Origin: an uncultured bacterium
GTDB taxonomy: Bacteria; B130-G9
Direction of reading: 5' to 3'
DNA: 61,837 nt
Assembly: GCA_965372715.1 (NCBI GenBank)
Contig: CBDVDH010000017.1
Location: forward strand, 1-61,837
In this document: positions 1 to 61,837 of the stretch, piece after piece
Position numbering within the stretch: the first letter of the stretch is position 1
Layout of the letters: every line of letters starts with the position of its first letter
Position numbers and translations under genes: made by a program
Notes under the pieces: model-generated
The model's input: the letters and a program-made list of their open reading frames with translations, nothing else
Databases searched by the model: none
What the model was told of the DNA's origin: nothing

Positions 1-67
1 CCCCCCAGGTATCGGGCCCATTCCAACGCTTATCCCCCCCCCCGCGGTCGCAAAATCCCCCGGTGTG

Positions 68-158
68 TGCCCGACGCCTTCGGGCTGAGGGTCGTGTTCC
101 TGCACGAATACCCCGTGTTTCACACGGGGCTACCCACGTGGCCCCCTTTCAGGGGACT
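68..158. repeat. REP-like cluster of GC-rich hairpins
   Basis: CCCCGTGT-TTC-ACACGGGG (111-129), CCCCT-TTC-AGGGG (~143-155) and GCCCGA...TCGGGC hairpins in non-coding DNA. Confidence 0.5.
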
Positions 159-413
159 TAAGCCTCTCCAACCTGACGTCAAGCGCTATCCCCTCGCTGT
201 AGGTCAAGCCGAACAGCCAACAACCCGGAGAATCAAGACCGGAGAATACGAAGACGCCTGACAAAAGGGGCAGCTCGCGCCCGAGATGGTCTGGTTATGG
301 CATATCCCTGGGCGAAAGGAGGCAGACTTTCGGTCATCGCACTTGCAACCTGAGACCTAAGTTGCTACGAATCCTTGATATCGCAATTACCGAACTGACT
401 GCAAGGAGTTACC

Positions 414-926
414 ATGGGCATTACAAGAAGTCGTGTCTTTACGCGCTGCGTTGTCTTGGCTCTCTCTTTCGCCCTGCTATCGACTGCCCTGTTCGCAGCG
501 GAGGTCAGGCCCACGGCAAAGGTCGCGCCCAATTTCACGTTGACGAATGTCAAGACAGGCAAGCCCGTCTCGGTCTCCGACTTCAAAGGCAGGGTCGTAG
601 TGATAGATTTCTGGGCAACCTGGTGCATCCCCTGCCGCAAGGCGATGAAGTTCTATGAGAAGCTCTACCGGGAGAAGCACAAAGAAGGGCTTGTTGTGCT
701 GGCGATTTCTATTGATCAGCGAGAAAAGAAGCTCAAGAACTTCCTCGAGAAGCGGCCAGTGAGCTTCCCCATTCTTCACGATGCTAAGAAAAGCCTGATG
801 AAGAAGTATGGCGTCTTCAAGATCCCTACGACCTTCATCATCGATAGGGACGGAAAGATACAGAACAAATACGTCGGCATCCTGGAGAAGGTCGTCAGGG
901 CGAGAGTGGAGGAGCTGCTGAAGTGA
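414..926 (+). CDS. TlpA/ResA-family thiol-disulfide oxidoreductase, exported
   Basis: Signal peptide, APNFTL, IDFWATWCIPC active site, IPTTFIIDRDGKI; RBS AAGGAG upstream. Confidence 0.92.
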   Translation: MGITRSRVFTRCVVLALSFALLSTALFAAEVRPTAKVAPNFTLTNVKTGKPVSVSDFKGRVVVIDFWATWCIPCRKAMKFYEKLYREKHKEGLVVLAISIDQREKKLKNFLEKRPVSFPILHDAKKSLMKKYGVFKIPTTFIIDRDGKIQNKYVGILEKVVRARVEELLK

Positions 927-1183
927 ATGGGAGCGCACGTATCTTGAAGGGTCGGTCGTTTCTGATTCCGGCGCTGCTGCTGGTAGCTTTGTTCCTTTGT
1001 CAGGGCTGTGCGACGGTCAAGCCATACGAGATGGAGTTTTTGACCGACCCGATCATGCTGTTCGAGGAGATAAACCCCGACGTCGGCACGCTGGAGTTCC
1101 TAGCCTTCGGCGATATGGAGAAGGCCTGGGTTACTGGCGGTGGCGCAAGCGGCGGCGGCTGTGCCAGCTGCGCCGGCAAGTAG
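923..1183 (+). CDS. DUF4266-like small lipoprotein
   Basis: Lipobox LCQGC, CATVKPYE...L.DPIM, Gly-rich C-terminus GGGASGGGCASC; start overlaps the tlpA stop. Confidence 0.75.
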   Translation: MNGSARILKGRSFLIPALLLVALFLCQGCATVKPYEMEFLTDPIMLFEEINPDVGTLEFLAFGDMEKAWVTGGGASGGGCASCAGK

Positions 1184-1194
1184 GGGCAGTCTTG

Positions 1195-2370
1195 ATGAGA
1201 ACTGAATCGACTTCTAGAAGGAAAAGGCCCCGACACGGCGAAACTCTGATTGCGTGCCTCGCCCTCCTGTTTCTGGCAGCGTTTGACGGCCATTGCGCTC
1301 AGGACAATTTCTCCTTCAACTACTTCCGGTATCGCGACGAGAACGACACGATAAACTCGGCGTTCGCGTTCAGGCTCGATAAGCAGGTGTTCGAGAAGAC
1401 CAAGCTGAAGGTCTCCTACCTGCACTCCGATACCCGGTATTGGAAGGTCCCGCTGTGGGCGCCGGCCGTAAGGCATTACTCGCGCGGCGATCAGTATTCG
1501 CTTCAAGTCGAGCAGAAGACGATCAAGGACGGGAAGCTTGTCGTCGGATATGTCTTCACCGACCGCGCCATTAGACTAACGGATGCCTATCTCATCCACG
1601 AAATGGAGGAAAAAGCGAAGTCCGATCCGGAGGTAGGTGGACTGCGAAAGCCCACGTCGAGCGCCTACAGCATCTCCTATTCGCAGCCGTTCTTCGATCA
1701 AAACACCACGGTTGAGGTCTCCTACTCCCACACCGACGCCAATCTAACCCCATACTGGGAATACGACATCAACACGATGACGCATCTCGCGAACAGGACG
1801 ACCTCATACACCAATGCGTTCACGCTGACCGCAACGCAGATACTCACTCAAAACACAACTTGCCAGCTGAGCGCCTCGTATGCGACGCAGTCCGCCCTTC
1901 CTGAGACATGGTCTTATTCTGCGAAGCTGCATCAGTATCTGCCGAGCAGAACGTCGATTCAGGTGTATTACCGTTACTCGCATGACAACGATTGCTTCTA
2001 CACAAACACGGTCGAGGCGAAGGTTTATCAGTATATCATCGACGAGATAATCGTCATGGTAAGATACCGCTGGCACACCGAGGACGACCCGAGCCTCGAT
2101 GAGGAGCAGGAGTGGCAGCTTTGGCAGCGGCAGGAGTATGGCGAGGACCTCAGTGTCAGCTTGTTTCCGTCGGATTCGGTTACGATTGGCGGGGGCGTGA
2201 TAGTCGATGTGCTCGGCCTGGCCGGCAACCCGGCGTGGCTTGGGGGCGATTATCTGGACAAGATCAACCTCGACGTTCGGTTCAACCGCTACCGGCACAA
2301 CAGCAAGTTCGAGAAAGACCATTATCTCGATGCGGATATGTATTCGGCGGGCCTCGGCTTCCTGTTCTGA
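1195..2370 (+). CDS. DUF3570-like outer-membrane beta-barrel protein
   Basis: ATG at 1195 then signal peptide; alternating aromatic beta-strands, TQILTQNT, YRY motifs, C-terminal Phe; follows TlpA and DUF4266. Confidence 0.6.
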   Translation: MRTESTSRRKRPRHGETLIACLALLFLAAFDGHCAQDNFSFNYFRYRDENDTINSAFAFRLDKQVFEKTKLKVSYLHSDTRYWKVPLWAPAVRHYSRGDQYSLQVEQKTIKDGKLVVGYVFTDRAIRLTDAYLIHEMEEKAKSDPEVGGLRKPTSSAYSISYSQPFFDQNTTVEVSYSHTDANLTPYWEYDINTMTHLANRTTSYTNAFTLTATQILTQNTTCQLSASYATQSALPETWSYSAKLHQYLPSRTSIQVYYRYSHDNDCFYTNTVEAKVYQYIIDEIIVMVRYRWHTEDDPSLDEEQEWQLWQRQEYGEDLSVSLFPSDSVTIGGGVIVDVLGLAGNPAWLGGDYLDKINLDVRFNRYRHNSKFEKDHYLDADMYSAGLGFLF

Positions 2371-2407
2371 GGTGTGTTGCGCATGCGCCAGCGCCGCTTA
2401 CCCTGTG

Positions 2408-2570
2408 TTATTCACAAACTGCGGATGGGATGAGATGTGGGGCGGGCTTTCCAGCCTGCCTTTTTAGTGATTGCTGCATCCCACACACGGGACATTGTGT
2501 CGCGGGAGACGCTGTCTTTGGCAGGCTGGAAAGCCCGCCCCACACCCACAAGAGTCACGGCCTTGAATTA
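2408..2570. repeat. MITE/REPIN-like element with 25-bp perfect inverted repeat
   Basis: TGTGGGGCGGGCTTTCCAGCCTGCC (2436-2460) and its reverse complement (2520-2544); left part recurs at 61792-61837. Confidence 0.8.
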
Positions 2571-4331
2571 TTTGGGGTATGGCTGTGCCTGCCCAAGTTC
2601 CCAGCTTGAGGGCGCATCTCGTCTGGAATACAGGAAGAACCTGTATTTGTGGAAGAGGTCGAGCATGCCCTCGCCCCGGACGAGCCTGTAGTCGTCGTTG
2701 AGGACCTCGTGGTCCAGCAGCATGTTCTGGTAGTTGTGCTCGGTCCAGGTCTGTCCAGTTACGTCAACCAAGAGCAGATAGTCGGGCTTGCGGCGGAAGA
2801 TATACATGGGCTCGAACTTGGCGTGCGCCTTGCCTTTCAGCCGGGCGATGTAGCGGTCCGTCAAGCCGCGCATGTCGATAACGCTGAGCCTCGAGTAGTA
2901 AGGAATCAATCCCGCCTCGCCCAGAGCCACTGTGGCATCGGGCCGAATCCGTTCCCGCATCATCTTCGCCACGCGGTAGTATTCGCGGTTGAGAACGTCG
3001 CGGACCGCAAAGCCGGACGGTTTCTTAGCAACCAGCATTACGTCGGCCGTGTGATAGGCGAACAGACTAACAATCGTTATGATCATCGCAGCGGACAGCC
3101 TCTGGCGCAGGACGCCACGTCGCTCTGACACTCCGAATCTCTCCCACAACGTCAATGCCCCACGCTGAGCCATCAGAACCAGCGCGGGCACTATCGGCAT
3201 GAAGAGCCTGTAACTGCCCATCCAGTCCCCCCCGGAGTAAATGATGAACGCCGACATGGCAACCGTCTGCCACAAAAGGAACCAATAACCATCCTTGCCC
3301 TTGTGCCCCAACCCGCCTCGACCTTCGATTCTGGACTTTGGACTCTGGCCCTTCGACTTTCGACCCCGAGCGTGCATAAAAAGCGGAAGCAGACATAACA
3401 GCAGAAATGGGCCGAGAATCGTTGAGATGCCGAAACCGAAATACTCAAGGCCCCCCCAGAATTGCGCCTCGCCACCGCCGGTCGCCTTCGCGTAGAAGGT
3501 GTTAGGGAAAATGTCTCCATAATAGATGTATCGCCACACGATAAACCCCGCGTATGGCAGGGAGTATGTCGCGACGCCCGGCAGAAGAGTTGTGATCTTG
3601 ACCCGGCGTCGGATCAGGTAGATAAGCGTTGTCAGAAAGGCTGCCGCGAAAAGTATCGGTATCTCCGGCCGGGTGAGCGATGCGAGCAGGAAGAAGAACG
3701 CGGACAGACCGTACAGCGCCGCTGGGGTGGCTTTGCCGTTTTCCGGACTGAGAAACACTCGCATATTGAGGTATTGCCCCGTTGCGACGAGGAGCGCGCA
3801 GAAACTGGTCTCAAGTCCTCCGACCGTCCAGGCGACGAATTGCGGCGACGTGCAGAGCAGAATTGGCGCAAGACAGGCGAGCAAGATCGGGCTGCTGCTG
3901 TTTTCTCTGTGCAATCGGGTAGCTTTATAGACCACGATGACGCATAGAAGGCCGGACAGAAGGCCGACCGCCTTAGACCAGACAAGCAAGCCGTGCGGGA
4001 AGCCAGTTAGGCCGCTCAAGACAAGGAGCGACAGTATCTGAGCGAAGAGGAAGTTTGAGTAGCCCTCAACTCGCTCGCCCGTATTGAAGACGAGGCCTTC
4101 ACCGGTCGCTTGATTCTCGGCGTAGCGGAATGTAATGAACGCGTCGTCGGTCGAGGCGTTGACGAGGTGCAGCGCCATCAGTGCGAATAAAAGGATGAGA
4201 AACGTTACGAGCGTTCGGGGCTGCAGAGGAACCGCGAACGCGGAAAGGCACGGGGAGGGCTGCTTTGGAGTGCGGTGTCTGCCGCGCGACGGATTGCATA
4301 CTTGCTTTGAGGTGGATGATTCATCCTTCAT
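2568..4331 (-). CDS. GT-C fold polytopic membrane glycosyltransferase
   Basis: DDAFITFRYA and GERVEGYSNFL motifs, LTRPE, PNTFYAK, GGDWM, DMRGLTD; many TM segments; start 4331 chosen from RBS (ORF track 4373). Confidence 0.8.
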   Translation of the reverse strand: MKDESSTSKQVCNPSRGRHRTPKQPSPCLSAFAVPLQPRTLVTFLILLFALMALHLVNASTDDAFITFRYAENQATGEGLVFNTGERVEGYSNFLFAQILSLLVLSGLTGFPHGLLVWSKAVGLLSGLLCVIVVYKATRLHRENSSSPILLACLAPILLCTSPQFVAWTVGGLETSFCALLVATGQYLNMRVFLSPENGKATPAALYGLSAFFFLLASLTRPEIPILFAAAFLTTLIYLIRRRVKITTLLPGVATYSLPYAGFIVWRYIYYGDIFPNTFYAKATGGGEAQFWGGLEYFGFGISTILGPFLLLCLLPLFMHARGRKSKGQSPKSRIEGRGGLGHKGKDGYWFLLWQTVAMSAFIIYSGGDWMGSYRLFMPIVPALVLMAQRGALTLWERFGVSERRGVLRQRLSAAMIITIVSLFAYHTADVMLVAKKPSGFAVRDVLNREYYRVAKMMRERIRPDATVALGEAGLIPYYSRLSVIDMRGLTDRYIARLKGKAHAKFEPMYIFRRKPDYLLLVDVTGQTWTEHNYQNMLLDHEVLNDDYRLVRGEGMLDLFHKYRFFLYSRRDAPSSWELGQAQPYPK

Positions 4332-4359
4332 CCTTCCCTTGTTCCTTCGTGGTTCCCCC

Positions 4360-5151
4360 CTAGGGCGTCGCAAAGAAGTCTCGGTCGGATTCGTGCAGCG
4401 TCAGAATTCTCGGGCCTTGCGAGGTTATCGCGATTGCGTGCTCGAACTGCGCGGAGAGGCGGCCATCGGCGGTCACGGCTGTCCATTGGTCACTTTTGAG
4501 CTTCAACCTGTAGGTTCCCTCATTGATCATTGGTTCCAGACAGAAGACCATCCCCTCCTGGATTGGCGCCCCGTGGCCCTTTCGGCCATAGTGCGGGACC
4601 TGCGGGTCCTCGTGCAGCGACCGCCCAAGCCCGTGCCCGACGAAGTCCCGAACGACTGAGAAACCGTGGGATTCAACGTAGCTCTGAATGGCATATCCGA
4701 TGTCGCCCAGCCTGTTGCCCGGCCTTGCCGCCTCGATCGCGAGCTTGAGAGACATCTTGGTCACATCAAAGAGCCGTTTAGCTCTTGCCGTCGGCGTGCC
4801 CACTAGAATCGATATGGCTGTATCACCGTGGAAACCGTCCTTCAGGACGCCGATGTCTAACTTCAACAGGTCGCCGGACTTCAGCTTGCGGTCGGAGGGT
4901 ATCCCGTGGACTATCTCCTCATTGACGCTCGTCGTGATGGAGCCCGGGAAAGGCGGAAGCCCAGCGAGCGAATAGCCCTTGAAGGAAGGTCTAGCGCCGC
5001 TTTTCAGGATGAGCTCCTCGGCCATCATGTCGAGTTCCCGGGTCGTGACGCCTGGCCTTGACGCAAGCCTCAGCTGATACAGGACTTCGGCGGAGATCTG
5101 GCACGAACGCTCGATGGCCTCTATTTCTCGGGCGCTTTTGAGATCGATCAT
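4360..5151 (-). CDS. map: Type I methionine aminopeptidase
   Basis: SVNEEIVHGIP, DGFHGDTA, GHGLGRSLHEDP, EPMIN, SAQFEH. Confidence 0.97.
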   Translation of the reverse strand: MIDLKSAREIEAIERSCQISAEVLYQLRLASRPGVTTRELDMMAEELILKSGARPSFKGYSLAGLPPFPGSITTSVNEEIVHGIPSDRKLKSGDLLKLDIGVLKDGFHGDTAISILVGTPTARAKRLFDVTKMSLKLAIEAARPGNRLGDIGYAIQSYVESHGFSVVRDFVGHGLGRSLHEDPQVPHYGRKGHGAPIQEGMVFCLEPMINEGTYRLKLKSDQWTAVTADGRLSAQFEHAIAITSQGPRILTLHESDRDFFATP

Positions 5152-5175
5152 CTGTCGGCCGGAAGCGGCTCCCGG

Positions 5176-7551
5176 CTACTCTCTGATATCGACGAGCCGG
5201 CGGTATTGGGCATCGAAACCAACCTCGAGAGATGAACTCGGCCTCTTGGCAACTGAGTTCTTCTGAATCGTTACCATGAGCCTGTCGATCATGTGTCTGC
5301 TTGCACTCCTCTCCCCTGTCGCGGAATACGGTTGATGATGCAGGCTGAGTATGATGCTGGCATAAGGCTCAACCCGCAGCGAAACCGAAAGCGGCGCCTC
5401 GCCCAGGTCCCCGCCCTCGGAGCGGATGTGTTCGACCCAGGGGGTGTTCGTCACGAGCAGCGGAGCGTTGACGCGCCTGGCAGCGTCCAATAGGTCTCTG
5501 GCGGCCGAGCCGAGCTGCGTCTCGTTCTCAATCGGTGAGGTCTTATCCCACGCCAACATCCCGAGACTATCAACTACCACAAGGCCGATTCGAACATTCC
5601 CGGACATCATCTGGCAAATCTCCTGGATGTCCGAGGCGCAGTAACGGGAGTGAAATGGCTCCTCTATCACGACAAGCTTGTCCCTGTATTTCGTGAACTC
5701 CTCCGCCGCATTCAGGTATTTCTGATAGTTGCTTGCCCCAGCCTCGAGCTGCTTCTCCACAATCTGGTGGTGAGGTATCTCAAACTCATTTGAAATCAGC
5801 ATGTTGAAGACAGTCATTCGCTGGTTCTCAAAGCTGAAGAATAGTATGGAGTCCTCGTGGTTACGAAGAGTGTGCGAGATAACTTGGGCGCAGAATGTGG
5901 TTTTTCCTGAACCAGGCAATCCGGAGACTAGTGTCATCTCGGCTGGGCGGAGAGAGATGTATTCGTCCAGGGTGGCTACGCCCGTCTTAAGACCCGGCCT
6001 TGACGCCTCATACGCATCGACAAGGTCGCGCGGGTTGTAGAACGAGCGCATGAGCTCGTCTTCCGAAACGCTGATGACCGCGACCTCCTCGAGGTCCTCG
6101 GTGCTGACCGACCAGGAGAACCCCATCTCGAGATCGTCCTTTCGCTTCGTCTCCATCTGCTCGATGACGTTACGCGCAAGAGAATCGGGACTCTCAGTGG
6201 GTGCGGTCTTCTTGAGCTGTTCCAGCACGATGCACCAGAAATGCGGGTCCCACTTTATCTTGTCGCCGATCTCATAGACAAACTCCTTCGCATCCTCCGA
6301 GGCAAGCTCGAGACTGGCTTTCGCTGCGGCCTTTCTCGCCTCGGCAACGCTGCTGTCCTTTGCGAGATCGTAGGTTGAGCTGAGCTCCTTGCCGAGCCAC
6401 CGCCCGATCGAATAGAGCCCGGAATGACTCGTCATGCACTTGTCGAAATGGTCGAAGCCTCGCGTCTGAATGAGGTCCCTTAGGTCCTCTACACCCTCCG
6501 GCAACGCCATCACATCGGCCTTGACGCCGAGCTCGCAGATAATCGACGCGAAATCCGCCGTCAATTCCCTCCCACCAGCGGTCAATGGGGTTATGAAAAT
6601 GAAGTGCTCCGCCCCGAGCCTCTGAAGCGATTGGAGCTTCTCCTTAGTAGGTCTCAGCCCCACGCCCAGGGAGACCATCTGCTTGAATATCTTGAACGTC
6701 CTGTTGCTCTCGTGTTGTATCGAGATTGCATCCACCTCCGAGGCTGCAACCCAAGCACTCCGCTCGCTTGCGATCATCGGCGTCGCCTGCTCCAAGCCAA
6801 ACAGCGACATGCTCTGGAGGTCCTCGCTGAAGCCAGGCATTGCCATTCTGTTCTCCGGATTGGCTGGTTCTGTGCCGATAAAGCCGGTGATGTTGCCCTG
6901 AGCGTCGCCATAGCCAAAAAGAAATGGATAACTCGACTCGAGCTCGTCCGAAATAATACCAGCAGCCTCGACGAAATCGCGCCGGATATCCATCTTCTTA
7001 AGGTGCTGGTGGATCTCGTCGCCGGTAGTGTATATGCCCAGTGGGAACGCCATAAGCGCTCGCTCCGTCATTCCCACCTCCTTGAAATAACCCTTCGCAG
7101 CGCTCGCGACCGGAGAACTGCTCCGCTGAAACGCCTTTGAGAAGTAATAGCCCAGCACGCCGAAAACCGTGAGCTTCTTCCAGGTAGTTTCCATTTTCTC
7201 CCAGTCACTCTGCGACATTTCGAGGTCGGAAGCGTCAATACCAGCCTTCTGGGCCAAAAGCGCAACGCCGTCCTGCAAAGAGCCCGTCTTCTTGACAGCC
7301 GTCGTCAGCCAGTTGCCGCGATATCCGCACATCCTGCACGAACCGCCAGGCCAGGCCTTTGGAAGAACGAAACTCTGACGAGCTCCTTCATGCTTCGGAT
7401 TAGGACACATAGTTACGTATGAAGTCTCGCCCTCTTTGAACCGCTTCAGCGGCGAAATGCCCTCAGGCCCCCACACCGCCTCGTGCGTGAGTTTGCCGAA
7501 TATCTTCTCCGTAACAGCGTAATAGACGTTTCTGCCGGCATCCTTAGTCAT
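5176..7551 (-). CDS. DnaG-like primase / DnaB-like helicase fusion, apparently degenerate
   Basis: N-terminal CPNPKH...CRMC zinc finger, Toprim-like region (LFGLEQA, LPEGVEDLRDLI), C-terminal RecA/SF4 domain with GLPGSGKTT, FFSFEN, LVVVDSL. Confidence 0.7.
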   Translation of the reverse strand: MTKDAGRNVYYAVTEKIFGKLTHEAVWGPEGISPLKRFKEGETSYVTMCPNPKHEGARQSFVLPKAWPGGSCRMCGYRGNWLTTAVKKTGSLQDGVALLAQKAGIDASDLEMSQSDWEKMETTWKKLTVFGVLGYYFSKAFQRSSSPVASAAKGYFKEVGMTERALMAFPLGIYTTGDEIHQHLKKMDIRRDFVEAAGIISDELESSYPFLFGYGDAQGNITGFIGTEPANPENRMAMPGFSEDLQSMSLFGLEQATPMIASERSAWVAASEVDAISIQHESNRTFKIFKQMVSLGVGLRPTKEKLQSLQRLGAEHFIFITPLTAGGRELTADFASIICELGVKADVMALPEGVEDLRDLIQTRGFDHFDKCMTSHSGLYSIGRWLGKELSSTYDLAKDSSVAEARKAAAKASLELASEDAKEFVYEIGDKIKWDPHFWCIVLEQLKKTAPTESPDSLARNVIEQMETKRKDDLEMGFSWSVSTEDLEEVAVISVSEDELMRSFYNPRDLVDAYEASRPGLKTGVATLDEYISLRPAEMTLVSGLPGSGKTTFCAQVISHTLRNHEDSILFFSFENQRMTVFNMLISNEFEIPHHQIVEKQLEAGASNYQKYLNAAEEFTKYRDKLVVIEEPFHSRYCASDIQEICQMMSGNVRIGLVVVDSLGMLAWDKTSPIENETQLGSAARDLLDAARRVNAPLLVTNTPWVEHIRSEGGDLGEAPLSVSLRVEPYASIILSLHHQPYSATGERSASRHMIDRLMVTIQKNSVAKRPSSSLEVGFDAQYRRLVDIRE

Positions 7552-7752
7552 GTATCTCTCCCTAGTGGATTCGCAATTCTTGATACGGTCCAGTCATACA
7601 TTCATTAGAGTATCTCTACGATATTTGGGGCCGCCCATCGAGTCAAGCGAATCGAGGAGGAGGGATTTCCCCGTTGGGGAAATAGTCCGAAGTCCAAAGC
7701 TGAGGAATACGGGCAACGGCCCACTTTGTGCCTTTGGGGTTTATTCAGACCG

Positions 7753-9441
7753 TCAGTCGGCGCTGATTGTGACTGGCCAGAGGGCGATGTCGGACGCGAA
7801 CGCGCCGTCGGAGGCAAGGACTGCGCCGAGCCAGAGGTAGCCGCCAGCCGCGAGGCTGTCGGGGATCGTGTGCGCTGTAGGTGGGAGGTTCGGATACGAA
7901 ACGCCGGAGTACAGCGTGCCCTCGGCCCACGGCGTCGGGACGAAAGTCATCCACGGCCAGTAGATAAGCCAATCCAAGCTCTCCGGCCCGAATGCGAAGT
8001 AGATCGCTCCCTCCACTTTCACGCCTCGGTTCTCGAACGACATGAACACCTGCATCTCCTCCCCGGCGGCGTATTCCGTCCGATCCGTCCGAACCAAAAC
8101 CGCCGGCGGCGGAGGGGGAACGCTTGGATAGTGATACCCAATGTCGTAGGGCCACTCATCCGGCACGCCGTCCGTCCGCGTCGTACTACCCTCCGGCGGC
8201 CAACCAGAAAGGAACCCGCGCCACCAAGGTGGGTCCCAATCCAGATCAATCACGTCCAGGCAACGACTGGTTCGGGACTGACCCGATTCCTCATTCGCAA
8301 GGTAGGATGCGCCGAGTGGTCCCGCGGCAAAGGCTGGGTCTCCATCGACAATATTATTCCCGTAGTCAGAAAACGATCCGCAGTAGTGGAGTATGGGTGG
8401 GTTTTCAATGTAGCTGTATTCTGCCGAGACCACACCTTCCTCTATTTCGATGTATGACTGTGCGTCGAATATGCTGGCCACAATGTCCGTGCCGGGATAG
8501 CCCCGGTGATACCACCCATTGAATGAGAAGACAGAATCGCGGAACGTGCATCCCCCTAGGACAGGATCTTCGCCGTCGAACCACCCTGTATGGTACTCAA
8601 ACCGGATGTTTTCCCATACGCAGTTGATGACTCGGGGAAGACGACCGCCCCCATAACTGAAGAATACAGCTTGATCAGATGCCGCGCGAAAGATGCAGTC
8701 TGATATGGTCAATCCAAGGGCCTCAGCAATATACAGATCTCCGTAACCATAACGATGTGACAGGCCAGGTGTCGGCTGGATTAGACAACCTGTGATCGAT
8801 ACGTGGTTTAGGTAACTGTTGGGGCCGGGGGGGTCCGGACCCAACAGATTGGCCTTGCAGTCAATGAAGCCGCATTGCTCGATTCTGGTATCCCAGCAGT
8901 TTGTCCGGATTAGGGATAGTTCACTAAGCCAGCATACGAAGCCCACAAACCAGACATGCCTAAGGAGGAGATCGTCATAGAGCATAGCTCCATTGACACT
9001 TAGCAGGAAGGCATCCGAGTCGTAATCGGCATCGCCGGGAAGAGTCGAATAGAAAGTCAGCTGGCTCATGGTTGCCGCCGGCATTTCCCAGTCCTCCCAG
9101 ATGATTGTCTCCGGCGGATAGCCGACGGCTATGAACGTTTTATCAGGAGCTATGCCGCGGATCTCCGTCGTCTGCGTGAGCGTGATAGGGAAGACCTCGC
9201 CCGACTCCACGCTGAATACCCCTTCACCAAGGGAGATGCGCCCGGGGCCGTTCTCTAGCTCGCTAGCACGCGTAATCGTCTTAAGCGCTGTTTGCCATGA
9301 CTGTCCATCGTTCGCGTCATCTCCGTTGATGGGATCGACATAGAGATCCCTGGCGAGCAGCACTCCCGCCGACGCAAGGACGCAAACAAGAACTGCTGCA
9401 ACTATCATAGTTGTCAGGGCAAGGCGTGTCGCCATTGTCAT
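7753..9441 (-). CDS. Secreted DUF1565/beta-helix-like protein with C-terminal Ig-like domain
   Basis: Signal peptide, LYVDPINGDDANDGQSWQTALKTITRA, GEVFPI, TTRTDG.PD...DIGYHYP; start 9441 from RBS GGAAGGGG. Confidence 0.7.
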   Translation of the reverse strand: MTMATRLALTTMIVAAVLVCVLASAGVLLARDLYVDPINGDDANDGQSWQTALKTITRASELENGPGRISLGEGVFSVESGEVFPITLTQTTEIRGIAPDKTFIAVGYPPETIIWEDWEMPAATMSQLTFYSTLPGDADYDSDAFLLSVNGAMLYDDLLLRHVWFVGFVCWLSELSLIRTNCWDTRIEQCGFIDCKANLLGPDPPGPNSYLNHVSITGCLIQPTPGLSHRYGYGDLYIAEALGLTISDCIFRAASDQAVFFSYGGGRLPRVINCVWENIRFEYHTGWFDGEDPVLGGCTFRDSVFSFNGWYHRGYPGTDIVASIFDAQSYIEIEEGVVSAEYSYIENPPILHYCGSFSDYGNNIVDGDPAFAAGPLGASYLANEESGQSRTSRCLDVIDLDWDPPWWRGFLSGWPPEGSTTRTDGVPDEWPYDIGYHYPSVPPPPPAVLVRTDRTEYAAGEEMQVFMSFENRGVKVEGAIYFAFGPESLDWLIYWPWMTFVPTPWAEGTLYSGVSYPNLPPTAHTIPDSLAAGGYLWLGAVLASDGAFASDIALWPVTISAD

Positions 9442-9636
9442 TCCCCTTCCAATTCGCCTTGTTACTGGAACTAGCCGAACGCACAAGGCTCAAACTAGAC
9501 AGTATCACACCCCATTCTCGATTCAAATCTAAGACTGGTAGGTCAGGCGTTCGATAAGGCTTATATCGGCGCCTTGTTGACTTGGGAGGCGTTGAGGTGG
9601 CAAGATTGGCGGAGTTGAGACAAAGAGGGGCTTTGG

Positions 9637-12033
9637 ATGAGCAGTGAAGAGGAAGCGATGAGCGAGGACACGAGTCCAGAGGCGGCGCCAGAACGGACGG
9701 GACCGTCGATACCGAGCGAGGTCCCCGTGGTTCCCGTTCGGGACGTCGTCGTGCATCCCTATATGGTGGTGCCGCTCTTCGTTTCGAGGCAGATGTCGAT
9801 AAGGGCGGTCGATGCGTCGCTTGCGAACAGGCGGTTCATCTTGATCGTGGCCCAGCGGGACAAGGAGGTCGAGGACCCCAAGCCGGAAGACATCTTTGAA
9901 GTTGGAACCGTCTGCCTCATAATCAGAATGCTCAAGCTGCCTGATGGCCGGGTCAGGCTGTGGGCCCAGGGCGTTGATCGCGCCAGGATCACGAAACTGG
10001 TGCGGACCTCACCCTATTGGAGGGCCAAGATCGAGCGCTTCGCAAGCGGCATCGAGGTCAAGAATCCACTCGTGGCCGAGGCGCTGATGCGCAACACGAA
10101 GGAGAAGCTCGAAAGGAGCGTCTCGCTGGGCAAGGTCATGCCTCCTGAGGCGGCTGTCGTTGCCATGAACAGCGGGGACCCTGGCCAGCTGGCCGACATG
10201 GTCTCCGGGAGCATCCCGATAAAGGTCCCCGACTCACAGAGGGTTCTCGAGATAGCGGACCCTGTGGACCGCCTGCGGCTCGCGAACGAGCTCTTCGGCA
10301 AGGAGATGGAGATACTTGAGATTCAAGAGAAGATACGGTCTGAGGCGCAGCAAGAGATCGAGAAGGATCAGGAGGAGTATTTCTTAAGACAGCAGATGAA
10401 GGCGATTCGCGAGAAGCTGGGCGACGCTGACTCTGTTTCCGGTGAGGCGCGTGAGCTTCGTGAGAAGCTAGTCAAGGTGCAGATGCAGGATGATGCGCGG
10501 GATGTTTGCGACAAGCAGATCAAGCGGCTGGAGATGTGTAGCGCGGATTCGGCGGAGGCGAGTGTGATTCGGACGTATATCGATTGGCTTCTGAATCTTC
10601 CCTGGGCGGTTGAGACGAGCGACAACCTTGATTTGAACGCCGCCCAGAAGATCCTTGATGAGGACCACTATGATCTGGACGAGGTCAAGGAGCGGGTGTT
10701 GGAGTTCCTCGCCGTTAGGAAGCTGACACAGGCCAACAAAGGCCCAATTCTCTGCTTTGTCGGGCCTCCCGGAACGGGTAAGACGTCGCTGGGCAGATCG
10801 ATCGCTAGGGCTCTTGGTCGGAAGTTTGTACGCATCTCACTCGGCGGCGTTCGCGATGAGGCTGAGGTCCGGGGCCATCGCCGGACCTACGTTGGAGCGC
10901 TTCCCGGGCGACTCTTGCAGGAGCTGCGCAGCGCTGGCTCGAGGAATCCGGTGTTCATGATGGACGAGGTTGACAAGATCGGCGCGGATTTCAGAGGCGA
11001 TCCGAGTTCGGCGCTGCTTGAGGTCCTCGATCCCGAGCAGAACTTCTCCTTCAAGGACCATTACGTAGAGGTCCCGTTCGACCTCTCAAACGTCCTCTTT
11101 ATTTGCACAGCCAATGTGCTGGACACGATTCAGCCCGCGTTCCGAGACCGTATGGAGGTGCTGCGGCTTTCCGGCTACACGGAGCACGACAAGATCAAGA
11201 TCGCTCGCAAGTTCATTATCCCGAAGCAGGCAAGAGAAAACGGTCTCTCGGACACGCACCTTAAGATAACGACGGCCGCGCTTAGGCACATCGTGCTTCA
11301 ATACACACGCGAGGCGGGCCTCAGGAATCTGGAACGGCACATCTCGCGCATCTGCCGAAAGGTGGCGAGGCGCATCGCCAGTGATGAGAAGGGACCATTC
11401 GTGATCAATGCTCAGAACCTGGAGGGTTGGATCGGTGTGGGTTCCTACACCATCCCGCACAGCCTCAAGCGGGATCAGGTGGGCGTAGCGTGCGCGCTCG
11501 CGTGGACCCCTACGGGAGGCGACGTGCTCTTCGTTGAGGTTGCGACGATGCAGGGCAGCGGTCGGCTGCACCTAACTGGCCAGCTTGGCGACGTAATGAA
11601 GGAGTCCGCCGAGGCAGCGACGAGCATCGCTCGTTCGAGAGCCAGGGAGTTTGGTTTGCCGGAGGATTTCCACTCCAAGGTGGACATCCACATCCACGTT
11701 CCGTCCGGGGCGATCCCGAAGGACGGCCCCTCGGCGGGCATAACGATTACGATCGCCCTGATCTCGGCCTTAACAAAGAAGCCGGTGAGGGCGAATGTGG
11801 CGATGACCGGGGAGATCACGCTGCGAGGCAACATCCTGCGCATCGGCGGGCTGAAGGAGAAGGTTCTGGCAGCACAGAGAGCGAGAATCACGGAGGTTCT
11901 GCTTCCCGCCGAGAATCAGAAGGAGTTCTCAGAGGTTGAGGAGCGGGTCAAGGCGGGCCTCAAGTTTCACTTCGTGGACCGCATCGAGGATGCGCTCGAG
12001 ATAGCGTTCAATGGTAGTCCGAAGTCAGTATAG
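9637..12033 (+). CDS. lon: ATP-dependent Lon protease
   Basis: LON N-domain, GPPGTGKTS, DEAEVRGHRRTY, PKDGPSAG, GGLKEK. Confidence 0.97.
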   Translation: MSSEEEAMSEDTSPEAAPERTGPSIPSEVPVVPVRDVVVHPYMVVPLFVSRQMSIRAVDASLANRRFILIVAQRDKEVEDPKPEDIFEVGTVCLIIRMLKLPDGRVRLWAQGVDRARITKLVRTSPYWRAKIERFASGIEVKNPLVAEALMRNTKEKLERSVSLGKVMPPEAAVVAMNSGDPGQLADMVSGSIPIKVPDSQRVLEIADPVDRLRLANELFGKEMEILEIQEKIRSEAQQEIEKDQEEYFLRQQMKAIREKLGDADSVSGEARELREKLVKVQMQDDARDVCDKQIKRLEMCSADSAEASVIRTYIDWLLNLPWAVETSDNLDLNAAQKILDEDHYDLDEVKERVLEFLAVRKLTQANKGPILCFVGPPGTGKTSLGRSIARALGRKFVRISLGGVRDEAEVRGHRRTYVGALPGRLLQELRSAGSRNPVFMMDEVDKIGADFRGDPSSALLEVLDPEQNFSFKDHYVEVPFDLSNVLFICTANVLDTIQPAFRDRMEVLRLSGYTEHDKIKIARKFIIPKQARENGLSDTHLKITTAALRHIVLQYTREAGLRNLERHISRICRKVARRIASDEKGPFVINAQNLEGWIGVGSYTIPHSLKRDQVGVACALAWTPTGGDVLFVEVATMQGSGRLHLTGQLGDVMKESAEAATSIARSRAREFGLPEDFHSKVDIHIHVPSGAIPKDGPSAGITITIALISALTKKPVRANVAMTGEITLRGNILRIGGLKEKVLAAQRARITEVLLPAENQKEFSEVEERVKAGLKFHFVDRIEDALEIAFNGSPKSV

Positions 12034-12075
12034 AGTTTCAAGTTCCAGGTTTCAGATTCGAGGTTCCAGGTTTCG
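12034..12075. repeat. Degenerate heptamer tandem repeat (6 units)
   Basis: AGTTTCA AGTTCCA GGTTTCA GATTCGA GGTTCCA GGTTTCG immediately after the lon stop. Confidence 0.75.
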
Positions 12076-12152
12076 AGCACGGAGAGGCAGATTCGGCAAC
12101 CGGTGGGGATTTTGATCGTTGAACAGCCTTTAACGTTCGAAGGCAATTTGAG

Positions 12153-13070
12153 ATGAGCAGCGAGCGACTTATTGAAGCTATCGAGGCTCTTAAGCGCGAG
12201 CGCAACGCCATCATACTCGGCCACAATTATCAGCCGGGCGTCATTCAGGACGTGTCGGATTTCGTCGGCGATTCGCTGGGATTATCGCAGCAAGCTGCGC
12301 AGAGCAACGCTGACCTCATCGTTTTCTGCGGCGTCGATTTCATGGCTGAGACGGCCGCGGTACTCGCCCCAGACCGGCTCGTGCTCATCCCGGAAGACCG
12401 CGCCTCGTGCCCGATGGCTCACATGGCCACCAGCGCGGAGGTTCGGGCCATGAGAGCCAAGCATCCCGGCAGCGTGGTCGTGACCTACGTCAACTCTACG
12501 GCCGAGGTCAAGGCTGAGAGCGATGTATGCTGCACGTCTGCCAATGCGGTCTCGGTGCTGAAGTCGATCCCGAAGGACAAGCCGATCATCTTCGTGCCAG
12601 ACGTGCACCTCGGCGAATATGCAGGTAAGGTGGCCGGTCGCGAGGTGATCCCGTGGGAGGGGTTCTGCCCTGCGCACCACTACGTCACGGCGGATGAGAT
12701 TCAGAAGGCGAAGGAGGAGCACCCACGCGCCGTCGTCATGGCCCACCCGGAATGCCCGATGGAGGTCATCGAGCTCTCGGATGCCGCCCTTTCTACTTCA
12801 GGGATGTTGAAGTTTGCGAGGGAGTCGGATGCCACCGAGTTCATCGTTGTGACCGAGGTTGGCATGCTCTATCCGCTGCGGAAGCAGAACCCAGAAAAGA
12901 AGTTCTACTGCCCCTCTGCGTCGCTTTTGTGCCCGAACATGAAGATGACGACACTGGAGTCAATCAAGCGCTCGCTCGAACACGACACCTATCCCGTCCG
13001 GGTCCCACTCGACATCGCCGAGCGCGCCCGCCGACCCATCGAGCGCATGCTCGCCGTGCCCCGGGACTGA
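12153..13070 (+). CDS. nadA: Quinolinate synthase A
   Basis: ILGHNYQ, GDSLGL, FCGVDFMAE, SCPMA, YVNS, CCTSANA, HPEC, CPNMK. Confidence 0.97.
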   Translation: MSSERLIEAIEALKRERNAIILGHNYQPGVIQDVSDFVGDSLGLSQQAAQSNADLIVFCGVDFMAETAAVLAPDRLVLIPEDRASCPMAHMATSAEVRAMRAKHPGSVVVTYVNSTAEVKAESDVCCTSANAVSVLKSIPKDKPIIFVPDVHLGEYAGKVAGREVIPWEGFCPAHHYVTADEIQKAKEEHPRAVVMAHPECPMEVIELSDAALSTSGMLKFARESDATEFIVVTEVGMLYPLRKQNPEKKFYCPSASLLCPNMKMTTLESIKRSLEHDTYPVRVPLDIAERARRPIERMLAVPRD

Positions 13071-13143
13071 GTACAGAAGCTGTGGCATGGGGCGTTGACC
13101 CCGGGCAGTCCCTTCCCCGACCCCACGGATGGGTCTTGAGTTG

Positions 13144-14172
13144 TTACCGGGGCAGAATCGTGTGTGCGTTGAATACCGACCGGAATTGCTGGATGCGCCT
13201 CGTTGCGAGGCTGACGTATTCAGGGTCTATGTCATAGCCCACATAGTGCCTGTCCGTCTTGATGGCGGCAATGGCGGCCTGACCACTTCCCATGAACGGA
13301 TCGAGCACGACATCACCCCGGAAGGTGAAGAGCTGTATCAATCGGTAGGGCAGCTCGACCGGAAAGGGCGCTGGGTGACCTATCTTTTTGGCGCGCTCGG
13401 CCGGGAAAGTCCAGACGCTCTTGGTGAATTCGAGGAATTCATCGCGGCTAATCGTGCTCTTCTTAAGGGCGGTTCGTGAACCGCCCCTACGATTGGCTCC
13501 CCGGCCAAACTGGCCTTTTGAGAAGATGAGAATGTACTCGTGGATGTCCCTCAGAGTCGGGTTTGCGGCCGAAAGCCAACTTCCCCAGGCTGTTGAAGGG
13601 CTGCCGCTTTCCGCCTTATTCCAGATCACCTCGCCCCTCATCAGAAATCCCAGCCCGACCATGCTATCGACTATGTAAGCGTGCAGCGGCAAGTAAGGCT
13701 TTCGGCCCAGATTCGCCACGTTAATCGCCGCCCTGCCGCCGGGCACGAGGACCCTACGAACCTCCGCCCACACTCGCTCAAGAAATGACAAATACTCCTG
13801 AAGACTCAGGTCCTCGTCATATTCCTTGCCAACGTTATACGGCGGCGAGGTCACCATCAAATGGACAGATGAATCCGGCAGCTGGTGCATGTTCTCGCTA
13901 GACCCACACAGAACCGTATCCAGAATGCCGGGCGGAATCGCCGTCTCGCGGTATTCTTGCTGCGTTTCCTGCGGCAGGCCCTCGTAGAGCCTGCTGGAGT
14001 AGAACCGACTTGCGTCGTGCCCTATCCTACCAGGCGAGCCGAACGCGCTCGTGCTGGTCCCCTTTCGACTGACTCGCCCAGGCCTCGGCCGCTCGGAACC
14101 CTCGACTTGTCTGCGAGGTGGGACAGCGCCTGGCAAAGGTATGCTAGATTGCGTCAATCTTCCCTCGCTCAA
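13144..14172 (-). CDS. Beta-class amino DNA methyltransferase (likely N4-cytosine)
   Basis: VTSPPYN precedes HPAPFP and VLDPFMGSG. Confidence 0.9.
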   Translation of the reverse strand: MSEGRLTQSSIPLPGAVPPRRQVEGSERPRPGRVSRKGTSTSAFGSPGRIGHDASRFYSSRLYEGLPQETQQEYRETAIPPGILDTVLCGSSENMHQLPDSSVHLMVTSPPYNVGKEYDEDLSLQEYLSFLERVWAEVRRVLVPGGRAAINVANLGRKPYLPLHAYIVDSMVGLGFLMRGEVIWNKAESGSPSTAWGSWLSAANPTLRDIHEYILIFSKGQFGRGANRRGGSRTALKKSTISRDEFLEFTKSVWTFPAERAKKIGHPAPFPVELPYRLIQLFTFRGDVVLDPFMGSGQAAIAAIKTDRHYVGYDIDPEYVSLATRRIQQFRSVFNAHTILPR

Positions 14173-14242
14173 GAACTCCCCGCCTGAGGACGGTGTTCAG
14201 CGTCGCGCTCGCATTGCCTCTTGAGCGTTATCGCCGTTTCAC

Positions 14243-14461
14243 TCATGCGTAGGCAAGGCGACCCTTCGGCTGGGGAATCGGTCTGCCGAGCTCTTTGGCA
14301 GTCTCAATCCACTCCTTGATGATCTGCTCGGCGTTCGAGAGCGCCTCCTGGTATGTTTTGCCGTCGGCCATGCAGCCTGCAAGCTCCGGGACCTCAGCGA
14401 CAAACGCGTCGTCCTCCTCACTCCAGAAGATGATGATCTCGTATTTGGAATCCATGCTCAT
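14243..14461 (-). CDS. hicB: HicB-family antitoxin
   Basis: YEIIIFWSEEDDAFVAEVPELAGCMADGKTYQEAL...IPQP. Confidence 0.92.
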   Translation of the reverse strand: MSMDSKYEIIIFWSEEDDAFVAEVPELAGCMADGKTYQEALSNAEQIIKEWIETAKELGRPIPQPKGRLAYA

Positions 14462-14712
14462 TCTCCCAATCGCAGGTTATACTTCAAGATGACCTTCCTT
14501 ACCTGTTTGACTTGGTACGGTTTTGCCTTACTGTCGCTGGGCTGAAGATTGAGGATTTCTTCCACCCCATCGATCGTGAAGATGTGGTGATCTCCTCTCA
14601 GCCGTTCCTCAAAACCAAGTCGTTTGAGAAGGTCGCACAGGCCCTCAAAAGGGACGTTCGCGTCTGACCGACGCATCAGTATGTGCAGCTACAGCTTCTC
14701 GTGTTTGCCCAT
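14458..14712 (-). pseudogene. hicA: HicA-family toxin with in-frame TAG at codon 8
   Basis: MGKHEKL*LHILMRRSDANVPFEGLCDLLKRLGFEERLRGDHHIF...AKPYQVKQV; TAG at 14691-14689; possible restart at ATG 14676. Confidence 0.75.
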
Positions 14713-15026
14713 GACGGCACCCTAACATGACCACCAACCCCCATGCCTTGACAAGTCTCGTTGCAGCCCAGCCTTGATTCCAGTCAGCACACCACCCGAC
14801 ATGAGTCAGAGCTGTGTCTTCGGCGGTCCAGTGCTCGTAGATCCCTAGCTCGCCACCTGCGTCCTTCACCAATGGACCTCCTCGGCTTCACCCACCGGCG
14901 AGACGCTCATCCGAATTTCCGCAGGCAAGGCACCCTGGAAGCCGCGACTCGCCGGCCGGAGATGCCCGGAGCTCCGGCCGGCACAAGCTGTTGTTAGCCC
15001 ACAATCCGCTTGCACGGGTTGCGGCA

Positions 15027-15473
15027 TTAGATCAGGCACAGCCAATTCCCGATATCTTCATTCCAGAGTTCACGGTTATTCTCCTTGAACTCGCGCATGA
15101 GTTCCTTGCACTCTTTAAGGTCAAGATCAATAACCTCAACGTCATGTGTTTCCATGAACTCTCGTGCACCGGGGAATGTCTCTGATTCCCCAGCAATAAC
15201 TTTCTTAATGCCAAACTGGACAACCGCACCAGCGCAGAGATAGCAGGGCATCAATGTTGAGTAGAGGGTAGTCCCGCGATAGTCCGCTACCCTCCCTGCC
15301 TGTCGCAGGCAATCGATTTCTGCGTGAGCCATGGGGTCCCCATCCTGAACCCTCTTGTTATGACCTCTGCCTACAATTTTCCCATCTCTGACAAGAACAG
15401 CGCCTATGGGGATGCCATTGTCGCGTTTGCCCTGCCCTGCTTCATCGAAAGCGGCTTGCATGAAAGTATCCAT
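15027..15473 (-). CDS. Zinc-dependent nucleoside/cytosine deaminase
   Basis: PIGAVLV, HAEIDCL, TLMPCYLC, WNEDIG. Confidence 0.92.
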   Translation of the reverse strand: MDTFMQAAFDEAGQGKRDNGIPIGAVLVRDGKIVGRGHNKRVQDGDPMAHAEIDCLRQAGRVADYRGTTLYSTLMPCYLCAGAVVQFGIKKVIAGESETFPGAREFMETHDVEVIDLDLKECKELMREFKENNRELWNEDIGNWLCLI

Positions 15474-15524
15474 ATCACCCTCTCATTCCGTCTTGGCGAC
15501 TGTTGAGCTAATCATACGCCCTCT

Positions 15525-16145
15525 TTACAGCACGTCGTGGTAGTCCACGAGCATCACATCTATGACAAATACTATTCCATTCACGATTCCCAAGAGTATC
15601 AGCCCGATGCCAGAGTATAAATCGCCCATTGTCAGGCGAAGTACAACCATAAGAACAATCAACGCTGTATTCAAAATGCCCCACGCCCGCGGGATGAAAC
15701 TCCTTCGCCAATTCCGGAAGATCTTACCAAGTGCCCATTGGGATACTATCCACAGCACGTCAACCACATAGAGCGCGGTCAGCAGTTCAGCAAACCCGAT
15801 TTTTGCACGACGACTGGCTTCAGCCGTCGAAACGCCGCCGAGAAAGACCATGATGGTCGTTTGAAGGATTATGACCATCAGGTCGTAGAACCATACTTCG
15901 CCCTTCATTTCCAAGAGGACTTCACTCGTCAAGTGGAGCTGGTTGCCTATAAAAAACCGCATACTCGTCAAGAAGAAGATCGAGAAGAGAATCACTGTGC
16001 TGAGCGTAATGCCCGACATCTGTATCGACTCGCGGACTGGAACGATCATTTCTTGGTATGCCAAACCAATAAGAATGACCACGAAAATCGTCGACAGGAA
16101 GTTCCGTTTTTCTCTCTGCTTTCTCTTCGAGTCTAGCATATTCAT
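15525..16145 (-). CDS. Hypothetical multi-pass membrane protein
   Basis: About six hydrophobic segments; lower GC than the flanking housekeeping genes. Confidence 0.65.
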   Translation of the reverse strand: MNMLDSKRKQREKRNFLSTIFVVILIGLAYQEMIVPVRESIQMSGITLSTVILFSIFFLTSMRFFIGNQLHLTSEVLLEMKGEVWFYDLMVIILQTTIMVFLGGVSTAEASRRAKIGFAELLTALYVVDVLWIVSQWALGKIFRNWRRSFIPRAWGILNTALIVLMVVLRLTMGDLYSGIGLILLGIVNGIVFVIDVMLVDYHDVL

Positions 16146-16541
16146 TAATGGGGCCTCCGGTTCTCGCAACCTGGGCAGCGTGTCCTGCGCCTGTTCACCG
16201 AGGCGCGTTCGGTCGTAACAAAGCCAGCTGACAACGGTCATGCAAACTGTATGAAACGGTAGACACAGGCTGCTTCCTTCTTCATGGGAAACCGCGTCCT
16301 CTTGCTTACTCTCAAAATGCCATCATCCCAAGCCCCTAAGTCGTTGTGCCCGCTGGCGCTTGCCGGCCCGCTCAGACTTGAACTAGGCACCAGAGAGCGG
16401 ATCGGCTAGGCTCGGCGTACCGCAGTTCCTCCTTTGAACCAGTTGCATTCATTTTCGCCAGTGCCAGGGCATTCTGGGGACGAAACTCAGTGAGTAGTGT
16501 ACAACACTCTCGAACGCTCAGTCAACAGAGATTCCGGACTA

Positions 16542-17720
16542 TCACTTTGGATGCTCGCCAGTGCTCGTGCGAAGCCACGGCGAGTAAGACCCACGTCGCG
16601 CCCCACAGTCAGGATCGGGTGCCGCGGATGGCGTATAATGCCCGAGGCCCTCCGCGGCAAGCCATTGGCCCACGTGCAGCCGGGGGTTGGGGTTGTAGCG
16701 TCGGCCGACCTTCGCGCAGGGGCGGCCGTTCACTATGACGATGTCGGCGGTGTAGTCGAAGGCGCCGGTGAGGAGGGAGCTGCCCACGCCGTAGGCATCG
16801 ACGGGGACATTATTCGCCTCGAACCGGGCGATTTTCTCCGTCGTGAAGCCGCCGCTCACGACGATCTTGACGTACTCAAACCCCTCAGCGTCGAGTGCGT
16901 CCCTGACGTTGTGGACGAGGACCTCGTTGACCCCGGTCGGGGCAAACTCACCCATCACAGCAGTTACCGAGCGGTCAACCATGGTGCTGGCCGTGTCGAG
17001 CCGAACACCCCACAATCTCTTACCGAGTGCCCTTGCGACTGCCAGGGACGTCGCGACGCAGTCGTTGTCGAAATCAACGAGCGAGATGACCCGCACGGGG
17101 TCAGGCACGAAGTCCGCGAACTTCTGCGTGGCCTTGACTGTATCGCCATTATAAGCCGCGATAAGCCCATGTGGGACCGTCCCGATACCCTCTTGATCAA
17201 TCCACGCGCCCTGGGCATCTGTCGAGACCCCACGCGCACCCCCAATGTGTGCTGCGTAGCCATCGCCCGGTTGGGTCGAGAAACGATCGAACCGGGCCGA
17301 GAAGAACAGTATCGGCTTGCCGCTGGCGGCGTCAACCGCCCGACGAGTGTTGGTCGCGACTTTGGTCAGGCGGGCGAGGACCCCGAGGTATAGCGTCTCC
17401 AAGTGGGCGAACGAGGCGTAGTCCCCCTCAATCGTCATCACGGTCTCGTAGGGAGCGGCTTCGTCGCCGTCGAAAAGCGACATTATTCTGATGTCACCGG
17501 GATTGTCAGCGCATCGCTTGATGATCGCGATCGCCTCGTCGGTTCCGCAGACGACGACGTTGCCCTTTTGAAAGACCTGCATCAGGACAATAGGGTGGTG
17601 ATCGTCGCTGGTCAGAATGTCCTTTGCTCGCGCGAAATACTTATCGGTATAGTGCCCTGCGCGAATGGGCTCTTGAGGGATGTCGAAGGTGCTGGGGTCG
17701 AGGCGCTTTTTCGGCGGCAT
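16542..17720 (-). CDS. Nicotinate/quinolinate phosphoribosyltransferase family protein
   Basis: YTDKYF, ETLYLG, GTVPHGLIA, LVDFDND, GVRLDT, VSGGF, GVGS. Confidence 0.85.
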   Translation of the reverse strand: MPPKKRLDPSTFDIPQEPIRAGHYTDKYFARAKDILTSDDHHPIVLMQVFQKGNVVVCGTDEAIAIIKRCADNPGDIRIMSLFDGDEAAPYETVMTIEGDYASFAHLETLYLGVLARLTKVATNTRRAVDAASGKPILFFSARFDRFSTQPGDGYAAHIGGARGVSTDAQGAWIDQEGIGTVPHGLIAAYNGDTVKATQKFADFVPDPVRVISLVDFDNDCVATSLAVARALGKRLWGVRLDTASTMVDRSVTAVMGEFAPTGVNEVLVHNVRDALDAEGFEYVKIVVSGGFTTEKIARFEANNVPVDAYGVGSSLLTGAFDYTADIVIVNGRPCAKVGRRYNPNPRLHVGQWLAAEGLGHYTPSAAPDPDCGARRGSYSPWLRTSTGEHPK

Positions 17721-17746
17721 CTTTCTTATGCCCCGCGGTCAATCCG

Positions 17747-18088
17747 TTATTCTTCCGAGAAGCTAGCGACAGCCTCGGCGATCGTTGGATGTATCTCGAA
17801 GATGGTGGAAAGCCGCGTTATCCTGAAGATGTCCACTATCGTATCGCCAAGGCCGGCGAGCCTGAGGTCCCCGCCTCGGCTGTTGGCCGACTTCAGGGTC
17901 GAAACAAAGATGCCCAAGGCGCTGCTGTCCAGATAGCTCACTTGAGATAGGTCTGCTGCGATATTTGGCTTATCCCCAGCGGCAAGGGACCTAAGTGCTT
18001 CCTGGAGTCTCCGACCGTCCGTATGCTGTATCCGTCCTGAGAGTGTAACTACCTTTGTCCTGCTTTGGTGCGACATTGCTATCTCCAT
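17747..18088 (-). CDS. STAS-domain anti-sigma-factor antagonist
   Basis: DLSQVSYLDSSALG, GGDLRL, IFRITRL. Confidence 0.9.
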   Translation of the reverse strand: MEIAMSHQSRTKVVTLSGRIQHTDGRRLQEALRSLAAGDKPNIAADLSQVSYLDSSALGIFVSTLKSANSRGGDLRLAGLGDTIVDIFRITRLSTIFEIHPTIAEAVASFSEE

Positions 18089-18119
18089 GGCTATACGAAT
18101 CTCGCCCCTTGAGTGTTAA

Positions 18120-18632
18120 TCATATCTGTATGACCGCGCAAACGTCGTATCCTTTAAGCTTCTCCTTACCATTGAGGAAGCCTAACTCAATGAGGAACCT
18201 GATGCCGACCACGTTGCCGCCCAACTCCTCGACTAGACGGGCGGTTGCGGCAATTGTGCCACCAGTCGCAAGAAGATCGTCCAGCAAGAGGAGTCGCATC
18301 CCGGGCTTTATGGCGTCTCTGTGTATTTCAAGCGTGTCGGTTCCATATTCAAGCGCATACGTCTCGGAGACTGTCTCGGCCGGAAGCTTGCCCGGCTTGC
18401 GCACAATCAACAGGCCGCAACCCAGCTTGTAGGCCGCGGCTGCGGCGAAAATGAAACCTCTGGCCTCGACACCGACAATGGCATCAATATCGTCGGACGT
18501 GAAGCCCTCGACAACCTGGTTAACCGCCTGTTGGAAAGCGGCGCCGTCCGCGAGAATGGGCGTAATATCCTTAAAGATTATGCCCGGCTTCGGGAAATCG
18601 GGAACATCTCGGAGTAATCTGCCTAAATCCAT
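18120..18632 (-). CDS. apt: Adenine phosphoribosyltransferase
   Basis: PDFPKPGIIFKDITP, EARGFIF, RKPGKLP, YALEYG, DDLLATGGT. Confidence 0.97.
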   Translation of the reverse strand: MDLGRLLRDVPDFPKPGIIFKDITPILADGAAFQQAVNQVVEGFTSDDIDAIVGVEARGFIFAAAAAYKLGCGLLIVRKPGKLPAETVSETYALEYGTDTLEIHRDAIKPGMRLLLLDDLLATGGTIAATARLVEELGGNVVGIRFLIELGFLNGKEKLKGYDVCAVIQI

Positions 18633-18719
18633 AAGAATCTCCTGACCAATAGTCCGCCCGCATCTGCATGTGCATAAACTAGCATAGTCCACCCAACACG
18701 AAAGGTCAAACGCACGCTC

Positions 18720-19004
18720 CTATATATCGAACAATACCGTAAACTCCTTATAATTACCCGTATAAGACATCTGGTCAACGTGAAAGCCCCTCACACGTGC
18801 GCCCACTGGTCCGCGCCTCAGCAAACGAAGGAACCTATCCATGCAGCTCTGGTCGCCCTCGGCATAAACCTCAACTCGCCCGTCTCTCATATTCCGCACA
18901 TAGCCCTGAACGCCGCACTCGTGCGACTTCCTGTAAGCGAAGTAGCGAAAGCCGATCCCCTGAACGAGGCCCTCAATGTATATCTTCGCGGCTACGTTGG
19001 CCAA
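18720..19004 (-). CDS. acyP: Acylphosphatase
   Basis: GLVQGIGFR, GYVRNMRDGRVEV. Confidence 0.92.
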   Translation of the reverse strand: MANVAAKIYIEGLVQGIGFRYFAYRKSHECGVQGYVRNMRDGRVEVYAEGDQSCMDRFLRLLRRGPVGARVRGFHVDQMSYTGNYKEFTVLFDI

Positions 19005-19074
19005 TCATTTCTCCCCAGAGTGCCGTTAGCAACAGTTCCCGACCTACCGTGTGAATCCCCCAAGCGCGAGCTCG

Positions 19075-19521
19075 CTAATGCAGCGCTCTCAACACTTCGG
19101 CGAGCATCGAGGCGCCATCCAACATCTCAATCTCGTCGGACACTTGCCATCTTGTCTTCAGTCCGAACACTCTCTTGTGGAACCGAAGCGCGTATGCAAT
19201 CTCGGAAAGCGTGCCATAACTGCCGCCAATTGCAACCACTACATCTCCCGAAAGCACGACGATCATGTTCCTTGCCAGCCCAATCCCCGTTGGAATCACT
19301 ATGTCAACGTAGGGATTTGCGTCTCTCTTGTCCGCGCTTGGCAAGATGCCGATCGTGGTACCCCCGGCGGACTTGGCTCCTCTGCACGCGTGCTGCATAA
19401 CGCCTGTGAGTCCACCGCAGACCAGGATATGACCGCTCTGGGCAATCACTCTCCCAACATCAAAAGATAGCGTCTCTATCTCGTCCGTGCATTCGTGACC
19501 GCCAATGACGCTTACAATCAT
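19075..19521 (-). CDS. TIGR00725/LOG-family Rossmann-fold protein
   Basis: CGGLTGVM, GILP, TGIGLARN, GGSYGTLSEI. Confidence 0.88.
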   Translation of the reverse strand: MIVSVIGGHECTDEIETLSFDVGRVIAQSGHILVCGGLTGVMQHACRGAKSAGGTTIGILPSADKRDANPYVDIVIPTGIGLARNMIVVLSGDVVVAIGGSYGTLSEIAYALRFHKRVFGLKTRWQVSDEIEMLDGASMLAEVLRALH

Positions 19522-19765
19522 TATTACCCAAAGCCCTCGTTAGCAGGTATATCCGTGCGTATATGCCACACAATCATTCATCAACCTGTCCTTATTATCA
19601 CAATCCCTATGGTTAATGCAAAAAAGGCAGCGAGAGCTTCCGCAGAAGTGGAACTCTTGACCCCCCTCCGATTCTATTGCCCTTCTTGGCCCGCTTGTCC
19701 ACCGTGGTTCCCTCGTTGGGCCCCGGCGAACGTCGGTGAAAAGGAGGATTTCGCTTTCAGCCGAT

Positions 19766-19812
19766 GTAGCCTCCGCCGCTAGTGCTTTGGCGGACAAGCA
19801 GGCTACTATGGC
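19766..19812. repeat. Nested REP-like palindrome (TCCGCC...GGCGGACAAG family)
   Basis: GTAGCC[TCCGCCGCTAGTGCTTTGGCGGACAAG]CAGGCTAC; relatives at 24254-24284 and 52578-52640. Confidence 0.7.
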
Positions 19813-19873
19813 GAAGTCTGCCTTCCCCTTTCTCCCGTTCCCATTAGACGGAGGCTCCTCAATTCCCGCGAAC

Positions 19874-19902
19874 TTGACAGCAGGGACTTTTTTGGTCATA
19901 AT
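19874..19902 (+). promoter_or_regulatory. Sigma70-type promoter for the beta-helix protein gene
   Basis: TTGACA-17 bp-CATAAT. Confidence 0.6.
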
Positions 19903-20152
19903 AAATCGAGAGAAGGGAAGCGAGACGGAAGATAGGGCATGGGTTTAGCTCGCACCCTATCATCTTGTCCTCCCCGCGGAGGCAACTTCACATGCTCCCT
20001 CCCCTTGAACGGAATGCATTTGAGCACACAGAGGTTGGACGACTAATCGTGACACTGAAGCGAGGTGAGAAACAGGGAAAAGCCTATCGGAAGAGACAAT
20101 CCTTTTATTTGTAGTGCCTTCGGGCAAGCACATCCCAAACAGGAGAAAACCG

Positions 20153-23100
20153 ATGAGACTTCATCGACAAATGGTCTTAGCGATTGCGGTCGTGGCGATC
20201 TTCGCGATAGTCGTCGCGGGCGCTTATGCTGACGACTACTATGTTGCGACTACTGGCAGCGACACTACAGGTGATGGGTCGTCCGGGAATCCCTGGCAGA
20301 CTGTTGCCCACGCGCTGAGCTGGATAAGCACCAACGATCCGGGCAGCGTTGTGGACCCTCACACGATCTACATAGCGGCCGGAACGTATGATTCGAGCAT
20401 CGGCGAGAGCTACCCGCTCACGATGCAGAGCTACGTCTCGCTCTCAGGCGACGACGAAGCCACTACAATCCTCGACGCTGAAAACAACGAATATCACGTC
20501 ATCTATTGTTACAGCGCCAACAACTTCACAATCGAGAACCTCACGATAACCCGCGGCAACGCTAATGGCCCATCCGAGGACGCGCGCGGCGGCGGCATCT
20601 ATTGCCGCGGAAGTTCGCCGACGCTGACCAACTGCACGGTCTCGGCCAACTTCGCGCGCTTCGGCGGCGGCATCTACTACGGGTACAGTAGTTCGCCGAC
20701 GCTGACCAACTGCACCGTGTCGGCCAACAGTGCGGACTACTTTGGCGGCGGCATCTATAGCTACGTTGGTTCGCTGACGCTGACAGGCTGCGCGGTCTCG
20801 GGCAACACCGCAGACCTCCACGGCGGCGGCATCTACTGCTACGACAGTTCGCCGACTATCACGGACTGCACGCTCTCGGGCAACACGGCCAGCGACTTTG
20901 GCGGCGGCATTTCTTGTGGGTCCAGCTCAAACCCCGAACTGATGAACTGCCTGCTCGTTGACAACTCTGCCAACTACGGCGGTGGCGTTCACTGCGAGGA
21001 AGACAACGGCAACCCCCCGACGCTCACCAACTGCACAATAGCGGACAACAGCGCCTCGGAGAGTGACGGTGGTGGCGGCATCTATTGCGTGTCAGGCAGC
21101 ACCGTTACGGTGAAGAACGGCATCCTGTGGGGCGACACCGCCAACGGCGCCTCGGACGAGATCAGCGGATACGGGACGGTTACGGTCACCTACTCAGACG
21201 TTGAGGGGGGCTGGACTGGAACCGGGAATATCGACGAGGACCCGCTCTTTGTGGGCAGCTACTACCTGAGCCACGTTGCAGCTGGCCAGGACAACGATAG
21301 CCCGTGCATCGACCGAGGCGACGACACGGCGGCCAACCTCGGCCTGGACGACCGCACCACGCGTGTGGATGGCGGTTACGACACCGGGCAGGTTGACATG
21401 GGCTATCACTACGACGAGGGTTCAGGGCTACACCACTACGTTGACAAGACGCACGGTGACGACAGCAACGGGGGCACAAGCTGGGAAGATGCCTTTGCCA
21501 CCATTCAGAAGGGCATCAACTCGTGCAACACGGGCAGCTCGGGGGATCCGGATATGGTCCATGTTGCCGCCCAAACGTATTATGAGAACATCGTGCTCGA
21601 CAGCTACATCACGCTTTGGGGTGGCTATCCCGCTGGCGGCGGCGCTCTCGATCCTGACCTGAACGTAACGATCATTGACGGCGATGCCGATGGTACCGTG
21701 GTCAGGATTAACGGCAAAGACGAAGTAACCGTCGATGGCTTCACGATCCAAAACGGCAAGACCACCGGTGGCGGCGGCGGCATCCGCTGCATCAACAGTT
21801 CGGCTAGGCTAGCTGATTGCACAATATCTGACAACATCTCCGCTGCCTCCGGCGGGGGCATCTACTGCTACGACAGTTCGCCGACGCTGACCGACTGCAC
21901 AATATCAGGCAACAGCACCAGTTACCACGGCGCCGGAATCTACTACTATGGTGGTTCGCCGGCCCTGAGGGGCTGCACGGTCTCTGACAATACAGCGGAC
22001 CAGGACGGTGGCGGCATCTACTGCATCGACAGTTCCCCGACGCTGACGAACGGCCTTATCAGCAGCAACACGGCGGACTTCGGCGGCGGCATCTACTGCT
22101 ACGAAAGTTCGCCGACTGTGACCAACTGCACGCTTGCTGACAATCAAGCATACAGCTATGGCGGCGGCATCTACTGTTACGATTCAGGCTCCCATCCGGA
22201 CATTGAGAACTGCATCTTGTGGGGCGACACCGCGGGCGGAGTGTCCAACGAGATCAGCGGCAGCGGGACGGTTACGGTCACCTACTCAGACGTTGAGGGG
22301 GGCTGGGCTGGAACCGGGAATATCGACGAGGACCCGCTCTTTGTGGGCAGCTACTACTTGAGCCACATCGCAGCTGGCCAGTCAAGCGACAGCCCGTGCA
22401 TCGACGTCGGCAGCGACACGGCGGCCAACCTCAACCTTGATGACCGCACAACGCGTGTGGACGGCGTTTACGACACAGGCCAGGTTGACATGGGATATCA
22501 CTACGACGAGGGTTCGGAGCTGCACCATTATGTGGATGCCGCAAGCGGCGACGACAATGACAGCGGCGACAGCTGGGATGATGCCTTCGCGACGATTCAA
22601 AAGGCCATTGACGTTTGCGAGGAGGGCACGTGCGACGACCCGGATGTGATCCACGTCGCCGAGGGTACATACGTTGAGAACCTCGTCCTGGATAGCAATA
22701 TCACGATGTTGGGTGGCTATCCCGCCGGCGGCGGCGCCCGCGATCCCGATACATACGAGACGATCATTGATGGTAACGCTGTTGACAGTGTGGTCACGAT
22801 TGACGCAAAAGAGTGCCTCACGATTGATGGCTTCACGATCACAAATGGTTCAGCCACTAATGGCGGTGGGATATACTGCTATGATAGTTCGCCGACGCTG
22901 ATCGACCTTACAATTTCGAATAATGATGCCTACGACGGCGCCGGCATGTATTGTAGCAACAGTTCGCCGACGCTGACCGACTGCACGCTCTCCGACAACG
23001 AGGCGAGCCACGACGGCGGCGGCATCTATTATTACTACTACAGTTCAGGGACGCTGACGGGCTGTAGGTTCTCAGGCAACGAGGCTGGCCGCGGCGGCGG

Positions 23101-24301
23101 CATCTACGCCTACCATCATAGTTCGCCGGATCTGACCGGTTGTGGGCTCTCCGACAACCACGCGGACACCTACGGTGGCGGCATCTGTGGCCACTATTAT
23201 AGTTCAGGGACGCTGACGAACTGCACGATTAGTGGCAACACTGCGTACTACGACGGCGGCGGAGCCTACTACTTCGACAACTGTTCGCCGACGCTGACCG
23301 ACTGCACGCTCTCCGACAACAGGGTGAGCTCCGACGGCGGCGGCATTTTGTGTCGGTACCGCTCAGATCCGGAACTAACCAACTGCCTGATCGTCAGCAA
23401 CTCCGCCAACTACGGTGGCGGCTTTCACTGCGAGGAATACAGCGGCTACCCATCGTCCCCGACGCTGACCAACTGCACGATAGCGGACAATGAGGCCTCC
23501 GAGACCGACGGTGGTGGCGGCATCTACTGCCAGGCCGGGAACACAGTCACCGTGAAGAACTCGATACTCTGGGGCGACACGGCGGGCGGAGTGTCCAACG
23601 AGATCAGCGGCGACGGCACGGTTACCGTCACCTACTCCGACGTCGAGGGCGGCTGGACCGGAACGGGCAACATCGACGAGGACCCGATGTTCGTGCCGCA
23701 TGATGAGTACGGACGGCACACCGCGTATTACCTGGCACACGAAGGCGCCCAGGCTGTCTACAGCCCGTGCGTGGATGCGGGAAGCGGGAGCGTCTCCGAC
23801 TACGGCCTTGAAGGCACAACGACATGCACTGACGGGCGAGAGGACGGCGACGACGACGGCAACGGAGACACGGGACCGATCGACATGGGCTATCACTATC
23901 CGGAAGGATACGATGGCGAGGACGACACCTACATCGAGCTCGCCTCGTTCGAGGCGCGAGCGGATGGCTCGAGCGTTGTCCTGACCTGGGAGACGGGCGC
24001 CGAGATCAGAAACGCCGGCTTTGTCCTCTTCAGGACGATCGCGGGCGTAAAGGACTATAGGCAGATAAGCGACCTGATAGGGGCTAGGGGCACGCCTGCT
24101 TCTGGCGCGTCATACAGTTTCACAGACAGCAATGTCGAGCCAGGTGTCATGTATGAGTATTGGCTGGTTGACATCGAGACCAGCGGCAAGTGGACCGCCC
24201 ACGGGCCTGCGTCGGCCGGATTGCCAATGAGCCTCAATTTGATCCAACTGCCATCCGCCTTCGCACAAGGCTACGGCGGACAAGCCACCAATGCTCGATA
24301 G
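20153..24301 (+). CDS. Large secreted right-handed beta-helix repeat protein (three tandem modules plus C-terminal FN3/Ig-like domain)
   Basis: RBS AGGAG then ATG 20153; signal peptide; many GGGIYCxxSSPTLTNCTxSxN repeats; three SPCxD...DMGYHY module ends; C-terminal YIELASFEA...LTWETGAEIRNAGF. Confidence 0.88.
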   Translation: MRLHRQMVLAIAVVAIFAIVVAGAYADDYYVATTGSDTTGDGSSGNPWQTVAHALSWISTNDPGSVVDPHTIYIAAGTYDSSIGESYPLTMQSYVSLSGDDEATTILDAENNEYHVIYCYSANNFTIENLTITRGNANGPSEDARGGGIYCRGSSPTLTNCTVSANFARFGGGIYYGYSSSPTLTNCTVSANSADYFGGGIYSYVGSLTLTGCAVSGNTADLHGGGIYCYDSSPTITDCTLSGNTASDFGGGISCGSSSNPELMNCLLVDNSANYGGGVHCEEDNGNPPTLTNCTIADNSASESDGGGGIYCVSGSTVTVKNGILWGDTANGASDEISGYGTVTVTYSDVEGGWTGTGNIDEDPLFVGSYYLSHVAAGQDNDSPCIDRGDDTAANLGLDDRTTRVDGGYDTGQVDMGYHYDEGSGLHHYVDKTHGDDSNGGTSWEDAFATIQKGINSCNTGSSGDPDMVHVAAQTYYENIVLDSYITLWGGYPAGGGALDPDLNVTIIDGDADGTVVRINGKDEVTVDGFTIQNGKTTGGGGGIRCINSSARLADCTISDNISAASGGGIYCYDSSPTLTDCTISGNSTSYHGAGIYYYGGSPALRGCTVSDNTADQDGGGIYCIDSSPTLTNGLISSNTADFGGGIYCYESSPTVTNCTLADNQAYSYGGGIYCYDSGSHPDIENCILWGDTAGGVSNEISGSGTVTVTYSDVEGGWAGTGNIDEDPLFVGSYYLSHIAAGQSSDSPCIDVGSDTAANLNLDDRTTRVDGVYDTGQVDMGYHYDEGSELHHYVDAASGDDNDSGDSWDDAFATIQKAIDVCEEGTCDDPDVIHVAEGTYVENLVLDSNITMLGGYPAGGGARDPDTYETIIDGNAVDSVVTIDAKECLTIDGFTITNGSATNGGGIYCYDSSPTLIDLTISNNDAYDGAGMYCSNSSPTLTDCTLSDNEASHDGGGIYYYYYSSGTLTGCRFSGNEAGRGGGIYAYHHSSPDLTGCGLSDNHADTYGGGICGHYYSSGTLTNCTISGNTAYYDGGGAYYFDNCSPTLTDCTLSDNRVSSDGGGILCRYRSDPELTNCLIVSNSANYGGGFHCEEYSGYPSSPTLTNCTIADNEASETDGGGGIYCQAGNTVTVKNSILWGDTAGGVSNEISGDGTVTVTYSDVEGGWTGTGNIDEDPMFVPHDEYGRHTAYYLAHEGAQAVYSPCVDAGSGSVSDYGLEGTTTCTDGREDGDDDGNGDTGPIDMGYHYPEGYDGEDDTYIELASFEARADGSSVVLTWETGAEIRNAGFVLFRTIAGVKDYRQISDLIGARGTPASGASYSFTDSNVEPGVMYEYWLVDIETSGKWTAHGPASAGLPMSLNLIQLPSAFAQGYGGQATNAR

Positions 24302-24314
24302 GAAGGAGAGAATA

Positions 24315-24434
24315 ATGAAGACGAATAAGGCCTACGAGAAGCCGAAAGTGATGACGTTGGACGGCGAGGCGCTGATGGCGACACTGGGCCCGAGCCTGTC
24401 CTGTACGGGCTTTGGCGGCTCTGTCAGCTGCTGA
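24315..24434 (+). CDS. Unannotated 39-aa peptide, RiPP-precursor-like
   Basis: RBS AAGGAG; MKTNKAYEKPKVMTLDGEALMATLGPSLSCTGFGGSVSC; GC-rich codon usage; followed by a terminator. Confidence 0.75.
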   Translation: MKTNKAYEKPKVMTLDGEALMATLGPSLSCTGFGGSVSC

Positions 24435-24475
24435 TAGCCTGAATTGATATCTGCCGCGCTTGGCGCGGGTTGACG

Positions 24476-24508
24476 AGGGGCGGAGCGTTTCCGCCCCTTT
24501 CGTTTTTT
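24476..24508 (+). terminator. Rho-independent terminator
   Basis: AGGGGCGGA-GCGTT-TCCGCCCCT followed by TTCGTTTTTT. Confidence 0.8.
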
Positions 24509-24719
24509 GCCTCGGAGACTCTATCGGCCCATACTTGCGCCGCTTCCCTGTGTGCTGCCCTGGACGCTTGCTTGCGGGACCGGGGAAACGTGATATATTA
24601 GTAAGGTTGTGACGGTTGGTCGATATAGAATCAGGACATTTGGCAATGCGCTCGAGCTGATGGCCTTGCGCCGCAATCCAGCCGGCAGCTCAGTTTTCTG
24701 CGTTATCGAGTGACGAAGG

Positions 24720-24944
24720 ATGGCTGAAGAGACGTTTCCGAATTTGAACAGGTCTGTTTTCTCCGTGCTACCTTTGGAGGAGGCGGACGGCGATTTGGGA
24801 TACTGGCTGGGCCGGTCGAAAGCAGAACGCCTGGTCGCTGTAGAACTCAACCGACGCATGGTCTATGGCTACAATCGAGCTACATCCCGACTTCAAAGAG
24901 TTCTTGAGGTTGCTGAACCTCAAACGAAGTTAGGTATCTCTTAG
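24720..24944 (+). CDS. Small conserved protein typically paired with a nucleotidyltransferase (putative antitoxin-like)
   Basis: YWLGRSKAERLVAVELNRR...RLQRVLEV; tail apparently altered by a +1 insertion at 24918-24919. Confidence 0.6.
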   Translation: MAEETFPNLNRSVFSVLPLEEADGDLGYWLGRSKAERLVAVELNRRMVYGYNRATSRLQRVLEVAEPQTKLGIS

Positions 24945-24996
24945 TCGGCGGACACGCAGTCGGATTCCATGGCCATCCGCGAGTTACGAGAGATCA
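24865..24996 (+). pseudogene. Frameshifted, truncated minimal nucleotidyltransferase
   Basis: MATIELHPDFKEFLRLLN / shift / SNEVRYLLVGGHAVGFHGHPRVTRD, matching the DFKEF...YLxVGGxAVxxHGxPRxTxD N-terminus; then ends. Confidence 0.7.
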
Positions 24997-25011
24997 CGCG
25001 GGTAAACTACC

Positions 25012-26163
25012 ATGAGCGAATACACGTACTACGAGTTCCTTGCCATAGACAAGCCGCTAACGCCGGAGGACATGTCGTATCTGCGTTCGCTCTCGACCCG
25101 CGCCCACATCACGCCAGTGAGCTTCACCAACGAATACAATTGGGGTGATTTCAAGGGGGACACGCTTGAGCTTATGAAGCGGTTCTTCGATGCCCATGTC
25201 TTTGTGGCGAACTGGATTACGGGCACATTCATGTTACGCCTGCCGATTGAGGCGATCCCTATGGAAACGGCTAATTCGTTGGCGTCCTTCGGCATCCTCG
25301 ATTTCCTTTCCACTGAGTCCCACTGGATCGTCCGCTGGGAATTATCTGAATCCAGGAAACACAACCAGTTCGGTTGGGAGGATGGCCCTTGCTGGATGGC
25401 GCGTCTTTCTCCGGTGCGGGATGAGCTGCTGCGTGGGGACATGCGAGCGCTTTACATCGGTTGGCTGTCTGCTGTCTCCATGGGAGCTGGCGACGACGAT
25501 CTTGAGCCTCTGGCGTTGGCCGGATTGGGCGAGCTGACAACTGCACAAGAAGCTCTCGCCGAATTCATGGAGATCGATCAGGACCTGTTGGCAGGCGCCG
25601 CCATGGGCAGTCCAGCCAGAGAGGATAAGGCGCCCATGGGAAAAGAGATGGATGAATGGCTCGAGGATCTGCCCCATGACGAAGCGCGGACATTGCTCAA
25701 ACAGCTCCTGGTGGGCCAAGGGCAGCAGGCCGAACGGGCGCTCAAAAGGCGATTCGCAGCATCGTGGCGCGGCCTGCAAGAGGATGCAAATCCGGCAGTT
25801 CAGCGCAGAGTGGGAGACCTCTGGAAGAACGCGGAAAAAGCCAGGATGATACGTCTCGAACGCGAGAAACGAGCAAAGGAAGAGCTTGAGATGAAACGCC
25901 GCAAGGCACGCGACTCATACCTCGAGCGTTTGTCCAAGGATTTTCCGGGGGCCTGGAAAGCAGTTCAACAGAAGATCGAGCGAGGTACGGGCACGGCCTA
26001 TGACGAGGCCTGCCGTGCCCTTGTTGACCTCTCTGAAGCGTATTCGATACACTTAAGCCAAACGAGCTTTGGCAAGGAGTTGAGGGTCTTGATGGCGAAC
26101 TACACACGCCGGAAGGCTCTTATTGGACGGCTTTTGAAGGCCAATATCTGGCAGGAGGATTGA
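25012..26163 (+). CDS. Conserved hypothetical protein (MSEYxYYEFxAID family)
   Basis: Clean 383-aa ORF; N-terminal YYEFLAIDKPL...NEYNWGDFKG...FDAH; RDELLRGDMRALY. Confidence 0.75.
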   Translation: MSEYTYYEFLAIDKPLTPEDMSYLRSLSTRAHITPVSFTNEYNWGDFKGDTLELMKRFFDAHVFVANWITGTFMLRLPIEAIPMETANSLASFGILDFLSTESHWIVRWELSESRKHNQFGWEDGPCWMARLSPVRDELLRGDMRALYIGWLSAVSMGAGDDDLEPLALAGLGELTTAQEALAEFMEIDQDLLAGAAMGSPAREDKAPMGKEMDEWLEDLPHDEARTLLKQLLVGQGQQAERALKRRFAASWRGLQEDANPAVQRRVGDLWKNAEKARMIRLEREKRAKEELEMKRRKARDSYLERLSKDFPGAWKAVQQKIERGTGTAYDEACRALVDLSEAYSIHLSQTSFGKELRVLMANYTRRKALIGRLLKANIWQED

Positions 26164-26249
26164 CGCTCCTCGAGCGTCAGTGCCCTGTGCGAGCGGGACC
26201 GGCTAGCTAAAAGGAATCACTAAACGCGAGTTGGGACAGGAGCACACGC

Positions 26250-26399
26250 ATGAGTTCAGTTAGCCCGGTTGACTTGGGTATCGAGTTTGTCGAGCGGCTC
26301 AATCGGCGTGATTTCGACGGCTTGGTAGGGATAATGACACCTGACTTTCGACTCAGGCCCGGCCGTGAGGAGATAATCGATGGGCCCAGAGAGACGTAG
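26250..26399 (+). pseudogene. Truncated paralog of the SnoaL-like gene at 27260
   Basis: MSSVSPVDLGIEFVERLNRRDFDGLVGIMTPDFRLRPG vs MSSVSRVDIAIEFVERRNRRDFDGLVGLMTPDFRLRPG; stops after 49 aa. Confidence 0.8.
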
Positions 26400-26655
26400 A
26401 GGCACGACGAAGAAGCCAACTATCCTCTCCTTTGTGCCTTTGTGGTGAGAGGTCTCATGGAGCTCAAGCTCGAGGACAGCCGATTCTCAGCTTCACAATT
26501 CACGCTCGGCGCCATATCCTACATTCATTCCGCCTAGGCGAGTTGGAGGTCATTGAGCGGGTGAAGTGGAGTAAAATGGATTCAGGTGCTGAGGCGGGCC
26601 ACAATCAGGGGCAAAGACGAGCTGGCACAGGAGTTTGGACGGAAAGGAGAGTGCG

Positions 26656-26856
26656 ATGTTGAAGGTCAACGAGATCAAGGCCGCAATAGAGTTACTTTCA
26701 GAGAAGGAGCTCTCGCGCCTACGAAAGTGGTTTTACGACAGAGACTGGGACAGATGGGACAGGCAGATTCAGACGGATTGGGAGTCCGGGAGACTTGATT
26801 TTCTGACCAGAGAGGCCGACGAGGCGAGGCGCAAGGGCCAGCTGAAAGAGCTTTAG
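26656..26856 (+). CDS. Putative antitoxin of a ParE-like module
   Basis: RBS AAGGAG; EIKAAIELLS...WDRQIQTDWESGRLDFL; directly abuts the toxin. Confidence 0.7.
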   Translation: MLKVNEIKAAIELLSEKELSRLRKWFYDRDWDRWDRQIQTDWESGRLDFLTREADEARRKGQLKEL

Positions 26857-27117
26857 ATGCACCTGACAACGAGCGCCTTCCGCAGGCGCCTCGACAGACT
26901 CCCGGGACGGCTGCAGAAGGTTGCGGAGGAGACTTTCAAATTTCTGAAAGCCGATCCTCGCCACCCATCGCTTCATTTCAAGAGAATCGGCAAACTGTGG
27001 TCGGTCAGGATTGGGCTAAGCCACAGAGCGCTTGCTGCAAAGGACGGAGGAGACTTCATCTGGGTTTGGATCGGGAGTCACGATGAATACCAGCGGATGA
27101 TCAAGGAGATGCGCTAA
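26857..27117 (+). CDS. ParE/RelE-like toxin
   Basis: LKADPRHPSLHFKRIGKLWSVRIGLSHRALA...WIGSHDEY. Confidence 0.8.
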   Translation: MHLTTSAFRRRLDRLPGRLQKVAEETFKFLKADPRHPSLHFKRIGKLWSVRIGLSHRALAAKDGGDFIWVWIGSHDEYQRMIKEMR

Positions 27118-27259
27118 CAGGACCGAGATCAGGAGCAAGATTGAAGCACAGAGACACAACGACGCAACGAAGAAGCCCATCCGCCTAACCTAAATGAACA
27201 CACTTAATGGTCGCAGCTCCGTTACGGGATAGGTTCGGAGTCATCCCAGGAGGGCACTT

Positions 27260-27676
27260 ATGAGTTCAGTTAGTCGAGTTGATATCGCTATCGAATTCGT
27301 GGAACGACGAAATCGGCGGGATTTTGATGGTCTCGTCGGACTGATGACGCCTGACTTTCGTCTTAGGCCCGGCGGTGCGGAGGTTATTTCTGGGCAAGAG
27401 AAGGCGCGGGACGCGTTGGTCGGCTACGTGTCATTATGGCCCGAATTCCAGATCCACGTCTCGGATGTGCATCAAGTCAACCATACAGTCATCATTGTTG
27501 GAAGGACTACCGGTTCTTGCGAGCAGACGCCAAGAGGAGTTGAGATTCGCCAAAGACGGCTCTATGTCGCGAAGGTTGAGAACGGACTTGTGTCGGAGTT
27601 TCGGCATTTATCAGAGGATACCGATGCGGTCAGGAGAGACCTCGGCATGAGCTCGCAAACGAGGATCACAGAGTAG
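27260..27676 (+). CDS. SnoaL/NTF2-like protein
   Basis: FVERRNRRDFDGLVGLMTPDF, WPEFQIHV, KVENGLV; RBS GGAGGG. Confidence 0.75.
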   Translation: MSSVSRVDIAIEFVERRNRRDFDGLVGLMTPDFRLRPGGAEVISGQEKARDALVGYVSLWPEFQIHVSDVHQVNHTVIIVGRTTGSCEQTPRGVEIRQRRLYVAKVENGLVSEFRHLSEDTDAVRRDLGMSSQTRITE

Positions 27677-27913
27677 GATACAGCATCAAGAATTCACCGC
27701 GAAAACCTCCCGACGCTATGCATGTGATTGGGGCGCACTAACGCTCTTGCTGCAGGGCGAAAGGTTCTGCATTCTCCTTTTGTCTGCCGAACTGATTCTT
27801 TACTGTTGCCTAACGACTGTCCTTTATCTTATAGTCCGCGTATCGAAGTAGTCACCATCCGCCGTTGCAGGGGCCGGAGCGCGGGAATATCAACATTATG
27901 CAGGAAGAAACAG

Positions 27914-30900
27914 GTGTTTAGAAAAGCGTCATCCAACTACGACCAGCACGAGATTGAGCCGAGGATACTGAAGCTTTGGGAAGCTGGCCGCATGTTCGAG
28001 CGCCTCGTGCAGCAGAACAAAGATGGCCCTAGATTCTCGTTCATTGATGGGCCGATAACGGCGAACAACAAGATGGGCGTGCACCACGCTTGGGGCCGGA
28101 CTTACAAGGATATATTCGTTCGGTACAAGGCAATGCAGGGCTTTCATCAGCGCTATCAGAACGGTTTCGACTGCCAGGGCCTTTGGGTTGAGGTCGAGGT
28201 CGAGAAGGACTTGGGCCTCAACTGCAAGAGCGACATCCGGACCTATGGCTTGGATAAGTTCTCGACGAGGTGCAAGGAGCGGGTGCAGAAATACGCCCGC
28301 GTGATTGCGGAGCAGTCGAAGCGGCTAGGCCAGTGGATGGACTGGGAGAACAGCTACTTCACGATGACGGACACGAACATCGAGTATATCTGGATGTTCA
28401 TCAAGCGATGCCACGAGAACGGCTGGCTTTATCGCGGCAAGCACGTCATGCCCTGGTGCATTCGCTGCGGGACCTCGTTGTCCCAGCACGAGATGGTCGA
28501 TTCGTATCGAGAGGTCAAGCACCCGTCAGTTTTTCTTCGCCTTCCGATTGTCGGTCGTGACAACGAGTTCTTCATGGTCTGGACGACGACGCCCTGGACG
28601 CTTGCCGCCAATACGTCGCTAGCCGTCAATCCTGAACTGACTTATGTAAAGGCAGAGCACGACGGCGGGATCGTGTATCTGTCGAAGGGCACTCTTGCCG
28701 ATGTCTTAGGCGATGGCGCCCGGGTGGTCTCCGAGCACAATGGGAGAGAATTCGAGGGCTGGCGGTATCGTGGGCCGTTCGACGAGCTTCCTGTCCAGCA
28801 AGGTATTGACCACAGAGTTGTCTGTGACCAAATGGTCGGGGAGACGGAGGGAACGGGCATCGTCCATATTGCGCCCGGCTGCGGGGCGGAGGACTTCGAG
28901 GTCCAAAGGCGCGAGGGTTTGGGGATGGTTGATCCAGTCGATGAGGCTGGGCGCTATTATGATGGTTTCGGCGAGCTTTCGGGCGTGCTCGTTACTGAAG
29001 TCGCTCCGAAGGTTTACGAGTCGCTCAAGGAGAAGGGGTATCTCCTGAGGAAAGAGAAGATTGAACACCGCTATCCGGTCTGTTGGCGCTGCGGCGATGA
29101 GCTGATCTTCAAATTGGTCGAGGAATGGTTCATCAGGTGCGAGCAGCTCAGAGAACCTCTGATTGAGGCGGCCAGGACGGTCAAGTGGATGCCGGATTAC
29201 ATGGGGAAGCGGATGGAGGACTGGCTCAACAACATGCAGGACTGGTGCATCTCTCGGCGCCGGTTCTGGGGTCTGCCGCTGCCGTTTTACTATTGTGAGG
29301 ACTGCGGTCATATAATGATCGTAGGCTCTAGGGATGAGTTGGCCAAGCTCGCTGGCATCTCTGCGGACGAGCTTCCCGAGCTTCATCGGCCCTGGATCGA
29401 CGAGGTAGTGATCAAGTGCGAGGAATGCGGCGGCAAGGCCATAAGGACAGAGGACGTTGGCGACTGTTGGCTCGATGCTGGCATTGTCCCATTCTCAACG
29501 CTGAAATACAAAGAGGACCGCGGATACTGGGAGAAGTGGTTTCCGGCCGAGTTCATCTGCGAGATGCGGGAACAGATACGGCTGTGGTTCTACTCGATGT
29601 TGTTCATGGGCGTAACGCTCGAGAACCGCGCGCCTTACGAGAGCGTCCTGATTCACGAGAGGGTCTTTGACGAACGTGGCAACCCGATGCACAAGAGCCT
29701 GGGCAACGTCATCTGGTTTGACGAGGCGGCAGACAAGATCGGCACCGACGTCATGCGTTGGCTCTTCGCCTCGCAGAATACGGCCTATAACATCAATTTC
29801 GGCTACGGCCCCGCGAAGGAGATAAAGCGAAGGTTGCTCACTTTTTGGAACTCTTACACGTTCTTCATGACTTACGCAAGCCTCGACCAGCCGGAAGTTA
29901 GCCTGACCCTGGATACTATGCCGGCTTCGCCGCTCAAAAACCTCACTGAGCTGGATCGCTGGATACTATCGCGGCTTCATACGGTGATTGAGCGGGCGAC
30001 GGAGGCTTACGAGCGCTACAGCGTGATCTTTGTGGTCAAGCATGTCGAGGCGTTCTTCGATGACCTTTCAAATTGGTATATCCGCCGTAATCGCAGGCGC
30101 TTCTGGAGGGCCAGCTCCGATACTGACAAGCAGGCGGCATATCAGACGCTTTACACGGTGCTGGTTGAGGTCACGAGGCTGATTGCGCCGATCGTTCCGT
30201 TTTTGAGCGAGGAGATATATCAGAATCTGGTTGTGAGCGTTCACTCTGATGCGCCTCAGAGCGTGCATCTGAGCGATTTCCCGAAGGCGAGGCGGGACTT
30301 GATTGACGAGGGGCTGGAGGAGGATGTCGCACTCGTAAAGCGCGTCGTGAGCCTGGGCCTTTCCGCGAGGAACAAGGCAGGGATCAAGGTGCGCCAGCCG
30401 CTGAGGAGGCTCCTTGTCAGGCTCGAAGGCCCTGAGCAGGAAAGCGGGCTGGAGCGCTTCATAGATGAGATGCTCGATGAGTTGAACGTCAAGAAAGTCG
30501 AGGTGCTCGAATCGCTGGATGGCGTTGCGGCGCCCAGTGTGAGGTTCAATCTGAAGCTCGTGGGCCCGAGACTTGGGCCAAAGCTGGTCGAGGCGAGGCG
30601 CGTGCTTGACGCGGAGAAGGACCGCGTATATCAAGTCGCGATGAGAGGTGAATCGGTATCGCTCAGGGTCGATGGCCAGGATTTGCCGTTTGCGCCTTCA
30701 GAGCTCATCCTGGATATCGTGGGCCTCGAAGGTTATTCGGTGGCGGCTGAGGGGGCGATGGCGGTTGCTCTGGATACCGTTCTAGACGAGGAGCTTTTCG
30801 TCGAGGGGACGGTTCGGGAGCTGGTGCGGCACGCACAGGTTATGCGGAAGGACGCGGGGTTTAACGTAGAGGACCGGATCGATCTTTATGTCATCTGCGG

Positions 30901-31081
30901 GGCTCAGGCGAGGTCCAGGATCGAGACGAGGGTCGATTTCCTGGCGCGGGAGACGCTCGCGACGAGTGTGAGGTTTGAACAGTCTCCTGATGGCGCGTTC
31001 TCAAGGACCGTTGTGCTTCAGACTGTTCAGGGCCAGAAGGGTGAGGAAGTGACGCTGGCCGTGGTGAGGCGCGGCATGTAG
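27914..31081 (+). CDS. ileS: Isoleucine--tRNA ligase, type 2 (eukaryote-like)
   Basis: DGPITAN, GVHH, GFDCQGLWVE, WTTTPWTL, GTGIVHIAPG, DWCISRRRFWG, PMHKS, WYIRRNRRRFW, KVRQPL; GTG start at 27914. Confidence 0.95.
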   Translation: MFRKASSNYDQHEIEPRILKLWEAGRMFERLVQQNKDGPRFSFIDGPITANNKMGVHHAWGRTYKDIFVRYKAMQGFHQRYQNGFDCQGLWVEVEVEKDLGLNCKSDIRTYGLDKFSTRCKERVQKYARVIAEQSKRLGQWMDWENSYFTMTDTNIEYIWMFIKRCHENGWLYRGKHVMPWCIRCGTSLSQHEMVDSYREVKHPSVFLRLPIVGRDNEFFMVWTTTPWTLAANTSLAVNPELTYVKAEHDGGIVYLSKGTLADVLGDGARVVSEHNGREFEGWRYRGPFDELPVQQGIDHRVVCDQMVGETEGTGIVHIAPGCGAEDFEVQRREGLGMVDPVDEAGRYYDGFGELSGVLVTEVAPKVYESLKEKGYLLRKEKIEHRYPVCWRCGDELIFKLVEEWFIRCEQLREPLIEAARTVKWMPDYMGKRMEDWLNNMQDWCISRRRFWGLPLPFYYCEDCGHIMIVGSRDELAKLAGISADELPELHRPWIDEVVIKCEECGGKAIRTEDVGDCWLDAGIVPFSTLKYKEDRGYWEKWFPAEFICEMREQIRLWFYSMLFMGVTLENRAPYESVLIHERVFDERGNPMHKSLGNVIWFDEAADKIGTDVMRWLFASQNTAYNINFGYGPAKEIKRRLLTFWNSYTFFMTYASLDQPEVSLTLDTMPASPLKNLTELDRWILSRLHTVIERATEAYERYSVIFVVKHVEAFFDDLSNWYIRRNRRRFWRASSDTDKQAAYQTLYTVLVEVTRLIAPIVPFLSEEIYQNLVVSVHSDAPQSVHLSDFPKARRDLIDEGLEEDVALVKRVVSLGLSARNKAGIKVRQPLRRLLVRLEGPEQESGLERFIDEMLDELNVKKVEVLESLDGVAAPSVRFNLKLVGPRLGPKLVEARRVLDAEKDRVYQVAMRGESVSLRVDGQDLPFAPSELILDIVGLEGYSVAAEGAMAVALDTVLDEELFVEGTVRELVRHAQVMRKDAGFNVEDRIDLYVICGAQARSRIETRVDFLARETLATSVRFEQSPDGAFSRTVVLQTVQGQKGEEVTLAVVRRGM

Positions 31082-31113
31082 CCGGTTTGTTCCGACTGCT
31101 GAGGTTGATCGCT

Positions 31114-31524
31114 ATGGAATACAGCGAAAAAGTCATCGACCATTTTCAGAACCCCAGGAACGTGGGTGAGATACCAGATGCGGATGGCGTTGGGAAGGTC
31201 GGGAATCCGGCGTGCGGCGACATCATGGCGCTGTATATTAAAGTAACGGACGGTCGGATCGTTGACGCGCGTTTCAAGACTTTCGGGTGCGGTGCGGCGA
31301 TTGCGACGAGTTCGATGGTGACGGAGCTTGTCAAGGGCAAAACGATAGAAGAGGCGCTCACGATCTCGAAGCAAACCGTTGCAGAGGCTCTCGAGGGTCT
31401 TCCGCCCACGAAGATGCACTGCTCGAATCTCGCGGCGGACGCATTGAGAGCGGCGATTGAGGATTATCTTAAGAAGAGCGGTGAAAAAGGCCCTCTCAGG
31501 CGTTTCTTCAAGAGGAAGATCTGA
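31114..31524 (+). CDS. iscU: Fe-S cluster scaffold IscU/NifU-N
   Basis: YSEKVIDHFQNPRNVG, GNPACGD, FKTFGCGAAIA, LPPTKMHCS. Confidence 0.92.
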   Translation: MEYSEKVIDHFQNPRNVGEIPDADGVGKVGNPACGDIMALYIKVTDGRIVDARFKTFGCGAAIATSSMVTELVKGKTIEEALTISKQTVAEALEGLPPTKMHCSNLAADALRAAIEDYLKKSGEKGPLRRFFKRKI

Positions 31525-31864
31525 GCCAGGAACGACGTGAAGGGCGACCCGGGGGGCTAGTTCCCTTTGTGTCGGCCGCAGGTTAGGCGGCACATCATAC
31601 GTGCAACAGGGGGCTTCTGGGAATCTATCCTATATTGTGACTTTAGTATCTCAAGCGTGGTGAAGAGACCACGGGCGCCGATGCGCGTTGAGCACAAAAT
31701 AATGTGTTGTTCATGTATATAGCAACAACATATAGGAACCTAACGGAGGCGAGGCTTCTTAGTTGCTGTTGACATGGCTCAGCGGATGGCGCATATTCTT
31801 GATAGGTTGGCTTGTGTGGTTTGTGCGAGGTCGAATGCGTTAGATACGTTTGGCGGAGGAGCCG

Positions 31865-32140
31865 ATGGCGGAGATAGTGTGCCCTCACTGTAGGGTGAAG
31901 GTTCCAATAAAGGATGTAGCCGACGGCCCGGCGGAGGAAATCGCGGAATGCCTGAGCTGCGGGATGCTGATCGACGTCAAAGAGATCTCGCGGCGTAGTG
32001 AAGAGCAGGATGTGGCAGCTGAGTGGAATAGCGTCAAGGCACGGCGCAAGAAAGAGGTCAATTTCATCGTTGTTATAGTCCTGTTGGGCCTGATCATTGC
32101 TGGCATCACGATATATATGTATTGCATACTGAATCCTTAA
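31865..32140 (+). CDS. Small zinc-ribbon protein with C-terminal TM helix
   Basis: CPHC...CLSCG, hydrophobic C-terminus; RBS GGAGG. Confidence 0.65.
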   Translation: MAEIVCPHCRVKVPIKDVADGPAEEIAECLSCGMLIDVKEISRRSEEQDVAAEWNSVKARRKKEVNFIVVIVLLGLIIAGITIYMYCILNP

Positions 32141-32231
32141 AGAAGAATCTGGCACTTTTTCTTAAAGCTCGGCTTTCTTTAGCAATCAGGTCCTTTATGT
32201 AGCGTGGTCAAGTATTGAGGAACTAGTCACT

Positions 32232-32585
32232 TTGAGAGTGCTAGTAAATGAGATCAGCGATCTTGTAACGCTGGTGTTCGGCACCATCCCACTCAGGGAT
32301 GTGATCTGTCTGATTTTCGTCGTCGTTACGTTTGCGTTTGTTGTTAAGGCGCTTCGCACCAAGGGGCTTGCTCGGGACGCTCGGCGTTGGTGGCGATACT
32401 TCCTCGTTGTTACGTCACTTTTTTTCGCGAGCGAGCTGTTCCGAACTGGGCGCCTGTTTTTGCGGCCTGAGAGCAGCATTTCGGACTTTTTCTTTCTTCT
32501 GAATTACCTAACAATGGCCCTTGGATGCATCGTGCTCCTTGCCCTCATTTTCTGGTCGTACAGGCGACTCAATATCTTCCAGTGA
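32232..32585 (+). CDS. Small membrane protein
   Basis: Three hydrophobic segments; co-oriented with the kinase; start uncertain. Confidence 0.55.
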   Translation: MRVLVNEISDLVTLVFGTIPLRDVICLIFVVVTFAFVVKALRTKGLARDARRWWRYFLVVTSLFFASELFRTGRLFLRPESSISDFFFLLNYLTMALGCIVLLALIFWSYRRLNIFQ

Positions 32586-32602
32586 TGTAGTCGAGAGCTG
32601 TT

Positions 32603-34231
32603 ATGGATATGCCGCTTTTCGTAAAGATCGCTCAGATAGCCTCAGCGCTGAGCATATTCTCCGCGATAATTGTGTGCCTCGTGAATTTCGTCATGACAGG
32701 TCGTTCGGGTCGGGTCTGGCTCTTGCTGACGGCGGGGCTTGTGGCGGAGTTTTTGGTGGTTTTCAGGGATATCGTTGATATTTGGGTGGGATTTGGGCCT
32801 TTTGCGGAGGTTTTCGCCAAGTTCGATTACATGAGCGTGAGCTTCACGTTCCTGTTCGCGGTCGCAGCGCACCAGTTCATCTCGTATAAGCAGGACGAGC
32901 TTTTGAGAGCGTTTGGGGCTTCTCAGACGGCAAAACGGGTTCTTGAGTCTTCACTTGGCGCCATGGGCGACGGCTTTGAGGTGATTGGGTCGGATTTGCA
33001 GGTCATTTACTCGAATCTTGTGATGGAGGAAGTCTACGGCGCGAAGGGCCGCCGGGACCTCAGGGGGACCGGAGAGAATCCGGGCGTAAGCAAGCAGCTC
33101 GTTCTTGCGACGTTCAAAAGCGGGGTCTTGTCCCGCGGCGAGGAGATTGTTGAGGACGGGAATGGTTCGCAGCGCGTTCTGGACATAGTCGTTTCGCCGA
33201 TTATCTCGGGGGACGGCCAGATACTGGCCTGCGTTCGGGTGGCCCGCGACGTAAGTGAGATGAAACAGATGCAGGAGGCGGTACGGGACGCGAATCTGAG
33301 GCTTGAGGAGAAGGTTCGTGACCGAACGGTGCAGCTTGAGCGCGCCCTCGAGCAACTGGGCCAGACTCACGAGCAGCTCTTGCAGTCCGAGAAGCTCGCG
33401 GCGCTTGGGAAAATCGCGGCCGGTCTTACCCACAACATAGCCAATCCGCTTTCGGTCTTGGGGCCGAAGCTCAAGCTCTTTGGGGACTACTTCTGGCACG
33501 TCGACCGGGTTCTTCGTGAATACTGCGTTCTGAATGAGTTGCAAGACCCTGACGAGATCAAGGAACGGCTTGCAGGTATTGCAGAGAAGTCCCAAGAGGG
33601 CAGAGGCATCGGTTACTACTTGCGGAAGCTGAACAGATTCGTGGTGCCATGCGTCAAGGAAGTTCACAAGATTGAGAAGATTGTGCAGGACCTGGTGGAT
33701 TATTCGAGGGTGCACAGGCCGGCAGTTGAGCCGGTGGAAATGAACGAGCAGATACGGCTCGTGACTTCGCTTTTGGAGTATGAGTTCAGGAACTCGCAGA
33801 TACGGCTTGACACGGATTACGCCGATAGGCTGCCGCTCGTGAAGTGTTACGCGGCGGAGGTGAATCAGGTGATCACAAACCTACTCGCCAACAGTATAGA
33901 GGCGGTTTCAGTGAAGCGGAGGATGGACCCGGGATTTGAGCCTGTGATAAAGATCAAGACCCAGGCCGAGGATTCCGCTGTCAACATAAGCATTGAAGAT
34001 AACGGGATTGGCGTTAGCAGGGACGACCTGCCGAGGGTTTTTGACCCGTTTTTCACGACCAAGCCCGCAGGTGGGGCCGTCGGCCTCGGCCTTTCTGTTT
34101 CAGCGGGAATAATAGAGAAGCACGGAGGCAGCATCCGGCTTGATTCGGAGCTGGGTGAGTACTCCAGATTCGTGATTGTGCTCCCGACGGAGCTAGCTGA
34201 GAAGCCGGGAAGCAGAGGGTACGTGGAGTAG
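32603..34231 (+). CDS. Membrane PAS sensor histidine kinase (NtrB-like)
   Basis: QLLQSEKLAALGKIAAGLTHNIANPL, NQVITNLLANS, EDNGIG, FDPFFTTK, GLGLS. Confidence 0.9.
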   Translation: MDMPLFVKIAQIASALSIFSAIIVCLVNFVMTGRSGRVWLLLTAGLVAEFLVVFRDIVDIWVGFGPFAEVFAKFDYMSVSFTFLFAVAAHQFISYKQDELLRAFGASQTAKRVLESSLGAMGDGFEVIGSDLQVIYSNLVMEEVYGAKGRRDLRGTGENPGVSKQLVLATFKSGVLSRGEEIVEDGNGSQRVLDIVVSPIISGDGQILACVRVARDVSEMKQMQEAVRDANLRLEEKVRDRTVQLERALEQLGQTHEQLLQSEKLAALGKIAAGLTHNIANPLSVLGPKLKLFGDYFWHVDRVLREYCVLNELQDPDEIKERLAGIAEKSQEGRGIGYYLRKLNRFVVPCVKEVHKIEKIVQDLVDYSRVHRPAVEPVEMNEQIRLVTSLLEYEFRNSQIRLDTDYADRLPLVKCYAAEVNQVITNLLANSIEAVSVKRRMDPGFEPVIKIKTQAEDSAVNISIEDNGIGVSRDDLPRVFDPFFTTKPAGGAVGLGLSVSAGIIEKHGGSIRLDSELGEYSRFVIVLPTELAEKPGSRGYVE

Positions 34232-34272
34232 CCAGAAAGTGTCAATTGTCAGGGAGTCTGCTTAATATGTGG

Positions 34273-34301
34273 TTGACATATACGGAGGGCTCTCTTATAT
34301 T
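34273..34301 (+). promoter_or_regulatory. Sigma70-type promoter upstream of the giant protein gene
   Basis: TTGACA-17 bp-TATATT in an AT-rich intergenic region. Confidence 0.6.
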
Positions 34302-34482
34302 TCTTTTTCTTGGAGATTAGGATGTAGTCATTTTTGGGCGCTTCGCGCGCCAATACCGTTATGTAGGGGTTTGTGTAGCGCCGTATTTGACTATATTTCG
34401 TATTTTTTGTTTGTTGGCTTGCGGTAAGTGCTGCTTGCTGTCTTGCTGAAGCCTTTTGGATAGATAATAAAGGAGGAAAGCA

Positions 34483-37400
34483 ATGCGAAACCGGGGATGG
34501 TTGATACGATCCGCCGTCGGGCTTTGCGGTCTTGTAATGTTGTTCGGACAAAACGGCGCCTTTGCGTCGTCAAGAGGCGACCAGATACCTCCCGAAACCT
34601 ATATAATGGGTAGCGGCAACAAGGTTTATGAGCCCTACTTTGATGACGACTTCAGCGGGCGCTTTGATCCCGGCGAGCCGTTCGTTGATATGAACAGGAA
34701 TGGGCTTTGGGATGTGAACGTTTTTGTTGCAGAAGGGGGAGTAGTCACCTCAAAGAATGCGATGTTCTGCTATGCAGCGGTTGACAATTCTATCACCGAC
34801 GGTCTTGAGAGGGACAACAACGTTGGAAGGATGGAGTTCTCGTATTTCAACCCGTTCACGAGCGCCTGGTCTTCATTCACCAACCAGTCGCATTGCGTGT
34901 TGGAGGTTCCGGAATCCATTTTAATACAGCCGGTGCCCAATTATGATGTGGCCTACACTTTCAAGGTCCGTGCTAAGGACCCCTCTGGCAACATCGATCC
35001 TGAGCCTGCGACCAGGACGTTTTATGTTGGCGCCGGATACCTTGGAACAGTGACGAGTGTTGGCGCAGAGACGATAGTTGACAAGAGCGCGGCGTGGTCA
35101 GATCAGGCTTTGGTAGGCCTTTACCTTAATCCCAATATCGAGCAGACGCAGACTTTTCTGATCATTGGGAATACCCTCAACGTGATATACGTCGAGGAAG
35201 GCAGCCAGTTGCAGGCGATCGCAAGCGCCGGCGACAGGTTTTGGGTCATCTATCCGATGATAACCCCGCCGAGGTTGTGCGTTCGGGACATAGCGACCCG
35301 TGATTCCATCTCAAGGATAGTAGTTGGCACCGGCAATCAGCTTCAGCTTGAATGGTCAGAGGTGGCTGCGGGCTATGAGGCGCAGGTCTCTTATGACGTG
35401 TATCGAGACGGCGTTCGCATCGGCACTGATTACGCCTCTACTACGTTTACGGATCCTGACAACGCGGATCCAGGCACACTCGCCCCGCTCAATGGGCAGA
35501 CATACACGTATCAGGTTGAGGCGAACGTTACGACGTCGATCATGAGGTACAAGACGGTTCGCTCCAATGAGGTTTTAGCGTCGCCGATCGATCTGACGGT
35601 GCAATCGAGCGACATACTGAATGTTTCACCAGGCAGCGTAACGATGGGTCGTGATACGGACGAGGTCGTTTTCACGGTGGAGAACACGACGAAGGCGAGG
35701 CCGGTGAATTGGTCGATTTATACCGACGTGTATTATCGAGCCCCTGACGGCACACGGACGTATGGGCAGTATCTCTGGGCAGGTCGTTTCACGGACGCAG
35801 ATGTGATCGCTGAGGTGGGCGGCTCTGCCAATGCGAAGGCGGAGGTTCGGCTCATCGACACTACGGCGAGTTGGGAGCTGAACGACCTTGCCGGTCGGAA
35901 GATCACAATTGCCGAGCGCTTCGCCGACGTGAATTCCAATGGCGTTTACGAGTGGAACGATACGGACGGGGACGGAGAATGGGACTACGGCGAGGGCGAG
36001 AAGGACGCCAGCGGCGCGGGGCAATTTGGGCGGATCGAGGAAGATGAGTTCGTGATCACGTCGAACAATCGGACAAGCCTCACTGTGGATCGAGATCCGA
36101 CCAGGATTGGCCGCAATGCGGATGGCCAGGTTGACGACAGCTCCGGCGCCGGGTCCTACTACTACATTAGGGACTGGTTCCCGATATCTGCGCTCTCTTT
36201 CACGCGCTTGACGGGCGAGGTTTTGATGGAGCCGCAGACGTTCAAGATGAAGCTTGACAGGAGCCGGCTTCCGACCGGTTGGTTTGTGGTTTACCTTTAT
36301 GTTGAGCAGAACGGCCGCGATCCTGTTCCGGGCAACAGCAATCCGCTCGATCCCATTGTGTCTCAAATAATGATTCGCAACGGCAATCCGCTCTCTATCT
36401 CGCGCATTATTGGTGTGCCTGAGGAGGATCCGGGCTGGGGTTCCGACCCTTCACCAAGCACCAGCGGTATCGCCCAAGACACCATTACGCTAGCCTTCAA
36501 TCTGACTGACGACAGAACTGATTTTAGGATCGGGGCGTTTCCGAAACACAAGTCGTATTCGTATTGGGGAACACCTGGGACGCAGGCAGACCAATTCGGT
36601 GATATGTTCATCGGGTGTTTTCTCAATCCGGATGTCTCCGATCTTGCCTACTGGGCCGCAAGCGGCCTAGCAGTTGATAGGCCGCCGCAAGTATATCGCA
36701 TCGCGTCTTACACCGTTCAGGGCCAGGTTGGCGCCACAACACCAGCGTCCACACAGGTGCAGCTAGAGATGCCGGGGAGCAGCAACGGTCACATTGGCGT
36801 TGATAGAAGGGACTATCCGCCGCCTCAATGGATGGGGCAGTTTGGGTCAACCGGCGGACTGGAATACGTGGTTTATCGGCCTTGGGGCGATGGCTCAGAA
36901 CAGCCACCCGGTTCGGATTCCATGGGCATCGATCGGTGTTGGAGCGATGCGAACTTTGGGGTGGGAGCTGCACAGAGCAGAGGCCAGTGGACAGGGGATG
37001 ACGAGGTGATGGTTCGCCTGGATGGGCTCTCTGTTCGAGGGGGCGCTTACGGTATTGACCCGGACGTTGTTGCAACAGCCAAGGGCGACGATAACGATGT
37101 TCTGGATTACTGGTGGCGCCAGCTGCTAGTCGGCGAGACGACTGATTATGAGAACGGCATTCAGACCGGGAACGTCAGGGACTATTACATCAAACCTTCA
37201 GGTGCTGATGTTCCCTGGAAAGGCTGTAAGTATGTCATTACGACAGGCAGCGCCGAAGACGAGGGCGCTGGCGGTCTCAGAGAGAACTCTACCGTGGTCC
37301 ATGATTCGGCTTTCGTTGGTTCTGCCATCGCACTCGATCCTATTGGCGCAATGGGCGCCCTGAACGCTGGCGAGCATTACTTCATCACTCAGGCGTATAA

Positions 37401-40400
37401 CCCCGAGCCGTTCTATTCGTCTGACTGGGTCATGAGTTGGAAGACTTTTCGGGCAGGGATAACAAATGTGCAGCCAGCGCCTCCTTCGGCGCCAGAGATG
37501 ACCGGCGGGGCAGTTGGCTGCGACTGCGCACCGCCTGCGGGCCAGATCGACGCTAGGAATTCGTATAAGGATGTGAATCACAACTGCACGTATGATCCTT
37601 ATCCGACGCTGACTTTTCTTTCGACGGACATCACTGATGGCGGCGAGACCTCGTTCTTGAGTTTCGTCATCTACGATAGCGACGGCGATGACGCGACTAC
37701 CGGCAAGCCGAGGCGCTGGAGCGTCACGCCTTCCAAGCACACGATTCTTGAGGCGAGGATACCGGGCGATTCAACGGGCCGGTCGGACTGCAACGACCCG
37801 GACGTTTGGGGCGGGGGCATGGTGATCGGGAGCTATCCGCTTCTCGTCAACGGTGATGGTGAGCCTTTCTGGGATGCTAACGGAGATGGCCTTTACGATG
37901 CGGGTGACACGCTCTATATGGACCCACCCTACGGCAATAGGGACCCCAGAACTTGGCGGTCCAACTACATCGCTGACGATCTTGAATCGCAGGACCTCTT
38001 TGCGGTCATCGAGCCCGGGGAGGTTGTTACGGGTTACTTGATCCTGACCAACAAGAGCGTGAGGGACGCGCTGAGCGTTTCTGCTCTCATAGCGGAGTAT
38101 GATCCGTATGTAACGCTGATATCTAACAACCTCACCATGTATGACAACGTTGCGAGCGGCCGGACCCTGACGGCCGTTCCTGTTGGGTCAGGCGTTTCGG
38201 GTCAGGATAGAGAGCGATATGCGTTCAAGTTCAGGGTGTCTGAGCAGCTGCCATGCTACACCAACGGTTATGACGTTACTTTCTACACGAAAGTGTTCGA
38301 CAGCTGGGGCGGTGATTCCTATGACGATTCGTTTAGGGTGAAGCTCTTCAGAATCGATGGGCCGACGGTTGTTCCGCCGGTTATTGATGATGATAGATAC
38401 GGATACAGCGGGACGAGTCCGTATAGCAACGGCGACGGTTTGATTCAGGCCGGGGAGCGAGTAGAGCTGTTGGTCAGGCTTAGAAATGAGAGCTGCCTGC
38501 CAATCGGCAACAACAGTCAGACGGGGCAGCTCATTGCCCAGATGGCGATTGATAACCCCCAGGTCACGCTTCAGGCGCCAGACATGGGCGTGCTTCTTGC
38601 CGCGAGCACAAGGAACTACTTGCACATCCTGCCCGGGGACGAGGGCATACCCTATGACGTCAACCCGGAGTTTGAGATAGAGGTTGCACAGAACTACGAT
38701 GGCTCACCGATCCCGTTTGAGTTGACGTTGACGGGGGGCGTAACCTACGGCACGGCGCCACCCCCAGCTGAGGAATACGTTGGCCCCTGTGCCTACACGT
38801 GGCGGATGTCGTTCTGCGAGAACCCGGAGATCAGCTGGATCAAGCATTACAACAAGCTCTCTGGGACCTCGACTGCGCTTTTGACGAGCACCTTGATCCA
38901 CCAAGATGCCCTGTTTGTTCCGGGGAGCCTTTCGGGATTGATGCTCAATCCGAACACCAATCAGTCAAAGACCTTCGAGATCATCAGCAACTCGGTAACG
39001 AGCATCAACGTTGACGGGGACCTCCGAACGGTGGCGAAGGTTGGCGATCCCTATGAGGTTGTTAGGGACGCCTTCAACATCGTGCTGAGCCCCGGTGAGA
39101 CGATTGAGGTCGTTATGAGGGCTGCTCCGGGGCAGATAGCGAGTTTCAACTTCGAGAAGGTTACTCGAGAGAGAGTCTCCGGCGCCGTTAATGGTATTAC
39201 CGGGGACACGCTCGTAGATCTCGCGGCTGATTTCGAGATTGGCTCCCTCGTTGGTTTGAAGCTCCTCGTGAACGGAACTACGACATACAACATTGTGGGC
39301 AACTCCGCCAACGCCATCGTTTTGGACGACGCCACCGGACTCGGCCTTGGGGACACTTATGAGACGTATGGCTCTGCGACCTTGGTCAGGTTCTTTGAGA
39401 GCAACGTCCGGATGTTCGACGACGGTATGCACAAGGACGGCGCGGCCGGAGACGGTGTGTACGTCGGAACCTACACCGTCAGAGAGGGCGACGACATCCT
39501 GGCAGAGGTCGTCGGCTACCTTGAGGCCGTGAGCAACGGCAATGTCGGCCACGTCTATGCGTCCAAGCCTCTGATGATCGACATCGAGGTCCCGCTTGCG
39601 CCGCAGAACGTTGCGGCGATGATTTCGACGGTTCAGCTGGGCCAGGACGTCATAAGGTTGGATTGGGACATAAGCGATGAGTATGACTTCCAGTATTGCC
39701 GTGACGCGGGCTATGCGATCTTCAGGACTACAGACCCCAGTCAGATTCCGCGCACGCCCCTGGATATTCTAACCTGGGCGACTGGGGTGTCGAGATCGCT
39801 GATCTTCAACGTCACGCCGCCCGAGCCGTTCACAGACTTAAACGGCAACGGAGTCTGGGACCCGAACGAGGGCTTCAAGGACTGGAACGGAAACGGCATT
39901 TACGACCCAGGCCCGTATTGGGTCGATCCCTTCACAGAATCTGGCGTGACCTACTACTACTTCATTAAGGCGTTCGACGCGTATGGCAACAGCAGTGATG
40001 TATCCAAGGTGGTCGGCATTACGCTTTACAGCGCAACGGATATGGGTGTTGACAACATGCCGGACTCCTGGGAGGTAAGGCATGGCCTGAAGCAGGCGAT
40101 GGCGTTCGACACGTTTAACGACGATACTGACTATGATAACGATGGGTTGACCAACTACGAGGAGTTCCTGCTCCACACGAATCCGACCGATCCGGACACC
40201 GACAAGGACGGCGAGTGTGATGGCTCGGAGTATGACAGAACGGACGATCCTGTCTCTGCAATCAACCCCAGCGATGAGGCTCTAGCGTTCGACATCAGGC
40301 CGGGCGGCTACGCTGGTATATCTTCTTATACGCTACCTGAATCCGTCGAGCAGTTCTGGTTTGTTGATGAACACGCCGATTGGGTTGTTCACCAGTTTGA

Positions 40401-43400
40401 AGGCGCGTATCTGTATGCTGGCAACAACACGAGCTTTGAGGTGATTGACAACACAGAGACTTCCCTCTTGGTCAGGAGCGGTCCAGATGCCACTGACATG
40501 GCCTTGCCCGACTACTACTGGATAGACGGCGCCAAGCACGTGTGGCCCGATACGGCGATCACCGGGAAGATTTCGTCGGTTTACGGCATCGACCCGCGGA
40601 CGATCTCGATGAGGATCGATGGCGCCGAGGTGTCATATAGCGAGCTTGTCATAGCCCCCATCTATACAAAGGCGTACGGCGATTTCATGGCTGACGAGCT
40701 GGCTGAATGCTGGGTCGTTGACACTTACAACGACAGGATCCTTGAGCTGGGCGGAGAGACGATGAACGAGATCGCCAGCATAGCGGGGCGCGGGTTCTAC
40801 AGGCCCCAGGGTTTCGCTATCGATCCGACGACCAAGACGTTATGGGTTGCTGATACTGGCAACAACGAGGTCGTCAAGCTCAAGATACTCTCGTCGCTTT
40901 CTGGCACGTGGACGAACGTCCAGATAGACCCGATCATGGGCACAACGACACTTACAGATGGCACCGCCAGCTGGACGCCGGGAGCGCTCGTCGGCTATTC
41001 TGTCAATCCCAACACGGCCCAGGCGGGTGGTCAGTGGTATGAGATCACGGCCAATACCGCCACGTCTATCACGATCGATGAGCAGATCCTGGTCGGACTG
41101 GGCAGCCCCTACGTGATCAACTACTACGAGGTCGATGAACTGTGCCGCATCATCGGCTTGGACAATCCGACGTGCCTCGCCGTTGATTGGGTGAGCGGCA
41201 ATTGCTGGGTCTCGGATACGGGCAATGACCGGGTTGTGCGACTTGCAAGCAACATTGAGAACTACGGCGCGATTTACGATCTCGATGTGTCCGTCGGTTG
41301 CCACACCGCGATTGGTGGCAATACGGGTGTCGATAGCCCGTTTTCAGAGCCTCGCTTTGTGGCGGTCAACAGCTACCCGTTCCCGCTTGAGGAGCGAGGC
41401 GCTTGCTGGGTCACTGACACGGGTCATGGCGACGTCGTAGAAATCTCGCCCGGAGGCACGGCCATACTCAGGCGGATTCATGGTTTTGACCATCCGAGTT
41501 GTGTCGCTCTTGACTACTACCCGGGCGGCATCTGGGTAGCTGATAGCGGCAACGACCGCGTGGTGAAGCTCCTGAGTGGTATTCCCGATGGTTATGACAT
41601 AAGCGCTAGGAATTATCCCGAGATGGACATCAAGGTCGATCTCGAGCCGGATAGCTATCCGACCGGCGTCTCAGTCAACCATGTTACGGGCGGGGCCTGG
41701 GCGGCCCTTATGGGAAGCGGCCAGGTGGTCCGTATCTCCGCCGACGGGGCACTTTTGACCACTGTGAGTGGTTTGGTGTCGCCCGCAAAGGTGAGCGTCG
41801 CCTCTTATAGGGATTTGGCGGGCAACGTTGGCCAGTGCTGGGTCGCGGATACAGCGGCCGACGTAGTCTATAAGATAGACCCGGATATCCCGGACGGCTA
41901 CAACATGCTCACGGACAGCGGCTACATCCAGCGCACCGCGACCGGCTCTGTTCTAATGCCTTCGCTCGTCCTGGTCAATTCTGGCGGCGTTCAGGCCGGG
42001 TACAGCGTCGAGTATCAGCCGACGCAGCAGTTTGGATACGGTCAGGTGGTTGACGTTGAGATCGAGGCGACAGACCTATTCTTGGCAAGACGAAATGGTT
42101 TGGGCAATCACGGGTCCACGGCGTTTGACTTCACCACGGTCGAGCGCGACACATCGGCGCCATTCTTGGCGAACCAGAGCCCACCCAGGAACTCCCACAA
42201 CGCCAGCGTTTACGGGCCGGTAGAGTTCGATGTGCTTGACACCGGTACCGGCGTTGATGGCGAGACTATCCAGCTTTGGGTGAATGGTGTGCAGATATTC
42301 TCGGGCATCGTGGAGAACATCCCAGGTGTTTACGTGGTGCCGACATACAATGAAGATGAGATGGCGCCGGGTTACGCGATAGCGTATCAGCCGAGTCCGC
42401 CGTTTGGGTATTACGAGAGGGTGACCATAGAGGTCATAGCGGCCGACTTTGCGTTCCCTGAGCCAAATCGCGGCAGGCTTGAGTATTCGTTCTACACCGA
42501 GATCGATAGGGACCCACCGATGGTATATGCAGGCTCCGAGCGGCCTGCTCCGGGCCAGGATGATGTTGATCCTAGTATCAACACGGTTAGCATTATCATC
42601 TTCGACACGAAGAGCGGCGTGGACCCGGCGACGATTGAGGTAACTATTGACGGTAAGCCGGTCGATTGGGAGCAACTAACGCTTGAGCCCTGGCTGCACC
42701 CTGATGATTACCCAGGCTACCGGATAATTGCGCCGATAGGTCAGATTCTCACCTATGATCAGGACCTTACTGTGTGTGTGCGTGCCGCAGATACCGGTGG
42801 CGATGAGTTCACAGGCGCGAACTGGATGGAGACCTATTGCTGGGAGTTCAGCACAAGCCCCGACGCCAACAAGCCGTACTTCTGGAATCTCCGCCCTGAC
42901 AAAGGCGAGTCGGGTGTGAGACCGAACACCGACGTCTCCTTCGAGGTCTTGGACGACGAGGAGGGAGTCAACGTGAGCTCCATCTCGCTCCGCCTCAAGC
43001 CTCTCGATGAGTGGCAAGATATCGATCAGCAGATGATGACCATCGTTCCGGTCGCTCAGGGCTTCTCGGTAACGTATCAACCGCCATTGGAGTTCGCTGA
43101 CAACACGATTGTCGATGTTGAGCTGGGCGCCAGCGATCTCGCTGATCCGGCGAACGCTCAAACCGAGAGTTACAGGTTCACGCTTCAGGATACGTTACCG
43201 CCGACGTTCGACCCGGTAAACTTCGCGCCGAGGCAGGGTGCCGAGGAGGTGGCGGTCAATACAGTGATCTCGCTCGTCGTGAAGGACGAGCGGAATCCCG
43301 AGGCCGGCATCGAGTTCAACTCTGGCATCGACGAGTCATCTGTCATAATGACCTTGAATAATCAGCCTCAGTCGAACGTTCAGGTTGAGTTCATCATCGC

Positions 43401-44718
43401 GCCCTGGGTAGCACTCATCCAGTGCCAGGCGAGCCTCGACTACTGCCAAGACGTTACTGTAAGAGTTGAGTGCAGGGACCTCGAGGGCAACAGCATGGAG
43501 CCGGCCCTTTGGAGCTTCAAGACGGACGGCTGTTACTCCAGAATAAGGGTTCCCGAGACCCTTGAGTTCAACAGAACGCCGAAGGACGGCGGCCCTGATG
43601 TTCAAACGCTCGCGATCCAGAATGTCGGCTACCAGGTTCTGACGGTAAGCGACATAGAGATCACAATTGGCAGCGCACATTACTCGCTGCCGAATACTCC
43701 CCTGCTGCCGCTTTCGATCGACGGCCAGGATAGTTACGACCTCGATGTCTCGTTCTCGCCGCAGAGGTTTGGCGACCTGGGCGGGCGGATAAAGTTCACC
43801 CCGGCGGCCGATAATGGTGAGACCCCGCCGGCGGTTTATACGGAGCTGGTTGGCAGTGCGGGCTATCCGCCTGTTGTTGAGATAGTTACTCTGGAGTATA
43901 GCGGTATCTCTAGCGCCAGAGGCGGGCTATTCATTGCATTAGCGGAGGTCGGCGACCCAGAGGGCGATGCCGACATTGAGCGAGTCGAGATCAAGATCCA
44001 GAGCGACGACATGGGTCAAATCGATTGGGGCGAGATGAACGATGATGGCATCAATGGTGACATGGTCCCCAGAGATGGCGTTTATTCGTTCCAGTATGAG
44101 TTCACTTCCTACGTCCCGCCAGATGACTATCTCGTGACCGTCGAGGTGATCGACAGCATGGGCTACACAAGCACGCCGTGGCCGTATCTGCGAGTGGATG
44201 AGTATGAGAGCTTCACAGGCACGGCGTTCGACGACTACCTGAAGCTCGAACCTACGATCTCGATACTCGCTCGAAGCGGTCATACCAAGGCGTTAGTTGG
44301 TGCTCCTCCCGCAAAGCGCAGGACGAAGGCGCCTCCCTCAGAGATCGAGAGGCCCTGGATACAAGCGGCAGGCTTTGGCGGTTGGGAATACACGTTCATG
44401 ACTACTCAGGGCGGCAAGCTCATGATTCAAGCGAGAGTTCGCAACGACGCAACCGGTCTTGGCAGGCTCGGTTGGGGACGCGTCGATACAGTGGAACTCT
44501 TCTTGGTGAGCAATGGTGTGTCGCTGCCGACTGGTCTATTTCTGACCGATGACGAGACGACCGGTGTCTATGGCGACGTTGCCAACGACGGCAGGTTTGT
44601 CTTGCAGTTGGAGGACCTTGAACTGGAACTTGAGAGTGGCAATCATATACTTGAGTTGGTAGCAACAGACATTTACGGTAACGAGAGCCTCGTTTGGCCA
44701 TACTTCCACGTCGAGTAA
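34483..44718 (+). CDS. Giant (3411 aa) secreted multidomain surface protein
   Basis: RBS AAGGAGG, signal peptide; EPFxDxNxNGxWD Ca-type repeats, FN3-like, NHL-like WVADTGNxxV repeats, DxDxDGLTNYEE repeat, Ig-like repeats, DDGxxxDxxxxDGVY motifs. Confidence 0.88.
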   Translation: MRNRGWLIRSAVGLCGLVMLFGQNGAFASSRGDQIPPETYIMGSGNKVYEPYFDDDFSGRFDPGEPFVDMNRNGLWDVNVFVAEGGVVTSKNAMFCYAAVDNSITDGLERDNNVGRMEFSYFNPFTSAWSSFTNQSHCVLEVPESILIQPVPNYDVAYTFKVRAKDPSGNIDPEPATRTFYVGAGYLGTVTSVGAETIVDKSAAWSDQALVGLYLNPNIEQTQTFLIIGNTLNVIYVEEGSQLQAIASAGDRFWVIYPMITPPRLCVRDIATRDSISRIVVGTGNQLQLEWSEVAAGYEAQVSYDVYRDGVRIGTDYASTTFTDPDNADPGTLAPLNGQTYTYQVEANVTTSIMRYKTVRSNEVLASPIDLTVQSSDILNVSPGSVTMGRDTDEVVFTVENTTKARPVNWSIYTDVYYRAPDGTRTYGQYLWAGRFTDADVIAEVGGSANAKAEVRLIDTTASWELNDLAGRKITIAERFADVNSNGVYEWNDTDGDGEWDYGEGEKDASGAGQFGRIEEDEFVITSNNRTSLTVDRDPTRIGRNADGQVDDSSGAGSYYYIRDWFPISALSFTRLTGEVLMEPQTFKMKLDRSRLPTGWFVVYLYVEQNGRDPVPGNSNPLDPIVSQIMIRNGNPLSISRIIGVPEEDPGWGSDPSPSTSGIAQDTITLAFNLTDDRTDFRIGAFPKHKSYSYWGTPGTQADQFGDMFIGCFLNPDVSDLAYWAASGLAVDRPPQVYRIASYTVQGQVGATTPASTQVQLEMPGSSNGHIGVDRRDYPPPQWMGQFGSTGGLEYVVYRPWGDGSEQPPGSDSMGIDRCWSDANFGVGAAQSRGQWTGDDEVMVRLDGLSVRGGAYGIDPDVVATAKGDDNDVLDYWWRQLLVGETTDYENGIQTGNVRDYYIKPSGADVPWKGCKYVITTGSAEDEGAGGLRENSTVVHDSAFVGSAIALDPIGAMGALNAGEHYFITQAYNPEPFYSSDWVMSWKTFRAGITNVQPAPPSAPEMTGGAVGCDCAPPAGQIDARNSYKDVNHNCTYDPYPTLTFLSTDITDGGETSFLSFVIYDSDGDDATTGKPRRWSVTPSKHTILEARIPGDSTGRSDCNDPDVWGGGMVIGSYPLLVNGDGEPFWDANGDGLYDAGDTLYMDPPYGNRDPRTWRSNYIADDLESQDLFAVIEPGEVVTGYLILTNKSVRDALSVSALIAEYDPYVTLISNNLTMYDNVASGRTLTAVPVGSGVSGQDRERYAFKFRVSEQLPCYTNGYDVTFYTKVFDSWGGDSYDDSFRVKLFRIDGPTVVPPVIDDDRYGYSGTSPYSNGDGLIQAGERVELLVRLRNESCLPIGNNSQTGQLIAQMAIDNPQVTLQAPDMGVLLAASTRNYLHILPGDEGIPYDVNPEFEIEVAQNYDGSPIPFELTLTGGVTYGTAPPPAEEYVGPCAYTWRMSFCENPEISWIKHYNKLSGTSTALLTSTLIHQDALFVPGSLSGLMLNPNTNQSKTFEIISNSVTSINVDGDLRTVAKVGDPYEVVRDAFNIVLSPGETIEVVMRAAPGQIASFNFEKVTRERVSGAVNGITGDTLVDLAADFEIGSLVGLKLLVNGTTTYNIVGNSANAIVLDDATGLGLGDTYETYGSATLVRFFESNVRMFDDGMHKDGAAGDGVYVGTYTVREGDDILAEVVGYLEAVSNGNVGHVYASKPLMIDIEVPLAPQNVAAMISTVQLGQDVIRLDWDISDEYDFQYCRDAGYAIFRTTDPSQIPRTPLDILTWATGVSRSLIFNVTPPEPFTDLNGNGVWDPNEGFKDWNGNGIYDPGPYWVDPFTESGVTYYYFIKAFDAYGNSSDVSKVVGITLYSATDMGVDNMPDSWEVRHGLKQAMAFDTFNDDTDYDNDGLTNYEEFLLHTNPTDPDTDKDGECDGSEYDRTDDPVSAINPSDEALAFDIRPGGYAGISSYTLPESVEQFWFVDEHADWVVHQFEGAYLYAGNNTSFEVIDNTETSLLVRSGPDATDMALPDYYWIDGAKHVWPDTAITGKISSVYGIDPRTISMRIDGAEVSYSELVIAPIYTKAYGDFMADELAECWVVDTYNDRILELGGETMNEIASIAGRGFYRPQGFAIDPTTKTLWVADTGNNEVVKLKILSSLSGTWTNVQIDPIMGTTTLTDGTASWTPGALVGYSVNPNTAQAGGQWYEITANTATSITIDEQILVGLGSPYVINYYEVDELCRIIGLDNPTCLAVDWVSGNCWVSDTGNDRVVRLASNIENYGAIYDLDVSVGCHTAIGGNTGVDSPFSEPRFVAVNSYPFPLEERGACWVTDTGHGDVVEISPGGTAILRRIHGFDHPSCVALDYYPGGIWVADSGNDRVVKLLSGIPDGYDISARNYPEMDIKVDLEPDSYPTGVSVNHVTGGAWAALMGSGQVVRISADGALLTTVSGLVSPAKVSVASYRDLAGNVGQCWVADTAADVVYKIDPDIPDGYNMLTDSGYIQRTATGSVLMPSLVLVNSGGVQAGYSVEYQPTQQFGYGQVVDVEIEATDLFLARRNGLGNHGSTAFDFTTVERDTSAPFLANQSPPRNSHNASVYGPVEFDVLDTGTGVDGETIQLWVNGVQIFSGIVENIPGVYVVPTYNEDEMAPGYAIAYQPSPPFGYYERVTIEVIAADFAFPEPNRGRLEYSFYTEIDRDPPMVYAGSERPAPGQDDVDPSINTVSIIIFDTKSGVDPATIEVTIDGKPVDWEQLTLEPWLHPDDYPGYRIIAPIGQILTYDQDLTVCVRAADTGGDEFTGANWMETYCWEFSTSPDANKPYFWNLRPDKGESGVRPNTDVSFEVLDDEEGVNVSSISLRLKPLDEWQDIDQQMMTIVPVAQGFSVTYQPPLEFADNTIVDVELGASDLADPANAQTESYRFTLQDTLPPTFDPVNFAPRQGAEEVAVNTVISLVVKDERNPEAGIEFNSGIDESSVIMTLNNQPQSNVQVEFIIAPWVALIQCQASLDYCQDVTVRVECRDLEGNSMEPALWSFKTDGCYSRIRVPETLEFNRTPKDGGPDVQTLAIQNVGYQVLTVSDIEITIGSAHYSLPNTPLLPLSIDGQDSYDLDVSFSPQRFGDLGGRIKFTPAADNGETPPAVYTELVGSAGYPPVVEIVTLEYSGISSARGGLFIALAEVGDPEGDADIERVEIKIQSDDMGQIDWGEMNDDGINGDMVPRDGVYSFQYEFTSYVPPDDYLVTVEVIDSMGYTSTPWPYLRVDEYESFTGTAFDDYLKLEPTISILARSGHTKALVGAPPAKRRTKAPPSEIERPWIQAAGFGGWEYTFMTTQGGKLMIQARVRNDATGLGRLGWGRVDTVELFLVSNGVSLPTGLFLTDDETTGVYGDVANDGRFVLQLEDLELELESGNHILELVATDIYGNESLVWPYFHVE

Positions 44719-44760
44719 TGGCGCGGTTCGTTTGAAACTTCCGATGGAGGGATAGTAACG

Positions 44761-47700
44761 ATGGGGAGCCCAAGGCGGATACTTATACCTCTTGGTCTGC
44801 TGCTGATAAGTTCGGTCTTGTCGGTCGGCACGGCATTCGGCGCCTCAACTGATGTTGAATGGCGAATGTTGCAGCATAATTCTCAAAGGTCCGGCTTTGC
44901 GGATGGCGTCGGGCCGGTCATTCCTGAGGTACTGTTCGAGTTCGAGACGGCGTATTGGGTTCGCTCATCCTGCCTGATCGCGCCCGATGGCTCCGTTCTC
45001 GTTGGCAGCTACATGGGCATGTTCTACTGCCTGGAGCCAGACCTTTGGTCCACACCCAGGTGGTGGGTGGACCTCTCAAGCGACATCGAGGGCACGCCGT
45101 GCCTCTCACCGGATGGCCTGCTATATGTGCCAACGATGGATGCGCGCCTCGTCTGCATCGATACGAATACCTCCAGCGGGAGCTTCGTGGACGAGAAGTG
45201 GGATTATCAAGGCCCGGCGGCCATCAAGACGTCGCCATGCCTCATGGCGGATGGAGCGATAGTCGCAACCTTCTCGGACGGCACGCTGGTTGTCCTTGAG
45301 CGAAATGGGCATGTCCGGTGGGCATTCTCCTCCGAAGGCGGTTTTGAGGCGTCGCCCGCGGTCGCCCACGACGGGGCCGTGGTTGTCGCGGACGTGGAGG
45401 GCCGCGTTACGGCTCTCAGTCGAGAGGGCTCTGTCCGTTGGACTTACGACACGTTCAGCATGGTGTGTTCATCGGTTACAACGTGGTTTGATACGGTCTA
45501 TGTTGTCAGCTACGACGGCATAGTCCACGCGCTGTCGCTTTGGGACGGCTCGCCGGTCTGGACGTTTGAGACGGGCTGTCTGAACATCGGCTCCTCCGTC
45601 GCGGTCGGCGCCGATGGCGCGCTCTATTTCGGCACGCAAGAGGGCTTCCTTTTCGCGCTCTTCAGCTACGGCGCAGAGAAATGGCGCTTCACAGCGGCCG
45701 GCGAGATCGAGAGCTCCCCGGCGGTCGATGCCGACGGCAAGATATACTTCGGCTGTTCCGACTATTGCCTATATTGCCTGGACAGCGTGGGCGATCTTGT
45801 CTGGAAGGAGCGCAGAAGAGGCAAGATAACGTCGTCGCCCGCAATCGGTCCGGCCGAGCCGTTCGTCGATGAGGATGGCAACGGGGTCTGCAACGGCGAT
45901 GAGACTTTCGACGATGTCAACTTCAACGGTCAGTGGGACGGCAACTGCATCTATGTGGGCTCTTGGGACCGAACGATCATGGCCGTGGGACAGAAAACGG
46001 ACGCAGTGCCGCGGCTTGAAGACGGCTATGCGTTCCCCGACAAAGGCGGCGTCTCGACCGTGTTCACATACTCCGTGGGCTACTATTCCGATCCAACAAG
46101 CGAGCCCGATACAACTTGGGTCGTGATCGACGGCAGCCCCTATGACATGACGCTTTACAGGAGAGATTACTACGGCCCCGGTATCGATGAATACCGCTAT
46201 GAGACACAGCTGCCGGTCGGCGAGCACAACTTCTACTTCTCGTTCAGGGATGCCGACGGTGACAGTGTTCGGTTGCCGACCGATGGCACGTTCAATGGTC
46301 CCGAGGTTGGTGGCGACAACAGGCCTCCGGACCTCGTGATGGGTTATGTTTCTCCCGCCTCTGCGACGCTTGGCTCGACGTTCACGTTTGCCGTGGATGT
46401 GAACGATCCGGATGGGGATGTAATAGAAGGCGTCTATCTTGTGTTGAATGCCCCGGGGACGAGTGAGCTGGCCGTCTATTTGATCGAGGACTTCGTGGCA
46501 TCGACCAGTAACGAAGGATACTTCACGTTCAGACAGAGTCTCGTTCTGGATCACCTGGGCGAATACGAATACCTGTTTGGGGCAATCGACGATCGAGAGG
46601 GCATCGGCGTGCTCCCTGCCCAAGGCTGGTATCACGGACCGACGGTTACGCCTTGCACAAGCCCCTGGCCAATGTATCGACACAACCGGCATCATACGGG
46701 GCTCTCGGTCCTCGAAGGTCCCTACATCTATACGCTAAAGTGGGCCCGCGCCGCAGGAGGCGGGATTGTCTCATCCCCCTGCATTGGCGCTACGGGCAAC
46801 ATATATATAGGGGCCCTTGACGGGACGCTTTACGCATATTCACTCGACGGGTTGCCGCTTTGGAGCTTCGCCACAGGCGACAAGATCGCGTCCTCACCGG
46901 CTGTCGGCTACCAGGATGTCGTCTATTTCGGCTCTGACGACGGCGCGATCTATGCGGTCAGAGATGGCGGGCTGCTTTGGCGGACACAGACGGGTGGCAA
47001 GGTTCGTTCCTCGCCGGTGATGGGCTCCGGCGGAGCGCTATACGTTGGTTCCAACGACGGCCGTCTTTATGCACTCGACAAGGACGACGGCACGGTGCTG
47101 TGGCGATACAACATCGGAGCCTGGATAAACTCCTCGCCCGCCGTGTGGAGACTGCCCGACAGGGACATCATCTACGTTACCGCCATGGACGGGAACCTTC
47201 ACGCGGTTCACAACCTGGACACTGGCGGTGTCTATTGCCTCCAGCTTTTCCACACCGGCCACTGGGTAACATCATCGCCGTGCGTTGGGCCGGACGGGAC
47301 CATCTACTTCGGCTCTAACGACTGCAACATCTACGCGGTCGATCCCGACGGCAACCTGCTCTGGTCTTACGCGACCAATAGCTGGGTTCGCTCGTCACCC
47401 GCCCTGGACAAGGACGGTAACCTCTACGTGGGCTCGCTCGATCACAACCTATACTGCCTCGACGCCGAGGGCCAACTGAACTGGAAGGTCGATCTCGGCG
47501 ACCAGATTATCGGCTCGTGCGCGCTTGACTCCAGAGGCTACGTCTTTGTGGGCACCAACTACACGACCGCGGAAGGCGGCAAGCAATTCTGCCTCGACAG
47601 AGAAGGCAACATCGAGTGGCTCTTCCAGACGAACGAGGCGGTCAATTCCTCGACCGCGATTGGCGAGGGCAACATGGTCTATTTCGGCAGCCTCGACTGG

Positions 47701-48522
47701 AACCTCTACGCCTTTGGCGGGCGCGACGAGATTGCGCCATATATCCTGGGAGGCGGGTTCTGGAACAGCAGAGTCTCGGCTCGCGACGGCGGCGTCCTTC
47801 GCCTTATAGCCTACGTGACGGACCCCGAGAACAATGTTGAATACGTTGAGCTGTTTGAGATGGGGCGAGGCTCGCTCGACCTGTATCTCCTCGACAATGG
47901 TCTTGGCGGGGACGAGGTGGCTGGCGATGGCGTCTATTCAATTCAGATGAATCTCGGCCCAGGCGATATGATTGCCGGACCACACTATTTCGAGCTGATT
48001 GCGCGGGACAGGGCCGGCAATAGGAGTGAGATTTGGCCCTATCTCGAGGTTAGAAGGGAAGGTCTGCCCACGCTGCTCGGAGCCGATCCTCTCGCGCCGC
48101 TCAGGAACGCGGGCTTCAAGGTCATGGACGTAAGTACAGACGGTGTGGCTCCCTTCCGTTGCCGGGCCTTAGCTCCCACGGCGCTTGCCGGGTATCCATA
48201 CAATCCTGATGCGCCGATTGTGCTCGAGGCGGGATACGGCTACACGAGAATAACTACGGAACATGGCGGACGGCTTCAGGTATTTGCCAGGATAATTGAT
48301 CCTCAGGACCCCCTGAGCATCGAGAAGGTCTACTTCCAGCTCTGGATGGGAGGGGTCTGGAACGGCATCGAGATGCAGAAGGACTGGACCCAGGCCGACA
48401 TGTATATACTTGACGTGAATGTCGGGGCTGGTATGTATCCAGGCGCGTATATGGTCGATATAAGCGTTACGGACATTGATGGCAATCAGGGACGCTGGCC
48501 ATCAATCACCGTCTGGGATTGA
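44761..48522 (+). CDS. Secreted double PQQ-like (BamB-type) beta-propeller protein
   Basis: Signal peptide; two WxMxxHNxxxxG-led blocks of SSPAxxxDGxIYxGSxD repeats; Ig-like linkers and tail. Confidence 0.88.
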   Translation: MGSPRRILIPLGLLLISSVLSVGTAFGASTDVEWRMLQHNSQRSGFADGVGPVIPEVLFEFETAYWVRSSCLIAPDGSVLVGSYMGMFYCLEPDLWSTPRWWVDLSSDIEGTPCLSPDGLLYVPTMDARLVCIDTNTSSGSFVDEKWDYQGPAAIKTSPCLMADGAIVATFSDGTLVVLERNGHVRWAFSSEGGFEASPAVAHDGAVVVADVEGRVTALSREGSVRWTYDTFSMVCSSVTTWFDTVYVVSYDGIVHALSLWDGSPVWTFETGCLNIGSSVAVGADGALYFGTQEGFLFALFSYGAEKWRFTAAGEIESSPAVDADGKIYFGCSDYCLYCLDSVGDLVWKERRRGKITSSPAIGPAEPFVDEDGNGVCNGDETFDDVNFNGQWDGNCIYVGSWDRTIMAVGQKTDAVPRLEDGYAFPDKGGVSTVFTYSVGYYSDPTSEPDTTWVVIDGSPYDMTLYRRDYYGPGIDEYRYETQLPVGEHNFYFSFRDADGDSVRLPTDGTFNGPEVGGDNRPPDLVMGYVSPASATLGSTFTFAVDVNDPDGDVIEGVYLVLNAPGTSELAVYLIEDFVASTSNEGYFTFRQSLVLDHLGEYEYLFGAIDDREGIGVLPAQGWYHGPTVTPCTSPWPMYRHNRHHTGLSVLEGPYIYTLKWARAAGGGIVSSPCIGATGNIYIGALDGTLYAYSLDGLPLWSFATGDKIASSPAVGYQDVVYFGSDDGAIYAVRDGGLLWRTQTGGKVRSSPVMGSGGALYVGSNDGRLYALDKDDGTVLWRYNIGAWINSSPAVWRLPDRDIIYVTAMDGNLHAVHNLDTGGVYCLQLFHTGHWVTSSPCVGPDGTIYFGSNDCNIYAVDPDGNLLWSYATNSWVRSSPALDKDGNLYVGSLDHNLYCLDAEGQLNWKVDLGDQIIGSCALDSRGYVFVGTNYTTAEGGKQFCLDREGNIEWLFQTNEAVNSSTAIGEGNMVYFGSLDWNLYAFGGRDEIAPYILGGGFWNSRVSARDGGVLRLIAYVTDPENNVEYVELFEMGRGSLDLYLLDNGLGGDEVAGDGVYSIQMNLGPGDMIAGPHYFELIARDRAGNRSEIWPYLEVRREGLPTLLGADPLAPLRNAGFKVMDVSTDGVAPFRCRALAPTALAGYPYNPDAPIVLEAGYGYTRITTEHGGRLQVFARIIDPQDPLSIEKVYFQLWMGGVWNGIEMQKDWTQADMYILDVNVGAGMYPGAYMVDISVTDIDGNQGRWPSITVWD

Positions 48523-49860
48523 CCAAACGTGCGCAAGTTCTTCTAGTAGAAAACGAACAAACTCCGAACCGCGAACGGGAGCTGCCAAAACGGTGGCTCC
48601 CGTTTTTTGCTTTAGCTCCCCCAGCGTTATCCCGTCTATGAACCGCCGAAGGTCCCCCTTGCGCTCTTCGCTCTCGGCTTCAAGCGCCACGTCAGGTATG
48701 AGCGCAACCTCGTCGTTGGTCAGGCCGGCCTCCAATATGGCCCTTTCGATGTCTCGACCAACCAAGAGGCCCGCGACGGTTACGCCATCCCCAAAGAACT
48801 TGTTGCGCACCTCAAGAACCGACAACCTCGTGCCCAGCGTTCGGTTCAACCGCTCGACCGCCTGTGAGATAACTGGGGCTGCGAGCTTCCCCGTGAGTAA
48901 CACCGCCTCCGATCCTAATGTTCGCTCTCTGTCCCTCATACCGGCCAGCGCCTCGTCAATATCCGCCACGAATCTCGAGGCGATGCCGACGCCGTTCTCG
49001 ATCTGCTCGAAGGCGCCGTATGCACTTGCGTCGGGCAGCTTGGCGCCCGACATCAGGTAGAACTCGTCGCTCAGAAGAAGCACTTGCCTGCCGAGGCGCT
49101 CGCGAAGCTGGGCCTGAAACGGTCGTATCTCTTGGATCAGCCCCGCCGCATACTCGGGCGAGACGGGTTCGATTTTCGGGAGCCCGGCTCGAAACCTGGT
49201 CAACCCGACGGGCACGATCGCGACTGTCTGGACGCCAGGGAATAGCGACGCCAGGTCCGAAATCGTTCGCTCAAGGACGTTCCCATCGTTCAGCCCGGGA
49301 CAAAGCACGATCTGGGTGTGAAGCGTTACGCCGGCTCTTACGAGATTCCTCAGCACGGGGAGTATCGGAGGCGTGTTCGGGTTGAGGAGCATCTCTGCTC
49401 GGATTCTGGGATCAGTTGCTTGCACAGAGATGTAAAGCGGCGAGAGATGCAGTTTCTCGATCCTCCTGAGGTCGGCCTTCGAGAGATTGGTGGCCGTGAT
49501 GAAATTGCCGAACAGGAAAGAGAGTCGATAGTCCTCGTCCTTGATGCAGAGCGATGGTCTGAGCCCCTTTGGCATTTGATCCACGAAGCAGAAGAGACAC
49601 TTGTTGGTGCAGGTTCTGGGCTTGATCGGCTCGAATGAAAGGCCTATCGGTTCACCGAGTGTGCGAGCGATCTTCGCCTCGTGCTGCTCGTTGTTCGGGG
49701 CCACGAAACAGATGGCGAGCTCCGCGTCAGATGAGGCGAACATGAAGTCGATCGGGTCGTTCATTGGGACGCCGTTGACGCTTCTGATGCTCGCACCTTT
49801 CGGGACACCGGCCGCGTCTGCCGCCGAATCAGGAGCGACGTCGGAGACTGTTATCGGCAA
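48502..49860 (-). CDS. PDZ + DUF512 radical-SAM-like protein
   Basis: N-terminal PDZ-like, CTNKCLFCFVDQMP, KDEDYRLSFLFGNF, VPVGLTRFR, QIENGVG. Confidence 0.88.
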   Translation of the reverse strand: MPITVSDVAPDSAADAAGVPKGASIRSVNGVPMNDPIDFMFASSDAELAICFVAPNNEQHEAKIARTLGEPIGLSFEPIKPRTCTNKCLFCFVDQMPKGLRPSLCIKDEDYRLSFLFGNFITATNLSKADLRRIEKLHLSPLYISVQATDPRIRAEMLLNPNTPPILPVLRNLVRAGVTLHTQIVLCPGLNDGNVLERTISDLASLFPGVQTVAIVPVGLTRFRAGLPKIEPVSPEYAAGLIQEIRPFQAQLRERLGRQVLLLSDEFYLMSGAKLPDASAYGAFEQIENGVGIASRFVADIDEALAGMRDRERTLGSEAVLLTGKLAAPVISQAVERLNRTLGTRLSVLEVRNKFFGDGVTVAGLLVGRDIERAILEAGLTNDEVALIPDVALEAESEERKGDLRRFIDGITLGELKQKTGATVLAAPVRGSEFVRFLLEELAHVWSIPDGD

Positions 49861-49863
49861 CGG

Positions 49864-51126
49864 CTATTCGCCCCTTTCGGGAGCCTCTCGATCGAGGTCG
49901 TCTTTGTCCTGCTCCTTTGACTCGGCCGCCGGTTCCAGTGCGGCAGGCTCAGGTTGGACTTCTGGCTGCTTGGCCGGCTCAACTTTGGGCTGCTTGTCCT
50001 GCTCGTCGTCGGCTTCCCGGCGTATTCTCTTGTAGAAATGTGTGAAGAGGACTCTGAGGACCGCGGCGCAGGGCACGGCGAGTACGATCCCCACGAATCC
50101 CCCAAGAGTCCCGCCAATCAGCAGCGCCAGGATTATCAGCAGCGGGTGCAGGCCGACCTTCTTCCCGACGATCTTCGGTGTTATCACGAGGCCCTCCAGC
50201 GTCTGGACGCCGGCGAACAGCAGGACAACGTAGAGCGGATTGAGCCACCAGGGATCGGAATGGAAGCCCGCGACGATGGCGGAGGGGATTAGCCCGACCA
50301 CGAGGCTGAAGTATGGGATGATGCTGGCAAAGCCCGATATGAACCCGAGCAGCGGCCAATACGGGACGCCTATCAGCCACAGCCCGGTGCAGTAGAGCAC
50401 GGAGAGGATGAGCGCCACGAGAAGTTGGCCGCGGACCAAGTTCCCAAGTGTGCTGTTGATCTCCCTAAAAAGCCCCACCACGACGTTCCTTTTTTCTTTA
50501 GGAATAAGTGCTACTGCGCCCTCCGTGATCCTATCAAAATCACGAAGCAGATAGAACACTATAACGGGCATGATCGCAATGCCAACGAGCCAGAGTATGA
50601 ATGCAACGATGCCCTTGAATGTCCCGGCGATGATGGTTCCGATTGGTTTTGCGGCCTTGCTGGCCATCGCCTTCAATGTGTCCGCTTGCGGGGTCAGGGT
50701 GTCGATGAATGACTGCGCGTCGGAGGGGAACTTCTCGCCAAAGACGCGCTCCCAGAGCGAGCTCGCAACAAGCTTCGCCTTCTGAAGATAAGCTGGGACC
50801 TGGCCGGCAAGCTCCGCTATCTCGCGGCAAAGCGCCGGGACGATGAAGATCAGAAGCAGGGCGACCGTGGCCACCATCAGGGTGGTCACGAGGATAATGC
50901 CGAGCGTCCGGTTTACACCAGCCCTCTCCAGCCAGCCGACAACCGGGCTGAGCGCATAGGCGACCAGCGACGCGAAGACCATCGTCCCGATCAGCGACCG
51001 CAATTCCCACACAACGTATAGCGCGAGTGCAAGCCCGAGAAGAGATAGGGCGATCAGGACCGAGCCGGAGATTGGCCTGAATGCTGGCCTTTTCGTGTTT
51101 TCGCTGGCTATCGTCTTGTTCCTCAC
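49864..51126 (-). CDS. AI-2E family transporter
   Basis: AYALSPVV, FYLLRD, RGQL, IPY, QTLEGLVITPKIVGKKVGLHP, AVP. Confidence 0.9.
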   Translation of the reverse strand: MRNKTIASENTKRPAFRPISGSVLIALSLLGLALALYVVWELRSLIGTMVFASLVAYALSPVVGWLERAGVNRTLGIILVTTLMVATVALLLIFIVPALCREIAELAGQVPAYLQKAKLVASSLWERVFGEKFPSDAQSFIDTLTPQADTLKAMASKAAKPIGTIIAGTFKGIVAFILWLVGIAIMPVIVFYLLRDFDRITEGAVALIPKEKRNVVVGLFREINSTLGNLVRGQLLVALILSVLYCTGLWLIGVPYWPLLGFISGFASIIPYFSLVVGLIPSAIVAGFHSDPWWLNPLYVVLLFAGVQTLEGLVITPKIVGKKVGLHPLLIILALLIGGTLGGFVGIVLAVPCAAVLRVLFTHFYKRIRREADDEQDKQPKVEPAKQPEVQPEPAALEPAAESKEQDKDDLDREAPERGE

Positions 51127-51255
51127 ATTTAAGTTCCCGCCCCGCGCTTTGAGGCTAAATCAGGATGTGATATAAGCTAGAGGTCAAGGATAGTCAGTGC
51201 GGTGTGTTATCTCAAGCGACAAGAGATGTGAGTCGGGCGTGAAGGTCACGAGACT

Positions 51256-51522
51256 GTGAGACTGGGCAGAATTATCGGCAGAGTGGTTGCGACGCGCAAG
51301 GACGAGCGCCTCGATGGCAAGAGGCTCCTTCTGCTTCAGCCGCTCAGAAGCGATCACACAGCCGTTGGGGACCCAATCGTTGCCGTCGATTCGGCGGGCG
51401 CGGGCGCCTCGGAGCTCGTCTTGTGGGTAACGGGCAAGGAGGCGGCGGTGCCGTTTGGGATGGACGTTCCCGTCGATGCGTGCGTCGTGGGCATTGTAGA
51501 TGGCACAGATGTCGCAGGATAG
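51256..51522 (+). CDS. EutN/CcmL microcompartment vertex (BMC-P) protein
   Basis: MRLGRIIGRVVATRKDERLDGKRLLLLQP...VAVDSAGAG...PVDACVVGIVD. Confidence 0.9.
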   Translation: MRLGRIIGRVVATRKDERLDGKRLLLLQPLRSDHTAVGDPIVAVDSAGAGASELVLWVTGKEAAVPFGMDVPVDACVVGIVDGTDVAG

Positions 51523-52309
51523 CCGTTACATGGCGTTTGGGCTCGCCACATCCGCGGCGATCCATATCCTCGCGGTGGTTTTCATTCCGGGGCCAGCCCC
51601 CGCCATCGAACACCAGGCCCAGGAGGAGCTCATCGACACCGAGCTCTTCCCACTTGACTATGGGGCGCTGGGTTACGAGGCGCTAGCGATGGGCGTCTCT
51701 AAGAAGGAGGCTGAGCTGCTGTCGCAGCTGTCCGCTGACATGCTTGCTTTCGCCGAGCAGCTCCCGTTGGGCATCTTCATGCGTCAGCCGAAATCCGCAT
51801 CCTTATCAGATGATATGAAGATTGGCGTCGAGGACCTTCCACAGAGGCGCTTGCCCGAGATGGTTGAGAAAACCCTTGAGAGGCTTGCGAAGTCCCGCCG
51901 GGAGACCGGGAGAGCAGGAGAGGAGCGGCGCAAGCCCTGGTCGCTTCCGCCGTCCAGGCCGAAGGAGAAGGTTCGCCTTCCTGATTCCATAACGCCCGGA
52001 GCCGCCTCAGGGCCAAAGGAGAGGTCGGCGGTCAACGTGGGATCCATTGTTGGCCCAGTGTCCGCGAGGCGCGTTGTCCACTGGCCGCCGCGGGACGAGG
52101 TCGAAATCTCGACGCCCGGCAGCGTCCGTATCAAGTTCTGGGTCCAGCCGGATGGCTCTGTCGCCCGGATTACCTTCGAGCAGAAGCTCGACGCGAGCCT
52201 CGACGACTACTCAGCGAGATACGTCCGGGGCCTCAGGTTCGAGCCGCTCCCTGAGGGTAAGGACTACATCGAGTGGGGCGCGATAACGCTCGCCTTCCGG
52301 CCGGAGTAG
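51500..52309 (+). CDS. TonB-like energy transducer
   Basis: N-terminal TM with SAAIH (SxxxH), C-terminal GSVRIKFWVQPDGSV...LD...FEP; exact start uncertain. Confidence 0.7.
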   Translation: MAQMSQDSRYMAFGLATSAAIHILAVVFIPGPAPAIEHQAQEELIDTELFPLDYGALGYEALAMGVSKKEAELLSQLSADMLAFAEQLPLGIFMRQPKSASLSDDMKIGVEDLPQRRLPEMVEKTLERLAKSRRETGRAGEERRKPWSLPPSRPKEKVRLPDSITPGAASGPKERSAVNVGSIVGPVSARRVVHWPPRDEVEISTPGSVRIKFWVQPDGSVARITFEQKLDASLDDYSARYVRGLRFEPLPEGKDYIEWGAITLAFRPE

Positions 52310-52374
52310 GCCGTGGCGGCTGAGGGGGATATGCGCTGTCCTCTTAGTTGTTCGTCCTGTCGGTCCTTGTGCTT

Positions 52375-52515
52375 TGTCTCACAGAGTCTATCAAGAATGC
52401 TGCACAGCTCGTCGTCGCTCAGCATCAATGGGTCTCCGCCGGTAACCAGGACCTCACGTATTGCGGGGTGCTCGCGGATCCAGTCGATGCCGTTTGAGAT
52501 GGCATTCGGATGGGC
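52375..52515 (-). pseudogene. Fragment of a KamA/lysine 2,3-aminomutase-family radical SAM gene
   Basis: Minus strand reads AISNGIDWIREHPAIREVLVTGGDPLMLSDDELCSILDRL; no start codon, no CxxxCxxC. Confidence 0.7.
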
Positions 52516-52577
52516 CTTTGCGCCCTTTCGGCCTTTGGCTGAGCATCACTCACCCTCTCTTGGCCTTCCTGTTCCCT

Positions 52578-52640
52578 GTAGCCTCCGCCGTCGTCAAGGC
52601 TTTCAGCAGCCACAGCCGAAGGTGCTTTGGCGAAGGCGGC
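52578..52640. repeat. REP-like palindrome (TCCGCC family)
   Basis: GTAGCCTCCGCCG...GCCGAAGGTGCTTTGGCGAAGGCGG resembles 19766-19812. Confidence 0.55.
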
Positions 52641-52762
52641 TTGGGCGGATTCGCGAGAGGGCGAACGAAGGCAGATTCGGCCGTTTCCCCAGTGGGGGAA
52701 CTCCCACCAGCAACCACTTGAATTGACCAAGCGGCTAGGTCATATTTGTTTATCGAAACTAA

Positions 52763-52837
52763 GGCGGCATAGCCAAGTGGCTAAGGCAGAGGACTGCAAA
52801 TCCTCGATCCCGGGTTCGAGTCCCGGTGCCGCCTCCA
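52763..52837 (+). tRNA. tRNA-Cys (GCA)
   Basis: GGCGGCA acceptor stem, GAGGA-CTGCAAA-TCCTC anticodon arm, GTTCGAGTC T-loop, TGCCGCC-T-CCA end. Confidence 0.96.
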
Positions 52838-52968
52838 AATGGCGTGTAAGCGGGTGAGGCGACGGAGCTTTCGATGTCCTATCGTCTAAGTGTCTTGATT
52901 TGTCTGCTGTTGCGTTTGGCTTCAGCGCATTTTGGGAAAACCAGTCATCTTCGCGGAGGTTTTGTGTG

Positions 52969-53946
52969 ATGAGAAAACGCGTTCTGCTCTCGTTGGTTTT
53001 AGTGCTTGCGCTGGTCGTTGGTCTTTGCGGCTGCTACGTCAAGTTCCCGACGTTTGGGGGCCGCATCCGCCTTAGTGAGCGTTACCTCGACAAGGCCAAG
53101 GGCACGAAGGACAAGATCGTGCTGATACCCCTGAGCGGCATCATCACGTCATCGTCGTCCCGGGGCACGTTTTCATCCAGCAGCAACATGGTGGAAACGC
53201 TCGGGATGCAGCTCGAAAAAGCAAGCCAGGACAAGCGCGTCAAGGGCCTCATCATAAACATCAATTCGCCCGGAGGCGGAGTAACAGGCTCCGAGATCAT
53301 CTTTCACAAGATCGTGAAGTTCAAGAAAGAAAAAAGCGTCCCGGTGGTCATTCTGATGGGCGACGTGGCCGCCTCGGGCGCCTACTATGTCGCGATGGCC
53401 GGCGACAGGATCATCGCCCACCCAAGCAGTATCACGGGCAGCATCGGCGTGATCTCCATGTTCTTCAATCTCCGGGGCCTAATGGACAAAATAGGCGTTG
53501 ACGTCGTTACCCTCAAGACGGGCGAGATGAAGGACGTCGGCTCGTTCGCCCGGCCGATGAAGGACGAAGAGCGAGCCTATATCATGAACATCCTCAATGA
53601 CCTATACGAGATTTTCCTCGACCGTGTTCTGTCGAATCGCACTGAGCTGACCAGGGATGAGCTGCTTGAGCTGGCTGATGGCCGCGTCTATACGGCCAAG
53701 CAGGCGCTCGAGGCGAAGCTAATCGACGAGATAGGCTTCTTCGAGGACGCGGTGTCGGCGGTCAAGCAAGAGGGGAACATAGCCGCCGCTTCAATCGTCG
53801 CCTATGAGTGGCCCTGGAATCACAAATACGACGTGTATTCGATGATGGCCCCTGGGCGGCCAATCGACATCAACCTTCTGAAGCTCGACATCGGGACCCT
53901 TGATTCCTTCGGCCGGCCGGGATTCTACTATATCTGGGCGGAATAA
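52969..53946 (+). CDS. sppA: Signal peptide peptidase SppA (S49), lipoprotein
   Basis: INSPGG, AASGAYY, TGSIGV, DGRVYTAKQA; lipobox LCGC; RBS GGAGG. Confidence 0.92.
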   Translation: MRKRVLLSLVLVLALVVGLCGCYVKFPTFGGRIRLSERYLDKAKGTKDKIVLIPLSGIITSSSSRGTFSSSSNMVETLGMQLEKASQDKRVKGLIININSPGGGVTGSEIIFHKIVKFKKEKSVPVVILMGDVAASGAYYVAMAGDRIIAHPSSITGSIGVISMFFNLRGLMDKIGVDVVTLKTGEMKDVGSFARPMKDEERAYIMNILNDLYEIFLDRVLSNRTELTRDELLELADGRVYTAKQALEAKLIDEIGFFEDAVSAVKQEGNIAAASIVAYEWPWNHKYDVYSMMAPGRPIDINLLKLDIGTLDSFGRPGFYYIWAE

Positions 53947-54226
53947 CTGCCCACGGTAGGGGCAGGCGCCCCGGAGGCTGTCCCATAGGTCCGGGTTTTT
54001 GCTTGCGATATTCTTGGTGGTTCGGTATTGGTTGAGAGGTTATTGTTCAATATGCCAATGTTCCACATTAGCTAATTATGTCGAACATAGTATCGCCTAA
54101 TATGGGAGATGCTATCGTGCCAAAAAGAGACGATCCCCCTTCGCAAACCCAGCTGTCTGCCCAGCCAACGTCTTGGCCCTCCGACCTTTGCCCACGCCCA
54201 AACCCAAAAGCCGTTCCGACAAGTCC

Positions 54227-54255
54227 TTGACAAATATGGCGTTTGCCATTATAGT
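54227..54255 (+). promoter_or_regulatory. Sigma70 promoter with palindromic operator for the metal-efflux operon
   Basis: TTGACA-17 bp-TATAGT; ATGGC-GTTT-GCCAT dyad in the spacer. Confidence 0.7.
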
Positions 54256-54263
54256 ATATTCAA

Positions 54264-54707
54264 ATGTTCTTCACGAAGCACGACTACACGCGCTGGGGCA
54301 CTCTTGTCTTAATCCTCGCGTACCTTTCTACCGGACTGATGCCGGTTGGAGAGGGAGCGGTTCTCTGCCGTGGCGCAGACGGCCGCGTAGAGGTGAAGGC
54401 CGGCTTCGGTGGTTCCTGCCGTCCTCATAAGATTTCTTCGGAGGGAAGCGGGTCGGCGGAGAGTGTTGCGCGGTGTTCCCTGGAAGATTGCTGTGGCCCC
54501 TGCGATGACACTCCGGTGGTCAACCAGGGTGTTTCAGCTTCTCTCCGTGCCAAGAAAAAGACATCCCACACGGATAGACCGTATTGCTGGACAAAGACAA
54601 GCCCCGCCACCGCCTTTGACTTTGTCCGGAAGCACTCCTCAAGCCAGTTTTCGGTTTCCGCCGATCCCATTTTGTTTGCCCTCCGCACGGTCGTTCTCCT
54701 GATCTGA
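54264..54707 (+). CDS. CzcI-like Cys-rich small protein
   Basis: N-terminal hydrophobic stretch, VLCRGADG, CCGPCDD, C-terminal LRTVVLLI; first gene of a czcCBA-like operon. Confidence 0.6.
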   Translation: MFFTKHDYTRWGTLVLILAYLSTGLMPVGEGAVLCRGADGRVEVKAGFGGSCRPHKISSEGSGSAESVARCSLEDCCGPCDDTPVVNQGVSASLRAKKKTSHTDRPYCWTKTSPATAFDFVRKHSSSQFSVSADPILFALRTVVLLI

Positions 54708-54827
54708 TCCTCTGAACTGTATCTCTGTTTAGGCAACGCGTCTACCTGCTGGGGCCTTTGTGCGCCCAGTGTCTCGGTATCCCATGCCGAGGAGAGTGGA
54801 CGGCAACAATCGGTTTAGAGGATTATC

Positions 54828-56204
54828 ATGAGACGACTTTTGCTTCTTTTATGCTTCCCTGCAGTCATCGCCGTGACGGGCTGTACTGTCCCCTGCCGCG
54901 ATGCGGCCTGGCCCGAAAGGCGTCCGCTGGGAAGGGAGATTGAGATTTACGAGGCGCCACCCGACTCGCGCGGGGCATCGTCACCCACCCTCGTTGAGCC
55001 GGAGGGCGAGTTGACGCTGCGTGACGCCCTATCCTTAGCGCTAATGCACAATCCAAAGCTGGCATCCACTTCCTGGAGCGTTCGCATTGGCGAGGCGCGG
55101 ACGCTGCGGGCCGGGCTCTTACCGAACCCTGAGATCGAGTTTGAAGCTGATGAGGTTGCGGGTTCCGGCGGCCGCCGCAGTTTCGACGCAGCTGGAATGT
55201 CAATCCGGTTGAGTCAACTCATAGAGCTTGGCGGAAAGCGTTCCGCTAGGAAGCGGGTCGCCGAGAGCGAGGGTCGGCTTGCGGGCTGGGATTACGAGAC
55301 CGCGCGCTTGGCGGTCCTGACAGATGCCACGCTGGAATTCATCGATGTCCTCGCCGCCCAGGAACGGCTCCAGTTGACCCAGGAGATACTGCGCTTATCC
55401 GAGAAGACCCTGGCAACGGTAACAGAGAGGGTCAACGCGGGGAAGGTCTCGCCCCTAGAGAAGACCAAGGCTGCTGTGGAATTGGCCAACAACAAGATCG
55501 AGCTGGGTAAGGTAAGAAGCGAATTGAGGTCTGTCAGGAAACGGTTGGCCTCGACGTGGGGAAGCATGGACCCGCGATTTTCGATGGCTGTGGGTGCAAT
55601 GGACAGCGTCTCGGAGATTCCCATATTCGAGAGCGTTCAAGCTCTCCTTTCGCAGAATCCCGACGTTGCCCGCTGGACTCAGGAGATGGAGCAGCGTCTT
55701 GCTGCGCTGGCATTGGAGCGAGCCCGGCGCGTGCCCGACCTGACCGTGGGCGTCGGCGTTCAGCGTTTCGAGGAAACGAATGACCATGCCCTCACCTTCG
55801 GCCTGGGCCTGCCGCTTCCGCTCTTTGATCGAAACCAGGGCGGTGTGCTTGAAGCGCATTACCGGCAGGCTCAGATCAGGCATGAACGGAAGAGCGCGGA
55901 GGTGCGCACGGCTGCGGCACTCGCTGAATCATACGAGGCACTCATCGCCGCGCGCGCCGAGGCAATTGGGCTGAGAAACGAAATCGTGCCTGGCGCCACC
56001 AGGGCGTTCGACGCGGCCCAGGAGGGCTACAAACAGGGCAAGTTCGGCTACCTCGAAGTCCTCGATGCCCAGCGGACGCTGTTTGCGGCAAGAAGCAGGC
56101 TTCTCAATGCACTGGCGCAATACCACCGATCGGTGGCCATCGTGGAAAGTCTCATTGGGACGAAGCTCGACTCATTACAAAACGAAAAAGGAAAAGAGCA
56201 ATAA
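54828..56204 (+). CDS. czcC: TolC/CzcC-family outer-membrane efflux protein
   Basis: Lipobox VTGC, ALMHNPKL, LLPNPE, IELGGKR, LPLPLFDRNQG, LEVLDAQRTL. Confidence 0.9.
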   Translation: MRRLLLLLCFPAVIAVTGCTVPCRDAAWPERRPLGREIEIYEAPPDSRGASSPTLVEPEGELTLRDALSLALMHNPKLASTSWSVRIGEARTLRAGLLPNPEIEFEADEVAGSGGRRSFDAAGMSIRLSQLIELGGKRSARKRVAESEGRLAGWDYETARLAVLTDATLEFIDVLAAQERLQLTQEILRLSEKTLATVTERVNAGKVSPLEKTKAAVELANNKIELGKVRSELRSVRKRLASTWGSMDPRFSMAVGAMDSVSEIPIFESVQALLSQNPDVARWTQEMEQRLAALALERARRVPDLTVGVGVQRFEETNDHALTFGLGLPLPLFDRNQGGVLEAHYRQAQIRHERKSAEVRTAAALAESYEALIAARAEAIGLRNEIVPGATRAFDAAQEGYKQGKFGYLEVLDAQRTLFAARSRLLNALAQYHRSVAIVESLIGTKLDSLQNEKGKEQ

Positions 56205-56206
56205 TT

Positions 56207-57853
56207 ATGAAGAAGATACTCATTCCCGGCGGCCTGGCACTGCTTGTCGCCGCGGCCGTCATTTCGATCATCGTCTTGGGATGCGATGGAGAACTCCATG
56301 ACGAACACGATGGTCATGATCACAGCGCTCATGCAAGCGACGAGAGCATAGCAGACACATCGGTGTATGTTGTGAATGACGATGAACTCGAAGGTCATGA
56401 TCACAGCGCTCATGCAGGCGATGACTGCGAAGATGGCGAGGAAGGCAAGAATCACGTCGAGCTTACTAAAGATCAGCGCAGGCGCATCAATCTGGAGGTT
56501 GCCGTTGCCGGTCCGGGCTCGATTGTTATTGGGGCGACGTTTCCGGGCGAGATAATCCTCAACCCAGACCGGACAGTGCATGTGGTTCCCCGGGCGGCGG
56601 GTATCGTGCGTGAGGCAATAAGGACACTGGGTGATCGCGTCGAGGCGGGTGAGATACTCGCCTGGATCGAGAGCGGCGAACTGGCCGAGGCCAAGCTGTC
56701 GTTCTACGCCAAGCAGGCCGAGGTCGCCTGCTGCACGATCAAGCTGCCCCGCGCCAAGTCGATATTCAAGAACACGGCCAAGCTTCTGGCCTTGCTCAAG
56801 AAGGAGGCGCCGCAGAAGGAACTGCACAAGCTCGACGGCCTGGAGATGGGAGAGTATCGAGGACGGTTGCTCACTGCCTACGCTGAGTACCTGGGCTCCC
56901 GGGAGACCTACGAGCGCGAGAAGCGTCTGCGCTCCAAAGAGATCGCCAGCGGCCAGGAACTGCTCGAAGCTGAAACGACGAACAAGAAGGCTAGGGAAGA
57001 GTTCCACGCGGCCATGGATACGGCTCGCTACGAGACGTTGATTGCCTACGGCGAGGCCGCCCAGGAGAGACAAGTGGCCGAGTTCGATGCTGTTGCGGCC
57101 GAGAAGCGCCTTCGCCTCAAGGGGGCCGACGACGAGGTCGTGGCCAAGCTTCTCAAACTCGTGCCCAAGACAGTGGGCCTGGAGCCATGTCTCTGCGACG
57201 ATCCGAACTGCGAAGAGGATAAGCTCCCCTCCGTAGTCGAGACGCTTGGCAAAGACGGGCGGTTCGCATGGTTCGCGGTTCGTGCCCCGTTTGCCGGGAT
57301 TGTCATCGAGAAGCACTTGACACTGGGCGAGAAGGTCAATGGCGATGAAAGCGTGTTCAGCATCGCGGACACATCCTCGGTGTGGGTGCGCTTCAACGTG
57401 TACCAGAAGAACATCGACTTGGTGAAGCCTGGGCAACTCGCGCAGATCGCCCTGGGCACGAGCGGGCGCCGCGAGGGAAAAGTGGCCTATGTCTCCCCCG
57501 TCATCGACGAGCAGACTCGCAGCGTGCAGGCCAGGGTCGTGCTGGACAACAAAGATGGCACGTTGCGGCCGGGCCTCTATGTCACGGTTCGCATGACCGC
57601 GCAACCCCAGGATGCGCCGGTCGTCATCCCCAAATTGGCGGTCCAAGTGCTTGAAGAAAAGGAAGTCGTTTTCGTTGAGGAGGGCGACGGCTTTGATGCC
57701 GTTCCCGTGAAGCTTGGCGCGGCGGACAGCGAGCGAGTCGTCGTGACCTCCGGGCTGCGCCCGGGTCAGCGGTATGTCGTGCGCGGCGCTTTCGATCTCA
57801 AGGCGCAACTCGTCACCAGCGGCCTGGGCGCTCACGCCGGGCACGGACACTAG
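56207..57853 (+). CDS. czcB: CzcB/CusB-family RND periplasmic adaptor with His-rich N-terminus
   Basis: HDGHDHSAHA repeats, HVVPRAAG, RAPFAGIV, IDEQTRS, LRPGLY, C-terminal HAGHGH. Confidence 0.9.
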   Translation: MKKILIPGGLALLVAAAVISIIVLGCDGELHDEHDGHDHSAHASDESIADTSVYVVNDDELEGHDHSAHAGDDCEDGEEGKNHVELTKDQRRRINLEVAVAGPGSIVIGATFPGEIILNPDRTVHVVPRAAGIVREAIRTLGDRVEAGEILAWIESGELAEAKLSFYAKQAEVACCTIKLPRAKSIFKNTAKLLALLKKEAPQKELHKLDGLEMGEYRGRLLTAYAEYLGSRETYEREKRLRSKEIASGQELLEAETTNKKAREEFHAAMDTARYETLIAYGEAAQERQVAEFDAVAAEKRLRLKGADDEVVAKLLKLVPKTVGLEPCLCDDPNCEEDKLPSVVETLGKDGRFAWFAVRAPFAGIVIEKHLTLGEKVNGDESVFSIADTSSVWVRFNVYQKNIDLVKPGQLAQIALGTSGRREGKVAYVSPVIDEQTRSVQARVVLDNKDGTLRPGLYVTVRMTAQPQDAPVVIPKLAVQVLEEKEVVFVEEGDGFDAVPVKLGAADSERVVVTSGLRPGQRYVVRGAFDLKAQLVTSGLGAHAGHGH

Positions 57854-57871
57854 GCGGAAAGGAGGTACAAC

Positions 57872-60800
57872 ATGCTTGATAATCTCATCCGATACAGTAT
57901 CCGGAGACGTTTGCTCATACTCATGGCTTTGGCGGGCATCATTGCCTACGGCATATACGCCTACCGTCACATGCCTGTCGATGCTTTCCCGGACATTTCG
58001 CCCATCATGGTACCGGTTTTCGCCGAGGCCCACGGCATGGCCCCGGAAGAGGTCGAACGCCTGATTACCTATCCGATAGAGGCGGCCATGAACGGCCTGC
58101 CGAAAGTTACACAGATCAAGTCAACGAGCGCCTTCGGCCTGGCCGTGATCTACGTCTATTTCGAGGACGACGTGGACATCTATTTCGCGCGGCAACTGGT
58201 GGGTGAGCGTCTGGCGGGAGCCATGAACGACCTCCCTGAGATGCACGACCCGCCGACGCTCGGCCCCATTTCCACCGGTCTGGGCCAGATATTCCTTTAC
58301 TACCTGACGTTGGAGCCGGGAACGGATACAGGGGGCAAGGCCCCGGATACTTACCTGCGCGAGGTCAATGACTGGGTCGTCAAGTTCCAGCTGCAGACCG
58401 TTCCGGGGGTAACCGACATCCTGTCGATTGGCGGCCACGTGCTCCAATACCAGGTCCGGGTTGATCCTCACGCCCTGCGAAAGCACGACGTGGACCTCGA
58501 AACGGTTGTCGAGGCCGTGCGCGCCAACAACCGCAACGTCGGCGGCCAGTTCCTGTTGCTCGGGGACGAGGAGTATCTCGTGCGCGGACTGGGGCTCCTC
58601 GGTGGGCTCGACGAGATTCGGAACATCAAGCTGAAGACGGTGAAAGGCGTCCCGATAACCGTCGGCGACGTGGCCGAGGTGACCTACGGCGACGAGATAC
58701 GACGCGGCGTGGTGACTCGCAATGGCGAGGGGGAGGTTGTCTCCGGCATGGTACTGAAGCTCTATGGTGAGAACACCTCGAACGTCATCGAGAAGTTGTA
58801 TGCCAAGGTGAAGGAAGTGCAGAGCAGCCTACCGCCCGGCGTGAAGCTCCATCCCTACTACGAACAGGCGGAACTGGTAGCCAAGGCCACGGATACCGTC
58901 AAGAATGTGCTGCTTATCGGCGCACTGCTGGTCATCATCACGCTCGCCGTCTTTCTCGGCAACCTGCGGACCGCGCTCATCGTGATCGCCGCCTTGCCCT
59001 TCTGCGCGCTCACAGCGGTCATCTTCATGGGTTGGCAGGGCATCAGCGCCAATCTCATGTCCCTGGGCGGCATTGCCATCGCCATCGGCATGCTGGGTGA
59101 CGGGTCCATCGTGATAGTCGAGAACATCTACCGCCACCTGGGCGAAAAGCGGGGCAAGAATGAGCCCAGGGATGTGATCATCTTCGAGGCCGCCCGCGAG
59201 GTGGCGCGCCCGGTTGTGTTCTCCATCGCCATAATCGTCATGGTCTTTCTGCCGCTTTTCACGCTCGAGGGCGTCGAAGGGAAGATGTTCTCCCCGATGG
59301 CGTTCACCATCGCCTTCGCACTGGCCGGCTCGATCATCGCTGCCCTGGTCGTAGCCCCCGCGCTCGCGCATTACCTCCTGCGGCACGGAGTCAAGAAGGA
59401 GTTCTTCCTTCTGCGCTGGCTCAAGGACGCTTATCGGCCGGTGCTGCTCTACGCTCTGCGGAAAAGGAAGCGAGTTATCGGCCTCGCGTTGGCGGCGCTC
59501 TTGGTCACGGCAGCCGTCGTGCCCTTCCTGGGCACCGAGTTCATCCCTACACTAGAGGAGGGGAGCATCTTCATCAGCGTAATGATGGCCCCATCCACGT
59601 CTCTGAAGAAGGGAACAGAGACGATTCTTAAGATGGAGCGTGAGATCATAAAATACCCCGAAGTGCGGGAGGTCGTTTCGCGGATTGGCCGCCCGGAGGC
59701 GGGCAGCCATCCTCACCCGGTGAACTACGCCGAGGTTCATATCGAGTTGAAGCCGCCGCGCGAGTGGAAGCGGTTCAAGAACAAGGCCGCGCTGGTCGAG
59801 GCGCTCTCCGAGGAACTCGGTTCTTTCCCTGGCGTCCAGCTCAACTTCACGCAGCCCATCCAGAACGCATTCGACGAGTTGCTCTCAGGGGTCAAGGCGC
59901 AGTTGGCCATCAAGCTTTATGGGGAGGACCTGAACGTTCTGCGCGAGAAGGCCAACGAGCTCGGCGCCGCTATCGAGGACGTGCCCGGGCTTACCGATCT
60001 CTCGGTCGAGCAGAACTACGGACAGCCCCAAGTGCAGGTGTCCGTGGACCGCAAAGCCTGTGCCCGCTTCGGTATCAACGCCGACCAGGTCCTGGAGTTG
60101 GTCGAGCTCGCCGTCGGCGGCGAGGTGATCGATACTATCTACCTCGGCACGCGACGGTTCGGAATTCACCTGCGCTACCAGGAGCAGTACCGCGAAGATA
60201 TGGATGCCATCTCGAACTTGCTGGTGCAGACGGCCGACGGCTCGGTGGTCCCACTCTCGCAGGTGGCCACTGTCGAAAAGGCGTTCGGCCCGATACAGAT
60301 CAACCGCGAGAAGAACCAGCGCCGCTGGATCGTTCAGGGCAACGTGCGGGGACGAGACCTCGGCGGCGTGGTCGCGGACATCCGCGAAAGAATAGACGAG
60401 CGGGTCAAGCTGCCGGCGGGATATTTCGTCGAGTATGGCGGCCAGTTCGAGAACCAGCAGCGCGCGATGGCCCGTTTGGCGATTATCGTGCCGGTTGTCA
60501 TACTGGCTGTATTCGTTCTGCTCTACCTTGCATTCGGCACTATCCGCCATGCATTGATGATCGTCTTCAACATTCCGCTGGCGCTTATTGGCGGCGTGGT
60601 CGGACTGCTGATCATGGGAGAATACCTGTCGGTCCCGGCTTCGGTCGGATTTATTGCACTCTTCGGCATCGCCGTCCAGAACGGGATGGTGCTCGTGAGC
60701 TACTTCAACCATCTTGTCGGAAGGGGCAAGAAGCTGGAGGAAGCGGTTGAGGAAGGCGCACTGTTGCGCCTCCGCCCGGTGCTTATGACGGCGGTAACCA

Positions 60801-60976
60801 CCATCTTGGGACTGACGCCGTTGCTCTTATCGTCGGGGATCGGCGCGGAGGTGCAGCGTCCCCTGGCAACTGTAGTTGTGTTCGGACTAGCCACATCGAC
60901 CGCGCTTACGCTGTTCGTGCTCCCTGCGGTCTATGCGGTAATGGAACGCCGGCGCGTCGAGTCGGCTCAGGAGTAA
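57872..60976 (+). CDS. czcA: CzcA/CusA-family heavy-metal efflux RND permease
   Basis: PVDAFPDI, APEEVERLIT, ANLMSLGG, VEGKMFSPMA, RLRPVLMTA, EVQRPLA. Confidence 0.95.
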   Translation: MLDNLIRYSIRRRLLILMALAGIIAYGIYAYRHMPVDAFPDISPIMVPVFAEAHGMAPEEVERLITYPIEAAMNGLPKVTQIKSTSAFGLAVIYVYFEDDVDIYFARQLVGERLAGAMNDLPEMHDPPTLGPISTGLGQIFLYYLTLEPGTDTGGKAPDTYLREVNDWVVKFQLQTVPGVTDILSIGGHVLQYQVRVDPHALRKHDVDLETVVEAVRANNRNVGGQFLLLGDEEYLVRGLGLLGGLDEIRNIKLKTVKGVPITVGDVAEVTYGDEIRRGVVTRNGEGEVVSGMVLKLYGENTSNVIEKLYAKVKEVQSSLPPGVKLHPYYEQAELVAKATDTVKNVLLIGALLVIITLAVFLGNLRTALIVIAALPFCALTAVIFMGWQGISANLMSLGGIAIAIGMLGDGSIVIVENIYRHLGEKRGKNEPRDVIIFEAAREVARPVVFSIAIIVMVFLPLFTLEGVEGKMFSPMAFTIAFALAGSIIAALVVAPALAHYLLRHGVKKEFFLLRWLKDAYRPVLLYALRKRKRVIGLALAALLVTAAVVPFLGTEFIPTLEEGSIFISVMMAPSTSLKKGTETILKMEREIIKYPEVREVVSRIGRPEAGSHPHPVNYAEVHIELKPPREWKRFKNKAALVEALSEELGSFPGVQLNFTQPIQNAFDELLSGVKAQLAIKLYGEDLNVLREKANELGAAIEDVPGLTDLSVEQNYGQPQVQVSVDRKACARFGINADQVLELVELAVGGEVIDTIYLGTRRFGIHLRYQEQYREDMDAISNLLVQTADGSVVPLSQVATVEKAFGPIQINREKNQRRWIVQGNVRGRDLGGVVADIRERIDERVKLPAGYFVEYGGQFENQQRAMARLAIIVPVVILAVFVLLYLAFGTIRHALMIVFNIPLALIGGVVGLLIMGEYLSVPASVGFIALFGIAVQNGMVLVSYFNHLVGRGKKLEEAVEEGALLRLRPVLMTAVTTILGLTPLLLSSGIGAEVQRPLATVVVFGLATSTALTLFVLPAVYAVMERRRVESAQE

Positions 60977-60989
60977 AGGAGGACGAGAG

Positions 60990-61331
60990 ATGAAAATTGT
61001 CATTGCTTACATAAGGCCGGAAATGCTTGACGACGTTATCTACACCTTGCATGGAGTGGAGGCTCTGCGTGGAGCCTCCATTTGCGACGGACGCGGCTTT
61101 GGAGCGTGGCGACTGGACGAGTCGCCGGAGGCCATTCAGAGGGAACCTGGCAACTTCCGGCCCCACGTGCGCATGGAAATTGCCTGCTCCGACGACGTCG
61201 CTGCGGAAGTAGTGAAGGCCATCAGCGCAAGCGCTCACACCGGCATGTCAGGCGACGGGCTGGTCTTCACCATTGATGCGGACACGTGCGTCCGTATTCG
61301 TACAGGCGAGACCGACGAGCGGATTCGTTGA
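60990..61331 (+). CDS. P-II-like protein of the metal-efflux-associated type
   Basis: MKIVIAYIRP, GRGFG, AHTGMSGDGLVF, RIRTGE; no T-loop Tyr. Confidence 0.88.
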   Translation: MKIVIAYIRPEMLDDVIYTLHGVEALRGASICDGRGFGAWRLDESPEAIQREPGNFRPHVRMEIACSDDVAAEVVKAISASAHTGMSGDGLVFTIDADTCVRIRTGETDERIR

Positions 61332-61389
61332 GCGCTGTGCATTCTTGGTTGAGCTCCCAGACGGCAGCGTTATGGCGGCGGACCTGAGC

Positions 61390-61740
61390 CGCGCGCTGCC
61401 GGATGAGGCGTGGGAGAGAGTCAGATTACCGATTCCGAAGCGGAAGCGTCAGGCGTTTCTTGCCTATGAGAGCGAGATTACGCTGAGAGGATGGCATTCG
61501 CCGTACGGCGAACTGCGACAGATCATCATGAAGGACCACGGGCGGGCCTCGCCGACGGACGTGATCACGAACAATCGACAGATGAACCTCGTGGAGGTGC
61601 TGACCGTTTATGCGCGACGATGGCGTATCGAGAATAAACTCGCCGAACTCGTCAACTTCTTCAACATAAACGCTCTTTCATCGCCAATAATGGTGCGAAT
61701 CCATAGGAGAGGTCGCCGTCATCTATCTGAGACCGACTAA
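61390..61740 (+). mobile_element. Internal fragment of a DDE (IS4-superfamily-like) transposase
   Basis: LRQIIMKDHGR...VITN...YARRWRIEN...FFNINALSS (YxxRWxIE signature); lacks both ends. Confidence 0.65.
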
Positions 61741-61791
61741 GATCGAGCCCAGAGACCACATCGCAGTTACCCGAATGTCAGCTAGTCCGTA

Positions 61792-61837
61792 TTATTCATA
61801 AACTCGCGATGCCATGAGGTGTGGGGCGGGCTTTCCA
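61792..61837. repeat. Second copy (left part) of the 2408-2570 element, cut by the window end
   Basis: TTATTCATAAACT...ATGAGGTGTGGGGCGGGCTTTCCA vs TTATTCACAAACT...ATGAGATGTGGGGCGGGCTTTCCA. Confidence 0.8.

Follow-up and report, generated by a model that had tools for sequence, protein, structure and literature searches.

A family of small precursor-like peptides genetically coupled to an RRE/radical SAM cassette and to genes for secreted proteins with a common C-terminal domain

Introduction

RiPP precursors are usually regarded as giving rise to free small molecules or cofactors, and in RRE-dependent pathways a strand of the leader binds PqqD or the RRE. The described systems closest to the locus reported here are the RRE-dependent radical SAM/SPASM RiPPs (sactipeptides and ranthipeptides). 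The locus is like them in its short precursor, with a Tyr-x-x-Pro leader and a Cys-containing core, and in its PqqD-like chaperone and its radical SAM enzyme, which carries a SPASM domain besides a PqqD domain at the N terminus. A second point of likeness is the HprK tailoring of lasso clusters, represented by paeninodin PadeK and by Haft's "HPr-rel-A system" (TIGR04352 and TIGR04353), which shares with our locus a kinase, a PqqD-family chaperone, and a small precursor. The kinases of lasso-peptide clusters are HPr-kinase-like, and lasso precursors have an Asp or Glu at position 7 to 9 of the core and a conserved Thr at the penultimate position of the leader. In one report, the target that lasso-cluster kinases phosphorylate is the Ser at the C terminus of the precursor (PMC9266682).

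On the side of protein sorting, the nearest system is the T9SS of Porphyromonas gingivalis with its sortase, PorU. The likeness is that a C-terminal beta-sandwich domain recurs in many otherwise unrelated secreted proteins and that there is a PorU-like C25 peptidase whose His and Cys motifs align. We know of no RiPP machinery in the T9SS. Sortase A offers a further parallel in the idea of an amine nucleophile that resolves a thioester acyl-enzyme. For PorU of P. gingivalis, two reports state that the enzyme forms a thioester acyl-enzyme and joins cargo C termini to an amine (PMC4560394, PMC8545088). Free amines can resolve the acyl-enzyme, and peptides of the medium are among those used when the natural acceptor is missing (PMC4560394).

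We analyzed a window of 61,837 nucleotides (the whole stretch of DNA under study) from the genome of an uncultured bacterium. The results firmly support a small-peptide family that is genetically coupled to an RRE/radical SAM cassette and to secreted proteins bearing a common C-terminal domain (CTD). The precursor family is wired gene by gene to secreted proteins with this dedicated CTD, and the cassette holds a sortase-type peptidase.

Results

The open reading frame runs on the forward strand from an ATG at 24315 to a TGA at 24432 to 24434 and encodes 39 residues, MKTNKAYEKPKVMTLDGEALMATLGPSLSCTGFGGSVSC, which match exactly the peptide quoted in a preliminary description of this DNA. Rereading the sequence also reproduced the arrangement described there: the ATG lies 13 nt behind the TAG stop codon (24299 to 24301) of an upstream gene encoding 1,395 amino acids, and an RBS, AAGGAG (24303..24308, + strand), sits 6 nt ahead of it. 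The listing of open reading frames gives this frame as 24291 to 24434, starting at an earlier in-frame ATG and overlapping the upstream stop. The terminator proposed behind the peptide gene was found as an intrinsic-terminator-like hairpin plus T-run (24475..24509, + strand) that closes the two-gene unit. The hairpin itself (24475 to 24499) has 11 pairs, 7 of them GC, and is followed by TCGTTTTTTG; since a scan of the region returned 4 such sites against 4.0 expected in shuffles, the hairpin alone is not significant. About 210 nt before the large gene lies a promoter-like site (TTGACA, 17 nt, CATAAT; 19874..19902, + strand; 11 of 12 matches). It is possibly the operon promoter, and with 2 sites found in the region against 2.3 expected, it is weak evidence alone.

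The peptide can be divided into a leader of residues 1 to 29 (24315..24401, + strand), with YEKPKV (YExPxV in the family) followed by LGP and the ending S-L-S, and a proposed core of residues 30 to 39, CTGFGGSVSC, which with the stop codon occupies 24402..24434 (+ strand). The core starts with an invariant Cys and has a C-terminal Cys as its last residue, so that the boundary between leader and core would fall between residues 29 and 30. The 39-residue peptide matched no Pfam or NCBIfam model at an E value of ≤1.

The upstream gene (20114..24301, + strand) encodes a predicted secreted parallel beta-helix protein, referred to here as the cargo, with three similar modules and an N-terminal hydrophobic, signal-like segment. 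Its domain matches were Beta_helix (E value of 1e-74), NosD, Chlam_PMP, and DUF1565, with para_beta_helix repeats. Toward the end of the protein, at about residues 1273 to 1370 (23930..24223, + strand), lies the CTD, an Fn3/Ig-like beta-sandwich of about 100 amino acids with 20 invariant columns across two lineages. After it comes a short tail (24224..24298, + strand) that follows HGP..A..P, ends in Arg, and has low model confidence. The motif H..P..A..P was invariant in 17 of 17 CTD sequences, and the tail ended in R in seven of eight CTD proteins encoded next to peptide genes in this genome. The tail is a candidate processing or sorting signal.

A structure model of the CTD (pLDDT of 85.5) had six strands, and Foldseek returned only generic Fn3/Ig folds (best E value of 2.3e-4, TM score of about 0.5). 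The top fold match was a domain of the T9SS cargo PPAD, which is not meaningful at that level. The whole cargo gave no Pfam or NCBIfam match in the CTD and no T9SS CTD family at an E value of ≤1, and the CTD alone gave no NCBIfam match at ≤0.1, T9SS CTD models included. Complex prediction for the CTD with the peptide gave a score of 0.02 (mark, 0.32), which speaks neither for nor against binding. An HMM built from these eight CTDs next to peptide genes found 12 ORFs in the window's genome at E values of ≤5.5e-50, the strong CTD genes, and five weaker ORFs.

The window's genome (3.56 Mb in 112 contigs, 95.9% complete) contains seven copies of the peptide gene, with E values of 2.5e-22 to 2.1e-9. 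A family HMM run on it with all filters off returned the same seven copies at ≤7.1e-22, and the next match had an E value of 0.78. A weak match, YEPPSLTLD (E value of 28; contig C15, 66212 to 66466), lies near the cassette described below; it overlaps a MazG gene on the opposite strand and was dismissed. Across the seven paralogues, 17 of the 39 positions were invariant (Y7, E8, P10, V12, T14, L24, S27 to T31, F33 to V37, and C39), both C30 and C39 among them. Over 31 aligned codons, paralogue pairs differed by 264 synonymous and 200 nonsynonymous changes. Within the 14 core codons from L24 to V37, the pairwise codon differences were 168 synonymous against 18 nonsynonymous, and serine codons swapped between AGY and TCN, so that selection acts on the amino acid sequence and not on DNA or RNA. 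Judged by its sequence, the 39-residue ORF is a real, translated gene under purifying selection and belongs to an unnamed small-peptide family.

All six of the genomes from the same taxonomic family carried between 2 and 16 matches, compared with none of the 34 genomes of other families in the sample. In a collection of 5.8 billion proteins we found 94 clusters at an E value of ≤0.01, with no name beyond "hypothetical protein" and with the core nearly unchanged. A 50%-identity library gave 26 representatives at ≤0.001, diverged forms included; four of these 26 were long repeat proteins with partial alignments. The leader motif was present in 108 of 109 short members, and in 106 of the 108 motif-bearing members the spacing from its Tyr to the first core Cys was exactly 23 residues. 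Before that Cys, residue −3 was S, A, or T in all 108 and residue −1 was S or A in 107. A second Cys was found in 104 of 108 members and a Cys as the last residue in 95, leaving one Cys alone universally conserved in the core. The YxxPx(V/L) motif and the two cysteines noted at the outset are therefore conserved family-wide, the motif as YExPxV. These homologues and this conservation contradict the outcome that the preliminary description had named as fatal to its reading, a peptide without homologues and with neither YxxP nor the Cys residues conserved. Among the matches listed in a search of sequencing runs, all had a small DNA share and none was an RNA run.

Five of the seven peptide genes follow a co-oriented CTD gene at a distance of 13 to 65 nt (one each on contigs C31, C89, and the window's own C17, and two on C14). 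The copy on C62 lies directly before the gene for a CTD-bearing C25 peptidase, and that on C6 has no CTD neighbor; PHROGs gave an endolysin-like M15 peptidase as the sole match in the C6 neighborhood, for which the label "prophage" is weak. Counted from the other side, 8 of the 12 strong CTD genes have a peptide gene next to them, and the other 4, along with the weaker one on C54, had no recognizable peptide gene within about 900 nt downstream. The pairing of peptide and CTD is not obligatory. The N-terminal parts of the neighboring CTD proteins vary within the genome (beta-helix/DUF1565, Kelch plus DUF1565, and C25 peptidase). In the sister genomes we examined the 25 loci with stored DNA, of 43 matches outside the window's genome. 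A same-strand upstream CTD ORF was present in 20 of them, within 100 nt in 17, at about 150 nt in one, and at about 440 to 490 nt in two. As for the remainder, one had a CTD just downstream, three had none within 1.5 kb, and one was at a contig edge.

PqqD (RRE) matches in the genome were confined to contig C15 (locus L051). The preliminary description had noted that the window holds no RRE or SPASM enzyme, and indeed no PqqD or SPASM match was found on the window's contig, C17. It had also proposed a maturase acting in trans, for which the search produced a single candidate, the PqqD and RRE-radical SAM/SPASM pair on C15. The cassette has no peptide gene inside it in this genome, and action in trans is assumed for that reason. 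It encodes a PqqD-like protein (91 amino acids, PqqD domain), a radical SAM enzyme (463 amino acids, N-terminal PqqD domain serving as RRE plus a SPASM domain), an HprK-like kinase (398 amino acids; TIGR04352, 53 bits versus a cutoff of 200), a PorU-like C25 peptidase (1,117 amino acids; nearest model the T9SS sortase PorU, NF033707, 244 bits versus 420), and an S26-type peptidase (199 amino acids; archaeal-type signal peptidase I, TIGR02228, 52.7 bits versus 51.85).

The closest solved structures to the radical SAM enzyme were 5wgg, which we take to be the thioether-forming CteB, and then an anaerobic sulfatase maturase. Compared with named maturases, the enzyme scored 138 bits against a cutoff of 625 for StsB, 137 against 265 for MftC, 121 against 400 for ScmE, and 97 against 340 for PapB. 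Together with its counterparts at two other-phylum loci described below (L062 and L070), it fell below the cutoffs for StsB, PapB, mycofactocin MftC, ScmE/F, GeoRSP, and SCIFF. Because the cassette proteins, apart from the S26 match to TIGR02228, lie below the cutoffs of named NCBIfam families, their chemistry is not confidently transferable.

Aligned with gingipain R, the PorU-like protein placed "yaGHGn" over "YTGHGS" and "tltCLNG" over "DVACVNG", positions that we take to hold the catalytic His (GHG) and Cys of gingipain R. With both residues aligned, the protein is predicted to be an active C25 enzyme. It also has a signal-like hydrophobic N terminus. Hydrophobic segments are absent from the kinase-like and the S26-like proteins. 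No membrane segment is predicted in the latter, which carries GxSMxPT and HR motifs, presumably the catalytic motifs of S26-type peptidases.

Orthologues of the radical SAM enzyme (55 to 97% identity) were present in all six sister genomes, and matches elsewhere in the sample were partial, with identities of ≤37%. Because the seven genomes are close kin, this family-level co-occurrence of peptide and cassette is not independent evidence. YcaO and LanC were searched for in the window's genome and not found. The best match there to Transglut_core3 (PF13471) reached 23 bits against a cutoff of 26, in an unrelated 679-amino-acid ORF. On these grounds we dropped azoline, lanthipeptide, and lasso routes.

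To look beyond close relatives, we scanned species-representative genomes with four diverged members of the family and obtained 20 loci. Their MAGs are labeled Thermodesulfobacteriota, Candidatus Aminicenantes, Candidatus Sumerlaeota, or plain "bacterium", with Deltaproteobacteria, delta proteobacterium, and Proteobacteria as further labels. The diverged peptides retain YE(A/P)P(K/R)(V/I), LGP, and the small-x-small site, with the Cys at an unchanged distance. What varies is the tail (e.g., CSPSPCPTYQ, CSPFGGSVIGC, and CTNPCPVP).

In 6 of the 20 loci (L062, L063, L064, L070, L076, and L081) PqqD and radical SAM genes are neighbors of the peptide gene, whereas in the window's genome the cassette is on another contig. 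HprK-like and PorU-like genes are also present in L062, L064, L070, and L076, and an S26-like gene in L070. A PorU-like gene thus occurs in all five cassettes seen with an HprK-like gene, C15 included, compared with an S26-like gene in only two of the four cassettes whose downstream side is visible. All of the other-phylum cassette proteins were reciprocal best matches to those of C15, hence orthologous cassettes; the margins to the next protein of the window's genome were 354 versus 92 bits for the radical SAM enzyme and 520 versus 236 bits for the PorU-like protein. Diverged relatives of the orphan RiPP-like precursor postulated from the window thus lie inside orthologous cassettes in other phyla.

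Eleven of the 20 loci have the peptide directly behind a CTD gene recognized by the HMM from the window's genome (E values of 1e-19 to 1e-35). One locus has it directly before such a gene, and two show neither the CTD nor the cassette arrangement. A CTD gene lies inside the L062 cassette, and another lies directly after the radical SAM gene in L081. One other-phylum cargo gave multiheme cytochrome-like and UshA-like matches, all below NCBIfam cutoffs. The suggestion that peptide copies follow genes for the YIEL..SF...WETG.E..NAGF domain was thus borne out in 5 of 7, 20 of 25, and 11 of 20 cases in the window's genome, the sister genomes, and the other-phylum loci, respectively. As judged by gene order and homology, the same arrangement of cassette, dispersed peptide genes, and CTD cargo genes recurs in distant lineages.

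Discussion

The sequence comparisons make it probable that the peptide is a RiPP-type precursor that is modified in trans by the C15 cassette and has a function tied to the CTD shared by the cargo proteins. It would be made together with the upstream beta-helix protein, and its YExPxV motif, held 23 residues before the Cys, would be what the single RRE system of the genome recognizes. The radical SAM/SPASM enzyme would modify the core, probably by thioether-type chemistry, and the likeliest site is the invariant Cys because no other core residue is universally conserved. By analogy with the kinases of lasso clusters, the HprK-like protein may phosphorylate a Ser or Thr of the peptide. The leader might then be cut at [S/A/T]-x-[S/A] directly before the Cys, exposing an N-terminal Cys. 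We propose cleavage at this site because it fits the −3/−1 rule of type I signal peptidases and the cassette includes an S26-type enzyme. The function of the mature peptide would be linked to the CTD of the upstream cargo and to the same domain in roughly twelve further secreted proteins.

A more specific version of this reading is less likely than not but has a substantial chance of being right: a sorting system in which the peptide is a RiPP co-substrate that the PorU-like sortase ligates onto the C terminus of the cargo encoded upstream. In its most speculative step, the PorU-like enzyme would remove the C-terminal signal of the cargo, and the new N-terminal Cys of the peptide would resolve the thioester. 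A dedicated peptide that begins with Cys should be well suited as acceptor. Each cargo molecule would receive a single peptide as its cap, and this would account for the one-to-one pairing of the genes. Ligation poses a problem of topology: radical SAM chemistry takes place in the cytoplasm and the peptide lacks a signal peptide, whereas the PorU-like protein is seemingly exported, and the cassettes showed no conserved exporter. If ligation does occur, every cargo carries a RiPP-derived cap or anchor, and the peptide gene supplies a stoichiometric acceptor.

A different reading, which we regard as unlikely, is that the C15 cassette makes a free RiPP, such as a sactipeptide- or ranthipeptide-like signal or antimicrobial, and that adjacency to CTD genes is a by-product of the duplication of a 3′ module. 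A leader followed by a Cys core, like an RRE-radical SAM/SPASM cassette, is what one expects of such pathways, other RiPPs can also have several precursor genes in one genome, and one-third of the strong CTD genes (4 of 12) have no peptide copy. Against this, the adjacency is kept although the CTDs of the distant lineages are only 32 to 43% identical to that of the window, which argues for selection rather than recent duplication. The constant company of the PorU-like sortase homologue and the HprK-like gene (5 of 5 cassettes), and the CTD genes within L062 and directly after the radical SAM gene of L081, also weigh against it. A near-invariant core over 94 clusters would be unusual for diversifying antimicrobials, and no conserved exporter or immunity genes were seen in the cassettes.

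Tight coupling to the cargo gene in one-to-one pairs would equally suit an unmodified small protein acting as an escort, chaperone, or regulator that binds the CTD or the PorU-like enzyme. We consider this very improbable, because other-phylum members sit between the PqqD and RRE-radical SAM genes, and a Tyr-x-x-Pro leader at fixed spacing to the Cys fits recognition by an enzyme.

The preliminary description had likened the leader motif to that of lasso and radical SAM RiPPs. For lasso peptides the likeness goes no further than the leader motif, which resembles the YxxPxL of lasso leaders; a lasso precursor is, in our estimation, next to impossible. The ESM Atlas clusters of the peptide are unnamed, with "Lasso RiPP family leader peptide" as the nearest named one (0.82, a lead only), and the L070 peptide gave a weak match to NF033528 (lasso_cyano; E value of 0.015, below the cutoff). 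The segment after the leader, however, has no Asp or Glu for a macrolactam. At the residue two before the Gly of LGP, the sole start that a lasso-type core could have, the family is variable (T, A, V, Q, S, and others). No Transglut_core3 match exceeded the cutoff, and the cassettes hold a radical SAM enzyme, with no cyclase seen in them. That the ORF is a chance reading frame or a noncoding element, e.g., a terminator-region or attenuator sequence, could be argued from its shortness and from a product that matches no Pfam or NCBIfam model, and it is hardly credible beside strong amino acid conservation, free synonymous change that includes AGY/TCN serine switches, and homologues in MAGs labeled as several phyla.

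Returning to the RiPP precursor with a function tied to the CTD, we compared the system with its nearest relatives and found that it falls outside the lasso peptides, the named radical SAM maturases, the HPr-rel-A system, the SynChlorMet cassettes, and the T9SS. Unlike in sactipeptide and ranthipeptide systems, the scores here are far below the family cutoffs, a PorU-like sortase homologue is part of the cassette, the precursor genes are dispersed and paired with genes for secreted proteins, and a single Cys is universal. In contrast to the HPr-rel-A system, TIGR04352 scored only 52.7 and 57.8 bits against 200 and TIGR04353 scored 17.4 against 35, and in contrast to lasso clusters with such kinases, no lasso protease over the cutoff was found.

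The differences from the T9SS are that the CTD fits no T9SS CTD model, that the PorU-family score is 244 bits against 420, and that the carriers are labeled Thermodesulfobacteriota, Aminicenantes, Sumerlaeota, and probably Coatesbacteria, not Bacteroidota. PorV was searched for in the window's genome and not found; SprA had no match there, but the control for that search also matched nowhere. As in lipoprotein processing, a small-x-small site precedes the invariant Cys and the cassette holds an S26-type peptidase. Unlike a Sec signal peptide or lipoprotein signal, the leader has no hydrophobic segment and carries D/E throughout (e.g., SEDEIIE in delta-type peptides), and the peptide departs from the lipobox consensus. 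By analogy, the system may operate as a radical SAM RiPP pathway of the RRE-dependent kind that feeds into sorting of the PorU/CTD type, a reading that draws on gene order and homology.

The suggestion that the system might be undescribed agrees with our search of the full-text literature, subscription-only papers and supplements aside, in which we found no description of it and none of the family motif strings. It is apparently a multiphylum system, with an unnamed precursor family, that has not been described previously. If the link between peptide and CTD is functional, it would be a new route by which surface proteins are finished or anchored outside the T9SS of Bacteroidota, and also a naturally occurring means of ligating peptides to proteins that would interest biotechnology. 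A conservative reading still adds three unnamed families: the precursor, the CTD, and the five-gene cassette.

The arrangement spans MAGs labeled as at least four phyla, mostly uncultured sediment bacteria. A homologue with 69% identity to the C15 radical SAM enzyme is labeled Candidatus Coatesbacteria at NCBI, so that the lineage of the window probably belongs to this candidate phylum or to one close to it. Locus L081 also encodes an NTP_transf_5 protein.

Cargo proteins and gene order

The cassette of PqqD-like, RRE-radical SAM/SPASM, HprK-like and PorU-like C25 genes in a Thermodesulfobacteriota metagenome-assembled genome (locus L062) has a cargo gene within it (4958 to 7396). The encoded protein carries the shared Fn3-like C-terminal domain (CTD) followed by a CFI-box-CTERM domain (NF041770; 99.8 bits, above the cut-off) with a hydrophobic anchor at its terminus. 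This cargo protein has two sorting signals in series, the CTD and CFI-box-CTERM.

On contig C62 of the window's genome (positions 16111 to 18628, locus L011), the peptide gene lies before, not after, the gene for a CTD-bearing C25 peptidase of 814 aa. This peptidase is distinct from the PorU-like C25 protein of the cassette and belongs to one of eight C25-domain loci in the genome, one of which lies within a 3970-aa open reading frame on contig C1. The equal length (1117 aa) of the PorU-like protein and the window's isoleucyl-tRNA synthetase (27728 to 31081) is coincidental, the proteins being unrelated.

The window's beta-helix protein (gene at 20114 to 24301) comprises three similar modules. 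Modules 1 and 2 each end with a near-identical stretch of about 80 aa (DEDPLFVG...GQVDMGYHYDEGS), which suggests a recent internal duplication.

Variant peptide genes

A divergent peptide copy with the core GTSLSCTVFGGSVKC is encoded on the reverse strand of contig C6 (30313 to 30423; locus L012, 8314 to 8424), downstream of a gene for a 927-aa protein without the CTD. Since the neighborhood contains an M15 endolysin-like gene and otherwise only open reading frames without matches, it may represent a prophage. Immediately upstream of the peptide copy is a tandem repeat of the GAACTTT type. Metagenome variants P0082, P0087, P0097 and P0102 resemble this copy.

The sister genome G004 had 16 peptide matches, seven of them inside about 11 kb of contig C209, where cargo-peptide units appear to be arranged in an array. 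The peptide of the Aminicenantes cassette (L064, 9938 to 10237) has a long Pro/Ala-rich C-terminal extension closed by a second YEPP motif. In locus L080 (4147 to 4239), TAG replaces the codon with which relatives encode the Gln of GPAQTC, making this copy a pseudogene or else an assembly variant.

A glycosyltransferase beside the cassette

A family-2 glycosyltransferase gene adjoins the cassette both in the window's genome (L051, 6795 to 7787, reverse strand) and in the Thermodesulfobacteriota genome (L062, 1686 to 2660, forward strand). This adjacency may reflect chance or a further tailoring step.
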